The notes under the pieces were generated by a model, which was not told where the DNA came from, made no database searches, and was given only the letters and a program-made list of their open reading frames with translations. The translations under genes and the position numbers were made by a program. Below are positions 1 to 64,000 of a DNA stretch of 64,000 bases, one piece after another; within the stretch, counting starts at the first letter, position 1; each line of letters opens with the position of its first letter. The stretch lies in assembly GCA_900318175.1 (NCBI GenBank), contig ONJQ01000011.1, positions 5,373 through 69,372 of the forward strand. Reading direction: 5' to 3'. This stretch comes from an uncultured Bacteroidales bacterium (GTDB taxonomy: Bacteria > Bacteroidota > Bacteroidia > Bacteroidales > P3).

Positions 1-146
1 TCGTGATGATGGGAGCATTCGTGCTCGCACATCTCGGTCTGAGCGGCGCTGTCGACGGTCTCATCAGCGGGCTGATTGTTGTTGCAGGAGGAAACGCCAA
101 ATGCAAAAGCGGCAGCCACAAAAGCAGTTAAGAAAACTTTCTTCAT
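1..146 (-). CDS. small lipoprotein, N-terminal part only (gene runs off the window start); located directly downstream of mmdA
   Basis: Minus-strand ATG at 146-144. My translation is MKKVFLTAFVAAAFAFGVSSCNNNQPADETVDSAAQTEMCEHECSHHH.., which shows a signal peptide plus lipobox (GVSSC). It is absent from the ORF track because it is truncated by the window edge. Confidence 0.5.
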   Translation of the reverse strand, partial: MKKVFLTAFVAAAFAFGVSSCNNNQPADETVDSAAQTEMCEHECSHHH

Positions 147-238
147 TTTGTTGTGTTGTTGTTTTATGGGGTGAAGAACCCCTGGTTAATAAATAAAAAT
201 ATTATTGATACAATATATCAATCTACTTTATTACTTTA

Positions 239-1798
239 TTACAGCGGGATGTTGTTGTGCTTCTTGAGGGGCAGTGACTCCTTCTTGGAGGAGAGAACCT
301 GCAGGGCTCGTGTAATGCGGAAGCGTGAGTTGCGGGGCTCGATGATATCATCGATGTAGCCGAAACGGGCAGCGCAGTAGGGATTAGCAAACTGATCATT
401 GTACTCGACTTCCTTCTGAGCGATGAACTTGGCGCGCTCTTCGGGGTCCTCGATTTCCTTAATCTGGCGGCCATACAGCACCTCAGTGGCACCGCTGGCA
501 CCCATGACGGCAATCTGTGCCGTGGGCCAAGCATAGTTGAAGTCGCCACGCAGCTGTTTGCAGCTCATCACGATGTGGGCACCGCCATAGCTCTTGCGCA
601 GGGTGACAGTCACCTTAGGCACCGTGGCCTCGCCATAGGCAAACAGCATCTTGGCACCGTGGACAATGACGCCATTGTACTCCTGACCCGTGCCGGGCAG
701 GAAGCCGGGAACGTCGACCAGAGTGACGATGGGAATATTGAAAGCATCGCAGAAACGGACAAAACGGCCGCCCTTACGGGAAGCGTTGCTGTCCAGAACA
801 CCTGCCATAGCCTTGGGCTGGTTGGCCACAATACCCACAGACTGACCGCCGAAACGGGCAAAACCAACCAACAGGTTGGGAGCAAATTTCTCATGCACCT
901 GAAGGAACTTACCGTCGTCGACGATGGCTTCGATAACGCCCTTCATATCGTAAGGCTCGTTGGGGTTTTCGGGGATAATGCTGTTCAGGCTGTCCTCCAG
1001 ACGGTCAATGGGATCTTCGGTGTGGACGTATGGGGGTTCCTCGAAGTTGTTGGAGGGAAGATAGCTCATCAGGTCACGGATAAGCTTGATGGTTTCCTCT
1101 TCCGTATCGCCGACAAAGTGGGCAACACCGCTCTTGGTAGCATGCACCATGGCGCCGCCGAGCTTGTCAACCGACACATCCTCGCCGGTCACGGTCTTCA
1201 CCACCTTGGGACCCGTCAGGAACATGTAGCTGTTCTCCTTGGTCATCAGGATGAAGTCGGTCAAAGCGGGGCTATAGACAGCACCACCGGCGCAGGGGCC
1301 GAAGATAGCACTAATCTGGGGAATGACACCGCTGGCAAGAATGTTGCGCTCAAAGATTTCGGCATAACCGGCCAACGAGTTGCTGCCCTCCTGGATACGG
1401 GCTCCACCCGAATCGTTCAGACCGATGACGGGAGCACCCGTCTTCATGGCCTGGTCCATAATCTTGCAAATCTTCAGGGACATGGTCTCACTCAGACTGC
1501 CGGCAAAAACCGTGAAGTCCTGAGCGAACACATAAACCGGACGACCATCGATGGTGCCGTAGCCCGTCACCACGCCGTCGCCAAGGAAAGACTGCTTCTG
1601 CATGTCGAAATTAACACAGCGGTGGGCGACAAACATGTCGAATTCCTCAAACGAACCTTCGTCCAGCAGGAGTGCGATACGCTCGCGGGCGGTCAGTTTG
1701 CCTTGCTCATGCTGTTTGTCGATGCGTTTTTGGCCGCCGCCCATTTTGGCTTGGCTTCTCTTGTCGAGAAGTTCTTTTATCTTTTCTTCAAATGCCAT
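239..1798 (-). CDS. mmdA: methylmalonyl-CoA decarboxylase alpha subunit / propionyl-CoA carboxyltransferase (carboxyl transferase family)
   Basis: 519-aa ORF. The N-terminus (GGGQKRIDKQHEQGKLTARERIALLLDEGSFEEFD) and GLNDSGGARIQEG are the typical acyl-CoA carboxyltransferase signature. It lies next to the epimerase gene. Confidence 0.92.
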   Translation of the reverse strand: MAFEEKIKELLDKRSQAKMGGGQKRIDKQHEQGKLTARERIALLLDEGSFEEFDMFVAHRCVNFDMQKQSFLGDGVVTGYGTIDGRPVYVFAQDFTVFAGSLSETMSLKICKIMDQAMKTGAPVIGLNDSGGARIQEGSNSLAGYAEIFERNILASGVIPQISAIFGPCAGGAVYSPALTDFILMTKENSYMFLTGPKVVKTVTGEDVSVDKLGGAMVHATKSGVAHFVGDTEEETIKLIRDLMSYLPSNNFEEPPYVHTEDPIDRLEDSLNSIIPENPNEPYDMKGVIEAIVDDGKFLQVHEKFAPNLLVGFARFGGQSVGIVANQPKAMAGVLDSNASRKGGRFVRFCDAFNIPIVTLVDVPGFLPGTGQEYNGVIVHGAKMLFAYGEATVPKVTVTLRKSYGGAHIVMSCKQLRGDFNYAWPTAQIAVMGASGATEVLYGRQIKEIEDPEERAKFIAQKEVEYNDQFANPYCAARFGYIDDIIEPRNSRFRITRALQVLSSKKESLPLKKHNNIPL

Positions 1799-1887
1799 TA
1801 TTTGAATTGTTTTGTTGGTTATTGAACATGGACGCCGCTCGCAACCTTAGCGATTGTCCGCTACGTCCGGAAAACTCATTGAAGGGA

Positions 1888-2295
1888 TTATTTGCAGCAG
1901 AACTCGGTGAGGACACCCAGCGTGCTCTTGGGGTGCAGGAAGCCGATGTGGAGGCCTTCGGCGCCGCCGCGGCTCTGCTGGTCGATAAGGCGGACACCCT
2001 TTTCCTTGGCATCGTTCAGGGCCTTGTCGGTGTCGTCAACACAGAAGGCGATATGGTGCATGCCGCCCTTGCCGCCATTCTTCTCAATGAAGGCAGCGAT
2101 AGTGCTCTCGGGGCATGTCGGCTCCAAAAGCTCGATTTTCACTTCACCAATCTTGAAGAAAGCGGTTTTCACTTTCTGATCGGTCACTTCTTCAATAGCA
2201 TAGCACTTCAGACCCATGACGTCTTCCCAATAGCGGATAGCCTCGTCAAGATTGGTCACGGCAATGCCGATGTGTTCAATGTGCGAAGGGGTCAT
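1888..2295 (-). CDS. mce: methylmalonyl-CoA epimerase (glyoxalase/VOC fold)
   Basis: IEHIGIAV..IELLEP..GGMHHIAF matches the VOC-family epimerase pattern. The ORF is open to 2334, but the internal Met (MTPSHIEHIG) at 2295 is the more likely start. Confidence 0.88.
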   Translation of the reverse strand: MTPSHIEHIGIAVTNLDEAIRYWEDVMGLKCYAIEEVTDQKVKTAFFKIGEVKIELLEPTCPESTIAAFIEKNGGKGGMHHIAFCVDDTDKALNDAKEKGVRLIDQQSRGGAEGLHIGFLHPKSTLGVLTEFCCK

Positions 2296-2505
2296 AATCT
2301 TTATTTTTTTATTTATTATATTTATTTTTTCCACAAAACATGTTTAATTCACACATTTCCAGCAGCAAACCTTACAATGTGTAAAATGCAAAGATACATA
2401 TTTTATTTTAAATGGCAAATAATTCTTTTCTACCAATATGTTAATTAACAATCCAACCCCCTGCCCCACCCTCTTTTGCAAAGGCTATAAAGGGTACTTA
2501 AAATG

Positions 2506-2556
2506 CCGTTCAACGCTCCTTCTATATTGGATCAATAATGAAGGAGCGTTGAACGG
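2506..2556. repeat. 51-bp near-perfect palindrome (CCGTTCAACGCTCCTTC ..17 nt.. GAAGGAGCGTTGAACGG) downstream of dxs; member of the GAAGGAGCG-core repeat family; probable terminator
   Basis: Read directly from the sequence. A close relative lies at 31235-31298. Confidence 0.7.
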
Positions 2557-2574
2557 GGGTATAAAGTACGGGTA

Positions 2575-4548
2575 TCACCCGCGTGCAGCGGCAAGGATGG
2601 TTTCAAGGTCGATGCCGCAATCTTTATGCAACTGGGGCACTGGACCGTGGGTCACAAACTGGTCTGGCAGACCCAACACGGTAACAGGAGGTACTTCCAC
2701 TGCCGAATGAGAATCACCGGAGGGTCTCGAAGCGGATTTCACGGAGGCAAAATATTCAAGCACCGCACTGCCCAGACCGCCTTTCTTCACACCGTCCTCG
2801 ATGGTTACAATGCGGCGGAATCGGCGCGAAAGGATGTCGTCAAGGAGGTCAGTGTCAATAGGCTTGAGATAGCGCATGTCGTACATGGCAACGGAGAGCC
2901 CCTCGGCTTCGAGTTTTTGGGCAGCGGCAAGTGCTACATTGCCTATATGGCCGATGGAGACCAGTGCCACATCGGTGCCTGGATGCAGACAGCGCCCTTT
3001 GCCGACAGGGAGGGCCTCAAAGGGGTTGCGCCAATCGGGATGGACGCTGAGGCCACGGGGGTAGCGGATGGCTACGGCTCCTTGGCGTGGCAACTGGGCT
3101 GTGTACATCATGTTGCGGAGCTCATGTTCATCCATCGGGGCACAGATGGTAAGGTTGGGAACGGGACGCAGGTAGGCAAGGTCGAAAGCGCCATGATGCG
3201 TCGGACCGTCGTCGCCCACAAGGCCGGCACGGTCCAGACAGAGGACAACGGGCAGTTGCTGCAGGGCCACGTCGTGGATAATCTGGTCGTAGGCACGCTG
3301 CATAAAGGAGGAGTAGATGTTGCAGAAAGGCAGCATGCCCTGCGCTGCAAGGCCGGCGGCAAAGGTGACGGCGTGCTGTTCGGCAATTCCCACATCGAAA
3401 GCCCGCGAGGGCATCTGCTCCATCATGATGTTGAGGGAGCAGCCTGTGGGCATGGCGGGAGTGATGCCGACAATGGCGGGGTTGCGTTTGGCCAGCTCGA
3501 CTATGGTGTGGCCGAAAACGTCTTGGTATTTGAGGGGCAGCCCGTCGGTGTTGCTCTTAATCTGGGCACCGGTCTCGGCATTGAAGCGGCCAGGGGCATG
3601 GTAGGCGACGGGGTGCCGCTCGGCAGGGCGGAGGCCTTTGCCCTTTTTGGTGACGACATGGAGCAGTTTGGGCCCTTTGATGGCTTTGAGCTGGGCGAGA
3701 ACCTCGACAAGCTCGGCGACGTTGTGGCCGTCGATGGGGCCGAAGTAGCGGAATCCCAGCGATTCGAAGAGGTTGGGGGCTCCAAGAGCGGCGGTCTTGA
3801 GCATGCGGGTGGTGCGCTGGAGGAGGTTGAGGGACTGGTCGCGACGGGCGTCGCGCTCCGTTTTGTCGCCCCCCAAGCTGCGCCACACTTTCTCTTTGAG
3901 CCTGTTGTATCGGGGCGAAGCGGTGATGCGGGTGAGGTGTCGGCTCAGTCCGCCTACGGCTTTGTCGATGCTGATGCCGTTGTCGTTGAGCACCACGAGG
4001 ATGTTGGCGCGGGAAACGCCCGCGTTGTTGAGGGCTTCGAAGGCTTGTCCGCCAGTCATGGAGCCGTCGCCAATGACGGCGATGTGCTGCCTGCGGGTGT
4101 TGCCCTGAAGGGTGGAGGCGGTGGCCATGCCGAGAGCGGCGCTGATGGAGGTAGAGCTATGACCTGTGCCGAAGGCATCGAAAGGGGACTCGTCCATGCG
4201 GGGGAAGCCGCTCAGGCCGCCGTAGGTGCGTATGGTGGGGAACTGGTCGCGACGACCGGTAATGATTTTGTGGGTATAGGCTTGGTGGCCCACGTCCCAG
4301 ATGAGTTTATCGTCGGGGGTGTTGAAGACGTAGTGCAGGGCCAGGGTCAGCTCGACGGTGCCAAGGCTGGAGGCCAGATGTCCGGGATGGGTGGCAAGGG
4401 TGTGGATGATGTAGTTGCGCAACTCGACGCTCAACTGCCCAAGGTCCTCAACCGAGAGGCGACGAAGGTCCTCCATGGAGTTGATGTTGTCAAGTATCAC
4501 ACCGGTGGAGGGAAAGGCAGGAGCATGGTTGGCAATGGGGGTATGCAT
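2575..4548 (-). CDS. dxs: 1-deoxy-D-xylulose-5-phosphate synthase
   Basis: 657 aa. GHQAYTHKIITGRRD, GTGHSSTSISAALGMA and GDGSMTGGQAFEALNNAG are hallmark Dxs/transketolase-like motifs. Confidence 0.95.
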   Translation of the reverse strand: MHTPIANHAPAFPSTGVILDNINSMEDLRRLSVEDLGQLSVELRNYIIHTLATHPGHLASSLGTVELTLALHYVFNTPDDKLIWDVGHQAYTHKIITGRRDQFPTIRTYGGLSGFPRMDESPFDAFGTGHSSTSISAALGMATASTLQGNTRRQHIAVIGDGSMTGGQAFEALNNAGVSRANILVVLNDNGISIDKAVGGLSRHLTRITASPRYNRLKEKVWRSLGGDKTERDARRDQSLNLLQRTTRMLKTAALGAPNLFESLGFRYFGPIDGHNVAELVEVLAQLKAIKGPKLLHVVTKKGKGLRPAERHPVAYHAPGRFNAETGAQIKSNTDGLPLKYQDVFGHTIVELAKRNPAIVGITPAMPTGCSLNIMMEQMPSRAFDVGIAEQHAVTFAAGLAAQGMLPFCNIYSSFMQRAYDQIIHDVALQQLPVVLCLDRAGLVGDDGPTHHGAFDLAYLRPVPNLTICAPMDEHELRNMMYTAQLPRQGAVAIRYPRGLSVHPDWRNPFEALPVGKGRCLHPGTDVALVSIGHIGNVALAAAQKLEAEGLSVAMYDMRYLKPIDTDLLDDILSRRFRRIVTIEDGVKKGGLGSAVLEYFASVKSASRPSGDSHSAVEVPPVTVLGLPDQFVTHGPVPQLHKDCGIDLETILAAARG

Positions 4549-4599
4549 AATGGGTGATGATGGTGTTTGAGATTGATTTGCGGTGGAAGTTCAGTATTA

Positions 4600-5730
4600 T
4601 TAATGGGTTTGCTCAACTTGATAGGCGGGAGCTGGTTTCTCCATGGGTTCAAACTCCTTGTTGAGTTTCTTGTTCGGGTCGCGTCCCTGGGCGGTGTCGT
4701 AGAGTTCCCACTTGCCGTCGTTGAAAAGGTAGGCCATCTCGACCCCCGAGGGGACATAGTATTGATAAAGGCCTTCCATGCCGGGCACTTGGGGCGCCAC
4801 TTGGTCGAAGATAATCATAAGTTGCTTCTTGTCGGTGGTCTTGTAGGTGGGACGGTTTTTGTTGTTGCTCTTCACGGCAGCTGAGGTGCGGGCGGCTGTG
4901 GCAACGGGACGGCTGGCACGACCCCGGCCGCGTCCACGCCGACGCGAACGGGAAGGACTGGAGAAGAGGTTGGAGAAAAAGGAGCCGAGTGAGAAGCCGG
5001 ATGAACGGCGCGGACGGACCCGCTCAGTAAGATGCAGGTACTGCTCCTCGTAGCTGAGGTTGACCATGGCGTCGTGCTTGTACTCCAAGACGATGCGGCG
5101 CAGATTGGGCTCTTTCCTGAATATATTCTGCCCAAACTGGGGAGTGCTTCCGCCTGATTTGAAGCAGATGGGTTCGATAATCTTGCGTTGTGTGAGTTTG
5201 TCCACGCCGTTCCACCCCAACAGGGTGTAGAAAGTTCTCCCCTGGTGAGTGGTGACGATGAGGTCTTGGTAGACCGCGCCATACCAGCGGTCGGGACCCA
5301 GCACCTCCTCCTGTCGGTTGATGATGTCCAGTGAGCGGTCGTTGAGCTGGGTGACGTCATACTGCTTGGTGCGTTCGTTGAGTGCCTGTACGAAGCCGAA
5401 GCACTCGTACTCGCCAGCGTCGTTGACGATGGGCCAGGTGAAGATGCGAAACTTCTTGTCCGACGCGGTGAGCACGGAGACACCGTTGCCGAAATCCCAT
5501 TGCCAGCGGAATGAATTGTCGGCAGTGAGTGCTTCGGCAAGCAGTTGCATGGCGGACTCGTTGGCATGGTAACGCTCATTATCGGTGGGAGCGGTGAATG
5601 CTTGAGTGAAAAGCTCGGACAACTCAGACTGGTAATGCGCCATCATCTCCTTGTCCTGCGCACGCAAGGCCGGAAGGGCTGCTACCCACATGAGGCAGCA
5701 GAGAAGTACGACATGTTTCATCTTTTTCAT
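4600..5730 (-). CDS. hypothetical secreted protein with signal peptide and an internal Arg/Ser/Gly-rich segment
   Basis: The real start is MKKMKHVVLLCCLMWVAALPALRAQ at 5730. The 714-aa ORF in the track extends further only as an antisense read-through of dapD. No family was recognised. Confidence 0.7.
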   Translation of the reverse strand: MKKMKHVVLLCCLMWVAALPALRAQDKEMMAHYQSELSELFTQAFTAPTDNERYHANESAMQLLAEALTADNSFRWQWDFGNGVSVLTASDKKFRIFTWPIVNDAGEYECFGFVQALNERTKQYDVTQLNDRSLDIINRQEEVLGPDRWYGAVYQDLIVTTHQGRTFYTLLGWNGVDKLTQRKIIEPICFKSGGSTPQFGQNIFRKEPNLRRIVLEYKHDAMVNLSYEEQYLHLTERVRPRRSSGFSLGSFFSNLFSSPSRSRRRGRGRGRASRPVATAARTSAAVKSNNKNRPTYKTTDKKQLMIIFDQVAPQVPGMEGLYQYYVPSGVEMAYLFNDGKWELYDTAQGRDPNKKLNKEFEPMEKPAPAYQVEQTH

Positions 5731-5804
5731 TGTCCTTTTAAACGCAGGAATGATTTTTTTATTTTGCGACGACGAAAAAAAGGTGCAGAATGAATTATTT
5801 TTTG

Positions 5805-5812
5805 TATTTTTG
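5805..5812 (+). promoter_or_regulatory. Bacteroidetes -7 box TATTTTTG (TAnnTTTG) upstream of dapD
   Basis: Exact consensus match only 5 nt before the dapD ATG (5818), which implies a leaderless or near-leaderless mRNA. Confidence 0.55.
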
Positions 5813-5817
5813 CACTC

Positions 5818-6636
5818 ATGAACGAACAGCAGAAACAACTCATCGAGCAGGCCTGGGAGAACCGCGACCTGCTGAAAGACAAAACCGTACAGGATACCAT
5901 CCGCCAGGTGGTAGACCTTCTTGACTGTGGTCAGCTGCGCATTGCCGAAAAAGGACCCGAGGGATGGCATGTGAACGAATGGCTGAAAAAGGCCGTCATA
6001 CTCTATTTCCCCATCAATCCGATGGAGACCATAGCGTGCAGCCCCTTCGAATTCCACGACAAGGTGGCTCTGAAGCACGACTATGCCGCCCAGCAGGTGC
6101 GTGTGGTGCCCCATGCCGTGGCACGCCACGGGGCCTACTTGGCCCCCGGTGTGGTGCTGATGCCCTCCTACGTGAACATCGGTGCCTACGTGGACAGCGG
6201 CACGATGGTCGACACATGGGCCACGGTAGGCAGCTGTGCCCAGATAGGCAAGAACGTGCACCTCAGTGGCGGTGTGGGCATTGGTGGCGTGCTGGAGCCC
6301 GTCCAGGCATCCCCTGTCATCATCGAGGACCACTGCTTCATCGGCAGCCGAAGCATTGTGGTGGAAGGGGTGCTGATTGAAGAGGAGTCTGTGCTGGGTG
6401 CCAATACCGTCATCACCGCCAGCACCCACATTGTAGACGTCACCGGGCCTGAGCCTGTCACCCTGAAAGGTCGCGTCCCTGCACGCAGCATCGTCATCCC
6501 CGGCAGCTATACGCGCCATTTCCCTGCGGGCGACTATCAGGTCAATTGCGCCTTGATCATCGGGCATCGAAATGAGTCTACCGACAAGAAGACCTCCCTC
6601 AACGACGCCCTCCGCGAGTATGGCGTAAGTGTTTAA
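5818..6636 (+). CDS. dapD: 2,3,4,5-tetrahydropyridine-2,6-dicarboxylate N-succinyltransferase
   Basis: 272 aa. The hexapeptide-repeat region (GAYVDSGTMVDTWATVGSCAQIGKNVHLSGGVGIGGVLEP) and overall length are typical of DapD. Confidence 0.9.
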   Translation: MNEQQKQLIEQAWENRDLLKDKTVQDTIRQVVDLLDCGQLRIAEKGPEGWHVNEWLKKAVILYFPINPMETIACSPFEFHDKVALKHDYAAQQVRVVPHAVARHGAYLAPGVVLMPSYVNIGAYVDSGTMVDTWATVGSCAQIGKNVHLSGGVGIGGVLEPVQASPVIIEDHCFIGSRSIVVEGVLIEEESVLGANTVITASTHIVDVTGPEPVTLKGRVPARSIVIPGSYTRHFPAGDYQVNCALIIGHRNESTDKKTSLNDALREYGVSV

Positions 6637-6658
6637 CCCTCTATAACCGACATTCATC

Positions 6659-7030
6659 ATGAAGAAATATCTCATTCTCCTCCTCATCCCGCTGCTGCTT
6701 TGCGGCTGCAAGAAACGCGTCGACGAATTCGCCTTCAAAGGCACAGTGATAGGCTACATGCAGTGCACGGGCATGGTCACCAGCATCTCGGAGTTCGACA
6801 TGGGCTACGTCCTTGCCCTCACCATCCCCGATTCGGTTGGGGCAGACTTTACCCTTCCCGACAACACCAAGCACCACAACTGTGTGGTTCTCTTCCACAC
6901 ACGGTCCCGTTTCCAGAACGGCGACATCATCTCGGGACGCATGTATCTGGACAACGACTACTCCGCAGCCTACTGCAATTTCCATCAGGACTTCGGCATC
7001 CCCGAGGGGGTCTGCACCTCGTTGGACTAA
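6659..7030 (+). CDS. hypothetical lipoprotein
   Basis: MKKYLILLLIPLLLCGCKK is a signal peptide with a lipobox Cys. It follows dapD after a 22-nt gap. Confidence 0.7.
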   Translation: MKKYLILLLIPLLLCGCKKRVDEFAFKGTVIGYMQCTGMVTSISEFDMGYVLALTIPDSVGADFTLPDNTKHHNCVVLFHTRSRFQNGDIISGRMYLDNDYSAAYCNFHQDFGIPEGVCTSLD

Positions 7031-7140
7031 GTCGCCTTTCTGCTCCCTGCCAAGCGGCTTGCCGCACCTCCCAACCCTGTTGCCCACAGGGTTGTTGAAA
7101 AAAAAATATTTTGTTTTCCCGTTATGTGGAAAATATATCT

Positions 7141-7148
7141 TATCTTTG
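7141..7148 (+). promoter_or_regulatory. -7 box TATCTTTG upstream of dnaN
   Basis: Exact TAnnTTTG match 51 nt before the dnaN ATG. Confidence 0.6.
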
Positions 7149-7198
7149 CATTTTGAATCGGCCTTGGGCCAAAGTTTATAATTATTGCCTTTAAAGTC

Positions 7199-8338
7199 AT
7201 GAAATTCATCATCAACAGCCTGCTCTTCTCTAAGCAGATTCAGTCACTCAGCGGTGTCCTTACCAACAATAACACCGTGCCCATCATCAATTGTTTCCAC
7301 TTCCACCTCGACGAAGGTGTCCTCACCATTCGTGCCACCGACCTTGAGACCACGCTTGTCTCGAAAGTGGAGGTAGAGACCGGCACGGTCGACGGGCTCA
7401 AGGACGTGGCTGTCCCCTCCAAGCTGCTTATCGACATCCTGAAGAGCCTCGACGACGTACCCCTGACGTTCAGCGTTGACGATAACAACTACAATATCAG
7501 CATCACCTCGGGCGAAGGACGCTATCGCCTGGCGGGCAAGAACCCCGAGACCTTCCCCACCATGCCCGAGCCGCACGACACCTCCAGCATCTCCCTCCCC
7601 GGCAGCCTTCTGGTCAACGCCATCAGCAAGACGGCTTTCGCAGCCTCCAACGACGAGATGCGCCAGCAGATGAGCGGCATCCTTTGCGAAATCAACACGG
7701 AGAACATCACCTTTGTGGCCACCGACGCCCACAAGCTGGTGCGCTACCGCCGCACTGATGTCCAGTGCGACAATCCCGTCTCCTTCATCCTCCCGCGCAA
7801 GCCCATCACCATGATGCGCAACATTCTGGCCACCCACAAGGAGGAACTCGACGTCACTGTGGAGTACAACAATACCAACGCCTTCTTCACTTTCGACAAC
7901 TTCTTTATCATCTGCCGTCTTGTCGAAGGCCGCTACCCCAACTACGACGCCGCCATCCCCAAGGAGAACCCCAACCGCCTCACCGTGGACCGCAATTCGT
8001 TCCTCAACACCCTGCGCCGCGTGGGCCTCTTTGCCAACCAGGCCTCCCATCAGGTACGCCTCTCCATCTCTGAGCACGAGCTCGTAGTCAGTGCCGAGGA
8101 CCTCGAATTCTCCAACGACGCCAACGAGAAGCTGCCCTGCCAGTACGAGGGCGACCCCATGGAGATCGGTTTCAATGCCAAGTTCCTCACCGAGATGGTC
8201 TCCAACGTCGACAGCGAGCAAATCCTCATCGAGATGTCCCATCCCTCCCGTGCCGGCATCATCTTCCCCGTGGGCGACGGCAAGGAGAACCCCGAGGACA
8301 TCCTCATGCTCGTCATGCCTGTCATGCTGGCCAACTAA
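7199..8338 (+). CDS. dnaN: DNA polymerase III beta subunit (sliding clamp)
   Basis: 379 aa. The N-terminus (MKFIINSLLFSKQIQSLSGVL..PIINCFHF..LTIRATDLETTL) and three-domain length are typical of DnaN. Confidence 0.92.
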   Translation: MKFIINSLLFSKQIQSLSGVLTNNNTVPIINCFHFHLDEGVLTIRATDLETTLVSKVEVETGTVDGLKDVAVPSKLLIDILKSLDDVPLTFSVDDNNYNISITSGEGRYRLAGKNPETFPTMPEPHDTSSISLPGSLLVNAISKTAFAASNDEMRQQMSGILCEINTENITFVATDAHKLVRYRRTDVQCDNPVSFILPRKPITMMRNILATHKEELDVTVEYNNTNAFFTFDNFFIICRLVEGRYPNYDAAIPKENPNRLTVDRNSFLNTLRRVGLFANQASHQVRLSISEHELVVSAEDLEFSNDANEKLPCQYEGDPMEIGFNAKFLTEMVSNVDSEQILIEMSHPSRAGIIFPVGDGKENPEDILMLVMPVMLAN

Positions 8339-8423
8339 TCCTATAATGTATTAATGTGTTAATGCGTTAATGGTCGGGACGTTCCACGTCATTCGGAATA
8401 ACGGATTAACGAAACTATAAGGT

Positions 8424-9299
8424 ATGAGCAAAAGCAAGGTAAACCTGTGGGAGACACACACCTCCACCATCCTCAGCATCACCCTCGTCATGTTCCTCTT
8501 GGGGCTGTGTCTGCTGGTGGAGTACCACATCTACCGCGCCACCCGCGACATGCAGGAGCGCATCACCTTCAAAGTGGACCTCAACGCCGACATCAGCGAC
8601 GAGGATGCAGCCCTCCTCAAAGGGCAGATTGAGGCCATCCCCTACGTCAAGCATGTCGACTACATCTCCCGTGAACAGGCGGCTGAAATCTTTTCCGAGG
8701 ACCTGGACGACGACTTTGTAGGCTTCATCGGCTACAATCCGCTCTACCCCTCCATGATGGTCAACCTTTACGCAGAATACCTGCCCGAGACCCGGCAGGA
8801 TGCTCGTGCCGAGAGCATTGCCCGCTTCTCAGCCGATGTCAGCAATCTGGACAACGTCGTCGGCGTAGCCTATCAGGAGAACATCGTCAACGAGTTGAAC
8901 GATTTCTTCTTCAGAGCCACCTGGTTCCTCATCATCTTCATGGCCCTGCTCATGCTCATCAGCATCCTGATGATTAGCAGCACCATCCGCATCGCCCTGT
9001 ATGCACAGCGCGACACCATCCGCACCATGCAACTGGTCGGGGCCAAGAGCGGCTTCATCGCCCGTCCCTTCCTCTCCCGCAGTTTCTGGTACGGCCTTCT
9101 GGGTGCCGTCATCGCCATCATCGTCTTGGCTATTGCCACGGGCATCTTCAACCAGTCCATCGGCGGTCTCAACCTCTTGGCGGACACTCACATGCTTTGG
9201 TATGCGGGCATCGCTGTCGTCGTCATCATCCTGGGCGTGGTGCTCTCCTACCTCTCCACCCTCTTTGCGGTGGCACGCTACCTGCGCAACAACTGTTGA
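8424..9299 (+). CDS. ftsX: cell-division ABC transporter permease-like protein FtsX
   Basis: 291 aa. It has an N-terminal TM helix, a periplasmic loop and three C-terminal TM helices. The ftsX-DUF3098-uppP gene order is conserved in Bacteroidetes. Confidence 0.82.
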   Translation: MSKSKVNLWETHTSTILSITLVMFLLGLCLLVEYHIYRATRDMQERITFKVDLNADISDEDAALLKGQIEAIPYVKHVDYISREQAAEIFSEDLDDDFVGFIGYNPLYPSMMVNLYAEYLPETRQDARAESIARFSADVSNLDNVVGVAYQENIVNELNDFFFRATWFLIIFMALLMLISILMISSTIRIALYAQRDTIRTMQLVGAKSGFIARPFLSRSFWYGLLGAVIAIIVLAIATGIFNQSIGGLNLLADTHMLWYAGIAVVVIILGVVLSYLSTLFAVARYLRNNC

Positions 9300-9338
9300 T
9301 AATCATTTCATTCATTCAATACTATCACCTTAAATATT

Positions 9339-9599
9339 ATGGCAAAAGAAATCAAAAACACCGAAGACTCCAAGACTGGATTTTCCTTCGTATTTGGCAA
9401 ATCCAACTATATTATCATGATTGTAGGCCTTGTCCTGCTGGTCTTGGGCTACATCCTCCTTGCCGGTGGCGGCAGCGACGACCCCAACGTCTTCAACACC
9501 GATATGTTCAATGCCCGCCGGCTCTATGTCTCCCCCATCCTCATCATCCTGGGACTCATTGCCGAGATTGTAGCCATCATGTTCAAACCCAAACAATAA
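9339..9599 (+). CDS. small two-TM membrane protein (DUF3098-like)
   Basis: 86 aa with two hydrophobic helices. It sits in the conserved position between ftsX and uppP. Confidence 0.65.
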   Translation: MAKEIKNTEDSKTGFSFVFGKSNYIIMIVGLVLLVLGYILLAGGGSDDPNVFNTDMFNARRLYVSPILIILGLIAEIVAIMFKPKQ

Positions 9600-9617
9600 C
9601 CCTAAAAACTCATAATC

Positions 9618-10421
9618 ATGGAATGGTTCGAAGCCTTAGTGTTAGGCCTTCTGCAAGGCCTTACTGAATACCTGCCTGTCAGCAGCAGCGGTCACCTCAC
9701 CATCGGAGCCCACCTCTTCGGTCTCAACGGTGCCGAGAATCTTGCTTTCACCGTGGCCGTCCATGTGGCCACCGTTCTCAGCACCATCGTCATCCTTTGG
9801 CGCGAAATCGTATGGATTTTCCAAGACCTCTTTAAGTGGAAATGGAACGACGGCACCAAATATGCCTTCAACATCCTCATTTCCATGATTCCTGTTGCCA
9901 TCGTGGGATTCTTTTTCAAGGACAAAGTCGAAGCCATCTTCGGCAGCGGACTCCTTGTTGTGGGCATCTGCCTGCTTGTCACCGCCACACTGCTGGCCTT
10001 CTCCTATTGGGCCAAGCCCCGCCAGCGTGAGAACATCTCCCCGTGGCACGCCTTTGTAATCGGTATCGCACAGGCCATTGCCGTCCTTCCCGGCCTCTCC
10101 CGCTCCGGCAGCACCATTGCCACCGGCCTCCTGCTGGGCAACAAGAAAGAGAAACTGGCCCAGTTCTCATTCCTCATGGTCATTCCTCCCATCCTGGGCG
10201 AGGCTCTGCTCGACGTCAAAGACATGGCCGAGGTAGGTGTCAGCACCGCCATGGCCGGTCTGCCCACGTCATCCCTTGTCATCGGTTTCCTCGCTGCCTT
10301 TGTCAGCGGCTGCCTGGCCTGCAAGTGGATGATTGATATTGTCAAGAAAGGCAAACTCATTTGGTTCGCCCTCTATTGCGCCATCGTGGGTCTGCTGGCC
10401 ATTGTGCTCCCCTTGTTCTAA
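9618..10421 (+). CDS. uppP: undecaprenyl-diphosphate phosphatase
   Basis: 267 aa. [19 protein letters not shown] and GLSRSGSTI are the BacA/UppP signature motifs. Confidence 0.93.
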
Positions 10422-11221
10422 TGACTCAGGACGAATTGCTCCAGGGCGTTGTCATTCCCGTCGACAAGCCCCGCCAATGGACCTCTTTTCAGGCCGTCAA
10501 CAAAATCAAGGCGGCCATTCGTCGCACCTTCGACTTGAAGAAATTCAAGATTGGCCACGCCGGCACGCTGGACCCCCTTGCCTCGGGGTTGCTGCTGGTC
10601 TGTGTGGGCAAAGCCACCAAACGCATCGACGAGCTGCAGTCCGGCACCAAAGTCTACTCCGGCACCTTTGTCTTCGGAGCCACCACACCCTGCTATGACC
10701 TGGAGCGTCCCATTGATGCCTACTATCCTTTTGCCCACATCTCCCCTGCCCTGCTCCAATCGGCCTTGCCCCAGTTCCTCGGCACCGTTCAGCAGGTGCC
10801 GCCCATCTTCAGCGCCGTGAAAATCGACGGCCAGCGGGCCTACCAGTATGCGCGGCAAACATCTGCTGACGAGCCGGCCCCCATGCCGACACCCAAACCG
10901 GTGCAGATATACGATTTCGAAATCACAGCCTTCCGGCCCGGCGACCCCGCGGCCACCCCGCCGCCCTTGGTGCAAACCGACCTGGCCGATGCCCGCCGTC
11001 TCTACGACAATCCACTCGGCACCGTGCCGCAGCACCTGCCACAGGCCGACTTCCGCATACGTTGCGGCAAAGGCACCTACATCCGCTCCATAGCCCGCGA
11101 CCTTGGCCTCGCCCTCAACAGCGGTGCTTTCCTCTCCGCGCTCTGTCGCGAACAGGTAGGCCAATACCACCTCGCCGATGCCGTAAGCCTCGACGAGGTG
11201 GAACGTTTCCTTCTCTCTTAG
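10421..11221 (+). CDS. truB: tRNA pseudouridine(55) synthase
   Basis: The start [23 protein letters not shown] overlaps the uppP stop (TAATG). GHAGTLDPLASGLL is the TruB catalytic motif. The gene ends in TAG. Confidence 0.9.
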   Translation: MTQDELLQGVVIPVDKPRQWTSFQAVNKIKAAIRRTFDLKKFKIGHAGTLDPLASGLLLVCVGKATKRIDELQSGTKVYSGTFVFGATTPCYDLERPIDAYYPFAHISPALLQSALPQFLGTVQQVPPIFSAVKIDGQRAYQYARQTSADEPAPMPTPKPVQIYDFEITAFRPGDPAATPPPLVQTDLADARRLYDNPLGTVPQHLPQADFRIRCGKGTYIRSIARDLGLALNSGAFLSALCREQVGQYHLADAVSLDEVERFLLS

Positions 11222-12609
11222 AAGTTGTATTTAATCAGTGCGCACACACGGTGGTTATCCACCATGTGCAGATTGTCGTTGAGCGCAATGCTGCCGTTGG
11301 CGGCTTGGTCGCCAAACGTGCAGGCCGTCCACTCATACTCCAGCCCCATATTGAAATGTTTTACGTTGTAGCTCAGTGAGGGAGCCACACGCCAAACGCT
11401 GTTCAATCCCGTGAAGTTCTCGCCGCCCTTCATGAAAATGAGGTGGCGCACAGCCGTCTTGGTTCCGAAATTGTACAGGTCCCTGTCGGCGCCAAGGTTC
11501 TTCATGTAGCCCAAAAACAGATTGACGCGGTAAGTGTGGCCATAGGCCAGGTTCAGGTAGCCGATGGCCGCCTTGAGAGGCGCATACTGCCAACTGCCGT
11601 CAGCCAGCACGTCCGTCACGCCATAGCCGTTCAGCTGGTTCACATGGCTGGTATTCTGTGCCAGCAGTGCGCGGCACTTGGCTGCAAACAGGCCGTCGGT
11701 ATACTGGACATAGAGTGTCGGGGTGAAGCTGGTCAGCCGCTCCTTTACCGGTACGGCCATGGTGGACTGCACCCCGTCAATGGTCACCGTTTTGTAACCC
11801 ACGGTGCGGGGCTTCAACGATTGGCAGGTGCTGCCCAACTGCGCATACAGATGGTCGCCTTGGTACTGCACTCCCAAAAACACTTCCGGCACCAGCCCTT
11901 GCTTTGCATAGTCGGTACTGGCCGTGCTGGACCACACACCGTTGTTGTATTGCGGGCCGTTGTACATGTACTGCAACTGATAGAGCGCGGCGGCGGTCAT
12001 GCCCCAGTTGCCCGTTGTGAGGGTGTAGGAGAGTTGCGGCGTGCGGCTGTGCGGGCGGAAGGGGGCCCCGCTGGCCATGCCAAGCACCTCGGGCATTATG
12101 TCGCCACTGAGCGGATGCCAATACTGACCCGCCAGCAGTTCCTGCCGCAGTCCCTGGTTGTTGCTCCACGTCAACTTGACAAAGGCCAGGCGCAGACGCA
12201 GCACCGTGTTGGTGGTGCCGAAGCCGCCAAAGTCCGCCTCCACCTTTCCCGAAGTGGAGGCTCCCAGCACGTCGGGGCCTTCGAGCTTCAAGCCAAAGCG
12301 CGTGGTCAAGGCCTGGAAAGTGGTGTGCGGTACGGCGTTCATATCCATCCTTTCCACACCCGCCTGCCGACACGCCTCGGGGGTTCCGTTCCACTTCTCG
12401 TCGAAGGGAATCATGTTGTACTCGTCGCCCACCACCGTGTAGGTCTCACGGGAGTCGTAAGTGAAATAGTTCCTCACAAAGCCATAGGGGGTCACTTTCA
12501 CCTTCTTCGGCTTGGCATCCAAGTTCTGGCCATCCTTCGTGGCCTCGCCCTGCGCAGCAGCCCCCAGGGCCACCGCCAGGCAAACGACAGAAAATAGTAA
12601 TTTCTTCAT
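11218..12609 (-). CDS. outer-membrane beta-barrel protein (porin-like), family not assigned
   Basis: It has the signal peptide MKKLLFSVVCLAVALGAAAQG. The sequence is rich in alternating aromatic/polar residues and ends in ..ALIKYNF (terminal Phe typical of OMPs). Confidence 0.72.
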   Translation of the reverse strand: MKKLLFSVVCLAVALGAAAQGEATKDGQNLDAKPKKVKVTPYGFVRNYFTYDSRETYTVVGDEYNMIPFDEKWNGTPEACRQAGVERMDMNAVPHTTFQALTTRFGLKLEGPDVLGASTSGKVEADFGGFGTTNTVLRLRLAFVKLTWSNNQGLRQELLAGQYWHPLSGDIMPEVLGMASGAPFRPHSRTPQLSYTLTTGNWGMTAAALYQLQYMYNGPQYNNGVWSSTASTDYAKQGLVPEVFLGVQYQGDHLYAQLGSTCQSLKPRTVGYKTVTIDGVQSTMAVPVKERLTSFTPTLYVQYTDGLFAAKCRALLAQNTSHVNQLNGYGVTDVLADGSWQYAPLKAAIGYLNLAYGHTYRVNLFLGYMKNLGADRDLYNFGTKTAVRHLIFMKGGENFTGLNSVWRVAPSLSYNVKHFNMGLEYEWTACTFGDQAANGSIALNDNLHMVDNHRVCALIKYNF

Positions 12610-12660
12610 ATCATTTTACTTTTTCATTCAAAACGCCAATCGGGCTCAATTATTGCCCCT

Positions 12661-12700
12661 CACAACAATAAAAGTTGCGGGCGGCTTTGCCGCCCGCAAC
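12661..12700 (-). terminator. intrinsic terminator on the minus strand (GTTGCGGGCGG/CCGCCCGCAAC stem followed by TTTTATTGTTG), 52 nt upstream of the porin-like gene start
   Basis: An 11-bp perfect GC-rich stem plus a T-run when read on the minus strand. There is no T-run on the plus strand. Confidence 0.65.
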
Positions 12701-12728
12701 CGCCCACCAGAACAAGAGTATCTCCGCT

Positions 12729-12840
12729 GTAGGTTCGCTCCTTCGAGGTCAGTTCTCTAACATTTGTTCCTCATTTCTTCCTTTTTCATTGGACAAATGA
12801 AAAAACAAGAATGGGAGAAGAGTGTGACAAGGAGTGGACG
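12729..12840. repeat. copy 1 of a ~110-bp imperfect palindromic element (outer arms GTYCRCTCCTTS / GAAGGAGCGAAC, inner arms TCATTTGTCC / GGAACAAATG)
   Basis: Aligned by eye with the copies at 19532-19638 and 51578-51685. Confidence 0.6.
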
Positions 12841-13000
12841 AAAGGTGGGGAAAAACGGTTTCATCAGCCCCCTGAAAACGATGAAAAAGGGGCTCTATTG
12901 TTAAATAACAGAAACCAGCTAAAAGAATATCATACAGGTCATTAAATACATCCAAATAGTTAAAAGAGTTAAAAAACTTGACAACGGGTTTGTAATTTCG

Positions 13001-13008
13001 TATTTTTG
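13001..13008 (+). promoter_or_regulatory. -7 box TATTTTTG upstream of queA
   Basis: Exact TAnnTTTG match 24 nt before the queA ATG. Confidence 0.6.
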
Positions 13009-13031
13009 CACGCTTTTATTATAATAAAACT

Positions 13032-14087
13032 ATGAAACTTTCTTATTTCAATTTCGTCCTCCCGAAGGAGCTGATAGCAGAGAAACCCACAAAACAACGC
13101 GACGAAGCACGCCTGATGGTGCTGCATAGAGACACACAGTCGGTGGAGCACCGCCTGTTCAAGGACTTGCTCGACTATCTGCACGAGGGCGACGTTGTGG
13201 TGGCAAACAACACCAAGGTGTTCCCAGCCCTGCTCTACGGCGAGAAGGAGAAGACGGGAGCAAAAATCACTGTGTTTCTGCAACGCGAGCTGAACAAGGA
13301 CATGCGCCTGTGGGACGTCATTGTGGACCCCGCCCGCAAGATACGTATCGGCAACAAACTATACTTCGGACCCAACGAGTCGTTGGTGGCAGAGGTGATT
13401 GACAACACCACATCGCGCGGACGCACGGTGCGTTTCCTCTTCGACGGCACCGACGAGGAGTTTAACAAGCACATACGCAGCCTGGGCCACACCCCGCTGC
13501 CCGAAGAGCTGCAGAGACTGAGAAACATTGAGAACTACGACGCCGAGCGCTACCAAACCATCTACGCAAAGGTGGAAGGCGCCGTGGCAGCCCCCATAGC
13601 AGGCCTACATTTCAGCCGCGAAATGCTGAAGCGGTTTGAAATCAACGACATCAAATGGGAGGAGCTGACCCTGCATTGCGGCATCGGGAACTTCAAGGAC
13701 ATCGAGGTGGAGGACCTCTCAAAGCACCGCATGGATGCCGAGGAGATGCACCTGTCGCAGGAGACGTGCGACACCATCATGAACGCCAAGCACAACGGAA
13801 ACAAAATCTGCGTGGTGGGTACCACTACCATGCGCGCCATTGAGAGCGCAGTGACCATTGCCGGCAAGGTGAGCGCCTACGACGGATGGACGAACAAGTT
13901 CATTTTCCCGCCCTACAATTTCACCATTGCCGACATGATGGTGACCAACTTCCACCATCCCAAATCGTCGCAATACATCATGGCAAGCACCTTCGGCGGC
14001 ACGGAGTTTGTACGCCAAGCCTACGAACTGGCCATCCGCGAGAAATACAAATTCTCGACCTACGGCGACGCCATGGTAATACTCTAA
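13032..14087 (+). CDS. queA: S-adenosylmethionine:tRNA ribosyltransferase-isomerase
   Basis: 351 aa. [39 protein letters not shown] and [10 protein letters not shown] are typical of QueA. Confidence 0.94.
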
Positions 14088-14100
14088 ACGGACGCTGGCT

Positions 14101-15354
14101 GTGAAACCCTTAGCCGAAATACTGAGGCCCACCAACCTGGACAACTACATCGGGCAGCAGCACCTTGTGGGGCCGGGAGCCGTGCTGCGCACACTGGTGG
14201 AGAGTGGCCGCATCCCGTCCATGATTTTCTGGGGCCCTCCGGGCATCGGAAAGACCACCTTGGCCATGGTCATCAGCAACATGCTGCATCGCCCCTTCTA
14301 CACGCTGAGTGCCATAAGCAGCGGCGTGAAGGAGGTGCGCGAGGTGATTGACAAGGCCAAGAGCGAGGAGAATGCCATCCTGTTTATCGACGAGATACAC
14401 CGTTTCTCGAAGAGCCAGCAGGACTCGCTGCTGGGAGCGGTGGAAAAGGGCATCGTCACCCTCATCGGTGCCACGACGGAGAACCCCTCGTTCGAAGTCA
14501 TTTCCGCCTTGCTGTCCCGTTGTCAGGTCTATGTGCTGAAGGAGTTCGGCGAGGCCGAGATGCGGCAACTGACGGACAGCGCGGTGAGCTACTACGCCTC
14601 GCAGGGGCGACAGGTGGAGGTGAAGGAGGTGGAAGCCCTGTTCCGCATATCGGGCGGCGACGCGCGGAAACTGCTCAACGCCATAGAGCTGGTTGTGAAC
14701 AACAGCCCCGAAGGCCCCGTAGTGATTGACAACGAGCGCACCACGAGCGTAGTGCAGCAGAACCTTGCCTTCTACGACAAGCAGGGCGAGATGCACTATG
14801 ACATTATCAGCGCCTTTATCAAGTCCATGCGAGGGAGCGACCCCAACGCGGCTGTCTATTGGCTGGCCCGCATGATTGAGGGCGGCGAAGACCCCGTGTT
14901 TATTGCCCGGCGCATGCTCATCTTTGCCTCAGAGGACATCGGCAACAGCAATCCCAACGCGCTGCTGCTGGCCAACGCCTGTTTCGAGGCGGTGACAAAG
15001 ATTGGCTATCCCGAGTGCCGCATCACACTGTCGCAGTGTGCGGTGTACCTTGCCTCATCGGTAAAAAGCAACAGCACCTATATGGCCTTGGCCAATGCCC
15101 AGCAGATGGTGCGCCAAACGGGCGACCTGCCCGTGCCGCTGCACATCCGCAACGCCCCCACCAAGCTGATGAAACAGCTGGGCTACAGCGAGGGCTACAA
15201 GTACGCACACGACTACGCGGGCAACTTCGTGGAGCAGGAATTCCTGCCGGACGCCCTGCGAGGTGTCAAGTTCTACGAGCCCGGCCAGAATCCCCGCGAG
15301 GAGGAGACACGCCGCCAGCTGCGCGCTCACTGGAAGGAGAAGTACAACTACTGA
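14101..15354 (+). CDS. rarA: replication-associated recombination protein A (AAA+ ATPase, MgsA/RarA)
   Basis: 417 aa with a GTG start. Walker A is GPPGIGKTTLA, followed by ILFIDEIHRFSKSQQD. The C-terminal MgsA domain contains YDIISAFIKSMRGSDPNAAVYWLARM. Confidence 0.92.
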   Translation: MKPLAEILRPTNLDNYIGQQHLVGPGAVLRTLVESGRIPSMIFWGPPGIGKTTLAMVISNMLHRPFYTLSAISSGVKEVREVIDKAKSEENAILFIDEIHRFSKSQQDSLLGAVEKGIVTLIGATTENPSFEVISALLSRCQVYVLKEFGEAEMRQLTDSAVSYYASQGRQVEVKEVEALFRISGGDARKLLNAIELVVNNSPEGPVVIDNERTTSVVQQNLAFYDKQGEMHYDIISAFIKSMRGSDPNAAVYWLARMIEGGEDPVFIARRMLIFASEDIGNSNPNALLLANACFEAVTKIGYPECRITLSQCAVYLASSVKSNSTYMALANAQQMVRQTGDLPVPLHIRNAPTKLMKQLGYSEGYKYAHDYAGNFVEQEFLPDALRGVKFYEPGQNPREEETRRQLRAHWKEKYNY

Positions 15355-15366
15355 TTCCCGTCATCC

Positions 15367-15933
15367 ATGATAACCGACAGGCAGACATACCGCAAATATG
15401 TGGAGGAGGATTTGAAGGCCTACGGCTTGCCGCGCGTGAGCCTATACAATTACTTGTGGATGGATTGCCTGCGGTTCCAGTTGAGGCTGCGAAAAATAGA
15501 ATACCTGCACAACACCGCCGGCCACAACCCGCTGAAACGGCTCAGATGCTTTGCTCTGGAGGTGGTGAACCACCGGCTGGCCGCACGGCTGGGATTCACC
15601 ATACCGAAGAACGTCTTCGGCCCAGGGCTGCACATTGTGCACTACGGCACCATCGTTGTGCACCCCGACGTGCGGGTGGGCAAGAACTGCCGGCTGCACC
15701 CTTCCACAAGCATCGGCGACTACAACGGTGTGCCACAGTTGGGCGACGACGTTTACATAGGCCCTGGAGCCAAAATCTACGGCCCCGTGACGCTGGGCGA
15801 CAATGTGGCCGTTGGGGCCAACGCCTTGGTGAACCGGTCGTTCGGCAGCAACGTGACGCTGGGCGGAGTGCCTGCCCGCATCGTGGCCGAGAAGGGTGCA
15901 AGGGAGCAAGGCGTATTCGGAAAGCTGTCTTGA
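15367..15933 (+). CDS. hexapeptide-repeat O-acetyltransferase (serine acetyltransferase/WcaB-like)
   Basis: 188 aa with left-handed beta-helix repeats (VGKNCRLHPSTSIG..LGDDVYIGPGAKIYGPVTLGDNVAVGANALV..LGGVPARIV). Confidence 0.78.
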   Translation: MITDRQTYRKYVEEDLKAYGLPRVSLYNYLWMDCLRFQLRLRKIEYLHNTAGHNPLKRLRCFALEVVNHRLAARLGFTIPKNVFGPGLHIVHYGTIVVHPDVRVGKNCRLHPSTSIGDYNGVPQLGDDVYIGPGAKIYGPVTLGDNVAVGANALVNRSFGSNVTLGGVPARIVAEKGAREQGVFGKLS

Positions 15934-16004
15934 ACAACCATATAGGTTTGGCCCACTCACAATCAAACTATCACATTAACACAACAACGAATTGATATCA
16001 CACT

Positions 16005-17798
16005 ATGGCTGACGCACTGCTCACCGTCGAGAACCTGACTAAATCGTATGGCGACAAACTGCTTTTCGACAACATCTCCTTTGGCATCAATGCCGGACAA
16101 AAGACCGCCCTCATAGCCCGCAACGGCTACGGCAAGTCGACACTGCTCAACATCCTCACCGGCAAGACCCTTCAGGACGAGGGCAAGGTAACGTTCAGCA
16201 GCGAAGTGAAGATGGCCTATCTGCCCCAGCAGCCCGAAATGCTGCCCCACCAAACGCTGCGCAGCTTCGTCTATTCAGTGGAGCGGCCCGAGCATGAGGA
16301 CGAATGGACCTTTGAGCAACGCATTGAGGAAATCCTCAGTCGGCTGCACCTCGACAGCAAGATGGACCAAACAATGGATACCCTCAGCGGAGGCGAGCAA
16401 AAGAAAGCAGCCCTCAGCCGCATACTCATCGACCACACAAACCTGCTGCTGCTGGACGAGCCCACCAACCATTTAGACATCGAAATGATTGAATGGTTGG
16501 AGGAATTCCTGTCGCGCCAGCGGCTCGCCATCCTCATGGTCACGCACGACCGCTACTTCCTCGACCATGTCTGCCAGGACATACTGGAGATTGACAACAG
16601 CCGTCTCTACCACTATCGCGGCCACTACGACTACTACCTGCAAAAGAAAGCCGAACGCCAGCACAACGAGCGCGTGGAGGTCGAGAAGGCCAAAAGCCTC
16701 TATCGCACCGAGCTGGAATGGATGCGCCGCATGCCACAGGCGCGTGGCACCAAAGCCCAGGCCCGTATCGACGCCTTCTATGAGTTGGAAGCCAAAGCCC
16801 ATACCCGATTCGACGAGAGTCGTCCGCAACTGACAGTGAAGACCGAACGCATTGGCGGCAAAATATTGGAGATGTACAACGTCACCAAAAGCTACGACGG
16901 CGCCAAACTTGTCGACGACTACAGCTACACCTTCAAAAAAGGCGAGAAGATTGGCATCGTAGGGCCCAACGGCATCGGGAAATCCACCTTCCTCAACCTC
17001 ATCACCGAGCAGCTGCGCCCCGACAGCGGACGCATCGTCGTGGGGCAGACCATCCGCTTCGGCTTCTACACCCAGGCCGGCATGACAGCCCCCGCCGACC
17101 GCCGCGTCATTGAGATTGTCAAGAACGTGGCGGAGCAGATAGAGCTGGACGGCGGCAAACAGATGTCCGCCCACCAGTTCCTCACCTACTTCGGCTTCGA
17201 CGACATGACGCAATACAACTACTTCGGCAACCTCAGTGGCGGCGAGCGCCGACGGCTCTACCTGCTCACAGTGCTCATGGCCAACCCCAACTTCCTGATT
17301 CTCGACGAGCCCACCAACGACCTCGACATCTACACGCTCGAAATCCTCGAACGCTTCCTCCGCGACTATAAGGGATGCCTCATCATCGTCAGCCACGATC
17401 GCAGCTTCATGGACAACATCGTCGACCACCTCATGGTCTTCGAAGGCGGCGGCCACATCCGCGACTATGCCGGCAACTACACCCAGTACCGCACAGCCCA
17501 GAACGCCGCGCGCCGCGACGAGACCCTGAAAGCGCGCGACGAAAAGCCTAAATACGAGCGCACCCACTCCGACAAACCCCGCGCCACCTACAAACAGCAG
17601 CGGGAATACGAAACCCTCACCGCCGAAATCGAGGCCCTCACCGCCGAGAAAGCCGAGCTGGAAAACCTCCTCAGCAGCGGAACCGAAACCGACCTCGCGC
17701 GCCTCACCCAAGCCTCCCAACACATAGGTGAAATCATCGCCGCCCTCGACGAAAAAGAACTCCGTTGGCTCGAACTCGACGAAATCATCAATCCGTGA
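16005..17798 (+). CDS. ABC-F family ATPase (two ABC cassettes, no TM domain, C-terminal coiled coil)
   Basis: 597 aa. Walker A motifs are ARNGYGKST and GPNGIGKST. The two signature motifs are LSGGEQKK and LSGGERRR. Confidence 0.92.
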   Translation: MADALLTVENLTKSYGDKLLFDNISFGINAGQKTALIARNGYGKSTLLNILTGKTLQDEGKVTFSSEVKMAYLPQQPEMLPHQTLRSFVYSVERPEHEDEWTFEQRIEEILSRLHLDSKMDQTMDTLSGGEQKKAALSRILIDHTNLLLLDEPTNHLDIEMIEWLEEFLSRQRLAILMVTHDRYFLDHVCQDILEIDNSRLYHYRGHYDYYLQKKAERQHNERVEVEKAKSLYRTELEWMRRMPQARGTKAQARIDAFYELEAKAHTRFDESRPQLTVKTERIGGKILEMYNVTKSYDGAKLVDDYSYTFKKGEKIGIVGPNGIGKSTFLNLITEQLRPDSGRIVVGQTIRFGFYTQAGMTAPADRRVIEIVKNVAEQIELDGGKQMSAHQFLTYFGFDDMTQYNYFGNLSGGERRRLYLLTVLMANPNFLILDEPTNDLDIYTLEILERFLRDYKGCLIIVSHDRSFMDNIVDHLMVFEGGGHIRDYAGNYTQYRTAQNAARRDETLKARDEKPKYERTHSDKPRATYKQQREYETLTAEIEALTAEKAELENLLSSGTETDLARLTQASQHIGEIIAALDEKELRWLELDEIINP

Positions 17799-17960
17799 GC
17801 CCATCAAGCGCGAAAACGCCCATATCAGTGACAGTTCACACCCGCAAACACTCCCTCATCCCCCTTTTCCTGCCCACCAGAGCTCGCTCCAAAGACGAGA
17901 AAAATTATAAATGATGTTAAAAAAGTGTCACAAAACCGTTTTTTTTCGTCTTATAGGCGT

Positions 17961-18521
17961 ATGAAGATCGAATTGGAACAAATTGTTGCGGGATGCCAGC
18001 GGAAAGACCCCAAGGCCCAAAAGCGTTTGTACGAGGTTTTCGCACCCAAACTCTTAGGACTCTGCATGAGGTACACCACCTGCCGCGACGAAGCACAAGA
18101 CCTTCTCCATGACGGCTTCATAAAGATCTTTGAAAGCATCGGCACACTTGGCAATGCCAATACCCTCGAACACTGGTTACACCAGATAATGACCAACACC
18201 TGCATCGACTACATCAGACAAAACTGCCAGATCCAATACTCCGACCTCGACACCGAAGAGAAATACCTTCTCATCGCCGACGAGGATGACAATGAGACTG
18301 CCAGTCCCTACCCAAACTTCACCATGGAACAGATAGTCAGTGCCATCCAGAGCCTCCCAGCCCAACAGCGGGCAGTCTTCAACCTCTGCGAAGTGGAGGA
18401 AATCAAGTCCAGGCAAGCAGCACAAATGCTTGGCCTCACCGAGAGCAACATCCGCCAACAGCTGAAACGAGCCAAAGACCAACTGCGAAAAAAACTGAAC
18501 AATAGAATAAAGACGATATGA
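17961..18521 (+). CDS. ECF-type RNA polymerase sigma-70 family factor
   Basis: Region 2 is DEAQDLLHDGFIKIF. Region 4 is a helix-turn-helix (QRAVFNLCEVEEIKSRQAAQMLGLTESNIRQQLKRAKDQL). The Met at 17961 is preferred over the GTG at 17925. Confidence 0.85.
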   Translation: MKIELEQIVAGCQRKDPKAQKRLYEVFAPKLLGLCMRYTTCRDEAQDLLHDGFIKIFESIGTLGNANTLEHWLHQIMTNTCIDYIRQNCQIQYSDLDTEEKYLLIADEDDNETASPYPNFTMEQIVSAIQSLPAQQRAVFNLCEVEEIKSRQAAQMLGLTESNIRQQLKRAKDQLRKKLNNRIKTI

Positions 18522-19402
18522 ACAACGATTTGAAAAACTACAGCACCCAGCCCGACCCCGAAGTATGGGACCGGATACAGAAGACCTTGCATCGCCGTGC
18601 CCTGCGCAGGCGTATCGCCACTTTTGCTGGTGCCGTGGCCGCTGTGGCAGCCATCTTCGTGGCCGGGGTGGCCATCCTGCGTCCCTCTGCCGCCGACGCT
18701 CCCGCCATAGCCGAAATCAAACTTGAAACAGCAGAGCGACAGAGCCTCACCCGCGATGCCAACCCCATGACCCCCGAGGAAATAGCCGTGGCCAGACAGG
18801 AAAGGCTCTCCCCTGCCACGCCCGCTACCAAGACTGTTGCACAGACCTCCAAGTCCCTGCCTGCCGAGCAGACTGCCACTGCCAAGCCCGAGAACTATTC
18901 CGAACCTCACACCGCGCAACCTTCTCAACCCGCCGCACCGCAGAGTGTCACCGCTCCCGCCCCCATGACTCCAAGCATTGCCGCCGCGGCTCCTGCCCCC
19001 ATCGCTCCCGCCATCACCGCAGAGGCCTCAACCACAGACATCATTGCAGCTGCCGAAGAGCCCCAGCAGGTACCGACAACAGCCAAGTCGCCCACGAGCA
19101 ACCCCAACGAAGACACTATCCTTTGGATACCCAACGTCTTTGCTCCCGGCTCCCCCAACGCGGACATTAGCACCTTCCGCGTAAAGATGAACCAGCCTGG
19201 CGAGTCCATCTCCGACTATCGAATCATTATCTTCAGCCGTAGCGGCCAGCAAGTCTACATCTCCCACAACATCGACCAGTCCTGGGACGGCACCTTCAAG
19301 GGCCGCGAATTGCCCCAAGGAGCCTACGTCTACGTGATTCAATACACCGACAGCCGGAAACTCAAACACATCCGCAAAGGCACCATCACCTTGCTGAAGT
19401 AA
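18518..19402 (+). CDS. single-pass membrane protein (anti-sigma-like topology) with Pro/Ala-rich linker and T9SS type-B (gliding-motility CHU_C-like) C-terminal domain
   Basis: The start overlaps the sigma stop (ATGA). The TM helix is IATFAGAVAAVAAIFVAGVAIL. The C-terminus (IPNVFAPGSPNADISTF..IIIFSRSGQQVY..WDGTFKGRELPQGAYVYVIQY..RKGTITLLK) matches the type-B sorting-domain pattern. Confidence 0.72.
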   Translation: MNNDLKNYSTQPDPEVWDRIQKTLHRRALRRRIATFAGAVAAVAAIFVAGVAILRPSAADAPAIAEIKLETAERQSLTRDANPMTPEEIAVARQERLSPATPATKTVAQTSKSLPAEQTATAKPENYSEPHTAQPSQPAAPQSVTAPAPMTPSIAAAAPAPIAPAITAEASTTDIIAAAEEPQQVPTTAKSPTSNPNEDTILWIPNVFAPGSPNADISTFRVKMNQPGESISDYRIIIFSRSGQQVYISHNIDQSWDGTFKGRELPQGAYVYVIQYTDSRKLKHIRKGTITLLK

Positions 19403-19531
19403 CAGAAACGAAAGATTAGAAATTAGGTTTATTGGGTTCGTAAAGGTTGAGGGAGGCCACTCCTCAACAGCCTTTAACGCTTTGTACGCAAATCCCGACT
19501 GCAGCCCAATAGCCCTGTTCACCCGCTCTAA

Positions 19532-19638
19532 GTTCACTCCTTCTCGTTCATCCGTCTGGTATTTGTTCCTCTTTTTTCCAAGCTAACAGAGAGAAATTGA
19601 GGTACAAATGATGCAATAATGCACAAGAAGGAGCGAAG
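19532..19638. repeat. copy 3 of the ~110-bp imperfect palindromic element, in the gap between two convergent genes
   Basis: The outer arms are GTTCACTCCTTC (19532-19543) and GAAGGAGCGAAG (19627-19638). The inner arms are TATTTGTTCCTC and GTACAAATGA. Confidence 0.6.
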
Positions 19639-19658
19639 TTACAGAGAAACCACACCCT

Positions 19659-20150
19659 TCATCTGACTATGTCGGCATACTGTCCCTTGGTCAGGGCGAC
19701 GAGGTCGGCAGGGCGCAGCTCTATCTGGTAGCCTATCTTGCCGGCACTGACAATGATGTGCTCAATTTCCTGAGCCGTGATGTGGAAGGTGGTCACAAAC
19801 AACTTCTTCATACCCACAGGCGAGCAGCCACCGCGCACATAGCCCGTCACCTTCGTAATATCCTTCACGTGAATCATTTCCACATTCTTCTCGCCTACGC
19901 TCTTGGCGCACTTCTTCAAATCAAGTTCACAGCCCACCGGCACCACAAACACAAAGTAATTTCTGCTGTCGCCCTGCGTGACGAGCGTTTTGAAAACACA
20001 GTTGGGGTCCTCGCCCAGCAGGGTTGCAACCGTCAGTCCGTCCACAGCCTCATTGCCGTGGGGGTATTCATGGGCGGTATATTCAATCTTCTCCTTGTCG
20101 AGAATCCGCATCACATTTGTCTTAAAATCAGCCTTCATCTTTGCTATCAA
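19659..20150 (-). CDS. ybaK: Cys-tRNA(Pro)/Cys-tRNA(Cys) deacylase
   Basis: 163 aa. VFKTLV..FVFVVPVGCELDLKK..GYVRGGCSPVGMKK is typical of YbaK/EbsC. Confidence 0.88.
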   Translation of the reverse strand: MIAKMKADFKTNVMRILDKEKIEYTAHEYPHGNEAVDGLTVATLLGEDPNCVFKTLVTQGDSRNYFVFVVPVGCELDLKKCAKSVGEKNVEMIHVKDITKVTGYVRGGCSPVGMKKLFVTTFHITAQEIEHIIVSAGKIGYQIELRPADLVALTKGQYADIVR

Positions 20151-20364
20151 TAATTAGAAAATGAATACGTTAAATAGTCAATGTGTCAATCAGTCAAACA
20201 ACCAACTGGTCAAGGCATCAGTTTCCCTAATACTACTACAATCTCCATTACCAGCAGAGGTTTACCGCTGCAAAGATACGACTTTTTTCTGACTCGACAT
20301 TGTTTGTGGGATGTTTTTTGGAGTAATGGGACAAATATTTTTCTACTATATGCAAAATAAATCG

Positions 20365-20372
20365 TATTTTTG
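20365..20372 (+). promoter_or_regulatory. -7 box TATTTTTG upstream of the C10 peptidase gene
   Basis: Exact TAnnTTTG match 34 nt before the ATG at 20406. Confidence 0.6.
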
Positions 20373-20405
20373 CAGTTTGAAATTTGAGTCACATTACCCC
20401 AAAAC

Positions 20406-22826
20406 ATGCAACAAAAGATGAATGCTCTTTTCCATCACGCCGCGCGGTTAGCCGCCGTGCTGGCTGTAGTTTTATTCACCTCTGCCACCGTCTGGGCGAC
20501 CCCTGTAAAAGTTGAGACGGCCAAACGCGCAGCCACCAACCTCCTCATCCAAAAGGGGCTTATCAAGGCTGCCGACACCCTCAGCCTCTATGGTACCAAT
20601 ACCCCCTCAAGCCAAAACTCCCCCGCCTGTTTCTATATCTTCAACAGCGGGAGCGAGGCCTTTGTCATTGTCAGTGCCGACGACCGCTGCACACCCATCT
20701 TGGGCTACTCCTCGAACGGTAGCTTCAGCTTCGACCGCTGCCCCACAAATATGAGGGTATGGCTGGACAACTGCGCACGCGACATTACCGCGGGCATCAA
20801 GGCGCAAGCCCCCGAGGACCCCGAACAGCTGAAAGCCTGGGCGGAACTGATGTCAGCAGACGGCACGCCCGACGACCCCAAGGACGAGGAATTCCTGCTG
20901 AATTCCACCTGGGAGCAGGGCAGCGGCTACAACAACTATTGCCCCGTCATGCACGGGCAACACGTGGTGGTGGGCTGCGTGGCCACCGCCATGGCTCAAA
21001 TCATTCGCTATTACGGCTACCCCCACAGAGGCTTTGGCTCGAAGTCCTACATTCACTCCACCTACGGCACCCTTGCCGTCAACTTCGACACCACCAACTA
21101 CGACTACTCCCTCATGCCCGACCATATACGCCGCAGCACTTCAGCCGCCGAGTGCGACATGGTGTCGCGCCTCTGCTATCACTGCGGCATCGTGGTGAAG
21201 ATGCGCTACCAGGACGCCTCCCATCCCGACGGCAGTGGTTCATACACCAACCTTGTTCCTGAAGGACTGCAATATTTCGGCTACGTGGGTGCACGGTACC
21301 TCAACCGGGGCAACTACCCCGACGATTCCGAGTGGCGCAGAATCATCCGTGCCGAAATTGACGCCCGCCGTCCCATCGAATATGCCGGTGTGGACGAAGA
21401 GCAGGGTGGCCATGCCTTTGTGCTGGACGGCTACTCCAGCCAGAACCGTTTCCACTTCAACTGGGGATGGGGAGGCTACGGTGACGGCTTCTATTCCCTC
21501 AATACCATGCGCGGTTTCACCTCCGGCCACGAGATGGTCATCAACATCAAGCCCTCTGGCTGGGAAGGCTCGCTAACCCGCTTCTACGCTTCGGCCGAAG
21601 GCCAGGGCGACGGCACCTCATGGAATCAAACCAACAGCAACATCGAGGCCGCTGCAGTCCTTGCAACCATGGTGGATCGCGACATCTGGTTGATGCAAGG
21701 CACCTACTACGGCGACACCGCCGCTCCCTTTGCCTACACCCTTGGGGGCAAAGTGAACATCTACGGCGGCTTTGAAGGCACCGAAACCGACTTCAACCAA
21801 CGTGACGCCTCACGCCACCTCACCATCATAGACGGTATGGGGCGGCACGGACTGATAAAGGTTACCGGAGGCAGCACCAGCTCGAAAACACTCAACATCA
21901 ACGGCATCATACTCCAAAACGGCTACTCCCTCACAGGCAACATTTGCGAATTCGGGGGCTACTACTCAGCCCGCAACATCACCGTTCGCAACTGCCAGAG
22001 CGACAGCGGCACCGTCCTCTACATGAACGACGGTCTCGCCCGCAGTTTTGTCGTCACTGGCAACAGCGCCCCCGTCGTCTGCTCCCTCAACAGCACCATA
22101 CTCCGCCAAAGCCTCATCAACAACAACGAGGGCATCGCCGCCAAACTGAACTATGGCCGCATAGTGAACAGCAACATCGTCTGCCATTCCGGCCTGGGCG
22201 TTGCCATGGGGCGCTCCTCCAGCCTCCTCAACACCATCATCTGGAACACCGACAGTTCCCTGCGCATTGACTACAAATTGGCCGACACTGCCATCCGCTA
22301 TTGTGCCTTCGACCAAGACAATGCCATTAGCGACAGTGCCATTGCCGACAGCACCTGCCTTTACCTCGACAGCCAAAACGATGCACCCCTCGGCCCCGGA
22401 TTCATCCTTCCCAACACGACGCGCGGCCTCACTGACAACACCGCTGCTGACTGGCATCTGGCTCGCGGCTCGCGCTGCATCGACGCCGGTCTGCGCACCG
22501 CCGAGAGCATCCGCGACGGCGATATGGACGGGAGCATCCGCTGCCGCAACGGCGTGATTGACTTGGGCTGCTATGAGAGCAACTACCCGGTCTCCATCTC
22601 CGACGTCGAGAGCAACACCTTCACCCTCAGCCCCAACCCTGCCACTTCCTCCATCACCATCACCGGACTGAGGGGGAGTGACGTGGAGATCTTCGACATG
22701 ACCGGCCGCTGCATGCTCCACCTTACCGCAACGGGCAGCTCTTGCACCGTCGACATCAGCCGTCTGCCCCAGGGTGTTTACTTCCTGAAGACCGATAATC
22801 GCACATCTAAATTAATCAAAAAATAA
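20406..22826 (+). CDS. C10 (streptopain/SpeB-like) cysteine peptidase with N-terminal pro/inhibitor region, beta-helix-like middle and T9SS type-A C-terminal sorting domain
   Basis: 806 aa. The catalytic Cys context is VVGCVATAMAQIIRYYGYP and the His context is GGHAFVLDGY. The C-terminus is TLSPNPATSSITI..VEIFDMTGRCML..LPQGVYFLK. Confidence 0.85.
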   Translation: MQQKMNALFHHAARLAAVLAVVLFTSATVWATPVKVETAKRAATNLLIQKGLIKAADTLSLYGTNTPSSQNSPACFYIFNSGSEAFVIVSADDRCTPILGYSSNGSFSFDRCPTNMRVWLDNCARDITAGIKAQAPEDPEQLKAWAELMSADGTPDDPKDEEFLLNSTWEQGSGYNNYCPVMHGQHVVVGCVATAMAQIIRYYGYPHRGFGSKSYIHSTYGTLAVNFDTTNYDYSLMPDHIRRSTSAAECDMVSRLCYHCGIVVKMRYQDASHPDGSGSYTNLVPEGLQYFGYVGARYLNRGNYPDDSEWRRIIRAEIDARRPIEYAGVDEEQGGHAFVLDGYSSQNRFHFNWGWGGYGDGFYSLNTMRGFTSGHEMVINIKPSGWEGSLTRFYASAEGQGDGTSWNQTNSNIEAAAVLATMVDRDIWLMQGTYYGDTAAPFAYTLGGKVNIYGGFEGTETDFNQRDASRHLTIIDGMGRHGLIKVTGGSTSSKTLNINGIILQNGYSLTGNICEFGGYYSARNITVRNCQSDSGTVLYMNDGLARSFVVTGNSAPVVCSLNSTILRQSLINNNEGIAAKLNYGRIVNSNIVCHSGLGVAMGRSSSLLNTIIWNTDSSLRIDYKLADTAIRYCAFDQDNAISDSAIADSTCLYLDSQNDAPLGPGFILPNTTRGLTDNTAADWHLARGSRCIDAGLRTAESIRDGDMDGSIRCRNGVIDLGCYESNYPVSISDVESNTFTLSPNPATSSITITGLRGSDVEIFDMTGRCMLHLTATGSSCTVDISRLPQGVYFLKTDNRTSKLIKK

Positions 22827-22831
22827 TACCG

Positions 22832-23299
22832 ATGAAAACAAGACTGACCCTCCTGGCCGCCCTCTGTGTGGCCCTGCTGAGTTCCTGCTCCACCCTCAAA
22901 TACCACTATTCCGAGACCCGTATTGCTGAGGCCAATACCGATGTCTTCGTCATCCCGCCCACTGCCCGCGTGGATGTGAACCCCGAGGCCTTTGTGGATG
23001 TTTGGGTGTTCGAAGGTCGCGACCTCAAATCCATCCTCACGCCTGGCATCAACATGGAGGAGCTCTCCAACCGTCTCCGTATTGCCGCAGCGAACAAGAG
23101 CCTCCAAAAACGGGGTGGCGACATCCTTGTGGCTCCCATCTTCGACATCGTCTCCGAGCACGACGGCCGCACCTACACGGTCACCATCCGCAGCCGCATA
23201 GGCAACTTCACGGATTGGAACAAAAACACTGAAGACTACCTCGAAATCCAGAAGGCTTACATCACCACAGACCACCAAATAGGCACTTACACCCGCTAA
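22832..23299 (+). CDS. hypothetical lipoprotein, operonic with the C10 peptidase (5-nt gap)
   Basis: MKTRLTLLAALCVALLSSCS is a lipoprotein signal. The protein is 155 aa. Confidence 0.7.
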   Translation: MKTRLTLLAALCVALLSSCSTLKYHYSETRIAEANTDVFVIPPTARVDVNPEAFVDVWVFEGRDLKSILTPGINMEELSNRLRIAAANKSLQKRGGDILVAPIFDIVSEHDGRTYTVTIRSRIGNFTDWNKNTEDYLEIQKAYITTDHQIGTYTR

Positions 23300-23323
23300 A
23301 GGGGAAAGGAGAGGTGGAAAAAG

Positions 23324-23365
23324 AAAAGTGAAATGGACCCACAAAGTCCATTTCACTTTTTTTTT
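23324..23365 (+). terminator. intrinsic terminator after the lipoprotein gene
   Basis: AAAAGTGAAATGGAC..GTCCATTTCACTTTT forms a 15-bp stem followed by a T-run. Confidence 0.8.
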
Positions 23366-23439
23366 GCTTGCAGGAGGCCACAAGCACCCCTATGGCAGCC
23401 ATCACTGACCGATAGAGGGATCCCCGCGGGTTGTTCTGC

Positions 23440-23478
23440 AAAAAAGGAAGAGACGGCCGGCAATGGCGGTCGTCTCTT
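23440..23478 (-). terminator. intrinsic terminator after the aminotransferase gene (minus strand)
   Basis: The stem AAGAGACG/CGTCTCTT is followed on the minus strand by CCTTTTTT. Confidence 0.65.
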
Positions 23479-23501
23479 ATAATGAGTGTATCCCTCAGGG
23501 G

Positions 23502-24818
23502 TTATTTCACGGGATGGTCGGCGTGGAACTTCTCCAAGCGCTCTTTGAGGTCGGGGAACTGGTCGCGCTGCACGAGGGCGACGCAGGCGCGGATGCCTTG
23601 CTTGTGGCTGCCGGTGATGTCCAGCGAGATGGCGCTGATGCCGTAGCGGATAAGCTCGTTGAGGAGGTCGATACCTGCCATGCCGGGATAGCAGAAGGTG
23701 AAGTAGAAGCCGTCACCGACGTCTTCGCCCATGTCCTTGTCGTAGACAATGTAGAAGCCGTTGTCAGTGAACATCTTTTTCATGATTTTGGCTTTCTCGC
23801 CGTATTCCCTGATGTCCTTGACGAAGTTGAAGGTGCCGTCGTTGGCGCCCTTGAGCATGGCGGCCATGGCATACTGGACGGAGTGGGCGGTGCCGGAGCT
23901 GAGGCAGTAGAGGGTGCCGAAGATGAGGGCGCGTCCCAGCTGGGTCTGGCTGTAGAAGCGGGCGAGGTCCGGGCACTCCATGTTGAAGAGCTTGGGGCTG
24001 CAAATCATCATGGCAATACGCTCGCCGGCATAGCTGAAGGACTTGGAGCCGGAAATCATGAGGACGTAATTGTCCGTATACTTGGCCACGGTGGGCTGGA
24101 ACGGAGCCTTGCCGGGGACGCTGTAGTCCTTGCGGAAGTCCATGAGGAAGTAAGCATCGTCCTCCAGGACGACGACGCCGTACTTGTTGGCCATCTCGCC
24201 GATGATTTGCAGTTCATATTCGGTGAAGCAGAACCAGGCGGGGTTGTTGGGGCTGCTGTAGATGAGGCAGGCCACGTCGCCGTCGCGCAGTTCCTCTTCG
24301 AGTTTCTCACGGAGTTTGTCACCGCGGTATTCGTAGACGTCGAAGGTCTTCATGGGAATGCCGAGCACGCGGCACTGCTGTTTCTGCACTGGGAAACCGG
24401 GGTCGATGAAGAGCACCTTGGTCTTCTTGGCATCGTAGCGAGTGAGGGTGAGGAAGCTGGCGAAACCGGCCTGCATGGAGCCCACGGTGGGGACGCAGCA
24501 GTCGGGAGTGACATCGACATCGAGGAAGTTCTTGACAAAGCGGGCAGCCTCTTTCTTGAAGTCGGCGGTACCGTAGATTTCGGGGTAGATGGAGGCGACA
24601 CCTCTCTTGAGGGCTTCAATCTGTGCCTGTACGCCCACCTGGGGTGCGGGCAGGCCGGGGATGCCCATCTCCATCTTGACGAAACGGATGTCGGTTTCTT
24701 TTTCCACATCCTGAATCATCTTCCTCATCTCGCGGATGGAGGCTTTGCCGGGGTTGGCTATTTTGTTCTGTTGGGCTATGCGGTCGATAGTCTCTTGTGG
24801 TATGGGAATTTGTGTCAT
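23502..24818 (-). CDS. pyridoxal-phosphate-dependent aminotransferase (class I/II fold)
   Basis: 438 aa. It contains SSPNNPAWF, VLEDDAYF and SGSKSFSYAGERI (PLP-Lys context). Confidence 0.85.
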   Translation of the reverse strand: MTQIPIPQETIDRIAQQNKIANPGKASIREMRKMIQDVEKETDIRFVKMEMGIPGLPAPQVGVQAQIEALKRGVASIYPEIYGTADFKKEAARFVKNFLDVDVTPDCCVPTVGSMQAGFASFLTLTRYDAKKTKVLFIDPGFPVQKQQCRVLGIPMKTFDVYEYRGDKLREKLEEELRDGDVACLIYSSPNNPAWFCFTEYELQIIGEMANKYGVVVLEDDAYFLMDFRKDYSVPGKAPFQPTVAKYTDNYVLMISGSKSFSYAGERIAMMICSPKLFNMECPDLARFYSQTQLGRALIFGTLYCLSSGTAHSVQYAMAAMLKGANDGTFNFVKDIREYGEKAKIMKKMFTDNGFYIVYDKDMGEDVGDGFYFTFCYPGMAGIDLLNELIRYGISAISLDITGSHKQGIRACVALVQRDQFPDLKERLEKFHADHPVK

Positions 24819-24857
24819 AACAATTAAATTTTTTTATTAACGTTTATAATTCACTTA

Positions 24858-25784
24858 CTATTTCTGGGCGAAGCCCTTCAGCTTGGCAGCGTTGACGGGG
24901 CTTATGTCCCTGATAATGTCGTAAACCTGTTTCTGTTCGTCGGCGGGTGCGGGAGTGAAGATGCTCACCAGCTCCGAAATCTTAACATCCACAAACTGTT
25001 GCACAGAGAGCAGACCGCTGCGGGTCTTGTGGACTTGCTGTAGCTGCTGGAGGGCATCGATGATGTTGCGTCGGGCTTGAGGCTGGTCCTTGGTCATGAG
25101 GTCCAACCCCATGCGGTGGTATGAGTAGTAGACCGAGTGCAAGGCGGTGTAGGCCGAGTTAGTGTGATTCTCCATGAACCAGTAGCGTGCCCGCTGGCTT
25201 TCGCGTCCGCTCCAACCTTTATACTGCTGCTGTGCGTCGGCAGTCTGGCACACCGTCCGCGCCATCTCGTAGAATGGCTCTCCCCCATTGGGGCCGAAGC
25301 TGTCAAAATACATGCCCAGCATTATGTACACATAGTAGGCCACAGCCGAGGAGAGGTTGCCGTAGAAGGTATTGGGGTCAAAATCCAAAGGCTGGTTTTC
25401 ATTGTAGGTGAACAAGAAATCTGCCGACTCGACATAGTTGAACAGACCCGTGGTATAGGTTGAGCCGTAGACCGGACGGCGGAGCTGCAAGGAGAGCTGC
25501 CCTTTGAAATCGGTCAGCGTCGACCGCTCACTCAGAATAAGGCTCAGCGAGCACTCCAGCCGTTCCCCTTCCTGCAGTTCGAGGGTGGTCCAGCGTCGCC
25601 CGTTGACAAAATCCTCCAAAGCCTGTTTCATGCTTTCGAACACGCGCTTGTCCGTTGTCTGGTAGCCCTGGGTCGAAGAGAGCAGCTTCTGACTATTGAC
25701 GGAAACAGCACAATGCATTTCCTGGGCGCGCGCTGCGCCCAAGCACATAGCAATCAGCAGTATGAAAGATACACACTTGCGCAT
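24858..25784 (-). CDS. DUF4835-like periplasmic protein (family recently linked to T9SS as PorD; assignment from memory)
   Basis: 308 aa with a signal peptide. The N-terminal pattern is AQEMHCAVSVNSQKL..TTDKRVFESMKQALEDFVNGRRWT. Confidence 0.65.
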   Translation of the reverse strand: MRKCVSFILLIAMCLGAARAQEMHCAVSVNSQKLLSSTQGYQTTDKRVFESMKQALEDFVNGRRWTTLELQEGERLECSLSLILSERSTLTDFKGQLSLQLRRPVYGSTYTTGLFNYVESADFLFTYNENQPLDFDPNTFYGNLSSAVAYYVYIMLGMYFDSFGPNGGEPFYEMARTVCQTADAQQQYKGWSGRESQRARYWFMENHTNSAYTALHSVYYSYHRMGLDLMTKDQPQARRNIIDALQQLQQVHKTRSGLLSVQQFVDVKISELVSIFTPAPADEQKQVYDIIRDISPVNAAKLKGFAQK

Positions 25785-25834
25785 AATGACCTTGCAAATT
25801 TACGAATTATTTTTCAATCCACAAAAAAAAGTTG

Positions 25835-25842
25835 TACATTTG
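25835..25842 (+). promoter_or_regulatory. -7 box TACATTTG upstream of the alpha-2-macroglobulin-like gene
   Basis: Exact TAnnTTTG match 30 nt before the ATG at 25872. Confidence 0.6.
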
Positions 25843-25871
25843 CAATCCGAAAACACAAAACAAGTTTTGTC

Positions 25872-27467
25872 ATGAAGAAATTCTTCGTTCTCATTGGCTG
25901 TCTTTTATATATCTATTCAGTCCATTCCCAAGGCACATGGCGCACTGTGGACTCTCTTTATCGCGCTCGCGCCTACGCCGATGCCTATACCCTCACGCGC
26001 CAGTGCTATGAGCAGTCGTTGCAGGCGCTTGCCTCACCCGCTGCCGCCCATTCCCCGGCCATGCAAGGCGTCCATGCCTACAATCTGTTCCGTTCCGCGG
26101 TGAGTCTTGTCAAGGTCAGCGCCAAACTTCCCAACCCTGTCGATGCGGAATCCCTTATGCGTCGCACACTCCCAAAACTCGATGCCTACCCCGAGGGGGC
26201 ACTCTGCCACACCTATCTGGCACACGTTTATGCCCAAAAGCTCCTCAGTCGCAACAACCGCTTTGGAAGCCAAAAAGAGCCTTATTTCGACAACCCTGCC
26301 GACACCCTCTATTCCCACTGGTCCACGCCTCGGCTGGCGGACAGCATTCGTGCCCACACCCGTGCCGCCCTTGCCGACAGCCTGACGCTGCGCCGCATAC
26401 CCATCGCCTCCCCCTCCGCGCCTTTCAGCTACGACTTCTTTGTCAGCCACGATACCGTCACCGACTACTCCGACATCACGCTATACGAGATTGTACTTTA
26501 CGCTGCCGTAAAAAACCTTGTCAACGATCGCATTCTTTACTCCTCCTCCGACGGCTTCACCTACACCGACGCCCTTTTCGACTCCCTTGCCAATCCTGCC
26601 ACACTTGTCTCCGTCCGCCTCCCCGCTGGCGGCACCCCGCACGGCAAGCTCCGCCTTTTCCAACAGGCTGCCCGTTGGCTTCAACATGAGTGCCCCGACA
26701 CTGCACATGCCTCCTGGCGACTGTTCCGCTCCAACCTCATGACCTTCCTTGCCCACTTCTCCGAAGGCTATCGGCGCGACCCTTTCGGCCCATTCTTGCC
26801 GCAAGGCACCCTGACCATACACCAGTCCCTAACAGTAACTATTGACCGACTTGTCACCCCCGACAGCGGCTGCTTCTTCACCGTCTCCGCGCCACAGCCC
26901 GACACCCTCTATCTCCGCATCACGCCTTCCATTGACATGGTTCTCGACAACCTGCCCAACGACAAGCGTTTGGCCTACGCCCTCGCCCAACCCGTGCTGC
27001 ACAGCCTTGCCATCCCCGTTGCCAAAGGCAGCCATCGCTACTTCTTCCCCTCCCTGCCTTACGGCGAATACACGCTTCTCAGCTCGGAGACACCCTTTCC
27101 AAGCCCCAAAAGCGAACCCGACCCAGACTTCAGGACCACTGCCCATCACTTCGTCTGCAACTCCGCCTACATCCAGCCTATCACCTCCCTGCGCGGCCTC
27201 CTGCTCGATGCCGCCGACGGCCATCCCCTTGCCTACCACCCTGTCAAGCTCCGCTTCGCCAATACCCCGCGGGACGCCGACAGCGAGGACACGCTCTCCC
27301 TCACTACCGCAACGGACTCCTTAGGCCTCTACGACTTCCATCCTCTCCTCCCTGAAGGGACCAACAAAGCAGTCAGCTACACCACTACGTACCGGGGCCA
27401 GACCTGCACTCAGCCGTACGACGGCCACCACACCTACCACCTTCCGCGCTCCCTCAGTGCGGCTTAG
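25872..27467 (+). CDS. N-terminal fragment (signal peptide plus helical region) of a large alpha-2-macroglobulin/MG2-domain-like protein; ends at an in-frame TAG
   Basis: The start is MKKFFVLIGCLLYIYSVHSQG. It is in the same reading frame as the next ORF, with only one TAG (27465-27467) between them. Confidence 0.7.
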   Translation: MKKFFVLIGCLLYIYSVHSQGTWRTVDSLYRARAYADAYTLTRQCYEQSLQALASPAAAHSPAMQGVHAYNLFRSAVSLVKVSAKLPNPVDAESLMRRTLPKLDAYPEGALCHTYLAHVYAQKLLSRNNRFGSQKEPYFDNPADTLYSHWSTPRLADSIRAHTRAALADSLTLRRIPIASPSAPFSYDFFVSHDTVTDYSDITLYEIVLYAAVKNLVNDRILYSSSDGFTYTDALFDSLANPATLVSVRLPAGGTPHGKLRLFQQAARWLQHECPDTAHASWRLFRSNLMTFLAHFSEGYRRDPFGPFLPQGTLTIHQSLTVTIDRLVTPDSGCFFTVSAPQPDTLYLRITPSIDMVLDNLPNDKRLAYALAQPVLHSLAIPVAKGSHRYFFPSLPYGEYTLLSSETPFPSPKSEPDPDFRTTAHHFVCNSAYIQPITSLRGLLLDAADGHPLAYHPVKLRFANTPRDADSEDTLSLTTATDSLGLYDFHPLLPEGTNKAVSYTTTYRGQTCTQPYDGHHTYHLPRSLSAA

Positions 27468-27488
27468 GCTGCCGACGACATCGACACC

Positions 27489-30400
27489 GTGGTCTCCCTC
27501 TTCCTCAACTCCCACATCTATCGTCCCTCCGACACCGTCCGTTTCTCCGCCATGGTTCACCTTGTCGGCCCCGATGGCAACGCCCGTCCCCTCGCCAACC
27601 ACGGCCTTCAAATCAAAGTCGTTTCCCTCTACCCTGAAGAGGTGCTCGGCTCCACCTCCCTCACCACCGACCCCCTCGGTTGGGCCGAAGGCCTGTTTGT
27701 CATCTCACATCTCGACAGCCGCGTCCTCGACAACGGGAATCCCATCCTCGATGCCTATATCGACGGCCATTTCATCTCCCACCTATGCAAACTCAACATT
27801 GCCGACTACTCCCTTCCCACCCTCTCGCTCACCCTCCAAGCCTCCTGCGACACCCCGCGCTATGCCCGTCCCCTCACCATCGAGGGCAGCATCGCCTCCC
27901 GCAACGGCTCCGCCGTGGCCGCCACCTGCGCTGCCTACACCGTCCGCCAATCCTTCGGCTACGCCCCTTGGGTCAAGGGCGTGGGTTCTGACCACTCCGG
28001 CGGCTCTTTCCTGCTCCTCGCGGACACAGTTGCCATCCGCCCCGACGGCACTTTCACCATCCCCTTCACCCCCGCCAAACATCCCGACCTCCCATTCCGC
28101 AATGGCGAGTATACGCAATACGACTTCGAGGTCACCGTCACCGACCCCTCCGGCCTCTCCATCAGCGAAAGCATAACCCTTGCCGTGTCCGACCTGGCGG
28201 GTTCCATCAGCATCCTCTCCTACCATGACAGCTGGTACGACTTGGTGGGAGGATATAATTCCAATTTCATCAACAGCCTCGACGACATTTTCGTCAGTGC
28301 GGAATCATTCGGCCGCACTAATATGGCCGTCAAAACAAGAGTCACCGTTGGCCTCACGCCCCTCTGTGACAATGTAATGGATACTATCATCGCCATTCCT
28401 GACCATCCCGTTGCCCTCGCTGAGCTGCTGCCGGACTTCCCGCTACCCAACGGCTGCCTCACCATCACCGTTTCCGACCTCAAAAGACGATTCCACCCTG
28501 ACACCCTCGTCGTCACCCATCTCAAATTCGACGCGCCCCTGCCGCCGGACTCCCTCGACCTCTTCGCCTCCATCCAGCACAACCATTACCGAGTGGGCGA
28601 CACGCTCCACCTTCGTGTGGGCAGTCCCCACCGTTGTTCCGCCATGCTCCTCATTGCCAGTGGCGACAGCATCGTCACGCTCCGGCACCTGCGTCTGAAC
28701 AGGGGTTTTCAACGCCTTGCCCTACCGCTCTCCAATGCCATGGCTGGCCAACTGGCCGTCTCACTCGTCATGCTGCGCAACGGCCATCCCTTCCAGGGGC
28801 ATGCCTCGGTGACTGTCACCCAACCCAATCCCCGGCTGCAAATCCACTGGACCAACCCCGAAGGGTTCAACTTGACGCCCCCCGACGAGGGCTTCGCCGC
28901 ACAGCGTCTCTATGCCGGAGCCTCTCAGCGCTGGCAGCTGCGCGTCACCGACACCCTTGGCCGCCCTGTTCAGGCCAATCTGGCCCTCACCGCTTTCGAC
29001 GACGCCATCTACACATTGGCCGACAATCACTACCTCTCAGGCCTTTTCACCACCTCCCTCAATCTGCAACAGTATCAGCCCAGCATCTCTTTTTCATACT
29101 ACGATAATCAGTCAAAGAAGGTAGCTCTTTTCTCCCCCTCCGAGACCCCGATAGCACAAACGCCCTACTTCGACTTCCATCCCACCACAGGCAGAAAGTG
29201 GCATTCCTTCGGCCTCACCTTTGTCGATCTGCCACAGGTAGGGGCCTTCCTCTCCGTCGGCACCCCCGGGGTTACCGTTCTCCACTGCCTGTCTGCTTCT
29301 CAATCAATTAAGATGGTAGCTGACCTGCCCGAGTCCACTCCTTTGGTGCGCACCAATCTGACGCCCATCGGGCCTTGGTTCGGAAGGATAAGTACCGACA
29401 GCCAAGGCACTGCCGCCTTCACCTTCCCAGCTCCGCAACGGCTCTCCAGCTGGATCCTACAGGGCGTGGCCATCGACAGCGCTGGGCACACCTGCCAGTT
29501 CGGAAACCGCTTCATCACCTACCGCGACGTGATGCTGCACCCCAACATGCCGCCATTCCTCTATCCGGGCGACAGGACCGACATTGCCGTCCGTCTGGAC
29601 CGCGCCACCCCCGCCGCACCAGGCAGCGAAGACCGCATACGCCTCTGCCGTGGAGCCAAGCCCCAAGGCCGCTGCACCGAGGCCGCCCCTTCGCCCACTG
29701 ACCGCACAGCCCTCTTCCCCATCAAGGCTCCGCGCCCCCTGTTCACCTCCCGTCCGCAGCCGCTGCACTACACCTTTGCCGCCGTCAACCAGCAGCACGA
29801 CACCTCCGCCCTGCTCGATGCCCTGTCCGCCACCGTCCCCGTCCTCCCCGTCCCGCGCCTCAGCCGAGGGCTCTACCCCCTTTCGCGCCAGGACTACCGC
29901 ACCCTCTCCGACCGTTTCCGCAGCCTGTTCTACCCCTACAACAACCACAGACCCAATAACGTGGACGACCTATTCGACTCCCTTTACTGTGCCGTCGTGT
30001 TCCACCGGCCCAATGTCGACTCGCTGCTGCAAGTGCTGGCCGACGCCCAACTGCCCTCCGGGGGCTGGCCCTGCATCAAAGGCCAGAAGACCATCTTCAA
30101 CGAGAACGCCACACACCATCATCTCAGCGTCATCATGAAGCTGCAACAAGAGTGTCCCGACTTCCGCCTCCCCGCCGCCTTCAACATAGAGCGCACCCTG
30201 CAATTGGCCGACAGCCTGATGTTCAAGTTCTGGCGGCAATACCCCCATTCCGCACACGAAGCCGCCCGCTGGCTCACCCTTCACCGCCACTTTGCCCAAT
30301 ATCCGCTCAGCGCCGCCTACCACCCCATGCGCGACAGCCTTTATGCCAACCTCTTGGCCAAAGGGCATGACATGTGGGACATCCTGCTGCTGCACCGCTG

Positions 30401-31181
30401 TGGCGACACCGCACTGGCGCGCCGGATGGCCCTCAACCTCCTGCAAAGCTCCCACTACGACCCCGACCATCCCGAACTGGGCCGCTACTGGGGGACCGCC
30501 GACCACAATGGCCCCCAGCTGGTCAACTACATCGCCATCCTCGAAGAGGTGCTGCACGACACCCTCAGCGCCAACCAAGTGCGGCAGCGCATCAACTACC
30601 TTGCCCCCACCACCTATTGGCCCGACATGGACCGCGCTACACTGGTGAGCCACCACCTGCTGCCCCCCGGGCTAACACCCCTCAACTCGCTCCCGCCAAC
30701 AGCCGCAGTAGGCGGGCAGCAAGCCCAACCCCTCATCACCCTCAGCCGCGAAATAGTGGACATGACCGACGCAACCGCCTCCGCCACCGTTGGCCAATTC
30801 GCCGTCCGCCTCACACTCACCCTCAGCCGCCCGATGGACCACCTGCTGCTGCGCTCGCCCTCGGCGGCATGCTTTGCGCACCACGACGACCCAGTCCTCA
30901 TCGTCACCGCCGGGGGCCATGCCGACCGCGACGTGCCGAAAACCTTTGACGCCAACCTCTCCACCGTCGACCTCCACCCCGCGGAGCCCGCCAACTGCGT
31001 GGACATCTACCTGAACCGCCTCCCCGCCGGCACCTACCTGATAGAGTACTCCGTGGGCGCAGACCGCAGCGGCCGCTTCCTGCTCCCCCCGGCCATAGTG
31101 GAATGCATAGCCGTCTGCCCCAAGGACTTGAACGACCCCCGTGTGCACGCAGCCACAAGCTCCGCGGTCATTGAGAGATAG
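27489..31181 (+). CDS. C-terminal 1230+ codons of the same alpha-2-macroglobulin/MG2-domain-like protein (no signal peptide or ATG of its own)
   Basis: LNSHIYRPSDTVRFSAMV resembles the MG2 motif (xIYRPGxTVxF). The region also has repeated Ig-like segments and a C-terminal alpha/alpha-toroid-like segment (LPSGGWPC). No CxEQ thioester motif was seen. Confidence 0.65.
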   Translation: MVSLFLNSHIYRPSDTVRFSAMVHLVGPDGNARPLANHGLQIKVVSLYPEEVLGSTSLTTDPLGWAEGLFVISHLDSRVLDNGNPILDAYIDGHFISHLCKLNIADYSLPTLSLTLQASCDTPRYARPLTIEGSIASRNGSAVAATCAAYTVRQSFGYAPWVKGVGSDHSGGSFLLLADTVAIRPDGTFTIPFTPAKHPDLPFRNGEYTQYDFEVTVTDPSGLSISESITLAVSDLAGSISILSYHDSWYDLVGGYNSNFINSLDDIFVSAESFGRTNMAVKTRVTVGLTPLCDNVMDTIIAIPDHPVALAELLPDFPLPNGCLTITVSDLKRRFHPDTLVVTHLKFDAPLPPDSLDLFASIQHNHYRVGDTLHLRVGSPHRCSAMLLIASGDSIVTLRHLRLNRGFQRLALPLSNAMAGQLAVSLVMLRNGHPFQGHASVTVTQPNPRLQIHWTNPEGFNLTPPDEGFAAQRLYAGASQRWQLRVTDTLGRPVQANLALTAFDDAIYTLADNHYLSGLFTTSLNLQQYQPSISFSYYDNQSKKVALFSPSETPIAQTPYFDFHPTTGRKWHSFGLTFVDLPQVGAFLSVGTPGVTVLHCLSASQSIKMVADLPESTPLVRTNLTPIGPWFGRISTDSQGTAAFTFPAPQRLSSWILQGVAIDSAGHTCQFGNRFITYRDVMLHPNMPPFLYPGDRTDIAVRLDRATPAAPGSEDRIRLCRGAKPQGRCTEAAPSPTDRTALFPIKAPRPLFTSRPQPLHYTFAAVNQQHDTSALLDALSATVPVLPVPRLSRGLYPLSRQDYRTLSDRFRSLFYPYNNHRPNNVDDLFDSLYCAVVFHRPNVDSLLQVLADAQLPSGGWPCIKGQKTIFNENATHHHLSVIMKLQQECPDFRLPAAFNIERTLQLADSLMFKFWRQYPHSAHEAARWLTLHRHFAQYPLSAAYHPMRDSLYANLLAKGHDMWDILLLHRCGDTALARRMALNLLQSSHYDPDHPELGRYWGTADHNGPQLVNYIAILEEVLHDTLSANQVRQRINYLAPTTYWPDMDRATLVSHHLLPPGLTPLNSLPPTAAVGGQQAQPLITLSREIVDMTDATASATVGQFAVRLTLTLSRPMDHLLLRSPSAACFAHHDDPVLIVTAGGHADRDVPKTFDANLSTVDLHPAEPANCVDIYLNRLPAGTYLIEYSVGADRSGRFLLPPAIVECIAVCPKDLNDPRVHAATSSAVIER

Positions 31182-31234
31182 CCCGCAATCCTGCTCAACG
31201 CTCTTTGTCAACACGTTACACGTTTCCAAAACGC

Positions 31235-31298
31235 CCGTTCAACGCTCGTTCAATATTCAATCAATATTGAAGGAGCGTTGAAGGAGCGTTGAAGGAGC
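31235..31298. repeat. palindrome CCGTTCAACGCTCGTTC..GAAGGAGCGTTGAA followed by tandem GAAGGAGCGTT units; relative of the 2506-2556 element; probable terminator of the upstream gene
   Basis: Read directly from the sequence. The arms are nearly identical to those at 2506-2556. Confidence 0.7.
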
Positions 31299-31462
31299 AT
31301 GGAAGAGCCGATGGATGAAGCCGCTACGATATAGCATGCCGTCGATGGACATTTTTGTGAAAAGAAAACATCTTCAACCCGTTTACGTACCCACACTTCC
31401 GTAATCGTATTTTACATGCATTTTTTCGTATTTTTAAGTCCCAAAATGTCGGAAAAAAATCG

Positions 31463-31470
31463 TATCTTTG
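31463..31470 (+). promoter_or_regulatory. -7 box TATCTTTG upstream of gyrB
   Basis: Exact TAnnTTTG match 55 nt before the gyrB ATG. Confidence 0.6.
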
Positions 31471-31518
31471 CATTTTGATTTGTAATCCTCCCGTAGGGAG
31501 GAAAAAATATGATAGTAA

Positions 31519-33480
<1,962 letters not shown>

Positions 33481-33546
33481 ACAAGCTGAAGGCCATACTT
33501 AAAAAGTAAGACTATCGGACGGTTTTTCAATTGTGAATGATTCAAG

Positions 33547-34323
33547 ATGCAAGATATATACTCATCCCAGACCTTTAAGATTCCGACGGAGGCGGCGGAC
33601 TATCCGAATGCATCAGAGTATGTCATTTCACGGATTGAAGCAATCTTGCAAGAGGCCATAGACAGCCGCCAGAACAGAATCATTATCAACACTAATCTCC
33701 GCAGAGGTATCCCTATGGAGAATGTGAACAAGATTGCAGGACCATTTGTAGAAGCATGGGCTGGAGAGTTGTTTGAACATATAGCAGACACTCCTAACAA
33801 CGGTTGGGACCTGATACACGTAGAGTCATGCAGACGTCTCGACATGGCGGACGTGATATTGCAATTCAGGCATAGTTCCTCTATGGGTGAGATGGTATCG
33901 GCCAATGTGGATGTGAAAGCCACTGCCGAAGACTTCAACAATTCTGGCAAATCACCAAACATCACCTCCTTTGAGCGGATACGAAACGCATACATCGAAG
34001 ATCCCGATTACATCTTCATCATCCTATCCCTAAAACACACAGTGTATGGGGAACGTGACAACAGAACGGGATTGTTCAACGGGGTAATGGAAATAGTCAG
34101 GTATAGTGCTTACGATTTAAAATACATATCTGAGAACGACATCAGCTACAATCCTGCACTGGGTACAGGTCAGCTTCAGATAAAAGACATACATTATGTT
34201 TCAACCACCCATCGCAACACTTGGGAGTTCTGCCAGATGATTGACAGAATGTATATTTCATCGAGCAAGCATACGGTTGAAGACTGGTTGGAATTAGCTA
34301 AAAAAAACGAATGGGTAAAATAG
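33547..34323 (+). CDS. putative type II restriction endonuclease (PD-(D/E)xK-like), partner of the adjacent methyltransferase
   Basis: 258 aa, AT-rich, and overlaps the MTase start by 13 nt. A candidate catalytic core is D..(MAD) ..NVDVK (D-x-K). No family name could be assigned. Confidence 0.55.
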   Translation: MQDIYSSQTFKIPTEAADYPNASEYVISRIEAILQEAIDSRQNRIIINTNLRRGIPMENVNKIAGPFVEAWAGELFEHIADTPNNGWDLIHVESCRRLDMADVILQFRHSSSMGEMVSANVDVKATAEDFNNSGKSPNITSFERIRNAYIEDPDYIFIILSLKHTVYGERDNRTGLFNGVMEIVRYSAYDLKYISENDISYNPALGTGQLQIKDIHYVSTTHRNTWEFCQMIDRMYISSSKHTVEDWLELAKKNEWVK

Positions 34324-35219
34324 ACATACGACAAGGCGACAGTTTGAAACTACTGAAAGACATAGCTTCAGGCTCTGTCGACTTGGTGATTGCCGACCCA
34401 CCATATAATCTGGGCAAAGAATATGGAGAGGGGAAAGACACTTTTACCCATGAAGAATATATACAGTTCTCACAACAATGGTTGTCGGAATGCAAACGCA
34501 TTCTCAAAAATACTGGAAGCCTATATGTCTTTGCTGGTTTCCGCTATATATCCTACATCTATGAGCTGCTGGAACAGCAGTATGAAATGAAGTTTGTCAA
34601 TTGGATTTGTTGGCATTATACCCAAGGCATTGGGAAAACACGAGGATTCTCACCCCGGCATGACGACATTCTGTTGTTCGCAAAAACCGACAAATACAAA
34701 TTCAACATTGACAATATCCGTGTTCCACAAAAATATTACCGCTCGGCAAACAACATGCGTGGAGCCAATCCAGGAGACGTATGGGAAATATCGCACATAC
34801 ACTACTGCCAACAAAACCGTCAGCAGCACCCCACACAAAAGCCAGAGGCCATTGTGGAAAGAATGATATTGGCCTCGACGGATACTGACGACTTAGTGGT
34901 CGACCCCTTTTGCGGTAGCGGCACTACGGCACGGGTCTGCCAGCAGACAGAAAGGAATTGCATCGGGATGGAAATCAATCCAGAGTATATAAACATGATT
35001 AACGACAGGTTGGCCTCTCCATTCCTTGGATTTGACAGTATAGACGAACGGATGTACCGTGTACCCAATGATTTAAATGACATTGCAACACGTAGACAAT
35101 ACATCGCCAACCACATAGAATGGTTCCTTCACAATCATCCCGATAAAGTCCAGCCATTCATCAATGAAGTAAGAAAAAAATATAATACACCACAACAAAG
35201 TTCATTGTTCGACAATTAA
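34311..35219 (+). CDS. beta-class DNA methyltransferase (N6-adenine or N4-cytosine)
   Basis: 302 aa. The catalytic motif IV (DLVIADPPYN) precedes the AdoMet motif I (VVDPFCGSGTTARV), which is the beta permutation. HPTQKPEAIVERMI is also typical. Confidence 0.9.
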   Translation: MGKIDIRQGDSLKLLKDIASGSVDLVIADPPYNLGKEYGEGKDTFTHEEYIQFSQQWLSECKRILKNTGSLYVFAGFRYISYIYELLEQQYEMKFVNWICWHYTQGIGKTRGFSPRHDDILLFAKTDKYKFNIDNIRVPQKYYRSANNMRGANPGDVWEISHIHYCQQNRQQHPTQKPEAIVERMILASTDTDDLVVDPFCGSGTTARVCQQTERNCIGMEINPEYINMINDRLASPFLGFDSIDERMYRVPNDLNDIATRRQYIANHIEWFLHNHPDKVQPFINEVRKKYNTPQQSSLFDN

Positions 35220-35230
35220 TCAAACACATC

Positions 35231-35980
35231 ATGGATAAACGTAACCTTCTTCTTATCAGCAACAGCACCATGCGCGGCGAGGCTTATCTCGGCTGGTGCA
35301 AGGATATGATTGCCGACTTCTGCCGTCGGCACAATGTGAAAAAAGTACTCTTTGTCCCCTACGCCGGGGTGAGCCTGGCTGAAGGCGGCTTGACGAAGAG
35401 CTACGACGCTTACGAGGCCAAGGTGGCCAAGGTCTACGCCGAGTTTGGCGTGAAGTTGACTTCCGTACACCACAAGGCGCTCCCTATCAACGCAGTGTAT
35501 GAGACTGACTGCGTGGCAGTGGGCGGTGGCAACACCTTCCATCTGGTACGCCAACTGCAGCGCACCGGCCTGATGCAAGCCATCCGCCAGCGCGCCTTCG
35601 ACGGCATGCCCTACATGGGATGGAGCGCGGGCAGCAATGTGGCCGGTCCCACCCTGTGCACCACCAACGACATGCCCATCGTGATGCCTGACTCGTTCGA
35701 CTGCATGGGTCTTGTCCCCTTCCAAATGAACCCTCACTACACCGACTTCTTTGACCCCAAACACGGCGGTGAGACACGCGACGACCGACTGAAGGAGTAC
35801 ATCATGGTCAACCCCAAAGCCACCGTTGCCGCCATACGCGAGGCCACGGCACTGCTCCTTGAAAACGGCGACCTGAAACTCATCGGCAAGCCCAACAAGA
35901 TGAAAGTGTTCAAAACAAAGATGGAGAACACCAAGGAGTATGCCCTTGAGGACAACCTCAACTTCCTGCTGAAAGCCTAA
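35231..35980 (+). CDS. pepE: dipeptidase E (peptidase S51)
   Basis: 249 aa. GGGNTFHLV and the nucleophile context [11 protein letters not shown] are typical of PepE. Confidence 0.88.
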
Positions 35981-36015
35981 ACAAATATTCCAATAATCAA
36001 AAAACAAGACACCCA

Positions 36016-36681
36016 ATGAGCAAACAATTCAAATGCACAGTGTGCGGATACATCCACACCGGCGACCAAGCTCCTGAGCAGTGCCCCAAATGCAAAGTGC
36101 CCGCCAGCAAGTTTGTTGAAATCACTCCCGAAGGTGGCAAGCGCGAACTGAAAGGCTCTAATACCGAAAAGAACCTCCAAGAGGCCTTTGCCGGAGAGTC
36201 CATGGCACGCAACAAGTACACCTACTTCGCCTCAAAGGCCAAGAAAGAGGGATACGTGCAGATAGCAGCCCTGTTTGAGGAAACTGCCGTCAACGAGCGC
36301 GAACACGCCAAACTGTGGTTCAAATACCTGCATGGCGGCGAGGTGGGAACCACCACGCAGAACCTGAAGGATGCCGCCGACGGCGAGAACTTCGAGTGGA
36401 CGGACATGTACGCCCGCATGGCTCGCGAAGCCCGCGAGGAAGGCTTTGACCAGATTGCCGAAAAGTTCGAGATGGTCGGTGCCATTGAGAAACACCACGA
36501 GGAGCGTTACCGCAAACTGCTGCAGAACATCAACGACAAGAAGGTCTTCTCCAAGGACGGAGACGCCATCTGGCAGTGTGCCAACTGCGGCCACATCGTG
36601 GTGGGCAAACAAGCCCCTGAAGTTTGCCCTGTCTGCGACCATCCGCAAGCTTACTTCCAAGTGCTGGCAGAAAACTATTAA
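36016..36681 (+). CDS. rbr: rubrerythrin with Cys4 rubredoxin-like modules at both termini
   Basis: The N-terminal module is [12 protein letters not shown]. The diiron four-helix core contains [16 protein letters not shown] and EREHAKLW. The C-terminal module is [12 protein letters not shown]. Confidence 0.9.
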
Positions 36682-36740
36682 TGGCCGATACCCACACGAA
36701 TGGGGAGCTAACCCCAAAGCGTTATTTGACCACCACAACT

Positions 36741-36786
36741 AAAGAAAAAGGCCGTACATCCCATGACGTACGGCCTTCTTCTTTTC
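36741..36786. terminator. bidirectional intrinsic terminator between convergent rbr and elbB
   Basis: AAGGCCGTAC..GTACGGCCTT forms a 10-bp stem. It is flanked by an A-run upstream and a T-rich run downstream. Confidence 0.75.
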
Positions 36787-36816
36787 GTTAATTGAAGTGT
36801 GAAGAGCAAGGGTCCC

Positions 36817-37464
36817 TTAGCCTAAATCCTTAGCGAGGGCGGCAACCATATTCTCTGCACCAGCAAAAATCTCGCTAATGCGGGTCCCCACCATATAGGC
36901 CGGTGTAGTGTAGACGCGATGCTGACGGTCCACACACACCTCCGTAACACCGCAGTGCTGCACCTTTGCGCCCAACTGCGCAGCTACAGCTGCAGCCGCA
37001 TTCTCGCCACCAAGCGTGAGGGCTACGCCCTCGCCGCCAAGCACCTTTGCGAGCACCATCGGGGCGATGCACATCGCCAACACGGGCTTGTGGAGTTTGT
37101 ACATGTCGAGGATAGCCTTCTCCACATCGGGACGGACCGTCATTGCTGCGCCCTCCGCAGCATACGTCGACAAATTGCGAGCAGCGCCCATACCGCCTGG
37201 CAGAGCCAGAGCGTCGAAATCCGACGGGCGGAACAACGAGAGCTTTTTGATGTCGCCGCGGGCCACGCGTGCGGACTCCGTCAGCAGGTCACGCGTCTCC
37301 GACTCCGAGCCGTCGAGATGGCTCACCACGCGGAAAGAACCCTCAGGGGCAAAAAACTGGTAGCCCCAGCCACGGCGATCGATGGCCAGCAACAGCGAGA
37401 GTGTCTCCTGCAGTTCGCTGCCGTCGCGGTTGCCACAGCCAGAAAGAATAATTGCAATCTTCAT
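36817..37464 (-). CDS. elbB: DJ-1/PfpI-family isoprenoid biosynthesis glyoxalase ElbB
   Basis: 215 aa. MKIAIILSGCGNRDGSELQE..LALPGGMGAA..AMCIAP is the ElbB pattern. Confidence 0.86.
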   Translation of the reverse strand: MKIAIILSGCGNRDGSELQETLSLLLAIDRRGWGYQFFAPEGSFRVVSHLDGSESETRDLLTESARVARGDIKKLSLFRPSDFDALALPGGMGAARNLSTYAAEGAAMTVRPDVEKAILDMYKLHKPVLAMCIAPMVLAKVLGGEGVALTLGGENAAAAVAAQLGAKVQHCGVTEVCVDRQHRVYTTPAYMVGTRISEIFAGAENMVAALAKDLG

Positions 37465-37517
37465 TTTTTGTTGAAAGTGTTAAAGGGTTATCATTATTAA
37501 CTGTATGACATGCTCCA

Positions 37518-39293
37518 TCATAGGCCAATGATGGCCTCAATCTTGTCAACGTCAGTGATGTTGTAGAGACGGGTGTCCATGTTCTGCACCTCGTTGCTGT
37601 TAGCTTTCTCCATCAACTCGTTCTGTATAGAGATGAAAGACTCCAACTGGCGGCAGTAGACATACACCTCCGACGTGTGGTTGATGGCTTTGATGGTCAT
37701 GTATGCCCTCTCTAAGCGTTGGTATGCCTTGCGGATGTTGCGGTAGGGCGAGATGGCGGGGACCAGCAGATTGTCCAAACGGCGGTACTCGTTGGCCAGA
37801 CGGATGGAGTAGACGCATTTCTCAGAAGTCTCATTGAAATCGCGCAGCTCAGCTATAAAACGGCTTCCATCAACCGTGCTGATGAAGGAGGGGGTAAGAA
37901 CCATCTGCTTGCGGATGGTTTGATAGCCGTTGTACACCAGGATGTGGGTCATCCAACCCTTGCCGATGGTGTCCTTGAGGCGGTCTATCTCCTTGCGAAT
38001 CTCAATGATGGTGTCGTACTGGCGCTGGAGCATCTCGAAATTGTCCAACTCCACGCTGAAGCGCACCGCATCGTCCACAGAGCGGTAGGCGGGCTTGGGC
38101 GTTTCAGATTTAGGGTAAAGGTCGTCCACCATCCTGCTGTAAGCCTTCGACACGTCGGCATAGCGGATGGCGCAACGGGCGTTGATGCTATCGCCATGCT
38201 CGCGGATAAGAGAGAGACGGTTATAGTCGCGCAGATAGCTCTCCTGCACCTCGACAAACTCCCTCATATTTCCGATGAAGGCATCGGCATGGGGCTGCGT
38301 TGAGAAGGTGGGGAGCGTGTTGACGCTGGCAGCCACCTCCTGGTAGGTCTTCACCACCTGGCGGAAACGGGAACCATAGAGGAGGCTGATACGCTCCGAA
38401 TTGGCGGCTATTTTTTCGCGTAGATCCACCACCGTGAGATAGCACTCCTGCACGTGGACCACGCGCTGAAGGCTATCAATATAGTCATAGTAGCCGTCGA
38501 TAGTGGAGAAATTGGGGTGAGCCGAGGGACGTGCGGCAACGCGCTGGTAGGAGCGCAGCACATCGCTATGGGCATGGCCACAACGAATCCTCAGAGTGTT
38601 GTAGAAGTTCTTGATGCGGTTACGGTAACTACCTGTACCCAGCAAGTTGTTGATAAGGTGGTTCTGGAACTGGACAAAACGGTCAAGTTGCTCAATGTAG
38701 GCATCGTTGACATTATTCTTTGAGAGGTCATAACGATTGTAGACCGAAAGATAGGCATAGTAGATGTCTTTCAGTTCTTTCTTGCGGTCGACATCGCTGA
38801 TACCGAACCCCTCGCAAGCATTGACGATGGTGCGATGCAGACGGGAAATAGTATCCTTCTTTTGGTTGAAAACGGTCTGCTGGACATAGTCCTGATGGTA
38901 ATGTTCCCGTTCAATGTAGGTGTGGGCCTTGCGAAGGAAAAAGGCGGAGAGGTCATTGAGTTTCTGCCTATAGAAATTGTAGTCCTTTAGGCATGTCTTT
39001 GCGTCGACCCATACCGTGTCGCCCTGATGGCGGTAGTCATAGAGCATGACATTCTGGAATGCCAACACTCGGGCATTCAAGGAAACACAAGTATCCGTAA
39101 GCACTTGGTTGCCGCCTTGCAGACTGTCGAGATAACGGACTGCCACAGCGGTATCGTCCATGAAGCGGGAGGGCACTCCAAATGTGGGTGCAATATCCTT
39201 TACAGATAGGAAGATTGTGTCCTGTGCATGCAATGCGGGCAGCAAAAGACTGAGAATAAATAGCAGGATGAGTGGTTTCTTCATTATGGGCAA
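37518..39293 (-). CDS. hypothetical secreted protein (mostly helical, Tyr/Arg-rich), no family recognised
   Basis: 591 aa with the signal peptide MKKPLILLFILSLLLPALHAQ. An alternative start lies at 39284. Confidence 0.7.
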   Translation of the reverse strand: MPIMKKPLILLFILSLLLPALHAQDTIFLSVKDIAPTFGVPSRFMDDTAVAVRYLDSLQGGNQVLTDTCVSLNARVLAFQNVMLYDYRHQGDTVWVDAKTCLKDYNFYRQKLNDLSAFFLRKAHTYIEREHYHQDYVQQTVFNQKKDTISRLHRTIVNACEGFGISDVDRKKELKDIYYAYLSVYNRYDLSKNNVNDAYIEQLDRFVQFQNHLINNLLGTGSYRNRIKNFYNTLRIRCGHAHSDVLRSYQRVAARPSAHPNFSTIDGYYDYIDSLQRVVHVQECYLTVVDLREKIAANSERISLLYGSRFRQVVKTYQEVAASVNTLPTFSTQPHADAFIGNMREFVEVQESYLRDYNRLSLIREHGDSINARCAIRYADVSKAYSRMVDDLYPKSETPKPAYRSVDDAVRFSVELDNFEMLQRQYDTIIEIRKEIDRLKDTIGKGWMTHILVYNGYQTIRKQMVLTPSFISTVDGSRFIAELRDFNETSEKCVYSIRLANEYRRLDNLLVPAISPYRNIRKAYQRLERAYMTIKAINHTSEVYVYCRQLESFISIQNELMEKANSNEVQNMDTRLYNITDVDKIEAIIGL

Positions 39294-39305
39294 AAATAAT
39301 ATTGG

Positions 39306-40712
39306 TTATTCGCCGTAGGAACTTCCGTCAAAACAATGGGTGCAAAGGTCGCACTTGGACAGCCCAATGGCCTTGCAGACAGTGTCGAGACTGTTGAATT
39401 TGAGGGTGTCGACACCTACAGTTTTACGGATAGTCTCAACAAGATTGCGATACTGCTGTGAGGTCTCGTCACGATAGGATTCAAGGTTGCGGACCTCACC
39501 TCCCTCAAGCTCGGCAATAACACGGCGGGTGATAAGTTCGTTGTCGTTTTTGGACGTTGAGAAGTTGAGGTAATTGCAGCCATAAAGCAGTGGCGGGCAA
39601 CTGATGCGGACATGGATACGCTTGACTCCATTGGCATAGAGCATTCTTACTTGGTCCTTCAGCTGGGTGCCGCGGACAATGCTGTCGTCGCAGAATACCA
39701 CTTCTTTGCCTTCCAAAACACGGTGCGAGGGGATGAGTTTCATCTTAGCCACAAGGCTGCGTGCCTCCTGATTGACAGGCATGAAACTGCGGGACCAGGT
39801 GGGAGTGTATTTCAGGATACCACGCTTGTAGGGGATTCCCTTACCGACAGCATAGCCCAGAGCCATGCCTACACCCGAATCGGGAATACCTGAGACGAAG
39901 TCGGCCTGCACATCGTCCTGCTTGCCCATTTCCTGTCCCAAACGGAAGCGAACCTCCTCAGCGTTGATGTCCTCATACTCCACAGCGGGGAAGCCATAGT
40001 AAATCCAGAGGAAAGAGCATATCTGCATCTTCTCGCTGGGGGGAATAAGTTGCTTGATTCCCTCGGACGAGATCATGACAGCCTCGCCGGGCTTGACAAA
40101 ATATTCAGTCTGATAGCCAAGATTAACATAGCTGGATGTCTCGGAAGCGACGGCATAGTCGCTATCGCGACGACCCACCACAAGGGGTGTGCGGCCATAG
40201 CGGTCGCGAGCGGCAATGATGCCGTCATTGGTCAAGATGAGGAAGGAGACACTGCCGCGCACACTGTTGTACACGTTGTTGATGCCGTCGGCAAAGGTCT
40301 TGCCCTGAGTGAGGAGCAAGGCTATCAATTCAGAGGGATTGGTCTTACCCATGCTGAGCTCGGTGAACTGCTGATTCTTCGAAAGGCAGATTTTCTCCAA
40401 CTCGGGAATGTTGTTAATGCGCGACACAGTGCATACAGCAAAACGTCCCAGGTGTGAATTGCACACTATAGGCTGGGCATCCGTGTCGCTGATTACTCCA
40501 ATACCTTTGTTGCCGGTCATCTCGTGGATGTCGGTCGAGAACTTGGACTTGAACTGCGTGTTCTCGATGTTGTGGATGTTGAGGTGCATCACACCGTTGT
40601 CGATTGTGCTCAGGCCGGCACGACGGGTGCCAAGATGTGAATGATAATCGGTGCCGTAAAAAAGGTCAACGGCGCATGATTTGCGGGAAATCACTCCAAA
40701 AAGTCCGCTCAT
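39306..40712 (-). CDS. amidophosphoribosyltransferase-like protein (class II amidotransferase fold plus PRTase domain) lacking the N-terminal Cys nucleophile
   Basis: 468 aa. The PRTase motif is VVFCDDSIVRGTQL. The N-terminus is MSGLFGV, whereas canonical PurF begins MCG. Confidence 0.8.
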   Translation of the reverse strand: MSGLFGVISRKSCAVDLFYGTDYHSHLGTRRAGLSTIDNGVMHLNIHNIENTQFKSKFSTDIHEMTGNKGIGVISDTDAQPIVCNSHLGRFAVCTVSRINNIPELEKICLSKNQQFTELSMGKTNPSELIALLLTQGKTFADGINNVYNSVRGSVSFLILTNDGIIAARDRYGRTPLVVGRRDSDYAVASETSSYVNLGYQTEYFVKPGEAVMISSEGIKQLIPPSEKMQICSFLWIYYGFPAVEYEDINAEEVRFRLGQEMGKQDDVQADFVSGIPDSGVGMALGYAVGKGIPYKRGILKYTPTWSRSFMPVNQEARSLVAKMKLIPSHRVLEGKEVVFCDDSIVRGTQLKDQVRMLYANGVKRIHVRISCPPLLYGCNYLNFSTSKNDNELITRRVIAELEGGEVRNLESYRDETSQQYRNLVETIRKTVGVDTLKFNSLDTVCKAIGLSKCDLCTHCFDGSSYGE

Positions 40713-40824
40713 GATGAAAAATGATTACAAAATATATATATTAAAACAAAAATAAAATTATGTGTGGCAGCAAGTTACAAAGAACATGATGTCACAAACA
40801 CAAGAGCAAAATTACACTTTTTTT

Positions 40825-42135
40825 TCAATCGTCACAAGCGAAGTTTTCAACAATTGTAGAATTGGACACAAGCATCGGGGTCACTACGCCCGCCAACGCT
40901 ACATCATAGGGGCGTTGAAGACGGATATAATTCTCTGTCCAGCCCTGCATCATCGGTGCCTCATCCCCACCATGGTGAGTATGTTCCCATAGCACTGTAT
41001 GTTCCTTGTTCATCTGGCTCTCAATAAAGGCATGACGCATGGTGTCTGAAAGAGCGTGCAGTTCTGCCCCACGTGCTTTACGCACCTCTACGGGCACCTT
41101 CTCCCCCATACGCAGAGCTGCCGTGTTGGGCCGGTCGGAATAGGGGAAGACATGCAAATAAGAAATGGGCAGACTGGCAATAAATTGCTTACTGCGTTCA
41201 AACTCGGTGTCGTCCTCGCCGTTGAACCCAGTGATGACATCTGCGGCGATACAGGCATCGGGCATGGCCTTCTTGATGTATTCCATCCTGTTGGCGTAAA
41301 GAGCCGTATCGTATCTGCGGTGCATCATCTTCAGCACCTTGTCCGAGCCAGCCTGCAGTGGGATGTGAAAGTGTGGCAGGAAAGCTCTCGACGAAGCCAC
41401 GAAATCAACAATCTCCTCGGTAATCAGGTTGGGCTCGATGCTTGAAATGCGGTACCGCACAATGCCTTCAATCTTGTCCAGCTGGCGCAGCAAATCCACA
41501 AAAGTCTCGCCATGAGCCTTGCCAAATGTTCCCGTGTTGACACCCGTCAATACAACCTCACGCGCTCCCGTAGCCGCAATCTCATTTGCCACAGCAACCG
41601 TCTCGGCAATCGTTGCCGAACGGCTCCTACCACGGGCCATAGGAATAGCACAATAGGTACAGAAATAGTCGCAGCCGTCCTGAATCTTAAAGAAAGTGCG
41701 GGTGCGATCTCCACCCGAATAGCAAGGCACAAAACTGCGCGGTTCGGGGTTGATGACACAAGGCTTATCGCCATCTCCCGGAGTCTTATCCTGTTGTCGC
41801 CAGTAGTCCTGCACAACCTCAAGCAGTCTGTGCTTGCAGTCATTCCCCAGTATGATATTCACACCAGGGATAGCCGCTATCTGCTGGGAATCGTTCTGGG
41901 CAAAACAACCTATCACAGCTATAGTGGCCGAGGGGTTTTGCGACAAAGCTTGACGGATAGCATTGCGGCACTTTTTTTCGGCAACAGCCGTAACTGTACA
42001 GGTGTTTATGACATATAAATCTGCTTTTTCCTTATACGTAACGATGTTAAAACCAGCATCCGAGAACACGCGTTGCAAATAACTGGTTTCAGCAAAGTTT
42101 AATTTGCAACCTAGGGTGTGGGTAGCGACTTTCAT
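40825..42135 (-). CDS. mtaB: tRNA (t6A37) methylthiotransferase, radical SAM
   Basis: 436 aa. It has the UPF0004 N-domain (HTLGCKLNFAETS..VINTCTVT), the radical-SAM cluster motif CDYFCTYC and a TRAM-like C-terminus. Confidence 0.88.
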   Translation of the reverse strand: MKVATHTLGCKLNFAETSYLQRVFSDAGFNIVTYKEKADLYVINTCTVTAVAEKKCRNAIRQALSQNPSATIAVIGCFAQNDSQQIAAIPGVNIILGNDCKHRLLEVVQDYWRQQDKTPGDGDKPCVINPEPRSFVPCYSGGDRTRTFFKIQDGCDYFCTYCAIPMARGRSRSATIAETVAVANEIAATGAREVVLTGVNTGTFGKAHGETFVDLLRQLDKIEGIVRYRISSIEPNLITEEIVDFVASSRAFLPHFHIPLQAGSDKVLKMMHRRYDTALYANRMEYIKKAMPDACIAADVITGFNGEDDTEFERSKQFIASLPISYLHVFPYSDRPNTAALRMGEKVPVEVRKARGAELHALSDTMRHAFIESQMNKEHTVLWEHTHHGGDEAPMMQGWTENYIRLQRPYDVALAGVVTPMLVSNSTIVENFACDD

Positions 42136-42192
42136 AAGAGTTAAAAAGAATTAAACCAGCGAATAAACTTTTGCTATGTTAGAAAATGTTAG

Positions 42193-42200
42193 TAATTTTG
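42193..42200 (+). promoter_or_regulatory. plus-strand -7 box TAATTTTG with TTTG -33 element 19 nt upstream (42170-42173); no plus-strand CDS follows
   Basis: Both Bacteroides promoter elements are present with canonical spacing. See the sRNA-candidate finding. Confidence 0.5.
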
Positions 42201-42301
42201 CAACCGCATTTGAGAGAGAAATACAGTATTTCTTTTTATCAATCAGATGCTTAGGTTTTTTTGTTTTACCTAAAAAGGATTTTGTAATAGTGTTTAATGG
42301 G

Positions 42302-42334
42302 AAACGGGACGCCGTGAGGCGCCCCGTTTTTTTA
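42302..42334 (+). terminator. plus-strand intrinsic terminator (AAACGGGACGCC GTGA GGCGCCCCGTTT + T7)
   Basis: A GC-rich stem followed by TTTTTTT on the plus strand only. Confidence 0.7.
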
Positions 42335-42343
42335 TTCAACTCT

Positions 42344-43384
42344 CTATTCAAAGTCGAACTCACCACCTGCCTCTTGTGTCTGTTTCTGCAGCTGGAGACT
42401 GTGAAGCATCTGCAGACAGTCTTTGTCCGGGTACACGATGAAGTCCGGAGCGGGATCGAGGCTGAGGATTTCGCGGCCTTCGGAGTCGCGGGTAGTGCCG
42501 ACTATCAAATCAGTGGCCACCATGATGCGGGCCTCTTTGTTGGCAAGGGTAAAACGCCCGTCGCCGACATGGGAGTAGAGCCGTTCGGGTTCTTCGTTGT
42601 CGACGAGGGTGGTTCCGTCAGGCAGATAAACAATGGTCTGGTTCTTGCCATGGGGCAGCATATAGTTAATATCGTAGATGGAGAGGTAACGCTCTTCGGG
42701 GATGGCGAGGCGAACTTTGCGGTCGCGCAGGGTGCCGTTGTTCCAGGTCTCGTCCACCACAAGGATGCTTTTCTCGTAGTAGCGGTACTGCCCGTGACGT
42801 TCGCCGTTGATGTAGTTGCCCTGGCGGACCAGCTGGCCTTCATCATCGTATTCCACCAGCTTGCCCTCTATTCCTCCACGCACGTAGGTAGCGGTGATGT
42901 AGCCTTTGGTGCCAAGGCGTTTCCACCAGCGACCATGTCGGCGGTTGTCGGACCAATTGGTGACTTCGGCGGTGTCGCCATTGGAGTTGAAGATGACTTG
43001 CAGCCCATGGCGGACACCCATCTTGTAGTTAGTCAACTTGACGATCTTGCCCTGCTTGGAGTAGAACTGCCACAGGCCGTCGCGGTTTTTCTGATTGAAG
43101 GTGCCGGTGGCCAAGAGGTGGCCGGCGGGGTCGTAGACGGAGTGGGTGCAGACTTTGCCGGGCACGGTATAGACGTTGGTAATGCGCACGGTGCCGTCGG
43201 GGTAATAGTAAGTAAAGGTGCCAGTCTCCATGCCGTCGACGAAGGTGCCTTCGTAGACTTTGGCCCCTTTGAGGTCGGTTTTGAGCCAGTGGCCTTGGCG
43301 ACGACCTTGATTGTCAATCTTGTTCTGCGCCTGGCAGACGATGCCGGCGAGGAGCATGATGAGTAGGATTGCTTGGTGTTTCAT
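42344..43384 (-). CDS. MORN-repeat (YwqK-like) periplasmic protein
   Basis: 346 aa with a signal peptide. It has repeated G-x-W-x-x-Y-Y-x-x-G-type units (HGRWWK, DGLWQFYSKQGK, HGQYRYYEK). Confidence 0.78.
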   Translation of the reverse strand: MKHQAILLIMLLAGIVCQAQNKIDNQGRRQGHWLKTDLKGAKVYEGTFVDGMETGTFTYYYPDGTVRITNVYTVPGKVCTHSVYDPAGHLLATGTFNQKNRDGLWQFYSKQGKIVKLTNYKMGVRHGLQVIFNSNGDTAEVTNWSDNRRHGRWWKRLGTKGYITATYVRGGIEGKLVEYDDEGQLVRQGNYINGERHGQYRYYEKSILVVDETWNNGTLRDRKVRLAIPEERYLSIYDINYMLPHGKNQTIVYLPDGTTLVDNEEPERLYSHVGDGRFTLANKEARIMVATDLIVGTTRDSEGREILSLDPAPDFIVYPDKDCLQMLHSLQLQKQTQEAGGEFDFE

Positions 43385-43538
43385 CTTTGTTGTTTAATGT
43401 GTTAATCGGTTGCGGGCAGGGAGCATGCGCGGGTAAATGCAGCGGTGTTAGCTGCTACCGGCAGGGGTTCACCGACCCAAAATAATTTGCAAAAATACAA
43501 TTTTTTTTCAAATAGTTCGTTTATTGGGTGCTTTTTTA

Positions 43539-45995
43539 ATGAACAGGATACTCTTCATAACTCTATTGGCCTTATTGCCATTGCTTTCGCCCACACTGAG
43601 GGCGCAGGGGACGCTGCAGGGCAACGTCCACACCACCGAGGGAGACCCCATCCCCTACGCAACCGTGGGGTTGCTGAATACCCCCAAACCGCAGGGGACG
43701 ACCACGGACAGCCGCGGTCGCTTCAGCCTGACGGTTGCAGTGGAGGACTCGGTGACGCTGCGCGTCTCGTGCACGGGTTTCGAGAGCGTGGAACGGCGCC
43801 TACTGGTGGCCAAAGGGGAGACGCTTCAGGTGGACGTGGTGCTTAACCCGTCGGCTAAGCAGCTCAGCACCGTGACGGTGAGCGACGACCGGATACGCAA
43901 CAGCTCCTTCACGCAAATCGACATTCAGCGGATTGAGAACAACGTGGGTCCTTCGGGCAGCGTGGAGGCCGTCATCAAGACGCTCCCCGACGTGAATTCC
44001 AACAACGAACTTTCTTCGCAATACTCTGTGCGCGGCGGCTCCTTTGACGAGAACCTTGTCTACATCAACGGCATAGAGATTTACCGCCCGCAGCTGGTGC
44101 GCAGCGGGCAGCAGGAGGGCCTGAGCATCATCAATCCCGACCTTGTGGACCATCTGGTCTTCTCGCCGGGCGGTTTCGACGCCACCTACGGCGACCGCAT
44201 GTCGTCGGTGCTGGACATCATCTACAGCCGCCCCGTGGAGCGGCGGTTCAAGGCGTCGCTCTCGCTGCTTGGCGGGTCGGCCACTGCTGTCGGCACGCTG
44301 GGCAACCACTTCTCCTACGGCGTAGGGGTGCGCCACCACAGCAACCGCTATCTTTTCAAGAGCATGGACACTGAGGGCAACTATTCCACCTCCTACACCG
44401 ACCTCCAAGCCATACTCCGCTACCGCGTGAACGACAGCCTCGACCTCAGCCTCCTGACGGTGTGGACCAACAACGTATACGGTCTTGTGCCCTATTCCCG
44501 CACCACCACCTTCGGCACCTTCAACCAGTCGCTCAAACTGAACGTCTATTTCGACGGCCTTGAGGATGACCGCTACCGCACGCTGCTCGGCGCCTTCACG
44601 CTCAACTACCACCCCAACGACGACTTCCAGCTGCTATGGATCAACTCCGCCCTTGCCAACCGCGAGCAGGAGAACTTCGACATCCAAAGTCAGTATTGGC
44701 TCTATGCCATCGGCGTGGGCGAGAACGCGGGCGACACGAACCAGTTTGACCAAGGGGTGGGCACGTTCCTCGAACACGCCCGCAACCGCCAGAATATGGC
44801 CATCTATGCCTCCGAACTCAAGATGGTGCGCTACGCCCTGCTCGGTTCCTGGGCTTTTGGGCTCAAAGCCCAGCTGGAGCACACCACGGGGAGCTTGCGC
44901 GAATGGAAATGGGTGGACAGTGCCGACTATTCCTACCCCACCGACCACCACCTGCCCGGCGTGGACGATACAGCCGTTTTCAACCCCGCCCTACAGTTCT
45001 TCTGCAATGCTGCCGGAAGCGTGCAGACCCTCCGTGGCAGTGGCTATGTGCAGCGCGACATCAACCTTTTCACCCGCCACGACGACCTTTTCAAAATCAC
45101 CGCCGGCCTCCGCTGCCAGTACTACACCACCCGCTCCGATTCGCTCCACCTCAACAGCCAGTTCCTCCTCTCGCCGCGCCTCTCCGCCAGCTACAAGCCC
45201 CATGCAGGTCCCGACCTCCTCTACCGCCTTGTCGCAGGGCTCTACCAGCAGCCCACCCTCTACCGCGAGCTGCGCAACCCTGACGGCACCCTCTGCGCCG
45301 GTGTACCCGCCCAGCGCTCCTACCTCGCCTCCGCCTCCGTCGACTGGAACTTCCGCCTGTGGAACAAGCCTTTCCGCCTCACTGCCGACCTTTACTATAA
45401 ATATATCACCAACCTCATCCCCTACACCATCGACAACCTCCGCCTCCGCTACAACCCCGGCGTACCCGCCGTGGGCTATGCCACTGGGGCCTCCCTCCGC
45501 ATCAATGGCGATTTCGTCCCGGGCCTTGAATCCTGGGCCTCGCTCTCCGTGATGAAAACCCAGGAGGACATCCTGAACGACAACCTCGGATGGATCAACC
45601 GTCCCACCGACCAGCGTTTCAGCTTCAAGATATTCTTGCAGGACTACATCCCCTCCCTCCCCTGGTGGCGGATGAGCCTCAGTTTCATCTACGGCACCCG
45701 CGTGCCCACAACCTATCCCTACCAGACCGACCGCTCCATTGAGCGCTACCTGCCCCCCTATTTCCGTGCCGACTGGGGCAACACCATCCAGCTCACCCGC
45801 TTCGAGCGCATCCGCCGCTCCCGCATCGGCCAGTTGTTCGACGACCTCTCCGTCTCCGTGGAGGTCTTCAACCTCTTCAACTACCACAATGTCGTCTCCT
45901 TCATCTGGGTGGCCGACTACACCAACTACTACTGGGCCGTCCCCAACTACCTCACCGCTCGCCAACTCAACGTCAAACTCAGCGCCACCTTCTAA
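43539..45995 (+). CDS. TonB-dependent outer-membrane receptor with N-terminal carboxypeptidase-regulatory-like domain
   Basis: The start is MNRILFITLLALLPLLSPTLRAQG. It has a CarbopepD_reg-like domain (GNVHTTEGDPIPYATVGL), a plug and a barrel, and ends in ..LNVKLSATF (terminal Phe). Confidence 0.83.
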   Translation: MNRILFITLLALLPLLSPTLRAQGTLQGNVHTTEGDPIPYATVGLLNTPKPQGTTTDSRGRFSLTVAVEDSVTLRVSCTGFESVERRLLVAKGETLQVDVVLNPSAKQLSTVTVSDDRIRNSSFTQIDIQRIENNVGPSGSVEAVIKTLPDVNSNNELSSQYSVRGGSFDENLVYINGIEIYRPQLVRSGQQEGLSIINPDLVDHLVFSPGGFDATYGDRMSSVLDIIYSRPVERRFKASLSLLGGSATAVGTLGNHFSYGVGVRHHSNRYLFKSMDTEGNYSTSYTDLQAILRYRVNDSLDLSLLTVWTNNVYGLVPYSRTTTFGTFNQSLKLNVYFDGLEDDRYRTLLGAFTLNYHPNDDFQLLWINSALANREQENFDIQSQYWLYAIGVGENAGDTNQFDQGVGTFLEHARNRQNMAIYASELKMVRYALLGSWAFGLKAQLEHTTGSLREWKWVDSADYSYPTDHHLPGVDDTAVFNPALQFFCNAAGSVQTLRGSGYVQRDINLFTRHDDLFKITAGLRCQYYTTRSDSLHLNSQFLLSPRLSASYKPHAGPDLLYRLVAGLYQQPTLYRELRNPDGTLCAGVPAQRSYLASASVDWNFRLWNKPFRLTADLYYKYITNLIPYTIDNLRLRYNPGVPAVGYATGASLRINGDFVPGLESWASLSVMKTQEDILNDNLGWINRPTDQRFSFKIFLQDYIPSLPWWRMSLSFIYGTRVPTTYPYQTDRSIERYLPPYFRADWGNTIQLTRFERIRRSRIGQLFDDLSVSVEVFNLFNYHNVVSFIWVADYTNYYWAVPNYLTARQLNVKLSATF

Positions 45996-46116
45996 TGGAG
46001 GCAAGGTCATCAATAACACCGCAGAGGCCAAAGAAGCCAGTGCGGTGACCACACCACCGACAAGGAAACTGCGTCCCGAAGGGACGCGACAACAGAAACA
46101 AAGAACACACAACAAT

Positions 46117-47364
46117 ATGCTCTCAGCACCATCCATCGCCCCGCTCATCCCCACCAGCCACCCGCTGCCCAACGGCAACACCCTTTTCCTTTTCCGCAAC
46201 GACTCCCTCGGCATCGTCAAGCTCGACCTCACCCTCGAAGCCGGCAGCGCCTACCAGACCCGCAAAAGCCAAGCCCACGGAGCCAACCAGCTCTTTGGCG
46301 AAGCCACCACGCAGCTCCCCGCCGCACAGATGGCCGAATTCCTCGACTTCCGCGGAATCGTGGTGGAGCGCATGGCGGACACCTGCACCGCCAATCTCTC
46401 CTTCTACTTCATGCGCCGTTTTGCCGACCAGCTCTTCCCCCTCATCGCCCAGATGTTCCAAGCCCCGGTGGTCACCCCCCAACTCTTCGATGCCTATCTC
46501 AGCCGCCGTTCCGCACAGCTGAAGACCAACTTCCAAAAGACCAACTACCTGGCCCGCAACCTCTACTACGAATTGCTCTACGGCCCCGACCACCCATTGG
46601 GCACCTATGCCCACCCCGAAGACCTCCAGCACCTCACCCTCAGCGACGTGCAGGACTTCATCCACCGGCACTACTCACTGGCTCATGCCCAGCTCATCCT
46701 CAGCGGCCCCATCGACGACGAGCTGCTACGCCTGGCCGACGCTCACCTTGCGCCGCAAGCCTCCACTCCCGCACCCGCCGCAATCGTCCCCGCCACGCCC
46801 CCCCATCAGAAAGCCCAAGTGGCCCACGCACCCCTGCCCGGAGCCGTGCAATCCACTATCCGCATAGGCCGTCTGCTCCCCTTCCCGTGGCACAGCACCG
46901 ACTACACCCGCTTCATGGTCCTCAACACCCTCCTTGGCGGCTATTTCGGCTCCCGCCTCATGAGCAACCTGCGCGAGGACAAAGGCTACACCTACGGCAT
47001 CTACAGCCAAACCCAGATATTCCGCAACAGCATCGCCCTCTACATCACCGCCGATGTCGCCGCGGCTGCCACCGCCGACGCCGTCACCGAGATCAACAAC
47101 GAAATCGAGCGTCTTCGCCAAGAGCCCGTCACCCAGGCCGAGCTGGACCGCGTGCGCAACTATATGATGGGCGACTTCATCCGCAGCATCGACGGCACCT
47201 TCGAAATCTCAGAGCGTTACCGCCAAATGGTGGCCACCGGCGTCGACGAGCGCCTCTCCACCAACCTCATGCAAACCCTCGCCGACGTCACACCCGCCCA
47301 GCTTCACACCCTCGCCCAAACCACCCTCACCGACTTGATAACCGTCACCTCCGGCCCAGCCTGA
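46117..47364 (+). CDS. M16 (pitrilysin/insulinase) family protein, probably non-catalytic (HxxEH replaced)
   Basis: The start is MLSAPSIAPL at 46117. The track ORF from 45739 overlaps the receptor gene and is not credible. AHGANQLF occupies the position where HxxEH is expected. The C-terminal half (SRLMSNLREDKGYTYGIYS) is typical of M16. Confidence 0.78.
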   Translation: MLSAPSIAPLIPTSHPLPNGNTLFLFRNDSLGIVKLDLTLEAGSAYQTRKSQAHGANQLFGEATTQLPAAQMAEFLDFRGIVVERMADTCTANLSFYFMRRFADQLFPLIAQMFQAPVVTPQLFDAYLSRRSAQLKTNFQKTNYLARNLYYELLYGPDHPLGTYAHPEDLQHLTLSDVQDFIHRHYSLAHAQLILSGPIDDELLRLADAHLAPQASTPAPAAIVPATPPHQKAQVAHAPLPGAVQSTIRIGRLLPFPWHSTDYTRFMVLNTLLGGYFGSRLMSNLREDKGYTYGIYSQTQIFRNSIALYITADVAAAATADAVTEINNEIERLRQEPVTQAELDRVRNYMMGDFIRSIDGTFEISERYRQMVATGVDERLSTNLMQTLADVTPAQLHTLAQTTLTDLITVTSGPA

Positions 47365-48230
47365 TATTCATACCCCCAACCCCGCCTGATATTCATACCC
47401 CCGACCCCTTTCAAAAGGGGAGGACTGACGCGGTTGTTTTCTTCCATTTTGTTGCAGGGCTGACGCGGTTGTTTTCTTCCATTTGGATGCAGGGCTGCCG
47501 CGGTTGTTTTCTTCCATTTGGTTGCAGGGCTGACGCGGTTGTTTTCTTTTATTTGGACTTACTGCTGTGGAATCTCCTGTCGACACTGACCCGCCACCGC
47601 GAACTCCCCTCTTCAGAGGGGCTGGGGGTATGCCTCTATTACGGCATCTCTTTCATACCCCCGGCCCCTTTCAAAAGGGGAGGGCTGACGCGGTTGTTTT
47701 CTTCCATTTGGTTGCAGGGCTGCCGCGGTTGGCCCCCTCCATTAGGATGCAAGGCTGACGCGGTTGCTTTCTTTTATTTGGATCTACTGCTGTAGACTCT
47801 CCTGTTGACACTGACTCGCCACCGCGAACTCCCCTCTTCAGAGGGGCTGGGGGTATGCCTCTTTAACGCGGCCTTTTGTTCATACCCCCGGCCCCTTTCA
47901 AAAGGGGAGGGCTGACGCGGTTGGCCTCTTCCTTTTGGTTGCAGGGCTGACGCGGTTGGCCTCTTCCTTTTGGTTGCAGGGCTGACGCGGTTGTTTTCTT
48001 TTACTTGGATTTACTGCTGTGGAGTCTCTTGTTGACACTGACCCGCCGCCGCGGACTCCCCTCTTCAGAGGGGCTGGGGGTATGCATCTATGACGGCATC
48101 TTTTTCATACCCCCGACCCCTTTCAAAAGGGGAGAGCTGACGCGGTTGGGCTCTTCCATTTGGTTGCAGGGCTGACGCGGTTGTTTTCTTCCATTTGGGT
48201 GCAGGGGTGACGGGGTTGGCAGCTCCGTTG
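47358..48230. repeat. nested tandem repeat: about 3.5 higher-order units (260, 227, 225 bp, then truncated), each containing 3-4 copies of a 35-bp sub-repeat (CTGACGCGGTTG-N6-TYCCATTTGGTTGCAGGG) plus several short GC hairpins
   Basis: Sub-repeat starts at 47425, 47460, 47495 and 47530 give an exact 35-bp period. The higher-order marker CATACCCCC recurs at 47394, 47654, 47881 and 48106. There are no unique spacers, so this is not a CRISPR array. Confidence 0.9.
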
Positions 48231-48270
48231 AGAATAGCGGTGATAGATTGGAGAATGTGTTAGTCATGCT

Positions 48271-51200
48271 TTAATCTGGGGAAGAATAGCCATAATGAGT
48301 ATCAAGGATTAGGCGGATATACTCTTTGTAAATCTCATCCTCTGTCAGTTTGTCATTTTTCAATACATTGTACTTCTGAATCAATTTCACCAGATATCCA
48401 GGAACCAATTCTTTGATATAACCCTTTTCCAGTTTCAATCTCATCTCCTCTCGTTCTATCTCATTCCCATCTGCATCTTCATAGTCTGCATTACGGACAG
48501 GCATTGGATAGATCCAGCAATTCCCATATTCTGAAATACTATAACCTAGTTGAGGAGCATACTCCTTCCCTACCACTATTTTTTTGTACTCTTTAAGACC
48601 ATATAATAATCCATAAGGATAATCGCCATAATAAGCCTTAATATCATTTGTATCAATTTCAACAAATTGAGGTGTCCCTACATCTGTCTCTACGGCGTAT
48701 GCGATATGAACTCCTGTAGTAACAATCCTACTACACACAAAACTTTCAGGGTATTCCAACGAAATGTCACCACATAATAATGTAAAATCAGATAGCAGTA
48801 GATTCCTTCTTAGTTTTTCTCTCTCCTCTTTAATATCAACTCCAGGCGAGTCAAAGATTACTAATTTCCTTGCCTCAAACAATTCTTTAGCTGTCACTGT
48901 ACTACCATCCATTTTGATACAAGAAGTTTCATCCAAGAGATAATCATCCAAAGGTTGGTAATCCACATTAATTGGATTTGGCAAAATCCAATTTCCACTA
49001 CAAAACCCATAATATTGCCTTTGGAGAGAATGCTTATTATCATCATTGTTTTCACAGGCTTCTTTACACACTTCCAGCAGTTTTGGATACACCAATCTGA
49101 GAATATCAGGAGATAATACATCCCATGTTTTTTTCAACCTATCCCTTCCCTGGGGAAGCAACCTATCACGAGAGATAGTCACAAACTTGTCTGCCTGCCT
49201 ACAAAAAAGGTTCCACTTACGTGCAAATGCGGCGATGCCACTACTTAGTGGAATATCCCGAAAGTATAGTTGTTTATGATATTTATATTTATGTCCAACA
49301 AAAGATACAACTACCTCGGAACCAAACTTTTTTTCTTCTATTTGGAAAAGGAGCCTTCCATAGTCATCCCATTTCCAGCCAACTCTGAAGTGCTGCTCCT
49401 CCGAAAGAAATTCGTACTTATCACCTTTTTCCTCCTTACCAAAGACTTTTGTCTGATACTTTGACGTATAGAGGATGGGTATATTTTCCACACTATTAAA
49501 AGTACGGTTTATATATCCTTCGACTTTACTCACAATGTAATAGGGGACGCTATCCATGTTTTTCATTAGTTCGTCCAAATCATCCCTATCCAACTCGAAC
49601 AACTCTCCTAAATGGTTGGTATCAATCTCAATTGAAACTGTGGTGCCATGGGAAACAGCCTTTGTCTGCTTAGTCCCTGGGATAGGACGTTTAAAGTCGA
49701 TATTCTCCTCTTCGATGGAGCAGAAACTGCCATCCACCGAGGAGCGGAAAACAATCCTCCGCGTTGGCTCGCCTGGATAATGAGTGTCGACGGTGAACTC
49801 ATTAGCGACATAAAAGACCGTCTGCAGGCCCAAGCCAAAAGCGGCTGTCGGCTGCAGAAAGTACGGCATCTTCTCCACCATGGCTTCATAGTCCCTGTCC
49901 GCCTTGCGGCTGGCCCCCACTTGGCTGGTCATCCGTATCAAACTCTCCTCTGAAATGCCTGTCCCCCAATCCTCGCAAACCACTCGCACCACCTGTTTCT
50001 CTTCGTCATATTCCACTTTGAGGTTTATCGGATAGCGCTCATAGATAGACTGGGGAACGTCGCTCGCAAACTTGATGTCGGCAGCCGACCTGATGTCACG
50101 TTCCGGGTTTGTCAGATGGTATGGAAAGTAGTAATCCATATCTTTCCATATCTGCAACTTGGTTGCGTCCATGGCGTTTTGCACAATCTCGCGAATAAAC
50201 ACCCTTCCAGGATTTTTATAGATAGCACCCCCTTTCAGCATCTCAAAGGTACGCTTGCTTGATATGTCAAAACGAAGATTCCGCAACTCCGGGCGCGTCT
50301 TCGCCCCTTTGTAGTAGATTTTGATACTGTCATTATGCAGTACGGGTGGGAGCCCGCCCAAATCGGCAGGGGCTATGCGGTTCCAGTTTTGGCTCTGCTT
50401 CTCCACCTCTTTTTCCAACATGTCGAACAGCTCGCGGGTCACACGGTAAGAGGCATCGGTGGGGCAGTCCAGCTCCGCCTCAATCCCGTCGGGCGAGATG
50501 AGCAGGTGTTTCACAGCCTGGTGCTTATCGAAATGCGCCTTGGAGGATTCCGGCATTTCTTTCAGCGTAGATAATGTAAAATCGTTGAATCGGTTGCTGT
50601 CCACATCGAGCAAATCGCCCAAACGTATCATGCAAGCAATGAACCGCGGGTGCACCTTGTCACCCCGCAATCCATCATCCTCATGAGGCAACTCCATCAA
50701 CTCACCGAAATTGGCGCCATGCAGATGTGCCACATCGGCCAACAAAGACAAATAGCGTGACGGGAATGCATCACAATAGAAATCGTGAGCCATCTTGGCA
50801 AACAAATCATCCTTTTTGTTCAAGTAATCTTTGCTTCTGTCGCCATGGCCGCCACGCATCTGCTGCGCGATAATCAGAGTGACAGCATTGCGCAGTTCCA
50901 ATGCCCATTTGAAACCCTTTGCCGGGTCGTCAGGGAGAAGTCTTCGATTCAGCAACAAGTTGGCAGCATCTGAAATCTGCTTGTCGGCACTGGAGGCGTA
51001 TGTTGTCAGCAAATCCGCCATTTCAGGCTTATCCCACTCTTCCTCCAGAAAGGTGTAGGACATATACATGCCAAGGTCATGCGTCAAGCCTGCCATAAGT
51101 ATCAGGAAGGTGTCGGTAGGGCCGAGCCGCTCCACCCTGTCGCGCCCCAACAGCCGTTGGATATTATCGAGCAAGGTCATGGAATGGCTGTCGTCATGCC

Positions 51201-51357
51201 GACTATAGTGCGGGAAATAGGATGCGATTGTACTCAACGCATTGGGAAGATTCTTTTTGTTCAACCGCCATGCATCGAGCAACAGATTGTAATCGGGATC
51301 GGCAGCACACAAGGCTTCCAGATGCTTTTCGAGCGAATAGTTCTTAGTATCCAACAT
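48271..51357 (-). CDS. HD-domain phosphohydrolase fused to an Hsp90/MORC-type GHKL ATPase and a ~440-aa unassigned C-terminal region
   Basis: 1028 aa. The HD motifs are SRHDDSH (res 52-58) and GLTHDLGM (HD at 93-94), with RLGDLLD downstream. The GHKL N-box is REIVQNAMDA (E390/N394/D397). G1 is EDWGTG (463-467) and G2 is AAFGLGLQ (506-512). Residue numbers are from my own count. Confidence 0.85.
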   Translation of the reverse strand: MLDTKNYSLEKHLEALCAADPDYNLLLDAWRLNKKNLPNALSTIASYFPHYSRHDDSHSMTLLDNIQRLLGRDRVERLGPTDTFLILMAGLTHDLGMYMSYTFLEEEWDKPEMADLLTTYASSADKQISDAANLLLNRRLLPDDPAKGFKWALELRNAVTLIIAQQMRGGHGDRSKDYLNKKDDLFAKMAHDFYCDAFPSRYLSLLADVAHLHGANFGELMELPHEDDGLRGDKVHPRFIACMIRLGDLLDVDSNRFNDFTLSTLKEMPESSKAHFDKHQAVKHLLISPDGIEAELDCPTDASYRVTRELFDMLEKEVEKQSQNWNRIAPADLGGLPPVLHNDSIKIYYKGAKTRPELRNLRFDISSKRTFEMLKGGAIYKNPGRVFIREIVQNAMDATKLQIWKDMDYYFPYHLTNPERDIRSAADIKFASDVPQSIYERYPINLKVEYDEEKQVVRVVCEDWGTGISEESLIRMTSQVGASRKADRDYEAMVEKMPYFLQPTAAFGLGLQTVFYVANEFTVDTHYPGEPTRRIVFRSSVDGSFCSIEEENIDFKRPIPGTKQTKAVSHGTTVSIEIDTNHLGELFELDRDDLDELMKNMDSVPYYIVSKVEGYINRTFNSVENIPILYTSKYQTKVFGKEEKGDKYEFLSEEQHFRVGWKWDDYGRLLFQIEEKKFGSEVVVSFVGHKYKYHKQLYFRDIPLSSGIAAFARKWNLFCRQADKFVTISRDRLLPQGRDRLKKTWDVLSPDILRLVYPKLLEVCKEACENNDDNKHSLQRQYYGFCSGNWILPNPINVDYQPLDDYLLDETSCIKMDGSTVTAKELFEARKLVIFDSPGVDIKEEREKLRRNLLLSDFTLLCGDISLEYPESFVCSRIVTTGVHIAYAVETDVGTPQFVEIDTNDIKAYYGDYPYGLLYGLKEYKKIVVGKEYAPQLGYSISEYGNCWIYPMPVRNADYEDADGNEIEREEMRLKLEKGYIKELVPGYLVKLIQKYNVLKNDKLTEDEIYKEYIRLILDTHYGYSSPD

Positions 51358-51419
51358 TTTGTGAATCAGTTTAATAGAACAAAATCATTCTGTCATTGCC
51401 AAGAATAATACAGAATGCA

Positions 51420-51427
51420 AAGATAAC
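51420..51427 (-). promoter_or_regulatory. -7 box TATCTTTG (minus strand) with TTTG -33 element 20 nt upstream, driving the HD-GHKL gene
   Basis: The forward strand reads CAAAGATA at 51420-51427 and CAAA at 51448-51451. The box is 63 nt upstream of the ATG at 51357. Confidence 0.6.
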
Positions 51428-51577
51428 TTTATTTTTCCACATTTGCAAATCTTTTATCTTGGACAAACTTGAGCTCCCGAGCGAAACTGGTAACACACTG
51501 TGTGGCAACAGCGAAGGCGATTGTTGTCCACCAGCCATCCCACAGATGGGTCCTTGCTGGATGTCCGTTAGGGGTTG

Positions 51578-51685
51578 GTTCGGTCGTTGCAGGCTTGTTC
51601 TGGGATGTTCCTTAGTTCATTTGTCCTTCGTAGGAGGAACAAATGTTTAAGAACAATTAGAGAACTGACCTAAAAGGAGCGAAGG
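51578..51685. repeat. copy 2 of the ~110-bp imperfect palindromic element
   Basis: It contains GTTCGGTCGTTG .. TCATTTGTCC .. GGAACAAATG .. AAAGGAGCGAAGG. Aligned by eye with 12729-12840 (inverted) and 19532-19638 (inverted). Confidence 0.55.
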
Positions 51686-51793
51686 TGGAGCCTACGAGCC
51701 TTGCACCACAAGTTGGGCAAGGGAGCAGGTGCCAAAAAACAGCGAAGAAAGTACTAATATAAAAAAGAGTATGCATATATCAAAAAAAAAGTG

Positions 51794-51801
51794 TAAATTT
51801 G
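51794..51801 (+). promoter_or_regulatory. -7 box TAAATTTG upstream of arcC
   Basis: Exact TAnnTTTG match 61 nt before the ATG at 51862. Confidence 0.6.
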
Positions 51802-51861
51802 CACTTTCGAACGCTCTGCGTTGCGAAGTGTAACATTATCTAAACTAACAATATACAGAAA

Positions 51862-52797
51862 ATGAGAAAACTTGCTGTGGTGGCTTTTGGCGGCAATGCC
51901 CTGCTTCGTAGCGGCCAGAAAGGCACTTATCAGGAACAAATAGAGAATGTGGAACAGACTTGCGAGTCGCTGTACAATCTGCTGAAGCGCAACTATAACA
52001 TCGTCATCGGGCACGGCAACGGTCCCCAGGTGGGCAACGTGATGCTGCAGCACGAGGAGGGCAAGCGCGCCGGTATTGAGGCGATGCCGATGGACTTCTG
52101 CGTGGCAGAGACCCAGGGCTCCATTGCCTACCTCATCGAGATGGGTCTGCGCAATGTGATGGCCCGCCACGACATTCAGCGCGACGTGGTCACGTTGGTG
52201 ACTCAGGTGGCCGTGAACCAGTTCGACCCCATGTTCCAGAACCCCACCAAGCCCGTGGGCCCCTACTACACCAAGGAACAGGCCGAGGAGCTGGCCAAGA
52301 CAACGGGTGCCGTGTATAAGGAAGACCCCAAGGGTCGCGGCTGGCGCAAAGTGGTCGCTTCGCCCAAGCCCACGCGCATCAACAACATCAAGGTGGTGCA
52401 GGAGCTGGCCAAGGCCGGTCACATCGTTGTGACGGTTGGCGGCGGCGGCATCCCCGTGGTGGAGGAGAACGACTGCGTGCGCGGCGTCGAAGCCGTGATT
52501 GACAAGGACTTGGCCAGTGCCCTCTGCGCCGTGCAGATTGGTGCCGACGAGTTCTACATCCTCACCGATGTGCCCAAGGTGTACATCAATTTCCGCAAGG
52601 AGAATGAGCAGGCCCTTGATGTGATTACGGTGGCCCAGGCCAAGGAATATCTGGAGGCTGGCCATTTTGCCGAGGGCAGCATGGCTCCGAAAATCCGTGC
52701 AGCCATCATGTTCGTCGAGAACGGCGGCAAGGAGTGCATCATCACCGAGGCCGGCCAGCTGGACAACCCCAACTGCGGCACCCGCATAGTGCACTAA
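51862..52797 (+). CDS. arcC: carbamate kinase
   Basis: 311 aa. It contains MRKLAVVAFGGNAL, VIGHGNGPQVG and GGGGIPV, the amino-acid-kinase-fold motifs of ArcC. Confidence 0.92.
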   Translation: MRKLAVVAFGGNALLRSGQKGTYQEQIENVEQTCESLYNLLKRNYNIVIGHGNGPQVGNVMLQHEEGKRAGIEAMPMDFCVAETQGSIAYLIEMGLRNVMARHDIQRDVVTLVTQVAVNQFDPMFQNPTKPVGPYYTKEQAEELAKTTGAVYKEDPKGRGWRKVVASPKPTRINNIKVVQELAKAGHIVVTVGGGGIPVVEENDCVRGVEAVIDKDLASALCAVQIGADEFYILTDVPKVYINFRKENEQALDVITVAQAKEYLEAGHFAEGSMAPKIRAAIMFVENGGKECIITEAGQLDNPNCGTRIVH

Positions 52798-52856
52798 CAG
52801 TTTCGGATTACTCAGAATAATCAGAATACTCCGATTACTCAGAATATTGCATAATC

Positions 52857-53276
52857 ATGAACCCAATCACCGACTCACCCAAGTTCAGACCTTTCATGCT
52901 GAAGTTGGCCCTTATGGGCGCCGCACTGCTGCTGGTGGCCTTGGTGCTGACCTTGGCGGGTGTCCACTACAACGATGCCCTGCTCACCGTAGGCTTCGGA
53001 GTGTTGGCAGTTGTGGCATTCTTTCTGGGACAGATGTTTCCCGGCACCAATCGCGTCGGAGCACCCATCTGGAAGTTTGCGATGACACTCACCGGATACT
53101 CGCTTGCGGCTGCCCTGATAGGGGTGCTGTTCATCATTATGCATTGGCCTGGCGGCGATAAGATGATGATTCTCGGCATCGGCTGCTTGGCTGTCTGTGC
53201 AATCGCATGGTTGGTGTATTTACTCTACTATAAAAAGAACAAAGACATTCAAACATTTGAAGAAGACAACAATTAA
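52857..53276 (+). CDS. hypothetical four-TM membrane protein between arcC and the carbamoyltransferase gene
   Basis: 139 aa with four hydrophobic segments. No family was recognised. Confidence 0.6.
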
Positions 53277-53295
53277 TTATTTAAACAACAATAAC

Positions 53296-54297
53296 ATGGC
53301 TTACAATTTAAGAAACCGCAATTTTCTGAAGATTTTAGACTTCAGCCCCAAGGAACTCAACTATCTGCTCGACCTGGCTCGCGACCTGAAACGCGCCAAG
53401 TATACCGGCACCGAGCAGCCCACTTTGAAGGGTAAGAACATCGCCCTGATTTTCGAGAAGACCTCCACCCGCACCCGCTGCGCCTTCGAGGTTGGTGCAA
53501 AAGACCAGGGTGCTCACGTCACCTATCTGGGCCCCACCGGCAGCCAGATCGGCGTGAAGGAGAGCATGAAGGACACCGCCCGTGTGCTGGGTCGCATGTT
53601 CGACGGCATCGAGTACCGTGGCTTCAAGCAGGAGACTGTTGAGGAGCTGGCCAAATACGCTGGCGTCCCCGTGTGGAACGGCCTGACCAACGAGAGCCAT
53701 CCCACGCAGATTCTCGCCGACTTCCTCACCATGCAGGAGCATGCCGGCAAACCCCTCGATCAGGTGACCTTCGCCTACGTTGGCGATGCCCGCTTCAACA
53801 TGGGCAACAGCCTGATGGTTGGTGGTGCCAAGATGGGCATGGATGTGCGCATCATCGCCCCCAAGAAACTGCAACCCGAAGCTTGGCTGATTGAGAAATG
53901 CCAGGAGATTGCCAAAGAGACCGGCGCCAAGGTGACCGTCACCGACGACCCCGTGGCCGGCGTGAAGGGCTGCGACTTCATCTACACCGACGTTTGGGTG
54001 AGCATGGGCGAACCCGCCGAGGTATGGAAAGAGCGCATCGACATGCTGATGCCCTACCAGGTGAACGCTGAAATGATGAAGAACACCGGCAACCCCAAGT
54101 GCAAATTCATGCACTGCCTGCCCGCTTACCACAACCTGGAGACCCAGGTGGGCCGCGACGTGAACAAGCAGTTCGGTCTGGACGGCATCGAGGTGACCGA
54201 GGATGTCTTCGAGAGCGAGAACAGCATCGTCTTCGACGAGGCCGAGAACCGCATGCACACCATCAAGGCCGTCATGGTTGCCACTCTGGGCGACTAA
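53296..54297 (+). CDS. argF: ornithine carbamoyltransferase
   Basis: The start is [11 protein letters not shown] at 53296. It contains STRTRCAFE (carbamoyl-P site), SHPTQ, DVWVSMG (ornithine site) and HCLPA. Confidence 0.92.
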
Positions 54298-54310
54298 TGA
54301 ATTGAAAAGG

Positions 54311-54375
54311 GAAAATTGAAAATTGAAATGAGGCGACCCTACTGGCGACCCGTTTCAATTTTCAATTTTCTCTTT
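54311..54375 (+). terminator. long hairpin with 18-bp perfect arms (GAAAATTGAAAATTGAAA / TTTCAATTTTCAATTTTC) after the carbamoyltransferase gene
   Basis: Read directly from the sequence. The arms themselves consist of tandem GAAAATT units. Confidence 0.7.
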
Positions 54376-54608
54376 ACACACATCCCCTCCCCAATTCTTC
54401 ATCATTAATTATTAAAATGGTTATCCGCAATGTCCCGAACAAGCCTCAAAGAGGCTTAATCTCAATAACCCTTGACAAGAAAAGCTTTGATTTTCGCAGT
54501 CAGAGGATGGAGAGCAACGCTCTTTTTGTGTCTTGGAGAGACGCGATTTTGCTCTTCGACAGAATGCGGATGGTCATGTCTTTTTAACCATTAATTTCGA
54601 TTCAAACT

Positions 54609-55805
54609 ATGTGGTTTACTAATTTACTCACCAACGGCGGCGTCGGTACTACTGTCCTGATGCTTGCCATCTCCATTTTCTTAGGACTGCTGTTAGGCAA
54701 AATTAAGGTGAAGGGCATCACCCTGGGCATCACCTGGGTGCTCTTTGTCGGCATTGGCCTGAGTGCAGTCGGTGTGGCCTGCAACCACGACATGCTGCAC
54801 ATCATCAAGGAATTCGGTCTTATCCTCTTCGTCACCGCCGTGGGTCTGCAGGTGGGACCCGGATTCTTCCGCTCATTCAAGAAGGGCGGCCTGGCCATGA
54901 ACATCATGGCATTGGTGAATGTGGCCTTGGGCGTGGGCATCACGGTGATTATCGCCAAGATGGCCAACCAGGAGCTGACGGACATGGCCGGTGTATACAC
55001 TGGAGCCATCACCAACACCCCGGGCCTCTCGGCCGCACAACAGGCCGTGGGCGACCTCGGCATCGAGGGTGCTTCGGAGCGGTTGGCTGCGGGCTATGCC
55101 GTCGCCTATCCCCTGGCCGTGGTGGGCATGATTGTTTCCTGCCTGCTGCTGCGCTGGTTCTGCCGCATCGACCTGAAGAAAGAGCCCACCGAAGAAGGTC
55201 AGACCAGTCAGACTAGTCAGACAAGTCAGACAGGTCAGCCTTCCAAGAAAGGCGGTATCCTGCTCATCCCCATCTTCATCATCATCGCCCTCGGTATCGT
55301 GCTCGGCTCCATCCCCATTCCCGTGGGAATGAAAGCCCCCGTCAAGCTGGGACTGGCCGGCGGCCCGCTGGTAGTGGCGCTTATTGCGGGATGGCTTGGT
55401 GTGAAGAAAGGCTGGTACACCACCGATTTCACTGACGGTCAGGGCGTGCACATGCTGCGCGAAGTGGGCATTGCCCTCTTTCTGGCAGGCGTGGGACTGG
55501 GTGCCGGACAGGCTTTCGTGGCCACCGTGCAGACACACTATATGTGGGTGGTCTACGGTGTCATCATCACCATGGTGCCCCCCATCCTCGTCACCCTTTT
55601 CGGCCGACTGGTGCTGCACCTCAACTACTACACCCTTATGGGCTTCATCGGCGGCTCGCACACCGACCCGCCCACCCTGGCCTTCGCCAACAATGTAGCC
55701 CCCGAAGGGTGCAAACTGCCCAACACCGGCTATGCCACCGTCTACCCCCTCACCATGTTCCTGCGTATCTTCACCGCGCAGCTGCTGGTGCTCATGGCCA
55801 TTTAG
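54609..55805 (+). CDS. AspT/YidE/YbjL-family transporter (duplicated Asp-Al_Ex domains) lacking the usual central RCK_C/TrkA_C domains
   Basis: 398 aa with two homologous 5-6 TM halves. They are joined by a short linker, EEGQTSQTSQTSQTGQPSKKG, encoded by a 9-bp microsatellite at 55200-55235. The gene ends in TAG. Confidence 0.75.
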   Translation: MWFTNLLTNGGVGTTVLMLAISIFLGLLLGKIKVKGITLGITWVLFVGIGLSAVGVACNHDMLHIIKEFGLILFVTAVGLQVGPGFFRSFKKGGLAMNIMALVNVALGVGITVIIAKMANQELTDMAGVYTGAITNTPGLSAAQQAVGDLGIEGASERLAAGYAVAYPLAVVGMIVSCLLLRWFCRIDLKKEPTEEGQTSQTSQTSQTGQPSKKGGILLIPIFIIIALGIVLGSIPIPVGMKAPVKLGLAGGPLVVALIAGWLGVKKGWYTTDFTDGQGVHMLREVGIALFLAGVGLGAGQAFVATVQTHYMWVVYGVIITMVPPILVTLFGRLVLHLNYYTLMGFIGGSHTDPPTLAFANNVAPEGCKLPNTGYATVYPLTMFLRIFTAQLLVLMAI

Positions 55806-55843
55806 CGACAGATTATTTTTTACCCCACAAAACCCAAAGAACA

Positions 55844-56401
55844 ATGAAAAAAATCCTCATCGCCATTGCAATGCTCTGCATCGCACTGCCCCTGTGGGCA
55901 CAGACTCCCGTTTTGAACACCACCAAGAATGCCCCCAAGGCTAAAAAGGAGGCCAAGAAAGAGGAGCGCAAAGACACCAAAGAGATGGAAAAGCCCTACG
56001 ACGAGAAAATCAACGCCATGGAGCAGATTGACAAAGCCCTGGAGCAAATCCGAGGCACCCACCGGCTGCTCATTTGCCAGGTGGGCGGCAACTGGTGCCC
56101 GTGGTGCCTCAAGTTCAACAAATTCATCAACGAGGACAAGGAAATCTCCCAGTTTGTGGCTGACAATTTCGTCTACATCCACGTCAATACCTCGAAAGCC
56201 AACAAGAACTACGAAGCCATGAAACGCCTCGGCAACCCTGGCCGTTTCGGCTACCCCGCCCTTGTTGTGCTCAACGAGGAAGGCAGAGTGCTGCATATCC
56301 AAAACAGCGCCTACCTTGAAGACGGGCAGAGCTACGACCGCAAAAAGGTCCTCGCCTTCTTCCAGAACTGGACCCGCGAAGCCATCGACAACATCAAGTA
56401 A
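55844..56401 (+). CDS. periplasmic thioredoxin-fold protein (WCPWC active site)
   Basis: It has the signal peptide MKKILIAIAMLCIALPLWAQ and a Lys/Glu-rich spacer. The redox motif is GGNWCPWC. Confidence 0.8.
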   Translation: MKKILIAIAMLCIALPLWAQTPVLNTTKNAPKAKKEAKKEERKDTKEMEKPYDEKINAMEQIDKALEQIRGTHRLLICQVGGNWCPWCLKFNKFINEDKEISQFVADNFVYIHVNTSKANKNYEAMKRLGNPGRFGYPALVVLNEEGRVLHIQNSAYLEDGQSYDRKKVLAFFQNWTREAIDNIK

Positions 56402-56428
56402 ACGGATGTGAATGTGTCGACGTGTTAA

Positions 56429-56734
56429 TACTACGAATCTGGTGGCATTGACATAAATGGTGCTTCTTATGGAGCGTCATATTATGATGGTAAAATCAAT
56501 ATGAGTCTACGGAGAGGTAGCGGACTGACCTTCACTTTTAATGTTGGATCTATTTCCAGAGTTGAAATCATTTGTGATCATATTGATTTTACCGCGCCCT
56601 CTGGGTGGTCATGGAATTCCGATGACCATAAGTTGATATGGACTGGCACTCCGAGTGCTTCAGTAAGTCTATATACTGGAGCAACAAGCGCAATCTACGA
56701 TATTACGTCTATCGAGTTCACCATGGATAATTAA
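56429..56734 (+). pseudogene. 3' remnant of a surface-protein-like gene (open frame with no credible start; the only ATG is at 56501)
   Basis: The frame is open from the TAA at 56426-56428. The translation ..YYESGGIDINGASYGASYYDGKINMSLRRGSGLTFTF..IEFTMDN looks like a C-terminal beta-sandwich fragment, and the segment is AT-rich. Confidence 0.4.
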
Positions 56735-56753
56735 ACAGCATTCCACCGATAAA

Positions 56754-56795
56754 GACGAAAAAAGCCCTGTCGAATTCGGCAGGGCTTTTTTCGTC
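56754..56795. terminator. bidirectional terminator: 16-bp-arm palindrome GACGAAAAAAGCCCTG..CAGGGCTTTTTTCGTC
   Basis: Read directly from the sequence. A GC core is flanked by A6 and T6. Confidence 0.8.
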
Positions 56796-56843
56796 CTTTC
56801 ATTACAGTTATAGGGGTCTTCTATAAACCACCCCCTTGGGGGT

Positions 56844-56955
56844 GAGCTATGAATAACACCCCACTTCAACCCCACCCCTGCCGCCTTCGGGCTGGCAGGG
56901 ATTTCTTTTTCTTGTTATGTCGGGAAAAATGTGTATCTTTGCAAACTGAAAGGAG
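56844..56955 (+). repeat. cassette-junction module copy A: hairpin (CCCTGCCGCC TTCG GGCTGGCAGGG) + T-tract + promoter (-7 TATCTTTG at 56934-56941) + AAAGGAG
   Basis: The 47-bp core GGGATTTCTTTTTCTTGTTATGTCGGGAAAAATGTGTATCTTTGCAA is identical in copies A, B and C. Confidence 0.85.
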
Positions 56956-56961
56956 TATATT

Positions 56962-57138
56962 ATGGACACAATGGAATGTACTACAAATCCAACCACAAAA
57001 GTACCTCTTCGTACACCTTCACCATCGCGCGATGTACGCGTCGAGATGACTAAAACGCCAGAAGAAGAACTGATGACGGAGGAGGAATACTTCGGCATAT
57101 TAAGAAAGAGGGTGAACGAGTATTATGACATCCTATAA
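56962..57138 (+). CDS. orphan small ORF (58 aa) in the first cassette
   Basis: My translation is MDTMECTTNPTTKVPLRTPSPSRDVRVEMTKTPEEELMTEEEYFGILRKRVNEYYDIL. The ATG lies 6 nt after the module's AAAGGAG. It is too short for the ORF track. Confidence 0.4.
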   Translation: MDTMECTTNPTTKVPLRTPSPSRDVRVEMTKTPEEELMTEEEYFGILRKRVNEYYDIL

Positions 57139-57141
57139 GAT

Positions 57142-57238
57142 GTGCTAAGCACCCATCTATTTGATCTATTCCCTGCTGGTCTATGCTGGCGGGGATTTCT
57201 TTTTCTTGTTATGTCGGGAAAAATGTGTATCTTTGCAA
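57142..57238 (+). repeat. cassette-junction module copy B (hairpin CCCTGCTGG..CTGGCGGGG + T-tract + promoter, -7 box 57228-57235)
   Basis: It shares the 47-bp identical core. Identity ends right after TTTGCAA. Confidence 0.85.
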
Positions 57239-57319
57239 CGTCAAACACCCCATAGTCCGCAAGGGTGAGAGGTGGGCGACAGGACATATAGATAATACAT
57301 AAAAAAAGGAGAAAACACC

Positions 57320-57556
57320 ATGTGTACATATAGCATTACATTGAACGACATGTTGATTGAAAAGGCACGTCCTGCGTTTGCCGATGAGAATGCATTGCAA
57401 CAATGGTTGCAAGAACAGGTATCTATCGCATTGGAAAAGTATATCGAAAATACCGAGTCTGAGCAACATGTGATGGTGAAAGAAAGTCTGACGAAGGCCT
57501 TCAATGAGTTGCATACGGGTCAGGCAAAGAGGAACGCGCGCCAGTTGTTTTCATAA
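57320..57556 (+). CDS. putative antitoxin of the RelE/ParE-type toxin (assigned by position and size)
   Basis: 78 aa, preceded by AAAGGAG. It ends 13 nt before the toxin start. Confidence 0.6.
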   Translation: MCTYSITLNDMLIEKARPAFADENALQQWLQEQVSIALEKYIENTESEQHVMVKESLTKAFNELHTGQAKRNARQLFS

Positions 57557-57569
57557 ATCATCATTGGCA

Positions 57570-57911
57570 ATGTCTGTAACATTTGACTATCTGCCCGAAT
57601 TCGAAAGGCGGGCAAAATCGTTGGAAAAGAAATACAAATCTTTCAAATCTGACTACCTGGCCTTTCTTGATGCTTTAGAAGAAAATCCTTATAGTGGAGA
57701 GCCGCTCGGGCACAACACATACAAATATCGAATGTCCATTGCCTCAAAGGGAAAAGGTAAAAGTGGAGGCGCAAGAGTGATAACATACAATATTCAGCAA
57801 GCCAACGAAGATATTTTTATTACGCTGATGTCCATCTATGACAAGTCCGAAATTAGCAATGTGTCTGATGCCTACTTGCGACAACTAATACAAACAATCG
57901 AAAGGGAATGA
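57570..57911 (+). CDS. type II toxin, RelE/ParE superfamily
   Basis: The start is MSVTFDYLPEFERRAK (113 aa). KGKGKSGGARVITY is the characteristic GKSGG(Y/A)RVI motif of this toxin group. Confidence 0.82.
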   Translation: MSVTFDYLPEFERRAKSLEKKYKSFKSDYLAFLDALEENPYSGEPLGHNTYKYRMSIASKGKGKSGGARVITYNIQQANEDIFITLMSIYDKSEISNVSDAYLRQLIQTIERE

Positions 57912-57968
57912 TTACTAAACAGAAAAGTATGAGTAACATGACATAAAGGAACATAATAAACATACTTT

Positions 57969-58077
57969 GAGCTAACCGCTCATTTCTTCAACCCTATTCC
58001 CTGCTGGTCTATGCTGGCGGGGATTTCTTTTTCTTGTTATGTCGGGAAAAATGTGTATCTTTGCAAACTGAAAGGAG
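57969..58077 (+). repeat. cassette-junction module copy C (full length, -7 box 58056-58063, ends in AAAGGAG)
   Basis: It begins GAGCTAACCGCTCATTTCTTCAACCCTATT, then has the same hairpin and core as copy B and the same 3' end as copy A. Confidence 0.85.
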
Positions 58078-58079
58078 AC

Positions 58080-58367
58080 ATGAAAATGAGTACTGCAACG
58101 TATAGCAATCCGGCAATGAACAATCTTTGGAACTATATTCAAGGATTGTCTCTTTCTGCCAGTGACCGCCAATGGCTTGCCGATAGGCTTGTTGAGAAGA
58201 CAGATGAACAGCAGGCGGCAAAGTCCGAGGAAGAGCTGGTATTCCCACACTTCGACGACGGCTTTGTACCATCCGAAAGCCTTCTATCCATGGTGTTAGG
58301 ACCACTGCCTGAAGGGTTTGACATTGACAAAGAACTTGAACTAATGTGGGAGGAACGAGCCAAATGA
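58080..58367 (+). CDS. putative antitoxin of the PIN toxin (assigned by position)
   Basis: The start is MKMSTATYSN at 58080 (95 aa). Its stop overlaps the toxin start (ATGA). Confidence 0.6.
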   Translation: MKMSTATYSNPAMNNLWNYIQGLSLSASDRQWLADRLVEKTDEQQAAKSEEELVFPHFDDGFVPSESLLSMVLGPLPEGFDIDKELELMWEERAK

Positions 58368-58777
58368 AAGTGTTTCTCGACACAAATGTTGTTATTGACT
58401 TCATCTGTAAAAGAGAGCCATTTTTTACGGATGCAAAGAACATTTTTGTCATGCACGAAAGAGGGGAAATTGAATGCAGTGTTTCTGCTCTCACCATCAT
58501 CAATTGTGCATATATCATGCGCAAAGTATTTGACAAAAATGAAGTATTACGGGTTGTTGGACTATTGTGTAAAAGGTTTGATGTATCTGCTATAAACAAG
58601 TCAATCATAATGGATGCCGTCAAAAAACAGTCTTACGACTTTGAAGACACCGTACAATACCTTTCAGCATTGCCATACCAGCCAGACGTAATCCTTACTC
58701 GCGACAAGAAAGGCTTTGCCGATTTGGGCATATTGGTGATGACCCCTACCGAATTTGTTGCAAGGAGCCGAATGTAA
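58364..58777 (+). CDS. PIN-domain (VapC-like) toxin
   Basis: MKVFLDTNVVIDF (first acidic residue), ..DFEDTVQY.. and ILTRDKKGF give the PIN acidic quartet pattern. The protein is 137 aa. Confidence 0.82.
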   Translation: MKVFLDTNVVIDFICKREPFFTDAKNIFVMHERGEIECSVSALTIINCAYIMRKVFDKNEVLRVVGLLCKRFDVSAINKSIIMDAVKKQSYDFEDTVQYLSALPYQPDVILTRDKKGFADLGILVMTPTEFVARSRM

Positions 58778-58843
58778 TATTGTTCAAATAGAATAACTCA
58801 CAAAAACCAACTATGTAGACAGAAGAAATAGTATCACATAATT

Positions 58844-58864
58844 GAGCTAACCGCCCATATTCTC
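58844..58864 (+). repeat. partial fourth copy (5' end only) of the cassette-junction module
   Basis: GAGCTAACCGCCCATATTCTC matches the first 21 nt of copy C with 3 mismatches. It marks the right edge of the array. Confidence 0.55.
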
Positions 58865-59023
58865 GCTGTAAGAATCTGGACAATTCCGATGTGTATGAGA
58901 ATAGGCTCGCGGAAGGTTCACGCCTTGGGCGTGGATTATTCGTGTCTTATTAATACACATGGCAGTCCAGAGCCATTACGGATAATAAGGAGCAAGAAAA
59001 TAATAATCTAACGCACTTTTTAT

Positions 59024-62000
59024 ATGAAACAGAAATTATTAACTCTCACCATCTTATTGATGGGAATCTCTCCAAATGTTTTTGCTTACGATTTCTCCGG
59101 TTTAGCACCCACTGGGCAGACTTTGTATTTCAATATTGTTAATGATGGTGCACAAGTAACATACCCGGGTTCGAGTGGGGGGTACTGGACTGGATATACC
59201 ATGCCGACAGGTAACCTCATTATCCCCGATAGTGTATCTCATGGGGGTCATTCATTTGCTGTCACCTCTATTGACTCCTATGCATTCATTAATTGCAATG
59301 GACTTACATCAGTCACGATACCTGCACCTGTCACAGCCATAGGAGATTCATCTTTTTCCAATTGTAGTGGACTTGCTAATGTACATTATAATGCCAGTAA
59401 TTGTACTAATGCTGGTCGTGTTAGCTATCATTGGTGGGAGCGGGATTTGTATGAAGATGACTACTCAATCGTTAATGCCTTTAGTGGGTGCAATAATATA
59501 CAGCATATTGATATAGGGGATAATGTAACAAGGATTCCTGATTTTATTTTTTATGGATGTGCTTTTTCTTCCGTTAATATTCCTAGTAACGTATCGTACA
59601 TTGGACGTTTGGCATTTGGGTTCTGTGGAGACTCTTCAACCGTTTATTTTAATGCAGCTAATTGTTTGTATGCGGGAGATTTTTTTACAGATGGGTATGA
59701 AATGTGGCATTGGGCTAGTGCTTTCTATGGTACTAGTATATCAGAAGTGTTTTTGGGGGATGAAGTAACATCAATCCCGCCGTTTTTATTTGCTGGTTGT
59801 ACGATAGGCTCTATAACAATACCAGACTCTATTAACTCAATAGGCGAATACGCTTTTGGCTTTTGTAATATTACCACTATGTATTACAATGCTATTAATT
59901 GCACAACTTATTATACTCCAGGTACCACTGCTCTTCACTATTATGTCGGGGCGGTTAGAGATGGCGGGACTGCTATTATTCATAGCAGTATCTCCACACT
60001 AAATATAGGGAATGATGTGCAGACCGTGAATAATATTCAAAGATGTAATGGAACGATCTTGAATCTTAATACTATCCCAAGGGATATGATTGGTGACCAC
60101 CCTTTTGATTTAGAAGGTTCAATTTTTTTCTCTGATTATTATTGGAGTAATAGATTTTCTATTGTAAATATCGGAAATGGTATTACTGACATTCCAGGTG
60201 GTTTGTTTTCCGAGAGTAGAATTCGTTCAGTGACAATTCCTAGCACAGTTACAACCATAGGAGTGGGGGCTTTCAGAGGATGTAGTTCTTTGGATTCTAT
60301 CTCAATTCCCAACTCGGTCACAACTATTAATGAGTTTGCTTTTTCTGGTTGCAGTAGCTTGAATTCTATTACCCTTGGTAGTTCCATCGATACTATTCGT
60401 TCTTATGCATTTAATGGTTGCTCTGGATTGCATCAAATTATTTCGTTAAATAATTCTGCACCGAGATTGTATCCATATTCATGGGTTGATGATTCTATTA
60501 ATATATTTGATGGTGTAAGTTCAACTATACCAATTATTATCCCATGTGGTAGTCTGGCTTCTTATCAATCAGAATGGTATTATTTTTCCAATTTCATAGT
60601 AGATATACCTTATGTTCTCTCTGTAATATCGGCAGATAACAGCATGGGTACTGTATCAGTATCAGATAGCTCATGCCCATTTCCTGTGGTAGATATTATG
60701 GCTACGGCCAACCCCGGATATAGATTCAACCATTGGAGTGACCATAACACAGATAATCCTCGCACCCTTACATTAAGCATGGATACTACATTAGTAGCAT
60801 ACTTTTCCATAGACAACTCCGTGGCAGACACAGTGTTTGTTCTGGATACGGTCATTATACACGACACAACCTTCATTAACAATTACTTCCATGATACAAC
60901 TTATATCAACAACTATATCTATGATACAAGCTATGTCACCACATACGTCCACGACACGCTGATTGCCTACGTGAACCAGTATGTGCATGACACCACGTTT
61001 ATCACCAACTACATCCACGACACCAGCTATATCTACCGCACGCAGTATGACACCCTGTTTGTCTACAACACCGTCCACGATACCGCTTGGCTCACCGCCT
61101 ACATTCATGACACCGCCTTTATCAATAACTACATCCACGATACCGTGTGGCTGACACAGACGGTGTGGGATTATATACACGACACGGTGATAAAGCATGT
61201 ACACCACTATATCCACGACACCACTTTCATCAACAACTATATCCACGACACAACCTATCTAACTCAGTATGTAGACCGCTATATTCACGACACAGTGATG
61301 CAATTTGTCAACCAGTACATCCATGACACCACATTTATCAACAACTACATCCACGACACAGTGATCAACTACGTGAACAATTACATTCACGATACCACTT
61401 TTATCAACAATTACCTGCACGACACAGTATGGATGACCAATTATGTCTATGACACAGTCTATATCAACAACACAGTCCACGACACTGCCTATATCACACA
61501 GTATGTCCATGATACCACATTTGTGAACAATTACGTCCACGACACGTTGATTGCATACGTGAACCAGTATGTACATGACACCACTTTTATAACCAACTAC
61601 ATCCACGACACCAGCTATATCTACCGCACGCAGTACGACACCCTGTTTGTCTATAACACCGTCCACGACACCGCCTGGCTCACTGCATACGTCCATGACA
61701 CCGCCTTTGTGAATAACTATATCCATGATACCTTATGGTTGACGCAGACTGTGTGGGAATATATCCACGACACGGTGATAGAACACGTACATCATTACAT
61801 ACACGACACCACGATTGTGAACAATTACATACACGACACCGTGATGCAGTACGTGAACCAGTACATTCATGACACCACCTTCATCAACAACTACATTCAC
61901 GACACAGTGTTCAACTATATAAACAACTACATCCATGACACGACGTTTATCACCAATTACGTTCATGATACCACCTTCTACCCTGTCTATATCCATGATA

Positions 62001-62914
62001 CAACCTTTGTGAATAACTATATTCACGACACACTGTTCCGCACTCGCTATGTCTATGACACTACCTATATCAACAACTATATACACGACACGGTGCTGGT
62101 CTATGTCACCGCAGGAGATGACACCACATATATCAACAACTACGTACACGACACTCTCTACATCTATCGCACCCTCTACGACACCATCTTTGTCTATACC
62201 CACGTCCACGACACCACCTTCCTCACTCAGTACATCCACGACACTGCTTTTGTGAATCACTATATCCACGACACACTCTACCTCACCCAATGGATGTATG
62301 AGTATATCCACGACACCATCATCCGGACGGTGACAGAATACGTTCATGACACCACTTTCGTGAACAACTATATACACGACACCACCTACCTCGACCGCTA
62401 CATCTACGAGTACCTGCACGACACCATCATGCAGTACATCAACCACTACATTCATGACACCACCTATATCAACAACTACATCCACGACACCGTTCATCTG
62501 ACGCAGTACGTCCACGATACGGCGTTTATCTACCAGTACATCCACGACACTATCGTGAATTACGTGAACAACTACATCCACGACACCACCTTCATCAACA
62601 ACTACATCTATGACACCATCTACCTCTACCGCTATATCCACGACACAATCTATGTCCACGATACCATCTACATCCAGGAGGGCGAGGGCATAGACAACAT
62701 CGCGCTACTCAATGCCAAGATTTATCAGCGCAATGGGCAGATAGTGGTGGAGGGTGCTGAGGGGCATCCCGTGTATCTCTACGACGTGGTGGGGCGGTTG
62801 CTGGCCACCAAACGTGAGGCGGCACAGGAGGTGCTGCTCGATGTGCCTGCCTCGGGTGCTTACCTTGTCAAGATAGGCGACGCTCCCGCACGGCGCGTTG
62901 TCGTGCGACGGTAA
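59024..62914 (+). CDS. T9SS-secreted surface protein: signal peptide, BspA-type leucine-rich repeats, ~57 short (Y-I/V-H-D-T) repeats, type-A T9SS C-terminal sorting domain
   Basis: 1296 aa. The LRR_5-type units look like IPDSV..I..YAF..C..LTSVTIP. The repeat block spans 60850-62675. The CTD is IYQRNGQIVVEGAEGHPVYLYDVVGRLL..ASGAYLVKIGD..RRVVVRR. Confidence 0.85.
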   Translation: MKQKLLTLTILLMGISPNVFAYDFSGLAPTGQTLYFNIVNDGAQVTYPGSSGGYWTGYTMPTGNLIIPDSVSHGGHSFAVTSIDSYAFINCNGLTSVTIPAPVTAIGDSSFSNCSGLANVHYNASNCTNAGRVSYHWWERDLYEDDYSIVNAFSGCNNIQHIDIGDNVTRIPDFIFYGCAFSSVNIPSNVSYIGRLAFGFCGDSSTVYFNAANCLYAGDFFTDGYEMWHWASAFYGTSISEVFLGDEVTSIPPFLFAGCTIGSITIPDSINSIGEYAFGFCNITTMYYNAINCTTYYTPGTTALHYYVGAVRDGGTAIIHSSISTLNIGNDVQTVNNIQRCNGTILNLNTIPRDMIGDHPFDLEGSIFFSDYYWSNRFSIVNIGNGITDIPGGLFSESRIRSVTIPSTVTTIGVGAFRGCSSLDSISIPNSVTTINEFAFSGCSSLNSITLGSSIDTIRSYAFNGCSGLHQIISLNNSAPRLYPYSWVDDSINIFDGVSSTIPIIIPCGSLASYQSEWYYFSNFIVDIPYVLSVISADNSMGTVSVSDSSCPFPVVDIMATANPGYRFNHWSDHNTDNPRTLTLSMDTTLVAYFSIDNSVADTVFVLDTVIIHDTTFINNYFHDTTYINNYIYDTSYVTTYVHDTLIAYVNQYVHDTTFITNYIHDTSYIYRTQYDTLFVYNTVHDTAWLTAYIHDTAFINNYIHDTVWLTQTVWDYIHDTVIKHVHHYIHDTTFINNYIHDTTYLTQYVDRYIHDTVMQFVNQYIHDTTFINNYIHDTVINYVNNYIHDTTFINNYLHDTVWMTNYVYDTVYINNTVHDTAYITQYVHDTTFVNNYVHDTLIAYVNQYVHDTTFITNYIHDTSYIYRTQYDTLFVYNTVHDTAWLTAYVHDTAFVNNYIHDTLWLTQTVWEYIHDTVIEHVHHYIHDTTIVNNYIHDTVMQYVNQYIHDTTFINNYIHDTVFNYINNYIHDTTFITNYVHDTTFYPVYIHDTTFVNNYIHDTLFRTRYVYDTTYINNYIHDTVLVYVTAGDDTTYINNYVHDTLYIYRTLYDTIFVYTHVHDTTFLTQYIHDTAFVNHYIHDTLYLTQWMYEYIHDTIIRTVTEYVHDTTFVNNYIHDTTYLDRYIYEYLHDTIMQYINHYIHDTTYINNYIHDTVHLTQYVHDTAFIYQYIHDTIVNYVNNYIHDTTFINNYIYDTIYLYRYIHDTIYVHDTIYIQEGEGIDNIALLNAKIYQRNGQIVVEGAEGHPVYLYDVVGRLLATKREAAQEVLLDVPASGAYLVKIGDAPARRVVVRR
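60850..62675 (+). repeat. coding tandem repeat block, unit 30-42 bp (10-14 aa, consensus x-x-x-x-N/Q-Y-I/V-H-D-T), with a ~280-bp segmental duplication (60947-61225 vs 61535-61813)
   Basis: I counted 57-58 (H/Y/D)DT units in the supplied translation. The duplicated segments are offset by exactly 588 bp (196 codons). Confidence 0.9.
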
Positions 62915-63080
62915 CGTTTGAATGCGTTAATATGTGAACGTGTTAATTCTTTAATCAGACTAACTGAATACTATATTAACGGATTGAATAACACGAATTG
63001 CCTTGAATTAACCATTAATGGATAGTTCATGGAAATTCGTGTTTTTCTCATACACCTGTGTGCAATTCATTTTTTTTGCG

Positions 63081-63088
63081 TATCTTTG
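63081..63088 (+). promoter_or_regulatory. -7 box TATCTTTG upstream of the EEP-family gene
   Basis: Exact TAnnTTTG match 26 nt before the ATG at 63114. Confidence 0.6.
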
Positions 63089-63113
63089 CAATGTGAAATC
63101 AATTCTAACAAAG

Positions 63114-63974
63114 ATGAAGAGACTCTGTATTATCGCACTTTTTGCGGCTTTGGTCATGGGTTGCTCCAACACGCCAAAAGCCTATCCCGATTTGAAATTC
63201 ATGTCGTTTAACATCCGCCTCGGCAGCCAATGGGCCGAGAACGAGGACGGTCCCAACGCCTGGTCGCAGCGCAAGGAGGCCGTGGTGGCTATGATTCTGA
63301 AAGAGGCTCCCGACGCCATCGGGATGCAGGAGGTGCTTCCCCACCAGTTCCTTTACCTCGACAGCGCCCTGGCCGGGATGTATAAGGGCTTCGGCGTGGG
63401 CCGCGACAATGGGCTGCCCGCCACCGATACCGCCTGTGAAGGCGAAATCATGTGCATCTTCTACCGCACCGACCGTCTCGAACTCCTCGACCAGCACACA
63501 TACTGGCTGAGCGAGACCCCCGACAGCGTCAGCTTCGGCTGGGATGCCGCCTGCCGCCGCACTGTCACCATGGGCCTGTTCCACGACCTCACAACCGACA
63601 GCAATTTCGCCTATCTCAACACTCACCTCGACCACGTAGGCCCCGCAGCCCGCCGCAACTCCATCCTCGAGCTCTGCACCTTAAGCGAAACCTACCCCGG
63701 CCGCGTCATCCTTGGCGGCGACATGAACTCCACTTTGGAGGACAGCATCTTCCTCCCCCTGACCGCTGCCAACCTAATCTCCGCCCGCGACATTGCCGAC
63801 ACCACCGACAACGCCATCACCTACAATGCCTTTGGCAAAGCCGAGGGCAAACAAATCGACCACTTCTTTGTCCGCGGATGGTCGAAGGTGCCTCTCTTCC
63901 GCACCCTCAACGGCGACTACGGTGTGCCTTTTATTTCCGACCATTATCCCGTAATAACAACCCTCAGATATTAG
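63114..63974 (+). CDS. endonuclease/exonuclease/phosphatase (EEP) family lipoprotein
   Basis: The start is MKRLCIIALFAALVMGCS (lipobox). It contains FMSFNIRLG, GMQEV, NTHLDH, GGDMN and SDHYPV, which are the EEP catalytic motifs. The gene ends in TAG. Confidence 0.85.
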   Translation: MKRLCIIALFAALVMGCSNTPKAYPDLKFMSFNIRLGSQWAENEDGPNAWSQRKEAVVAMILKEAPDAIGMQEVLPHQFLYLDSALAGMYKGFGVGRDNGLPATDTACEGEIMCIFYRTDRLELLDQHTYWLSETPDSVSFGWDAACRRTVTMGLFHDLTTDSNFAYLNTHLDHVGPAARRNSILELCTLSETYPGRVILGGDMNSTLEDSIFLPLTAANLISARDIADTTDNAITYNAFGKAEGKQIDHFFVRGWSKVPLFRTLNGDYGVPFISDHYPVITTLRY

Positions 63975-64000
63975 TCAGGCCATGAATAAAAGAATGATCC

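Follow-up and report, generated by a model that had tools for sequence, protein, structure and literature searches.

It is known that toxin-antitoxin (TA) and defence genes gather in hot spots, but the gain, loss and sustained expression of small cassettes outside integrons are poorly understood. Integrons and CALINs are rows of short co-oriented cassettes with a conserved, hairpin-containing junction and a TA-rich cargo that varies between relatives; the Vibrio cholerae superintegron carries TA cassettes including higBA-2. Orphan toxin/immunity arrays of Rhs/CDI loci consist of tandem cassettes in which a short conserved stretch, the coding sequence of the main toxin gene, lets homologous recombination swap or delete units and thereby changes the toxin tip expressed. 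The pdif modules of Acinetobacter plasmids are small, often encode TA pairs and are found in many combinations bounded by a short repeated site, the 28-bp XerC/D sites in alternating orientation. Correia elements (CREE) are repeats of about 100 nt able to terminate upstream and promote downstream transcription; they are dispersed MITEs with terminal inverted repeats. In the Bacteroidales, rAID-1 loci are arrays of small conflict-related genes, headed by a conserved XerD-family recombinase and carrying T6SS immunity cargo; their intergenic sequences are repetitive, and skewed GC content is among the signs that they were acquired horizontally (10.1101/471110). A general framework for polymorphic toxin loci is also available (PMC3482391).

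The array described here lies in a window of 64,000 nucleotides (the whole stretch analysed) from the genome of an uncultured rumen Bacteroidales bacterium. Its resemblance to integrons covers the short co-oriented cassettes, the hairpin-containing junction, the TA-rich cargo and the content varying between relatives; the toxin of its second cassette is homologous to V. cholerae HigB-2. Unlike integrons, it lacks IntI, an R/L-box attC and a conserved GTT crossover, and its breakpoints are dispersed. With a predicted terminator and promoter in the junction, the cassettes are by sequence not promoterless and would be independent of a Pc. Compared with rAID-1, no linked tyrosine recombinase was found, the TA operons that make up the cargo are complete or decayed, and the repeated unit combines a terminator with a promoter. 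Tandem conflict-gene cassettes with short shared homology recall the Rhs/CDI arrays, but here the homology is non-coding and each cassette is probably expressed alone. Small TA modules bounded by repeated sequence are shared with pdif, whereas the repeats are direct and chromosomal, and no such site is evident on a comparison that was not rigorous. In contrast to Correia elements, the module lacks terminal inverted repeats and is confined to arrays. A literature search found no description of such arrays. Most likely the junction doubles as expression unit and recombination handle, with no integrase involved.

Organisation of the array

The features of the locus are listed with their coordinates in the window and their strand:

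56430..56734, plus strand: decapitated 3′ remnant of a lipoprotein gene (77-aa ORF at 56501-56734; parent of about 356 aa)
56751..56798, no strand assigned: intrinsic terminator of the remnant gene, strong and bidirectional (19-bp stem, −33.6 kcal/mol, z = −8.1)
56844..56955, plus strand: junction module A, with an X-like 5′ segment, hairpin allele H1 (56876-56900, UUCG loop), T-tract, predicted promoter (−33 TTG at 56912; −7 TATCTTTG at 56934-56941) and leader ACTGAAAGGAG
56962..57138, plus strand: cassette F1, 58-aa antitoxin of a ParDE-type pair, toxin deleted
57142..57238, plus strand: junction module B, with X2 (a ParE-type 3′UTR remnant), hairpin H2 (57170-57195), T-tract and predicted promoter (57206-57235)
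57239..57319, plus strand: long-type leader of F2, its first 57 nt or so forming a GCAA-capped hairpin
57320..57911, plus strand: cassette F2, 78-aa putative antitoxin (57320-57556) and 113-aa HigB-2-like toxin of the RelE superfamily (57570-57911)
57967..58077, plus strand: junction module C, with the X1 segment (TGAGCTAACCGCTCA...), hairpin H2 (57998-58023), T-tract, predicted promoter (58034-58063) and leader ACTGAAAGGAG
58080..58777, plus strand: cassette F3, VapB-like 93-aa antitoxin (58086-58367; alternative ATG at 58080) and PIN-domain VapC toxin (58364-58777)
58842..58990, plus strand: native 3′ flank of VapBC (first 23 nt, 58842-58864, the "stub"; hairpin CACGCC-TTG-GGCGTG at 58920-58934)
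59024..62914, plus strand: LRR/T9SS-type adhesin gene (NCBIfam match to the LRR adhesin HupY/LrrG domain, far below the equivalog cut-off)

A repeat search recovered the three direct copies of the module that a preliminary description had placed between the cassettes (in register at 56872-56951, 57166-57245 and 57994-58073), together with a second repeat pair, TTGAGCTAACCGC[T/C]CAT, at 57967 and 58842. These chromosomal repeats of about 110 nt have a common layout in which a GC-rich hairpin and T-tract are followed by TTG-N19-TATCTTTG and a short leader. All three share an identical 47-nt core, as had been reported, and the 2.9-Mb assembly contains exactly these three instances of it; a search of the whole assembly allowing up to three mismatches gave no further match, and its reversed control none. 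Identity is 100% between modules B and C (73 nt) and 98.5% between A and C (65 nt). Neither terminal inverted repeats nor target duplications were found around the module. Dispersed copies were not found either: the three copies of this genome all lie inside the array, and those of its relatives are likewise confined to arrays. Rfam searches at permissive E-values, covering the window region and the array of one relative, returned chance matches or nothing. The 17-23-nt stub had been taken for a truncated module. It is present, but it is the beginning of a 3′ flank of about 150 nt that also lies behind VapBC in several metagenome contigs and in two other species, G025 and G082. In G082, whose VapC is only 61% identical, the flank block is kept and no match to the module core was found. 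The stub thus belongs to the conserved VapBC flank, and its reading as a decayed module was rejected.

The genes between the copies are those first described. F2 and F3 each have a small antitoxin gene adjoining or overlapping a toxin gene of known family, and on this layout the pairs of the window are type II TA operons with putative toxicity and neutralisation. The antitoxins are assigned by position only, with no family match in PADLOC or NCBIfam. The F2 toxin matches Pfam RelE at E = 7e-5, below the cut-off, and HigB-2 in the PDB (5ja8) at E = 2e-7. The cassette is 96-97% identical at the nucleotide level in G064, G128 and G140 and is covered by metatranscriptome contigs. The first 57 nt or so of its leader match the start of a genus-wide leader element of about 330 nt (93% over 60 nt against the leader family). 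Two other readings of the long leader were discarded: an inverton, because the leader pairs along its whole length, and a minus-strand ORF, because it is frameshifted from species to species. The 137-aa toxin of F3 matches PIN_3 (E = 4e-16). F3 has 94% amino acid identity in G091 and 53-61% in five more species, and the toxin is lost or truncated in G025, G032, G035 and G140. F1 is not the orphan ORF it had been considered. It is 81-84% identical in nucleotide sequence to copies that have an overlapping ParE gene of 102 aa (PF05016, E = 7e-6) behind them in G032, G130, G160, G163 and metagenome contigs, and is thus the antitoxin of a toxin intact in other species; the toxin-less form is also found in G031, G140 and G164.

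On the left, the remnant matches the 3′ end of intact genes of 355/356 aa in G031 and G064 at 88-93% identity, with homology starting at 56430. It forms the edge of an AT-richer accessory patch, where GC content falls from 55-62% to 38-45%. On the right, the adhesin gene is the conserved neighbour of the array wherever the contig includes that flank; LRR-type ORFs follow the arrays of seven species (G031, G074, G091, G128, G140, G163, G164).

Predicted transcription signals of the junction

The module hairpins fold with −20.6 kcal/mol in A and −17.0 kcal/mol in B and C (z about −3.2 to −3.5) and are directly followed by ATTTCTTTTTCTT. The window modules thus have the GC-rich hairpin and immediate U-tract of an intrinsic terminator, and a terminator scan flagged B and C. 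A hairpin (−9.6 to −29 kcal/mol) is present in every one of the 40+ copies downstream of a co-oriented gene, whereas copies standing first in an array, behind a divergent gene, lack it; this is the pattern expected of a terminator that belongs to the upstream unit. The H1 allele of module A is joined to other upstream contexts in relatives. The changes between the hairpin of A and those of B and C had been described as compensatory; most of them alter only one partner of a pair (U-A to U.G, C-G to U.G), the apex is re-registered, and the differences are allelic, not cleanly compensatory.

The consensus of the Bacteroidetes primary sigma factor, σABfr, consists of a −7 box TAnnTTTG and a −33 element TTTG/TTG about 19 nt upstream (PMC7366714). 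Every copy carries TTG-N19-TATCTTTG, which agrees with the canonical −7 box noted earlier, and the window contains six instances of the motif TTG-N19-TAnnTTTG where 0.44 would be expected, the modules accounting for three. The 3′ half of the junction appears to be a near-consensus σABfr promoter with a putative start site. The 3′ 38 nt of the core resemble a generic strong promoter of the genus, also found before tRNA genes, so part of the conservation of the core reflects promoter function. To call the AAAGGAG of the leader a ribosome binding site was an overstatement, as Bacteroidetes mRNAs generally lack a classical Shine-Dalgarno sequence (PMC7366714); it is a putative one. Metatranscriptome contigs over F2 begin at about 57251-57272, some 10-30 nt past the predicted start site (the −7 box ends at 57235), these positions being unitig ends. 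Other unitig ends lie near modules, but unitigs break at repeats in any case, and the Logan unitigs of all runs are broken at every module. One RNA-library contig, also unitig-based, spans the PIN gene into the adhesin gene.

Cassette combinations and breakpoints in the genus

With up to three mismatches the module was found in 11 of the 143 species of the genus, and in 16 when a diverged allele is counted, always in arrays and in one to three or more copies. The 53 junctions join seven upstream contexts to five downstream cassettes in at least 19 combinations. Cassette types include ParDE, HigB2/RelE-like, VapBC, two MNT/HepT types and others (with PF01909/PF01934 and PF05016 matches for MNT/HepT and ParE in the cassettes of relatives), and the junction is common to at least five TA families and to other cargo. 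The portable junction shared by unrelated cassettes that the preliminary description had proposed is therefore found again in 11-16 species, where cassettes and their order differ, and the module is not a private, local triplication; searched through the genome and its relatives, the core is confined to arrays, is flanked by varied cassettes and has no linked tyrosine recombinase. F1 precedes F3 in the window and in contig L046, and follows it in L056, L059 and G032; in G025 the type a MNT/HepT cassette precedes type b and VapB, in array G140:C1 it comes after them. Array order is thus not collinear between species. The sources are all MAGs or metagenome contigs, in which repeats of this length break and can mis-join short-read assemblies, and several arrays stop at contig ends; the present case, from an uncultured rumen MAG, illustrates what such assemblies can and cannot say on repeat-bounded arrays.

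Species differ by whole cassette-plus-junction units, and homology ends inside the core (56944, 57185 and 58066). F1 is missing in G064 and F3 in G140, while a 95%-identical RNA-library contig joins 56891 to 58013. That cassette-sized indels end exactly in the core is what had been predicted from loss or shuffling by recombination between the repeats. Columns of the junction alignment left of the hairpin loop follow the upstream unit (MI/H 0.7-0.96) and those past TTTGCAA the downstream unit (MI/H 0.9-1.0). The core SNPs are linked to neither side (MI/H 0.05-0.4), which indicates that crossovers are spread over the core. Further breakpoints were found at the start of X1, which is at TTTCTTCA in G091, and within the long leader. 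At least four cassette families have a common sharp left boundary at (T)GAGCTAAC; this is not predicted by pure homologous recombination and could point to a defined joining site. Core copies that share an array match one another no better than those taken from separate arrays (2.81 versus 2.89 matches of 5; the observed difference was reached in 1306 of 2000 permutations). Signs of in-situ gene conversion are thus lacking, and concerted evolution inside arrays was dropped as a reading.

The cassettes are far more similar between species than their surroundings: 95-97% identity (95.6-97% to G140, G128 and G064) against 76-82% for the syntenic flanks. Flank identity was taken from comparisons of 15-20 kb (81.6% for G140, 76.5% for G128) and not from the Trx-like gene alone (72-77%), which is too pessimistic a gauge of flank divergence given that argF is 85-96% identical.

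Origin of the arrays

We consider it probable that a row of TA operons occupies a chromosomal hot spot in which the shared junction serves as insulator and as portable homology, the units being re-sorted by RecA-type recombination. The recombination pathway, as well as the points where transcription would start and stop, we infer as follows. The hot spot, directly upstream of a surface LRR-adhesin gene, would house autonomous type II TA operons. The 5′ half of each junction would be the 3′UTR and intrinsic terminator of the preceding operon, and the 3′ half a σABfr-type promoter with a leader of about 15-20 nt for the next one, so that each cassette would form an insulated, separately promoted unit. 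The junction can act as portable homology since 47-73 nt of it do not differ from cassette to cassette and hardly differ from species to species. Recombination between two junctions would loop cassettes out, Campbell-style integration of cassette-plus-junction DNA would recreate a junction on each side, and cassettes would be re-sorted between the arrays of different species. Lengths of 47-120 nt are short for efficient RecA recombination.

Five unrelated TA families appear, from their sequences, to be placed under one identical promoter, which argues against the family-specific autoregulated promoters usual for TA systems. The arrays offer a simple test bed for array building in which short non-coding homology replaces a site-specific recombinase, and the junction could be used in Bacteroidales genetics as a compact, naturally occurring "insulator" that joins terminator and promoter.

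Descent without movement between species is an unlikely alternative. A larger ancestral array would have arisen by serial tandem duplication of one promoter region, followed by deletions between repeats, with the junctions kept similar through their function. Deletions between direct repeats are expected and were seen, the promoter part is similar to the generic promoters of this genus, and the arrays occupy the same two chromosomal slots. Duplicated cassettes exist as well (F3-F1-F3 in G032), so both orders of F1 and F3 could come from loss. Against this reading stand the gap between cassette and flank identity and the GC content of the accessory patch, 10-20% below that of core genes. The raw reads of run X24 also disagree with it, if weakly at their low depth: F2 alone is present at ≥97% identity (about 3-5x), F1, F3 and the flanks being absent.

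We give rather little credence to a recombinase-driven cassette system (integron-, rAID-1- or Xer/dif-module-like) whose site is the junction, or its 5′ end TGAGCTAACCGC with the hairpin, and whose enzyme is encoded elsewhere. Its appeal comes from the cassette-like build, with unit cassettes in one orientation and a conserved hairpin junction, from the sharp (T)GAGCTAAC boundary shared by unrelated cassettes, whose same 12-23 nt head the VapBC 3′ flank, and from the rAID-1 precedent of repetitive intergenic sequences with a XerD-family recombinase in this order (10.1101/471110). However, a PF00589 search of the 11 array-bearing genomes found no match on the contig of the window, in keeping with the earlier remark that the window holds no integrase, and none beside any array. 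The two tyrosine recombinases located on array contigs, 10 kb (G163) and about 57 kb (G130) from the array, belong to a one-per-genome Xer-like class and are read as housekeeping Xer. An R''-L''...L'-R' attC architecture was not found, as X1 is unpaired with the 3′ part and the SNPs define no single crossover point. The only GTTRRRY-like word, GTTATGT (an R'-like box), is GCCATGT or GCTATGT in other copies. Promoterless cassettes served by a common Pc were not found; each cassette carries its own TTG-N19-TATCTTTG and terminator, as judged from the DNA. The only palindromes of the junction are the terminator hairpin and TGAGC-N5-GCTCA; the latter is not maintained, its left arm varying freely, and was rejected as a recombinase core. 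In addition, the core SNPs do not switch linkage at one point, and the X1 boundary differs in G091. The likeness to integrons put forward in the preliminary description thus holds for their logic, but not for attC features, a linked tyrosine recombinase or a single-site breakpoint. With no linked tyrosine recombinase, no attC hallmarks and breakpoints spread over the core, homologous recombination is favoured, with moderate confidence, over an integron-like mechanism.

It is equally doubtful that the junction is the site of an unrecognised cassette system of rumen Bacteroidales, not linked to an integrase and served by a trans-acting recombinase or by a dedicated homology-driven route. If true, it would be an attC equivalent with terminator and promoter, and cassettes would be insulated and expressed from the moment of capture. 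Combined with the hypervariable, rod-like leader RNA at the same locus, it would form a new gene-capture platform feeding TA and defence genes ahead of a surface-adhesin operon.

That the module of about 110 nt is a MITE- or Correia-like mobile element inserted between pre-existing TA operons is very improbable: its ends are fairly sharp and it combines, by sequence, a terminator and a promoter like the Correia elements of Neisseria, but it has the terminal inverted repeats, target duplications and dispersed copies of such an element neither in this genome nor, as to dispersal, in relatives. Hardly credible is an artefact of short-read assembly, in which strain variants were collapsed or chimerised across the repeated promoter: the genome is a 70-contig MAG, its unitigs break at the module and the leader halves of contig L053 do not pair, suggesting a chimera, yet each junction type of the window recurs independently in assemblies from other studies and genomes (F1|F2 in G140; F2|X1 in G128 and G140; X1|F3 in G035, G032 and L056), and sequencing depth is equal across all parts of the array in four runs from cattle and sheep.

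Junction modules and genes of the array

Three copies of a junction module, each made of a hairpin, a T-tract, a promoter and a leader, lie where the preliminary description had placed them, and its observation is confirmed. They were aligned in register by a repeat finder (56872-56951, 57166-57245 and 57994-58073). Modules B and C are identical across 73 nt and A differs from C at one position in 65 nt. The 2.9-Mb assembly, in which the window corresponds to contig C17:5373-69372, contains exactly three instances of the 47-nt core (GGGATTTCTTTTTCTTGTTATGTCGGGAAAAATGTGTATCTTTGCAA), and allowing up to three mismatches added no others.

Features of the array and its left edge (window coordinates)
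56501-56734: 77-aa ORF, the 3' end of a lipoprotein gene (356 aa) found intact in G031 and G064
56844-56955: junction module A
56962-57138: F1, 58-aa protein, no family hit
57142-57238: junction module B
between modules B and C: F2, 78-aa protein and 113-aa toxin
57967-58077: junction module C
58080-58777: F3 (VapBC), 93-aa protein and PIN_3 toxin (E=4e-16)
58842-58864: start of the VapBC 3' flank, initially described as a module stub

The F2 toxin resembles Vibrio HigB-2 structures (E=2e-7) and matches Pfam RelE below the cut-off (E=7e-5). F1, initially taken for an orphan, overlaps a 102-aa ParE gene (PF05016) in G032, G130, G160, G163 and several metagenome contigs, and is thus a leftover antitoxin. 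The toxin is removed in the window, G031, G140 and G164, leaving CCTATAAG joined to ATGTGCTAAG (57125-57150); a short direct repeat, CCTA(T/A)A, is the apparent site of the deletion. The stub did not survive comparison as a decayed module. The repeat finder paired TTGAGCTAACCGCTCAT (57967) with TTGAGCTAACCGCCCAT (58842), but one conserved block, made up of TTGAGCTAACCGCC and the ~125 nt after it and including a hairpin (CACGCC-TTG-GGCGTG, 58920-58934) and the motif CTTATTAAT, follows VapBC in G025 and several contigs. In G082, too, the block lies behind VapBC; VapC there is only 61% identical, and no match to the module core was found. X1, the 5' segment of module C, is probably descended from the beginning of this VapBC 3' flank.

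At the left edge, homology of the lipoprotein remnant to the G031 and G064 genes begins at 56430, from where GC content falls from 55-62% to 38-45%. The segment 56430-56798, comprising the decapitated remnant and a very strong bidirectional terminator, marks the left breakpoint of an AT-richer accessory patch. The adjoining thioredoxin-like lipoprotein gene (55844-56401) is just 72-77% identical between species, compared to 85-96% for argF and 82-94% for the transporter; bordering the variable region, it either evolves unusually fast or was replaced.

The hairpin has a folding energy of -20.6 kcal/mol in module A and -17.0 kcal/mol in B and C (z about -3.2 to -3.5). It is directly followed by ATTTCTTTTTCTT in every window copy, and B and C were picked up by a simple terminator scan. 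Among all copies identified, the hairpin is kept 3' of a co-oriented gene (-9.6 to -29 kcal/mol) whereas array-first copies after a divergent gene lack it (-0.6 to -4.1 kcal/mol), which assigns the hairpin to the upstream unit. It has three sequence alleles.

Hairpin alleles
H1: CCCTGCCGCC-TTCG-GGCTGGCAGGG
H2: CCCTGCTGGT-CTAT-GCTGGCGGGG
H3: CCTGCTGG-TTTT-TTGGCTGGCAGG

They differ mainly by one-sided changes to G.U pairs and a re-registered apex; structure is kept, as had been proposed, but the term compensatory was overstated.

The promoter pattern TTG-N19-TAnnTTTG has the -33 and -7 elements typical of the primary sigma factor in Bacteroidetes (PMC7366714). The window contains six instances where 0.44 would be expected, and the modules account for three of them. 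Sequences 80-96% identical to the last 38 nt of the core are common throughout this genome and in related ones, tRNA genes being among those they precede; the next-best genomic site has 4 mismatches in 38, while identity among the array copies extends over 47-73 nt. Judged from its sequence, this part is a near-consensus strong promoter, whose conservation would be partly functional. Since classical Shine-Dalgarno sequences are absent from Bacteroidetes mRNAs (PMC7366714), the AAAGGAG proposed as an RBS is retained as a shared, conserved leader only. That five toxin-antitoxin (TA) families share one promoter argues against each being autoregulated by family-specific operators within it.

Distribution and re-assortment of cassettes

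The core (up to 3 mismatches) recurs, with different cassettes between its copies, in 11 of the 143 species of the genus, all sources being uncultured rumen Bacteroidales MAGs, with 1-3 copies per locus. About 25 more copies lie on 14 metagenome contigs. A diverged allele (TTTTTTTTCTTTCYATGTCGGGAAAAAGTTGTAWTTTTGCA) adds G074, G091, G164, G166 and G147, the last as an isolated promoter-like match that lies in no array. No core was found in other genera in a scan of species-representative genomes. Several arrays are cut off where their contig stops, which repeats would be expected to cause. Their left neighbour is a thioredoxin-like gene (argF-transporter-Trx slot) or cinA, and their right neighbour an LRR/T9SS-type adhesin gene.

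Units found between junction copies
ParDE
HigB2/RelE-like pair
VapBC, its PIN gene often truncated or gone
two MNT/HepT types (PF01909 + PF01934)
three-gene unit of unassigned function (L029 9395-10607, G031:C18; L033 4473-5685, G140:C1)

The three-gene unit (109, 171 and 123 aa) is conserved inside arrays; it had no match in Pfam and just a weak PDC-M32A match of the middle gene in PADLOC. The last junction is followed in G032 by a DUF262/HEC-06-like gene (L026 1682-3520, G032:C2; PADLOC E=6e-47) and in G160 by an HD-domain gene (L034 5927-7297, G160:C6), dGTPase-like by sequence inspection alone, which lies behind junction and leader and may be driven by them. The slot behaves as a general defence hot spot that also holds non-TA conflict genes in relatives. 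In G025:C21 (L027) the slot used by arrays carries a minus-strand 522-aa ORF, named caspase-like, again from sequence inspection alone.

Typing of 53 junctions by their upstream and downstream neighbours gave at least 19 combinations of 7 upstream contexts and 5 downstream cassettes. Their order is not collinear: F1 precedes F3 in the window and L046 and follows it in L056, L059 and G032, while MNT/HepT type b and VapB come after type a in G025 and ahead of it in G140:C1. Species differ by whole units and homology ends within the core. In G064 the lipoprotein terminator is joined straight to F2 without F1 (homology 56430-56944, then 57185-57994); G140 has F1-F2 and lacks F3 (56903-58066 at 95.6%); G128 shares F2 alone (57185-58066 at 96.6%). 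A 95% identical RNA-library contig joins 56891 to 58013, skipping F1 and F2. Syntenic flanks are only 81.6% (G140, 14.9 kb) and 76.5% (G128, 20.5 kb) identical. Such values indicate that cassettes and junctions moved between species, or were replaced, much later than the surrounding chromosome split. DNA runs of cattle and sheep origin, drawn from several studies, cover the window cassettes at even depth, so the array is stable in the species, as far as these samples show. We have little doubt that the array exists and that its shared junction re-assorts.

Recombination and relation to known systems

No integrase had been seen in the window. A Phage_integrase (Pfam) search of the 11 array-bearing genomes found no tyrosine recombinase on any array contig apart from two matches, 10 kb (G163) and about 57 kb (G130) from the array, of a one-per-genome Xer-like class and read as housekeeping Xer. 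When 47 copies with a hairpin are aligned, the columns as far as the hairpin loop track the upstream unit (normalised mutual information 0.7-0.96) and those past TTTGCAA the downstream unit (0.9-1.0). A single fixed crossover should give a sharp switch; polymorphic core columns (CTTG[TT/CC/CT], GTC[G/A]GG, AAAAA[T/A/G]) instead follow neither side (0.05-0.4). Joints are scattered: X1 starts at TTTCTTCA in G091, and the long leader is joined to varied downstream sequences after GACATATAGATAAGAC or earlier. The only GTTRRRY-like word in the junction copies is not conserved, and the 5'-end palindrome TGAGC-N5-GCTCA is not maintained, its left arm being variable.

With no linked tyrosine recombinase, no fixed crossover and scattered joints, we lean towards homologous recombination as the mechanism. 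Within a shared junction pool it would act by loop-out between direct repeats, Campbell-type integration at junctions and unequal exchange following DNA import. Against it stand the short identity tract (47-73 nt) and the left boundary (T)GAGCTAAC, sharp in several unrelated cassettes; copies within one array were not found to be more alike than those of different arrays. The same architecture recurs in a different sequence family: in G028 (L098, G028:C53) and G090 (L099, G090:C1), an unrelated promoter block of ~46 nt (GGAGAAAATAAATTYCGCCAATTGAAATAAWTGTCGTATYTTTGCA) stands on either side of VapBC, its second copy preceded by a hairpin and T-tract, which fits Campbell-type insertion at a promoter.

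The likeness to integrons that had been pointed out holds for the cassette logic, common to all the nearest analogues (integrons/CALINs, Acinetobacter pdif modules and the two described next), and not for membership, which the defining integron tests argue against. The defining tests of rAID-1 likewise separate the present arrays from those near analogues, in which a XerD-family recombinase accompanies repetitive intergenic sequences in Bacteroidales (10.1101/471110). Rhs/CDI orphan cassette arrays, another near analogue, are homology-driven. What sets the present arrays apart from all four is a repeat that combines terminator and promoter; the literature searched contained no account of arrays of this kind. 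We rate them with known cassette or defence hot spots, as a variant with this repeat. Of the overall interpretation, the portable junction, variable cassettes and missing integrase stand; the stub, the orphan ORF and the compensatory claim do not.

Expression and the long leader

F2 is covered by rumen metatranscriptome contigs (depth 12 and 48 in two runs) that start at about 57251-57272, the -7 box ending at 57235, and end at 57884-57990; unitigs break at repeats, and DNA carry-over may contribute. A sheep metatranscriptome contig (58193-59300) runs from the PIN gene through the VapBC 3' flank into the start of the LRR adhesin gene, which hints at read-through from the last cassette, DNA carry-over being also possible.

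In relatives, the last junction precedes, and by its sequence would drive, a non-coding leader of ~330 nt (L030 7277-7640, G128:C38), behind which lie a variable ORF and then the adhesin gene. Folding of the leader gives a rod of ~235 nt carrying GNRA and UUCG loops. Among 8 copies otherwise 95-100% identical, 11 base pairs are changed on both sides, grouped in three short helices that are hypervariable and still complementary. No Rfam match to the leader was found, and it may represent a new cis-regulatory or structured RNA. The window retains only its first ~57 nt (57239-57296), as the F2 leader. The leader is a multi-copy family present in 87 of the 143 species, where it precedes lipoprotein, adhesin and putative vWA-PP2C-kinase operons. 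Three full copies lie elsewhere in the window's own genome (C41:6955-7315, C12:4012-4275 and C28:19963-20213), ahead of lipoprotein genes and a vWA-phosphatase-kinase cluster, the latter putatively assigned from N-terminal sequence only.
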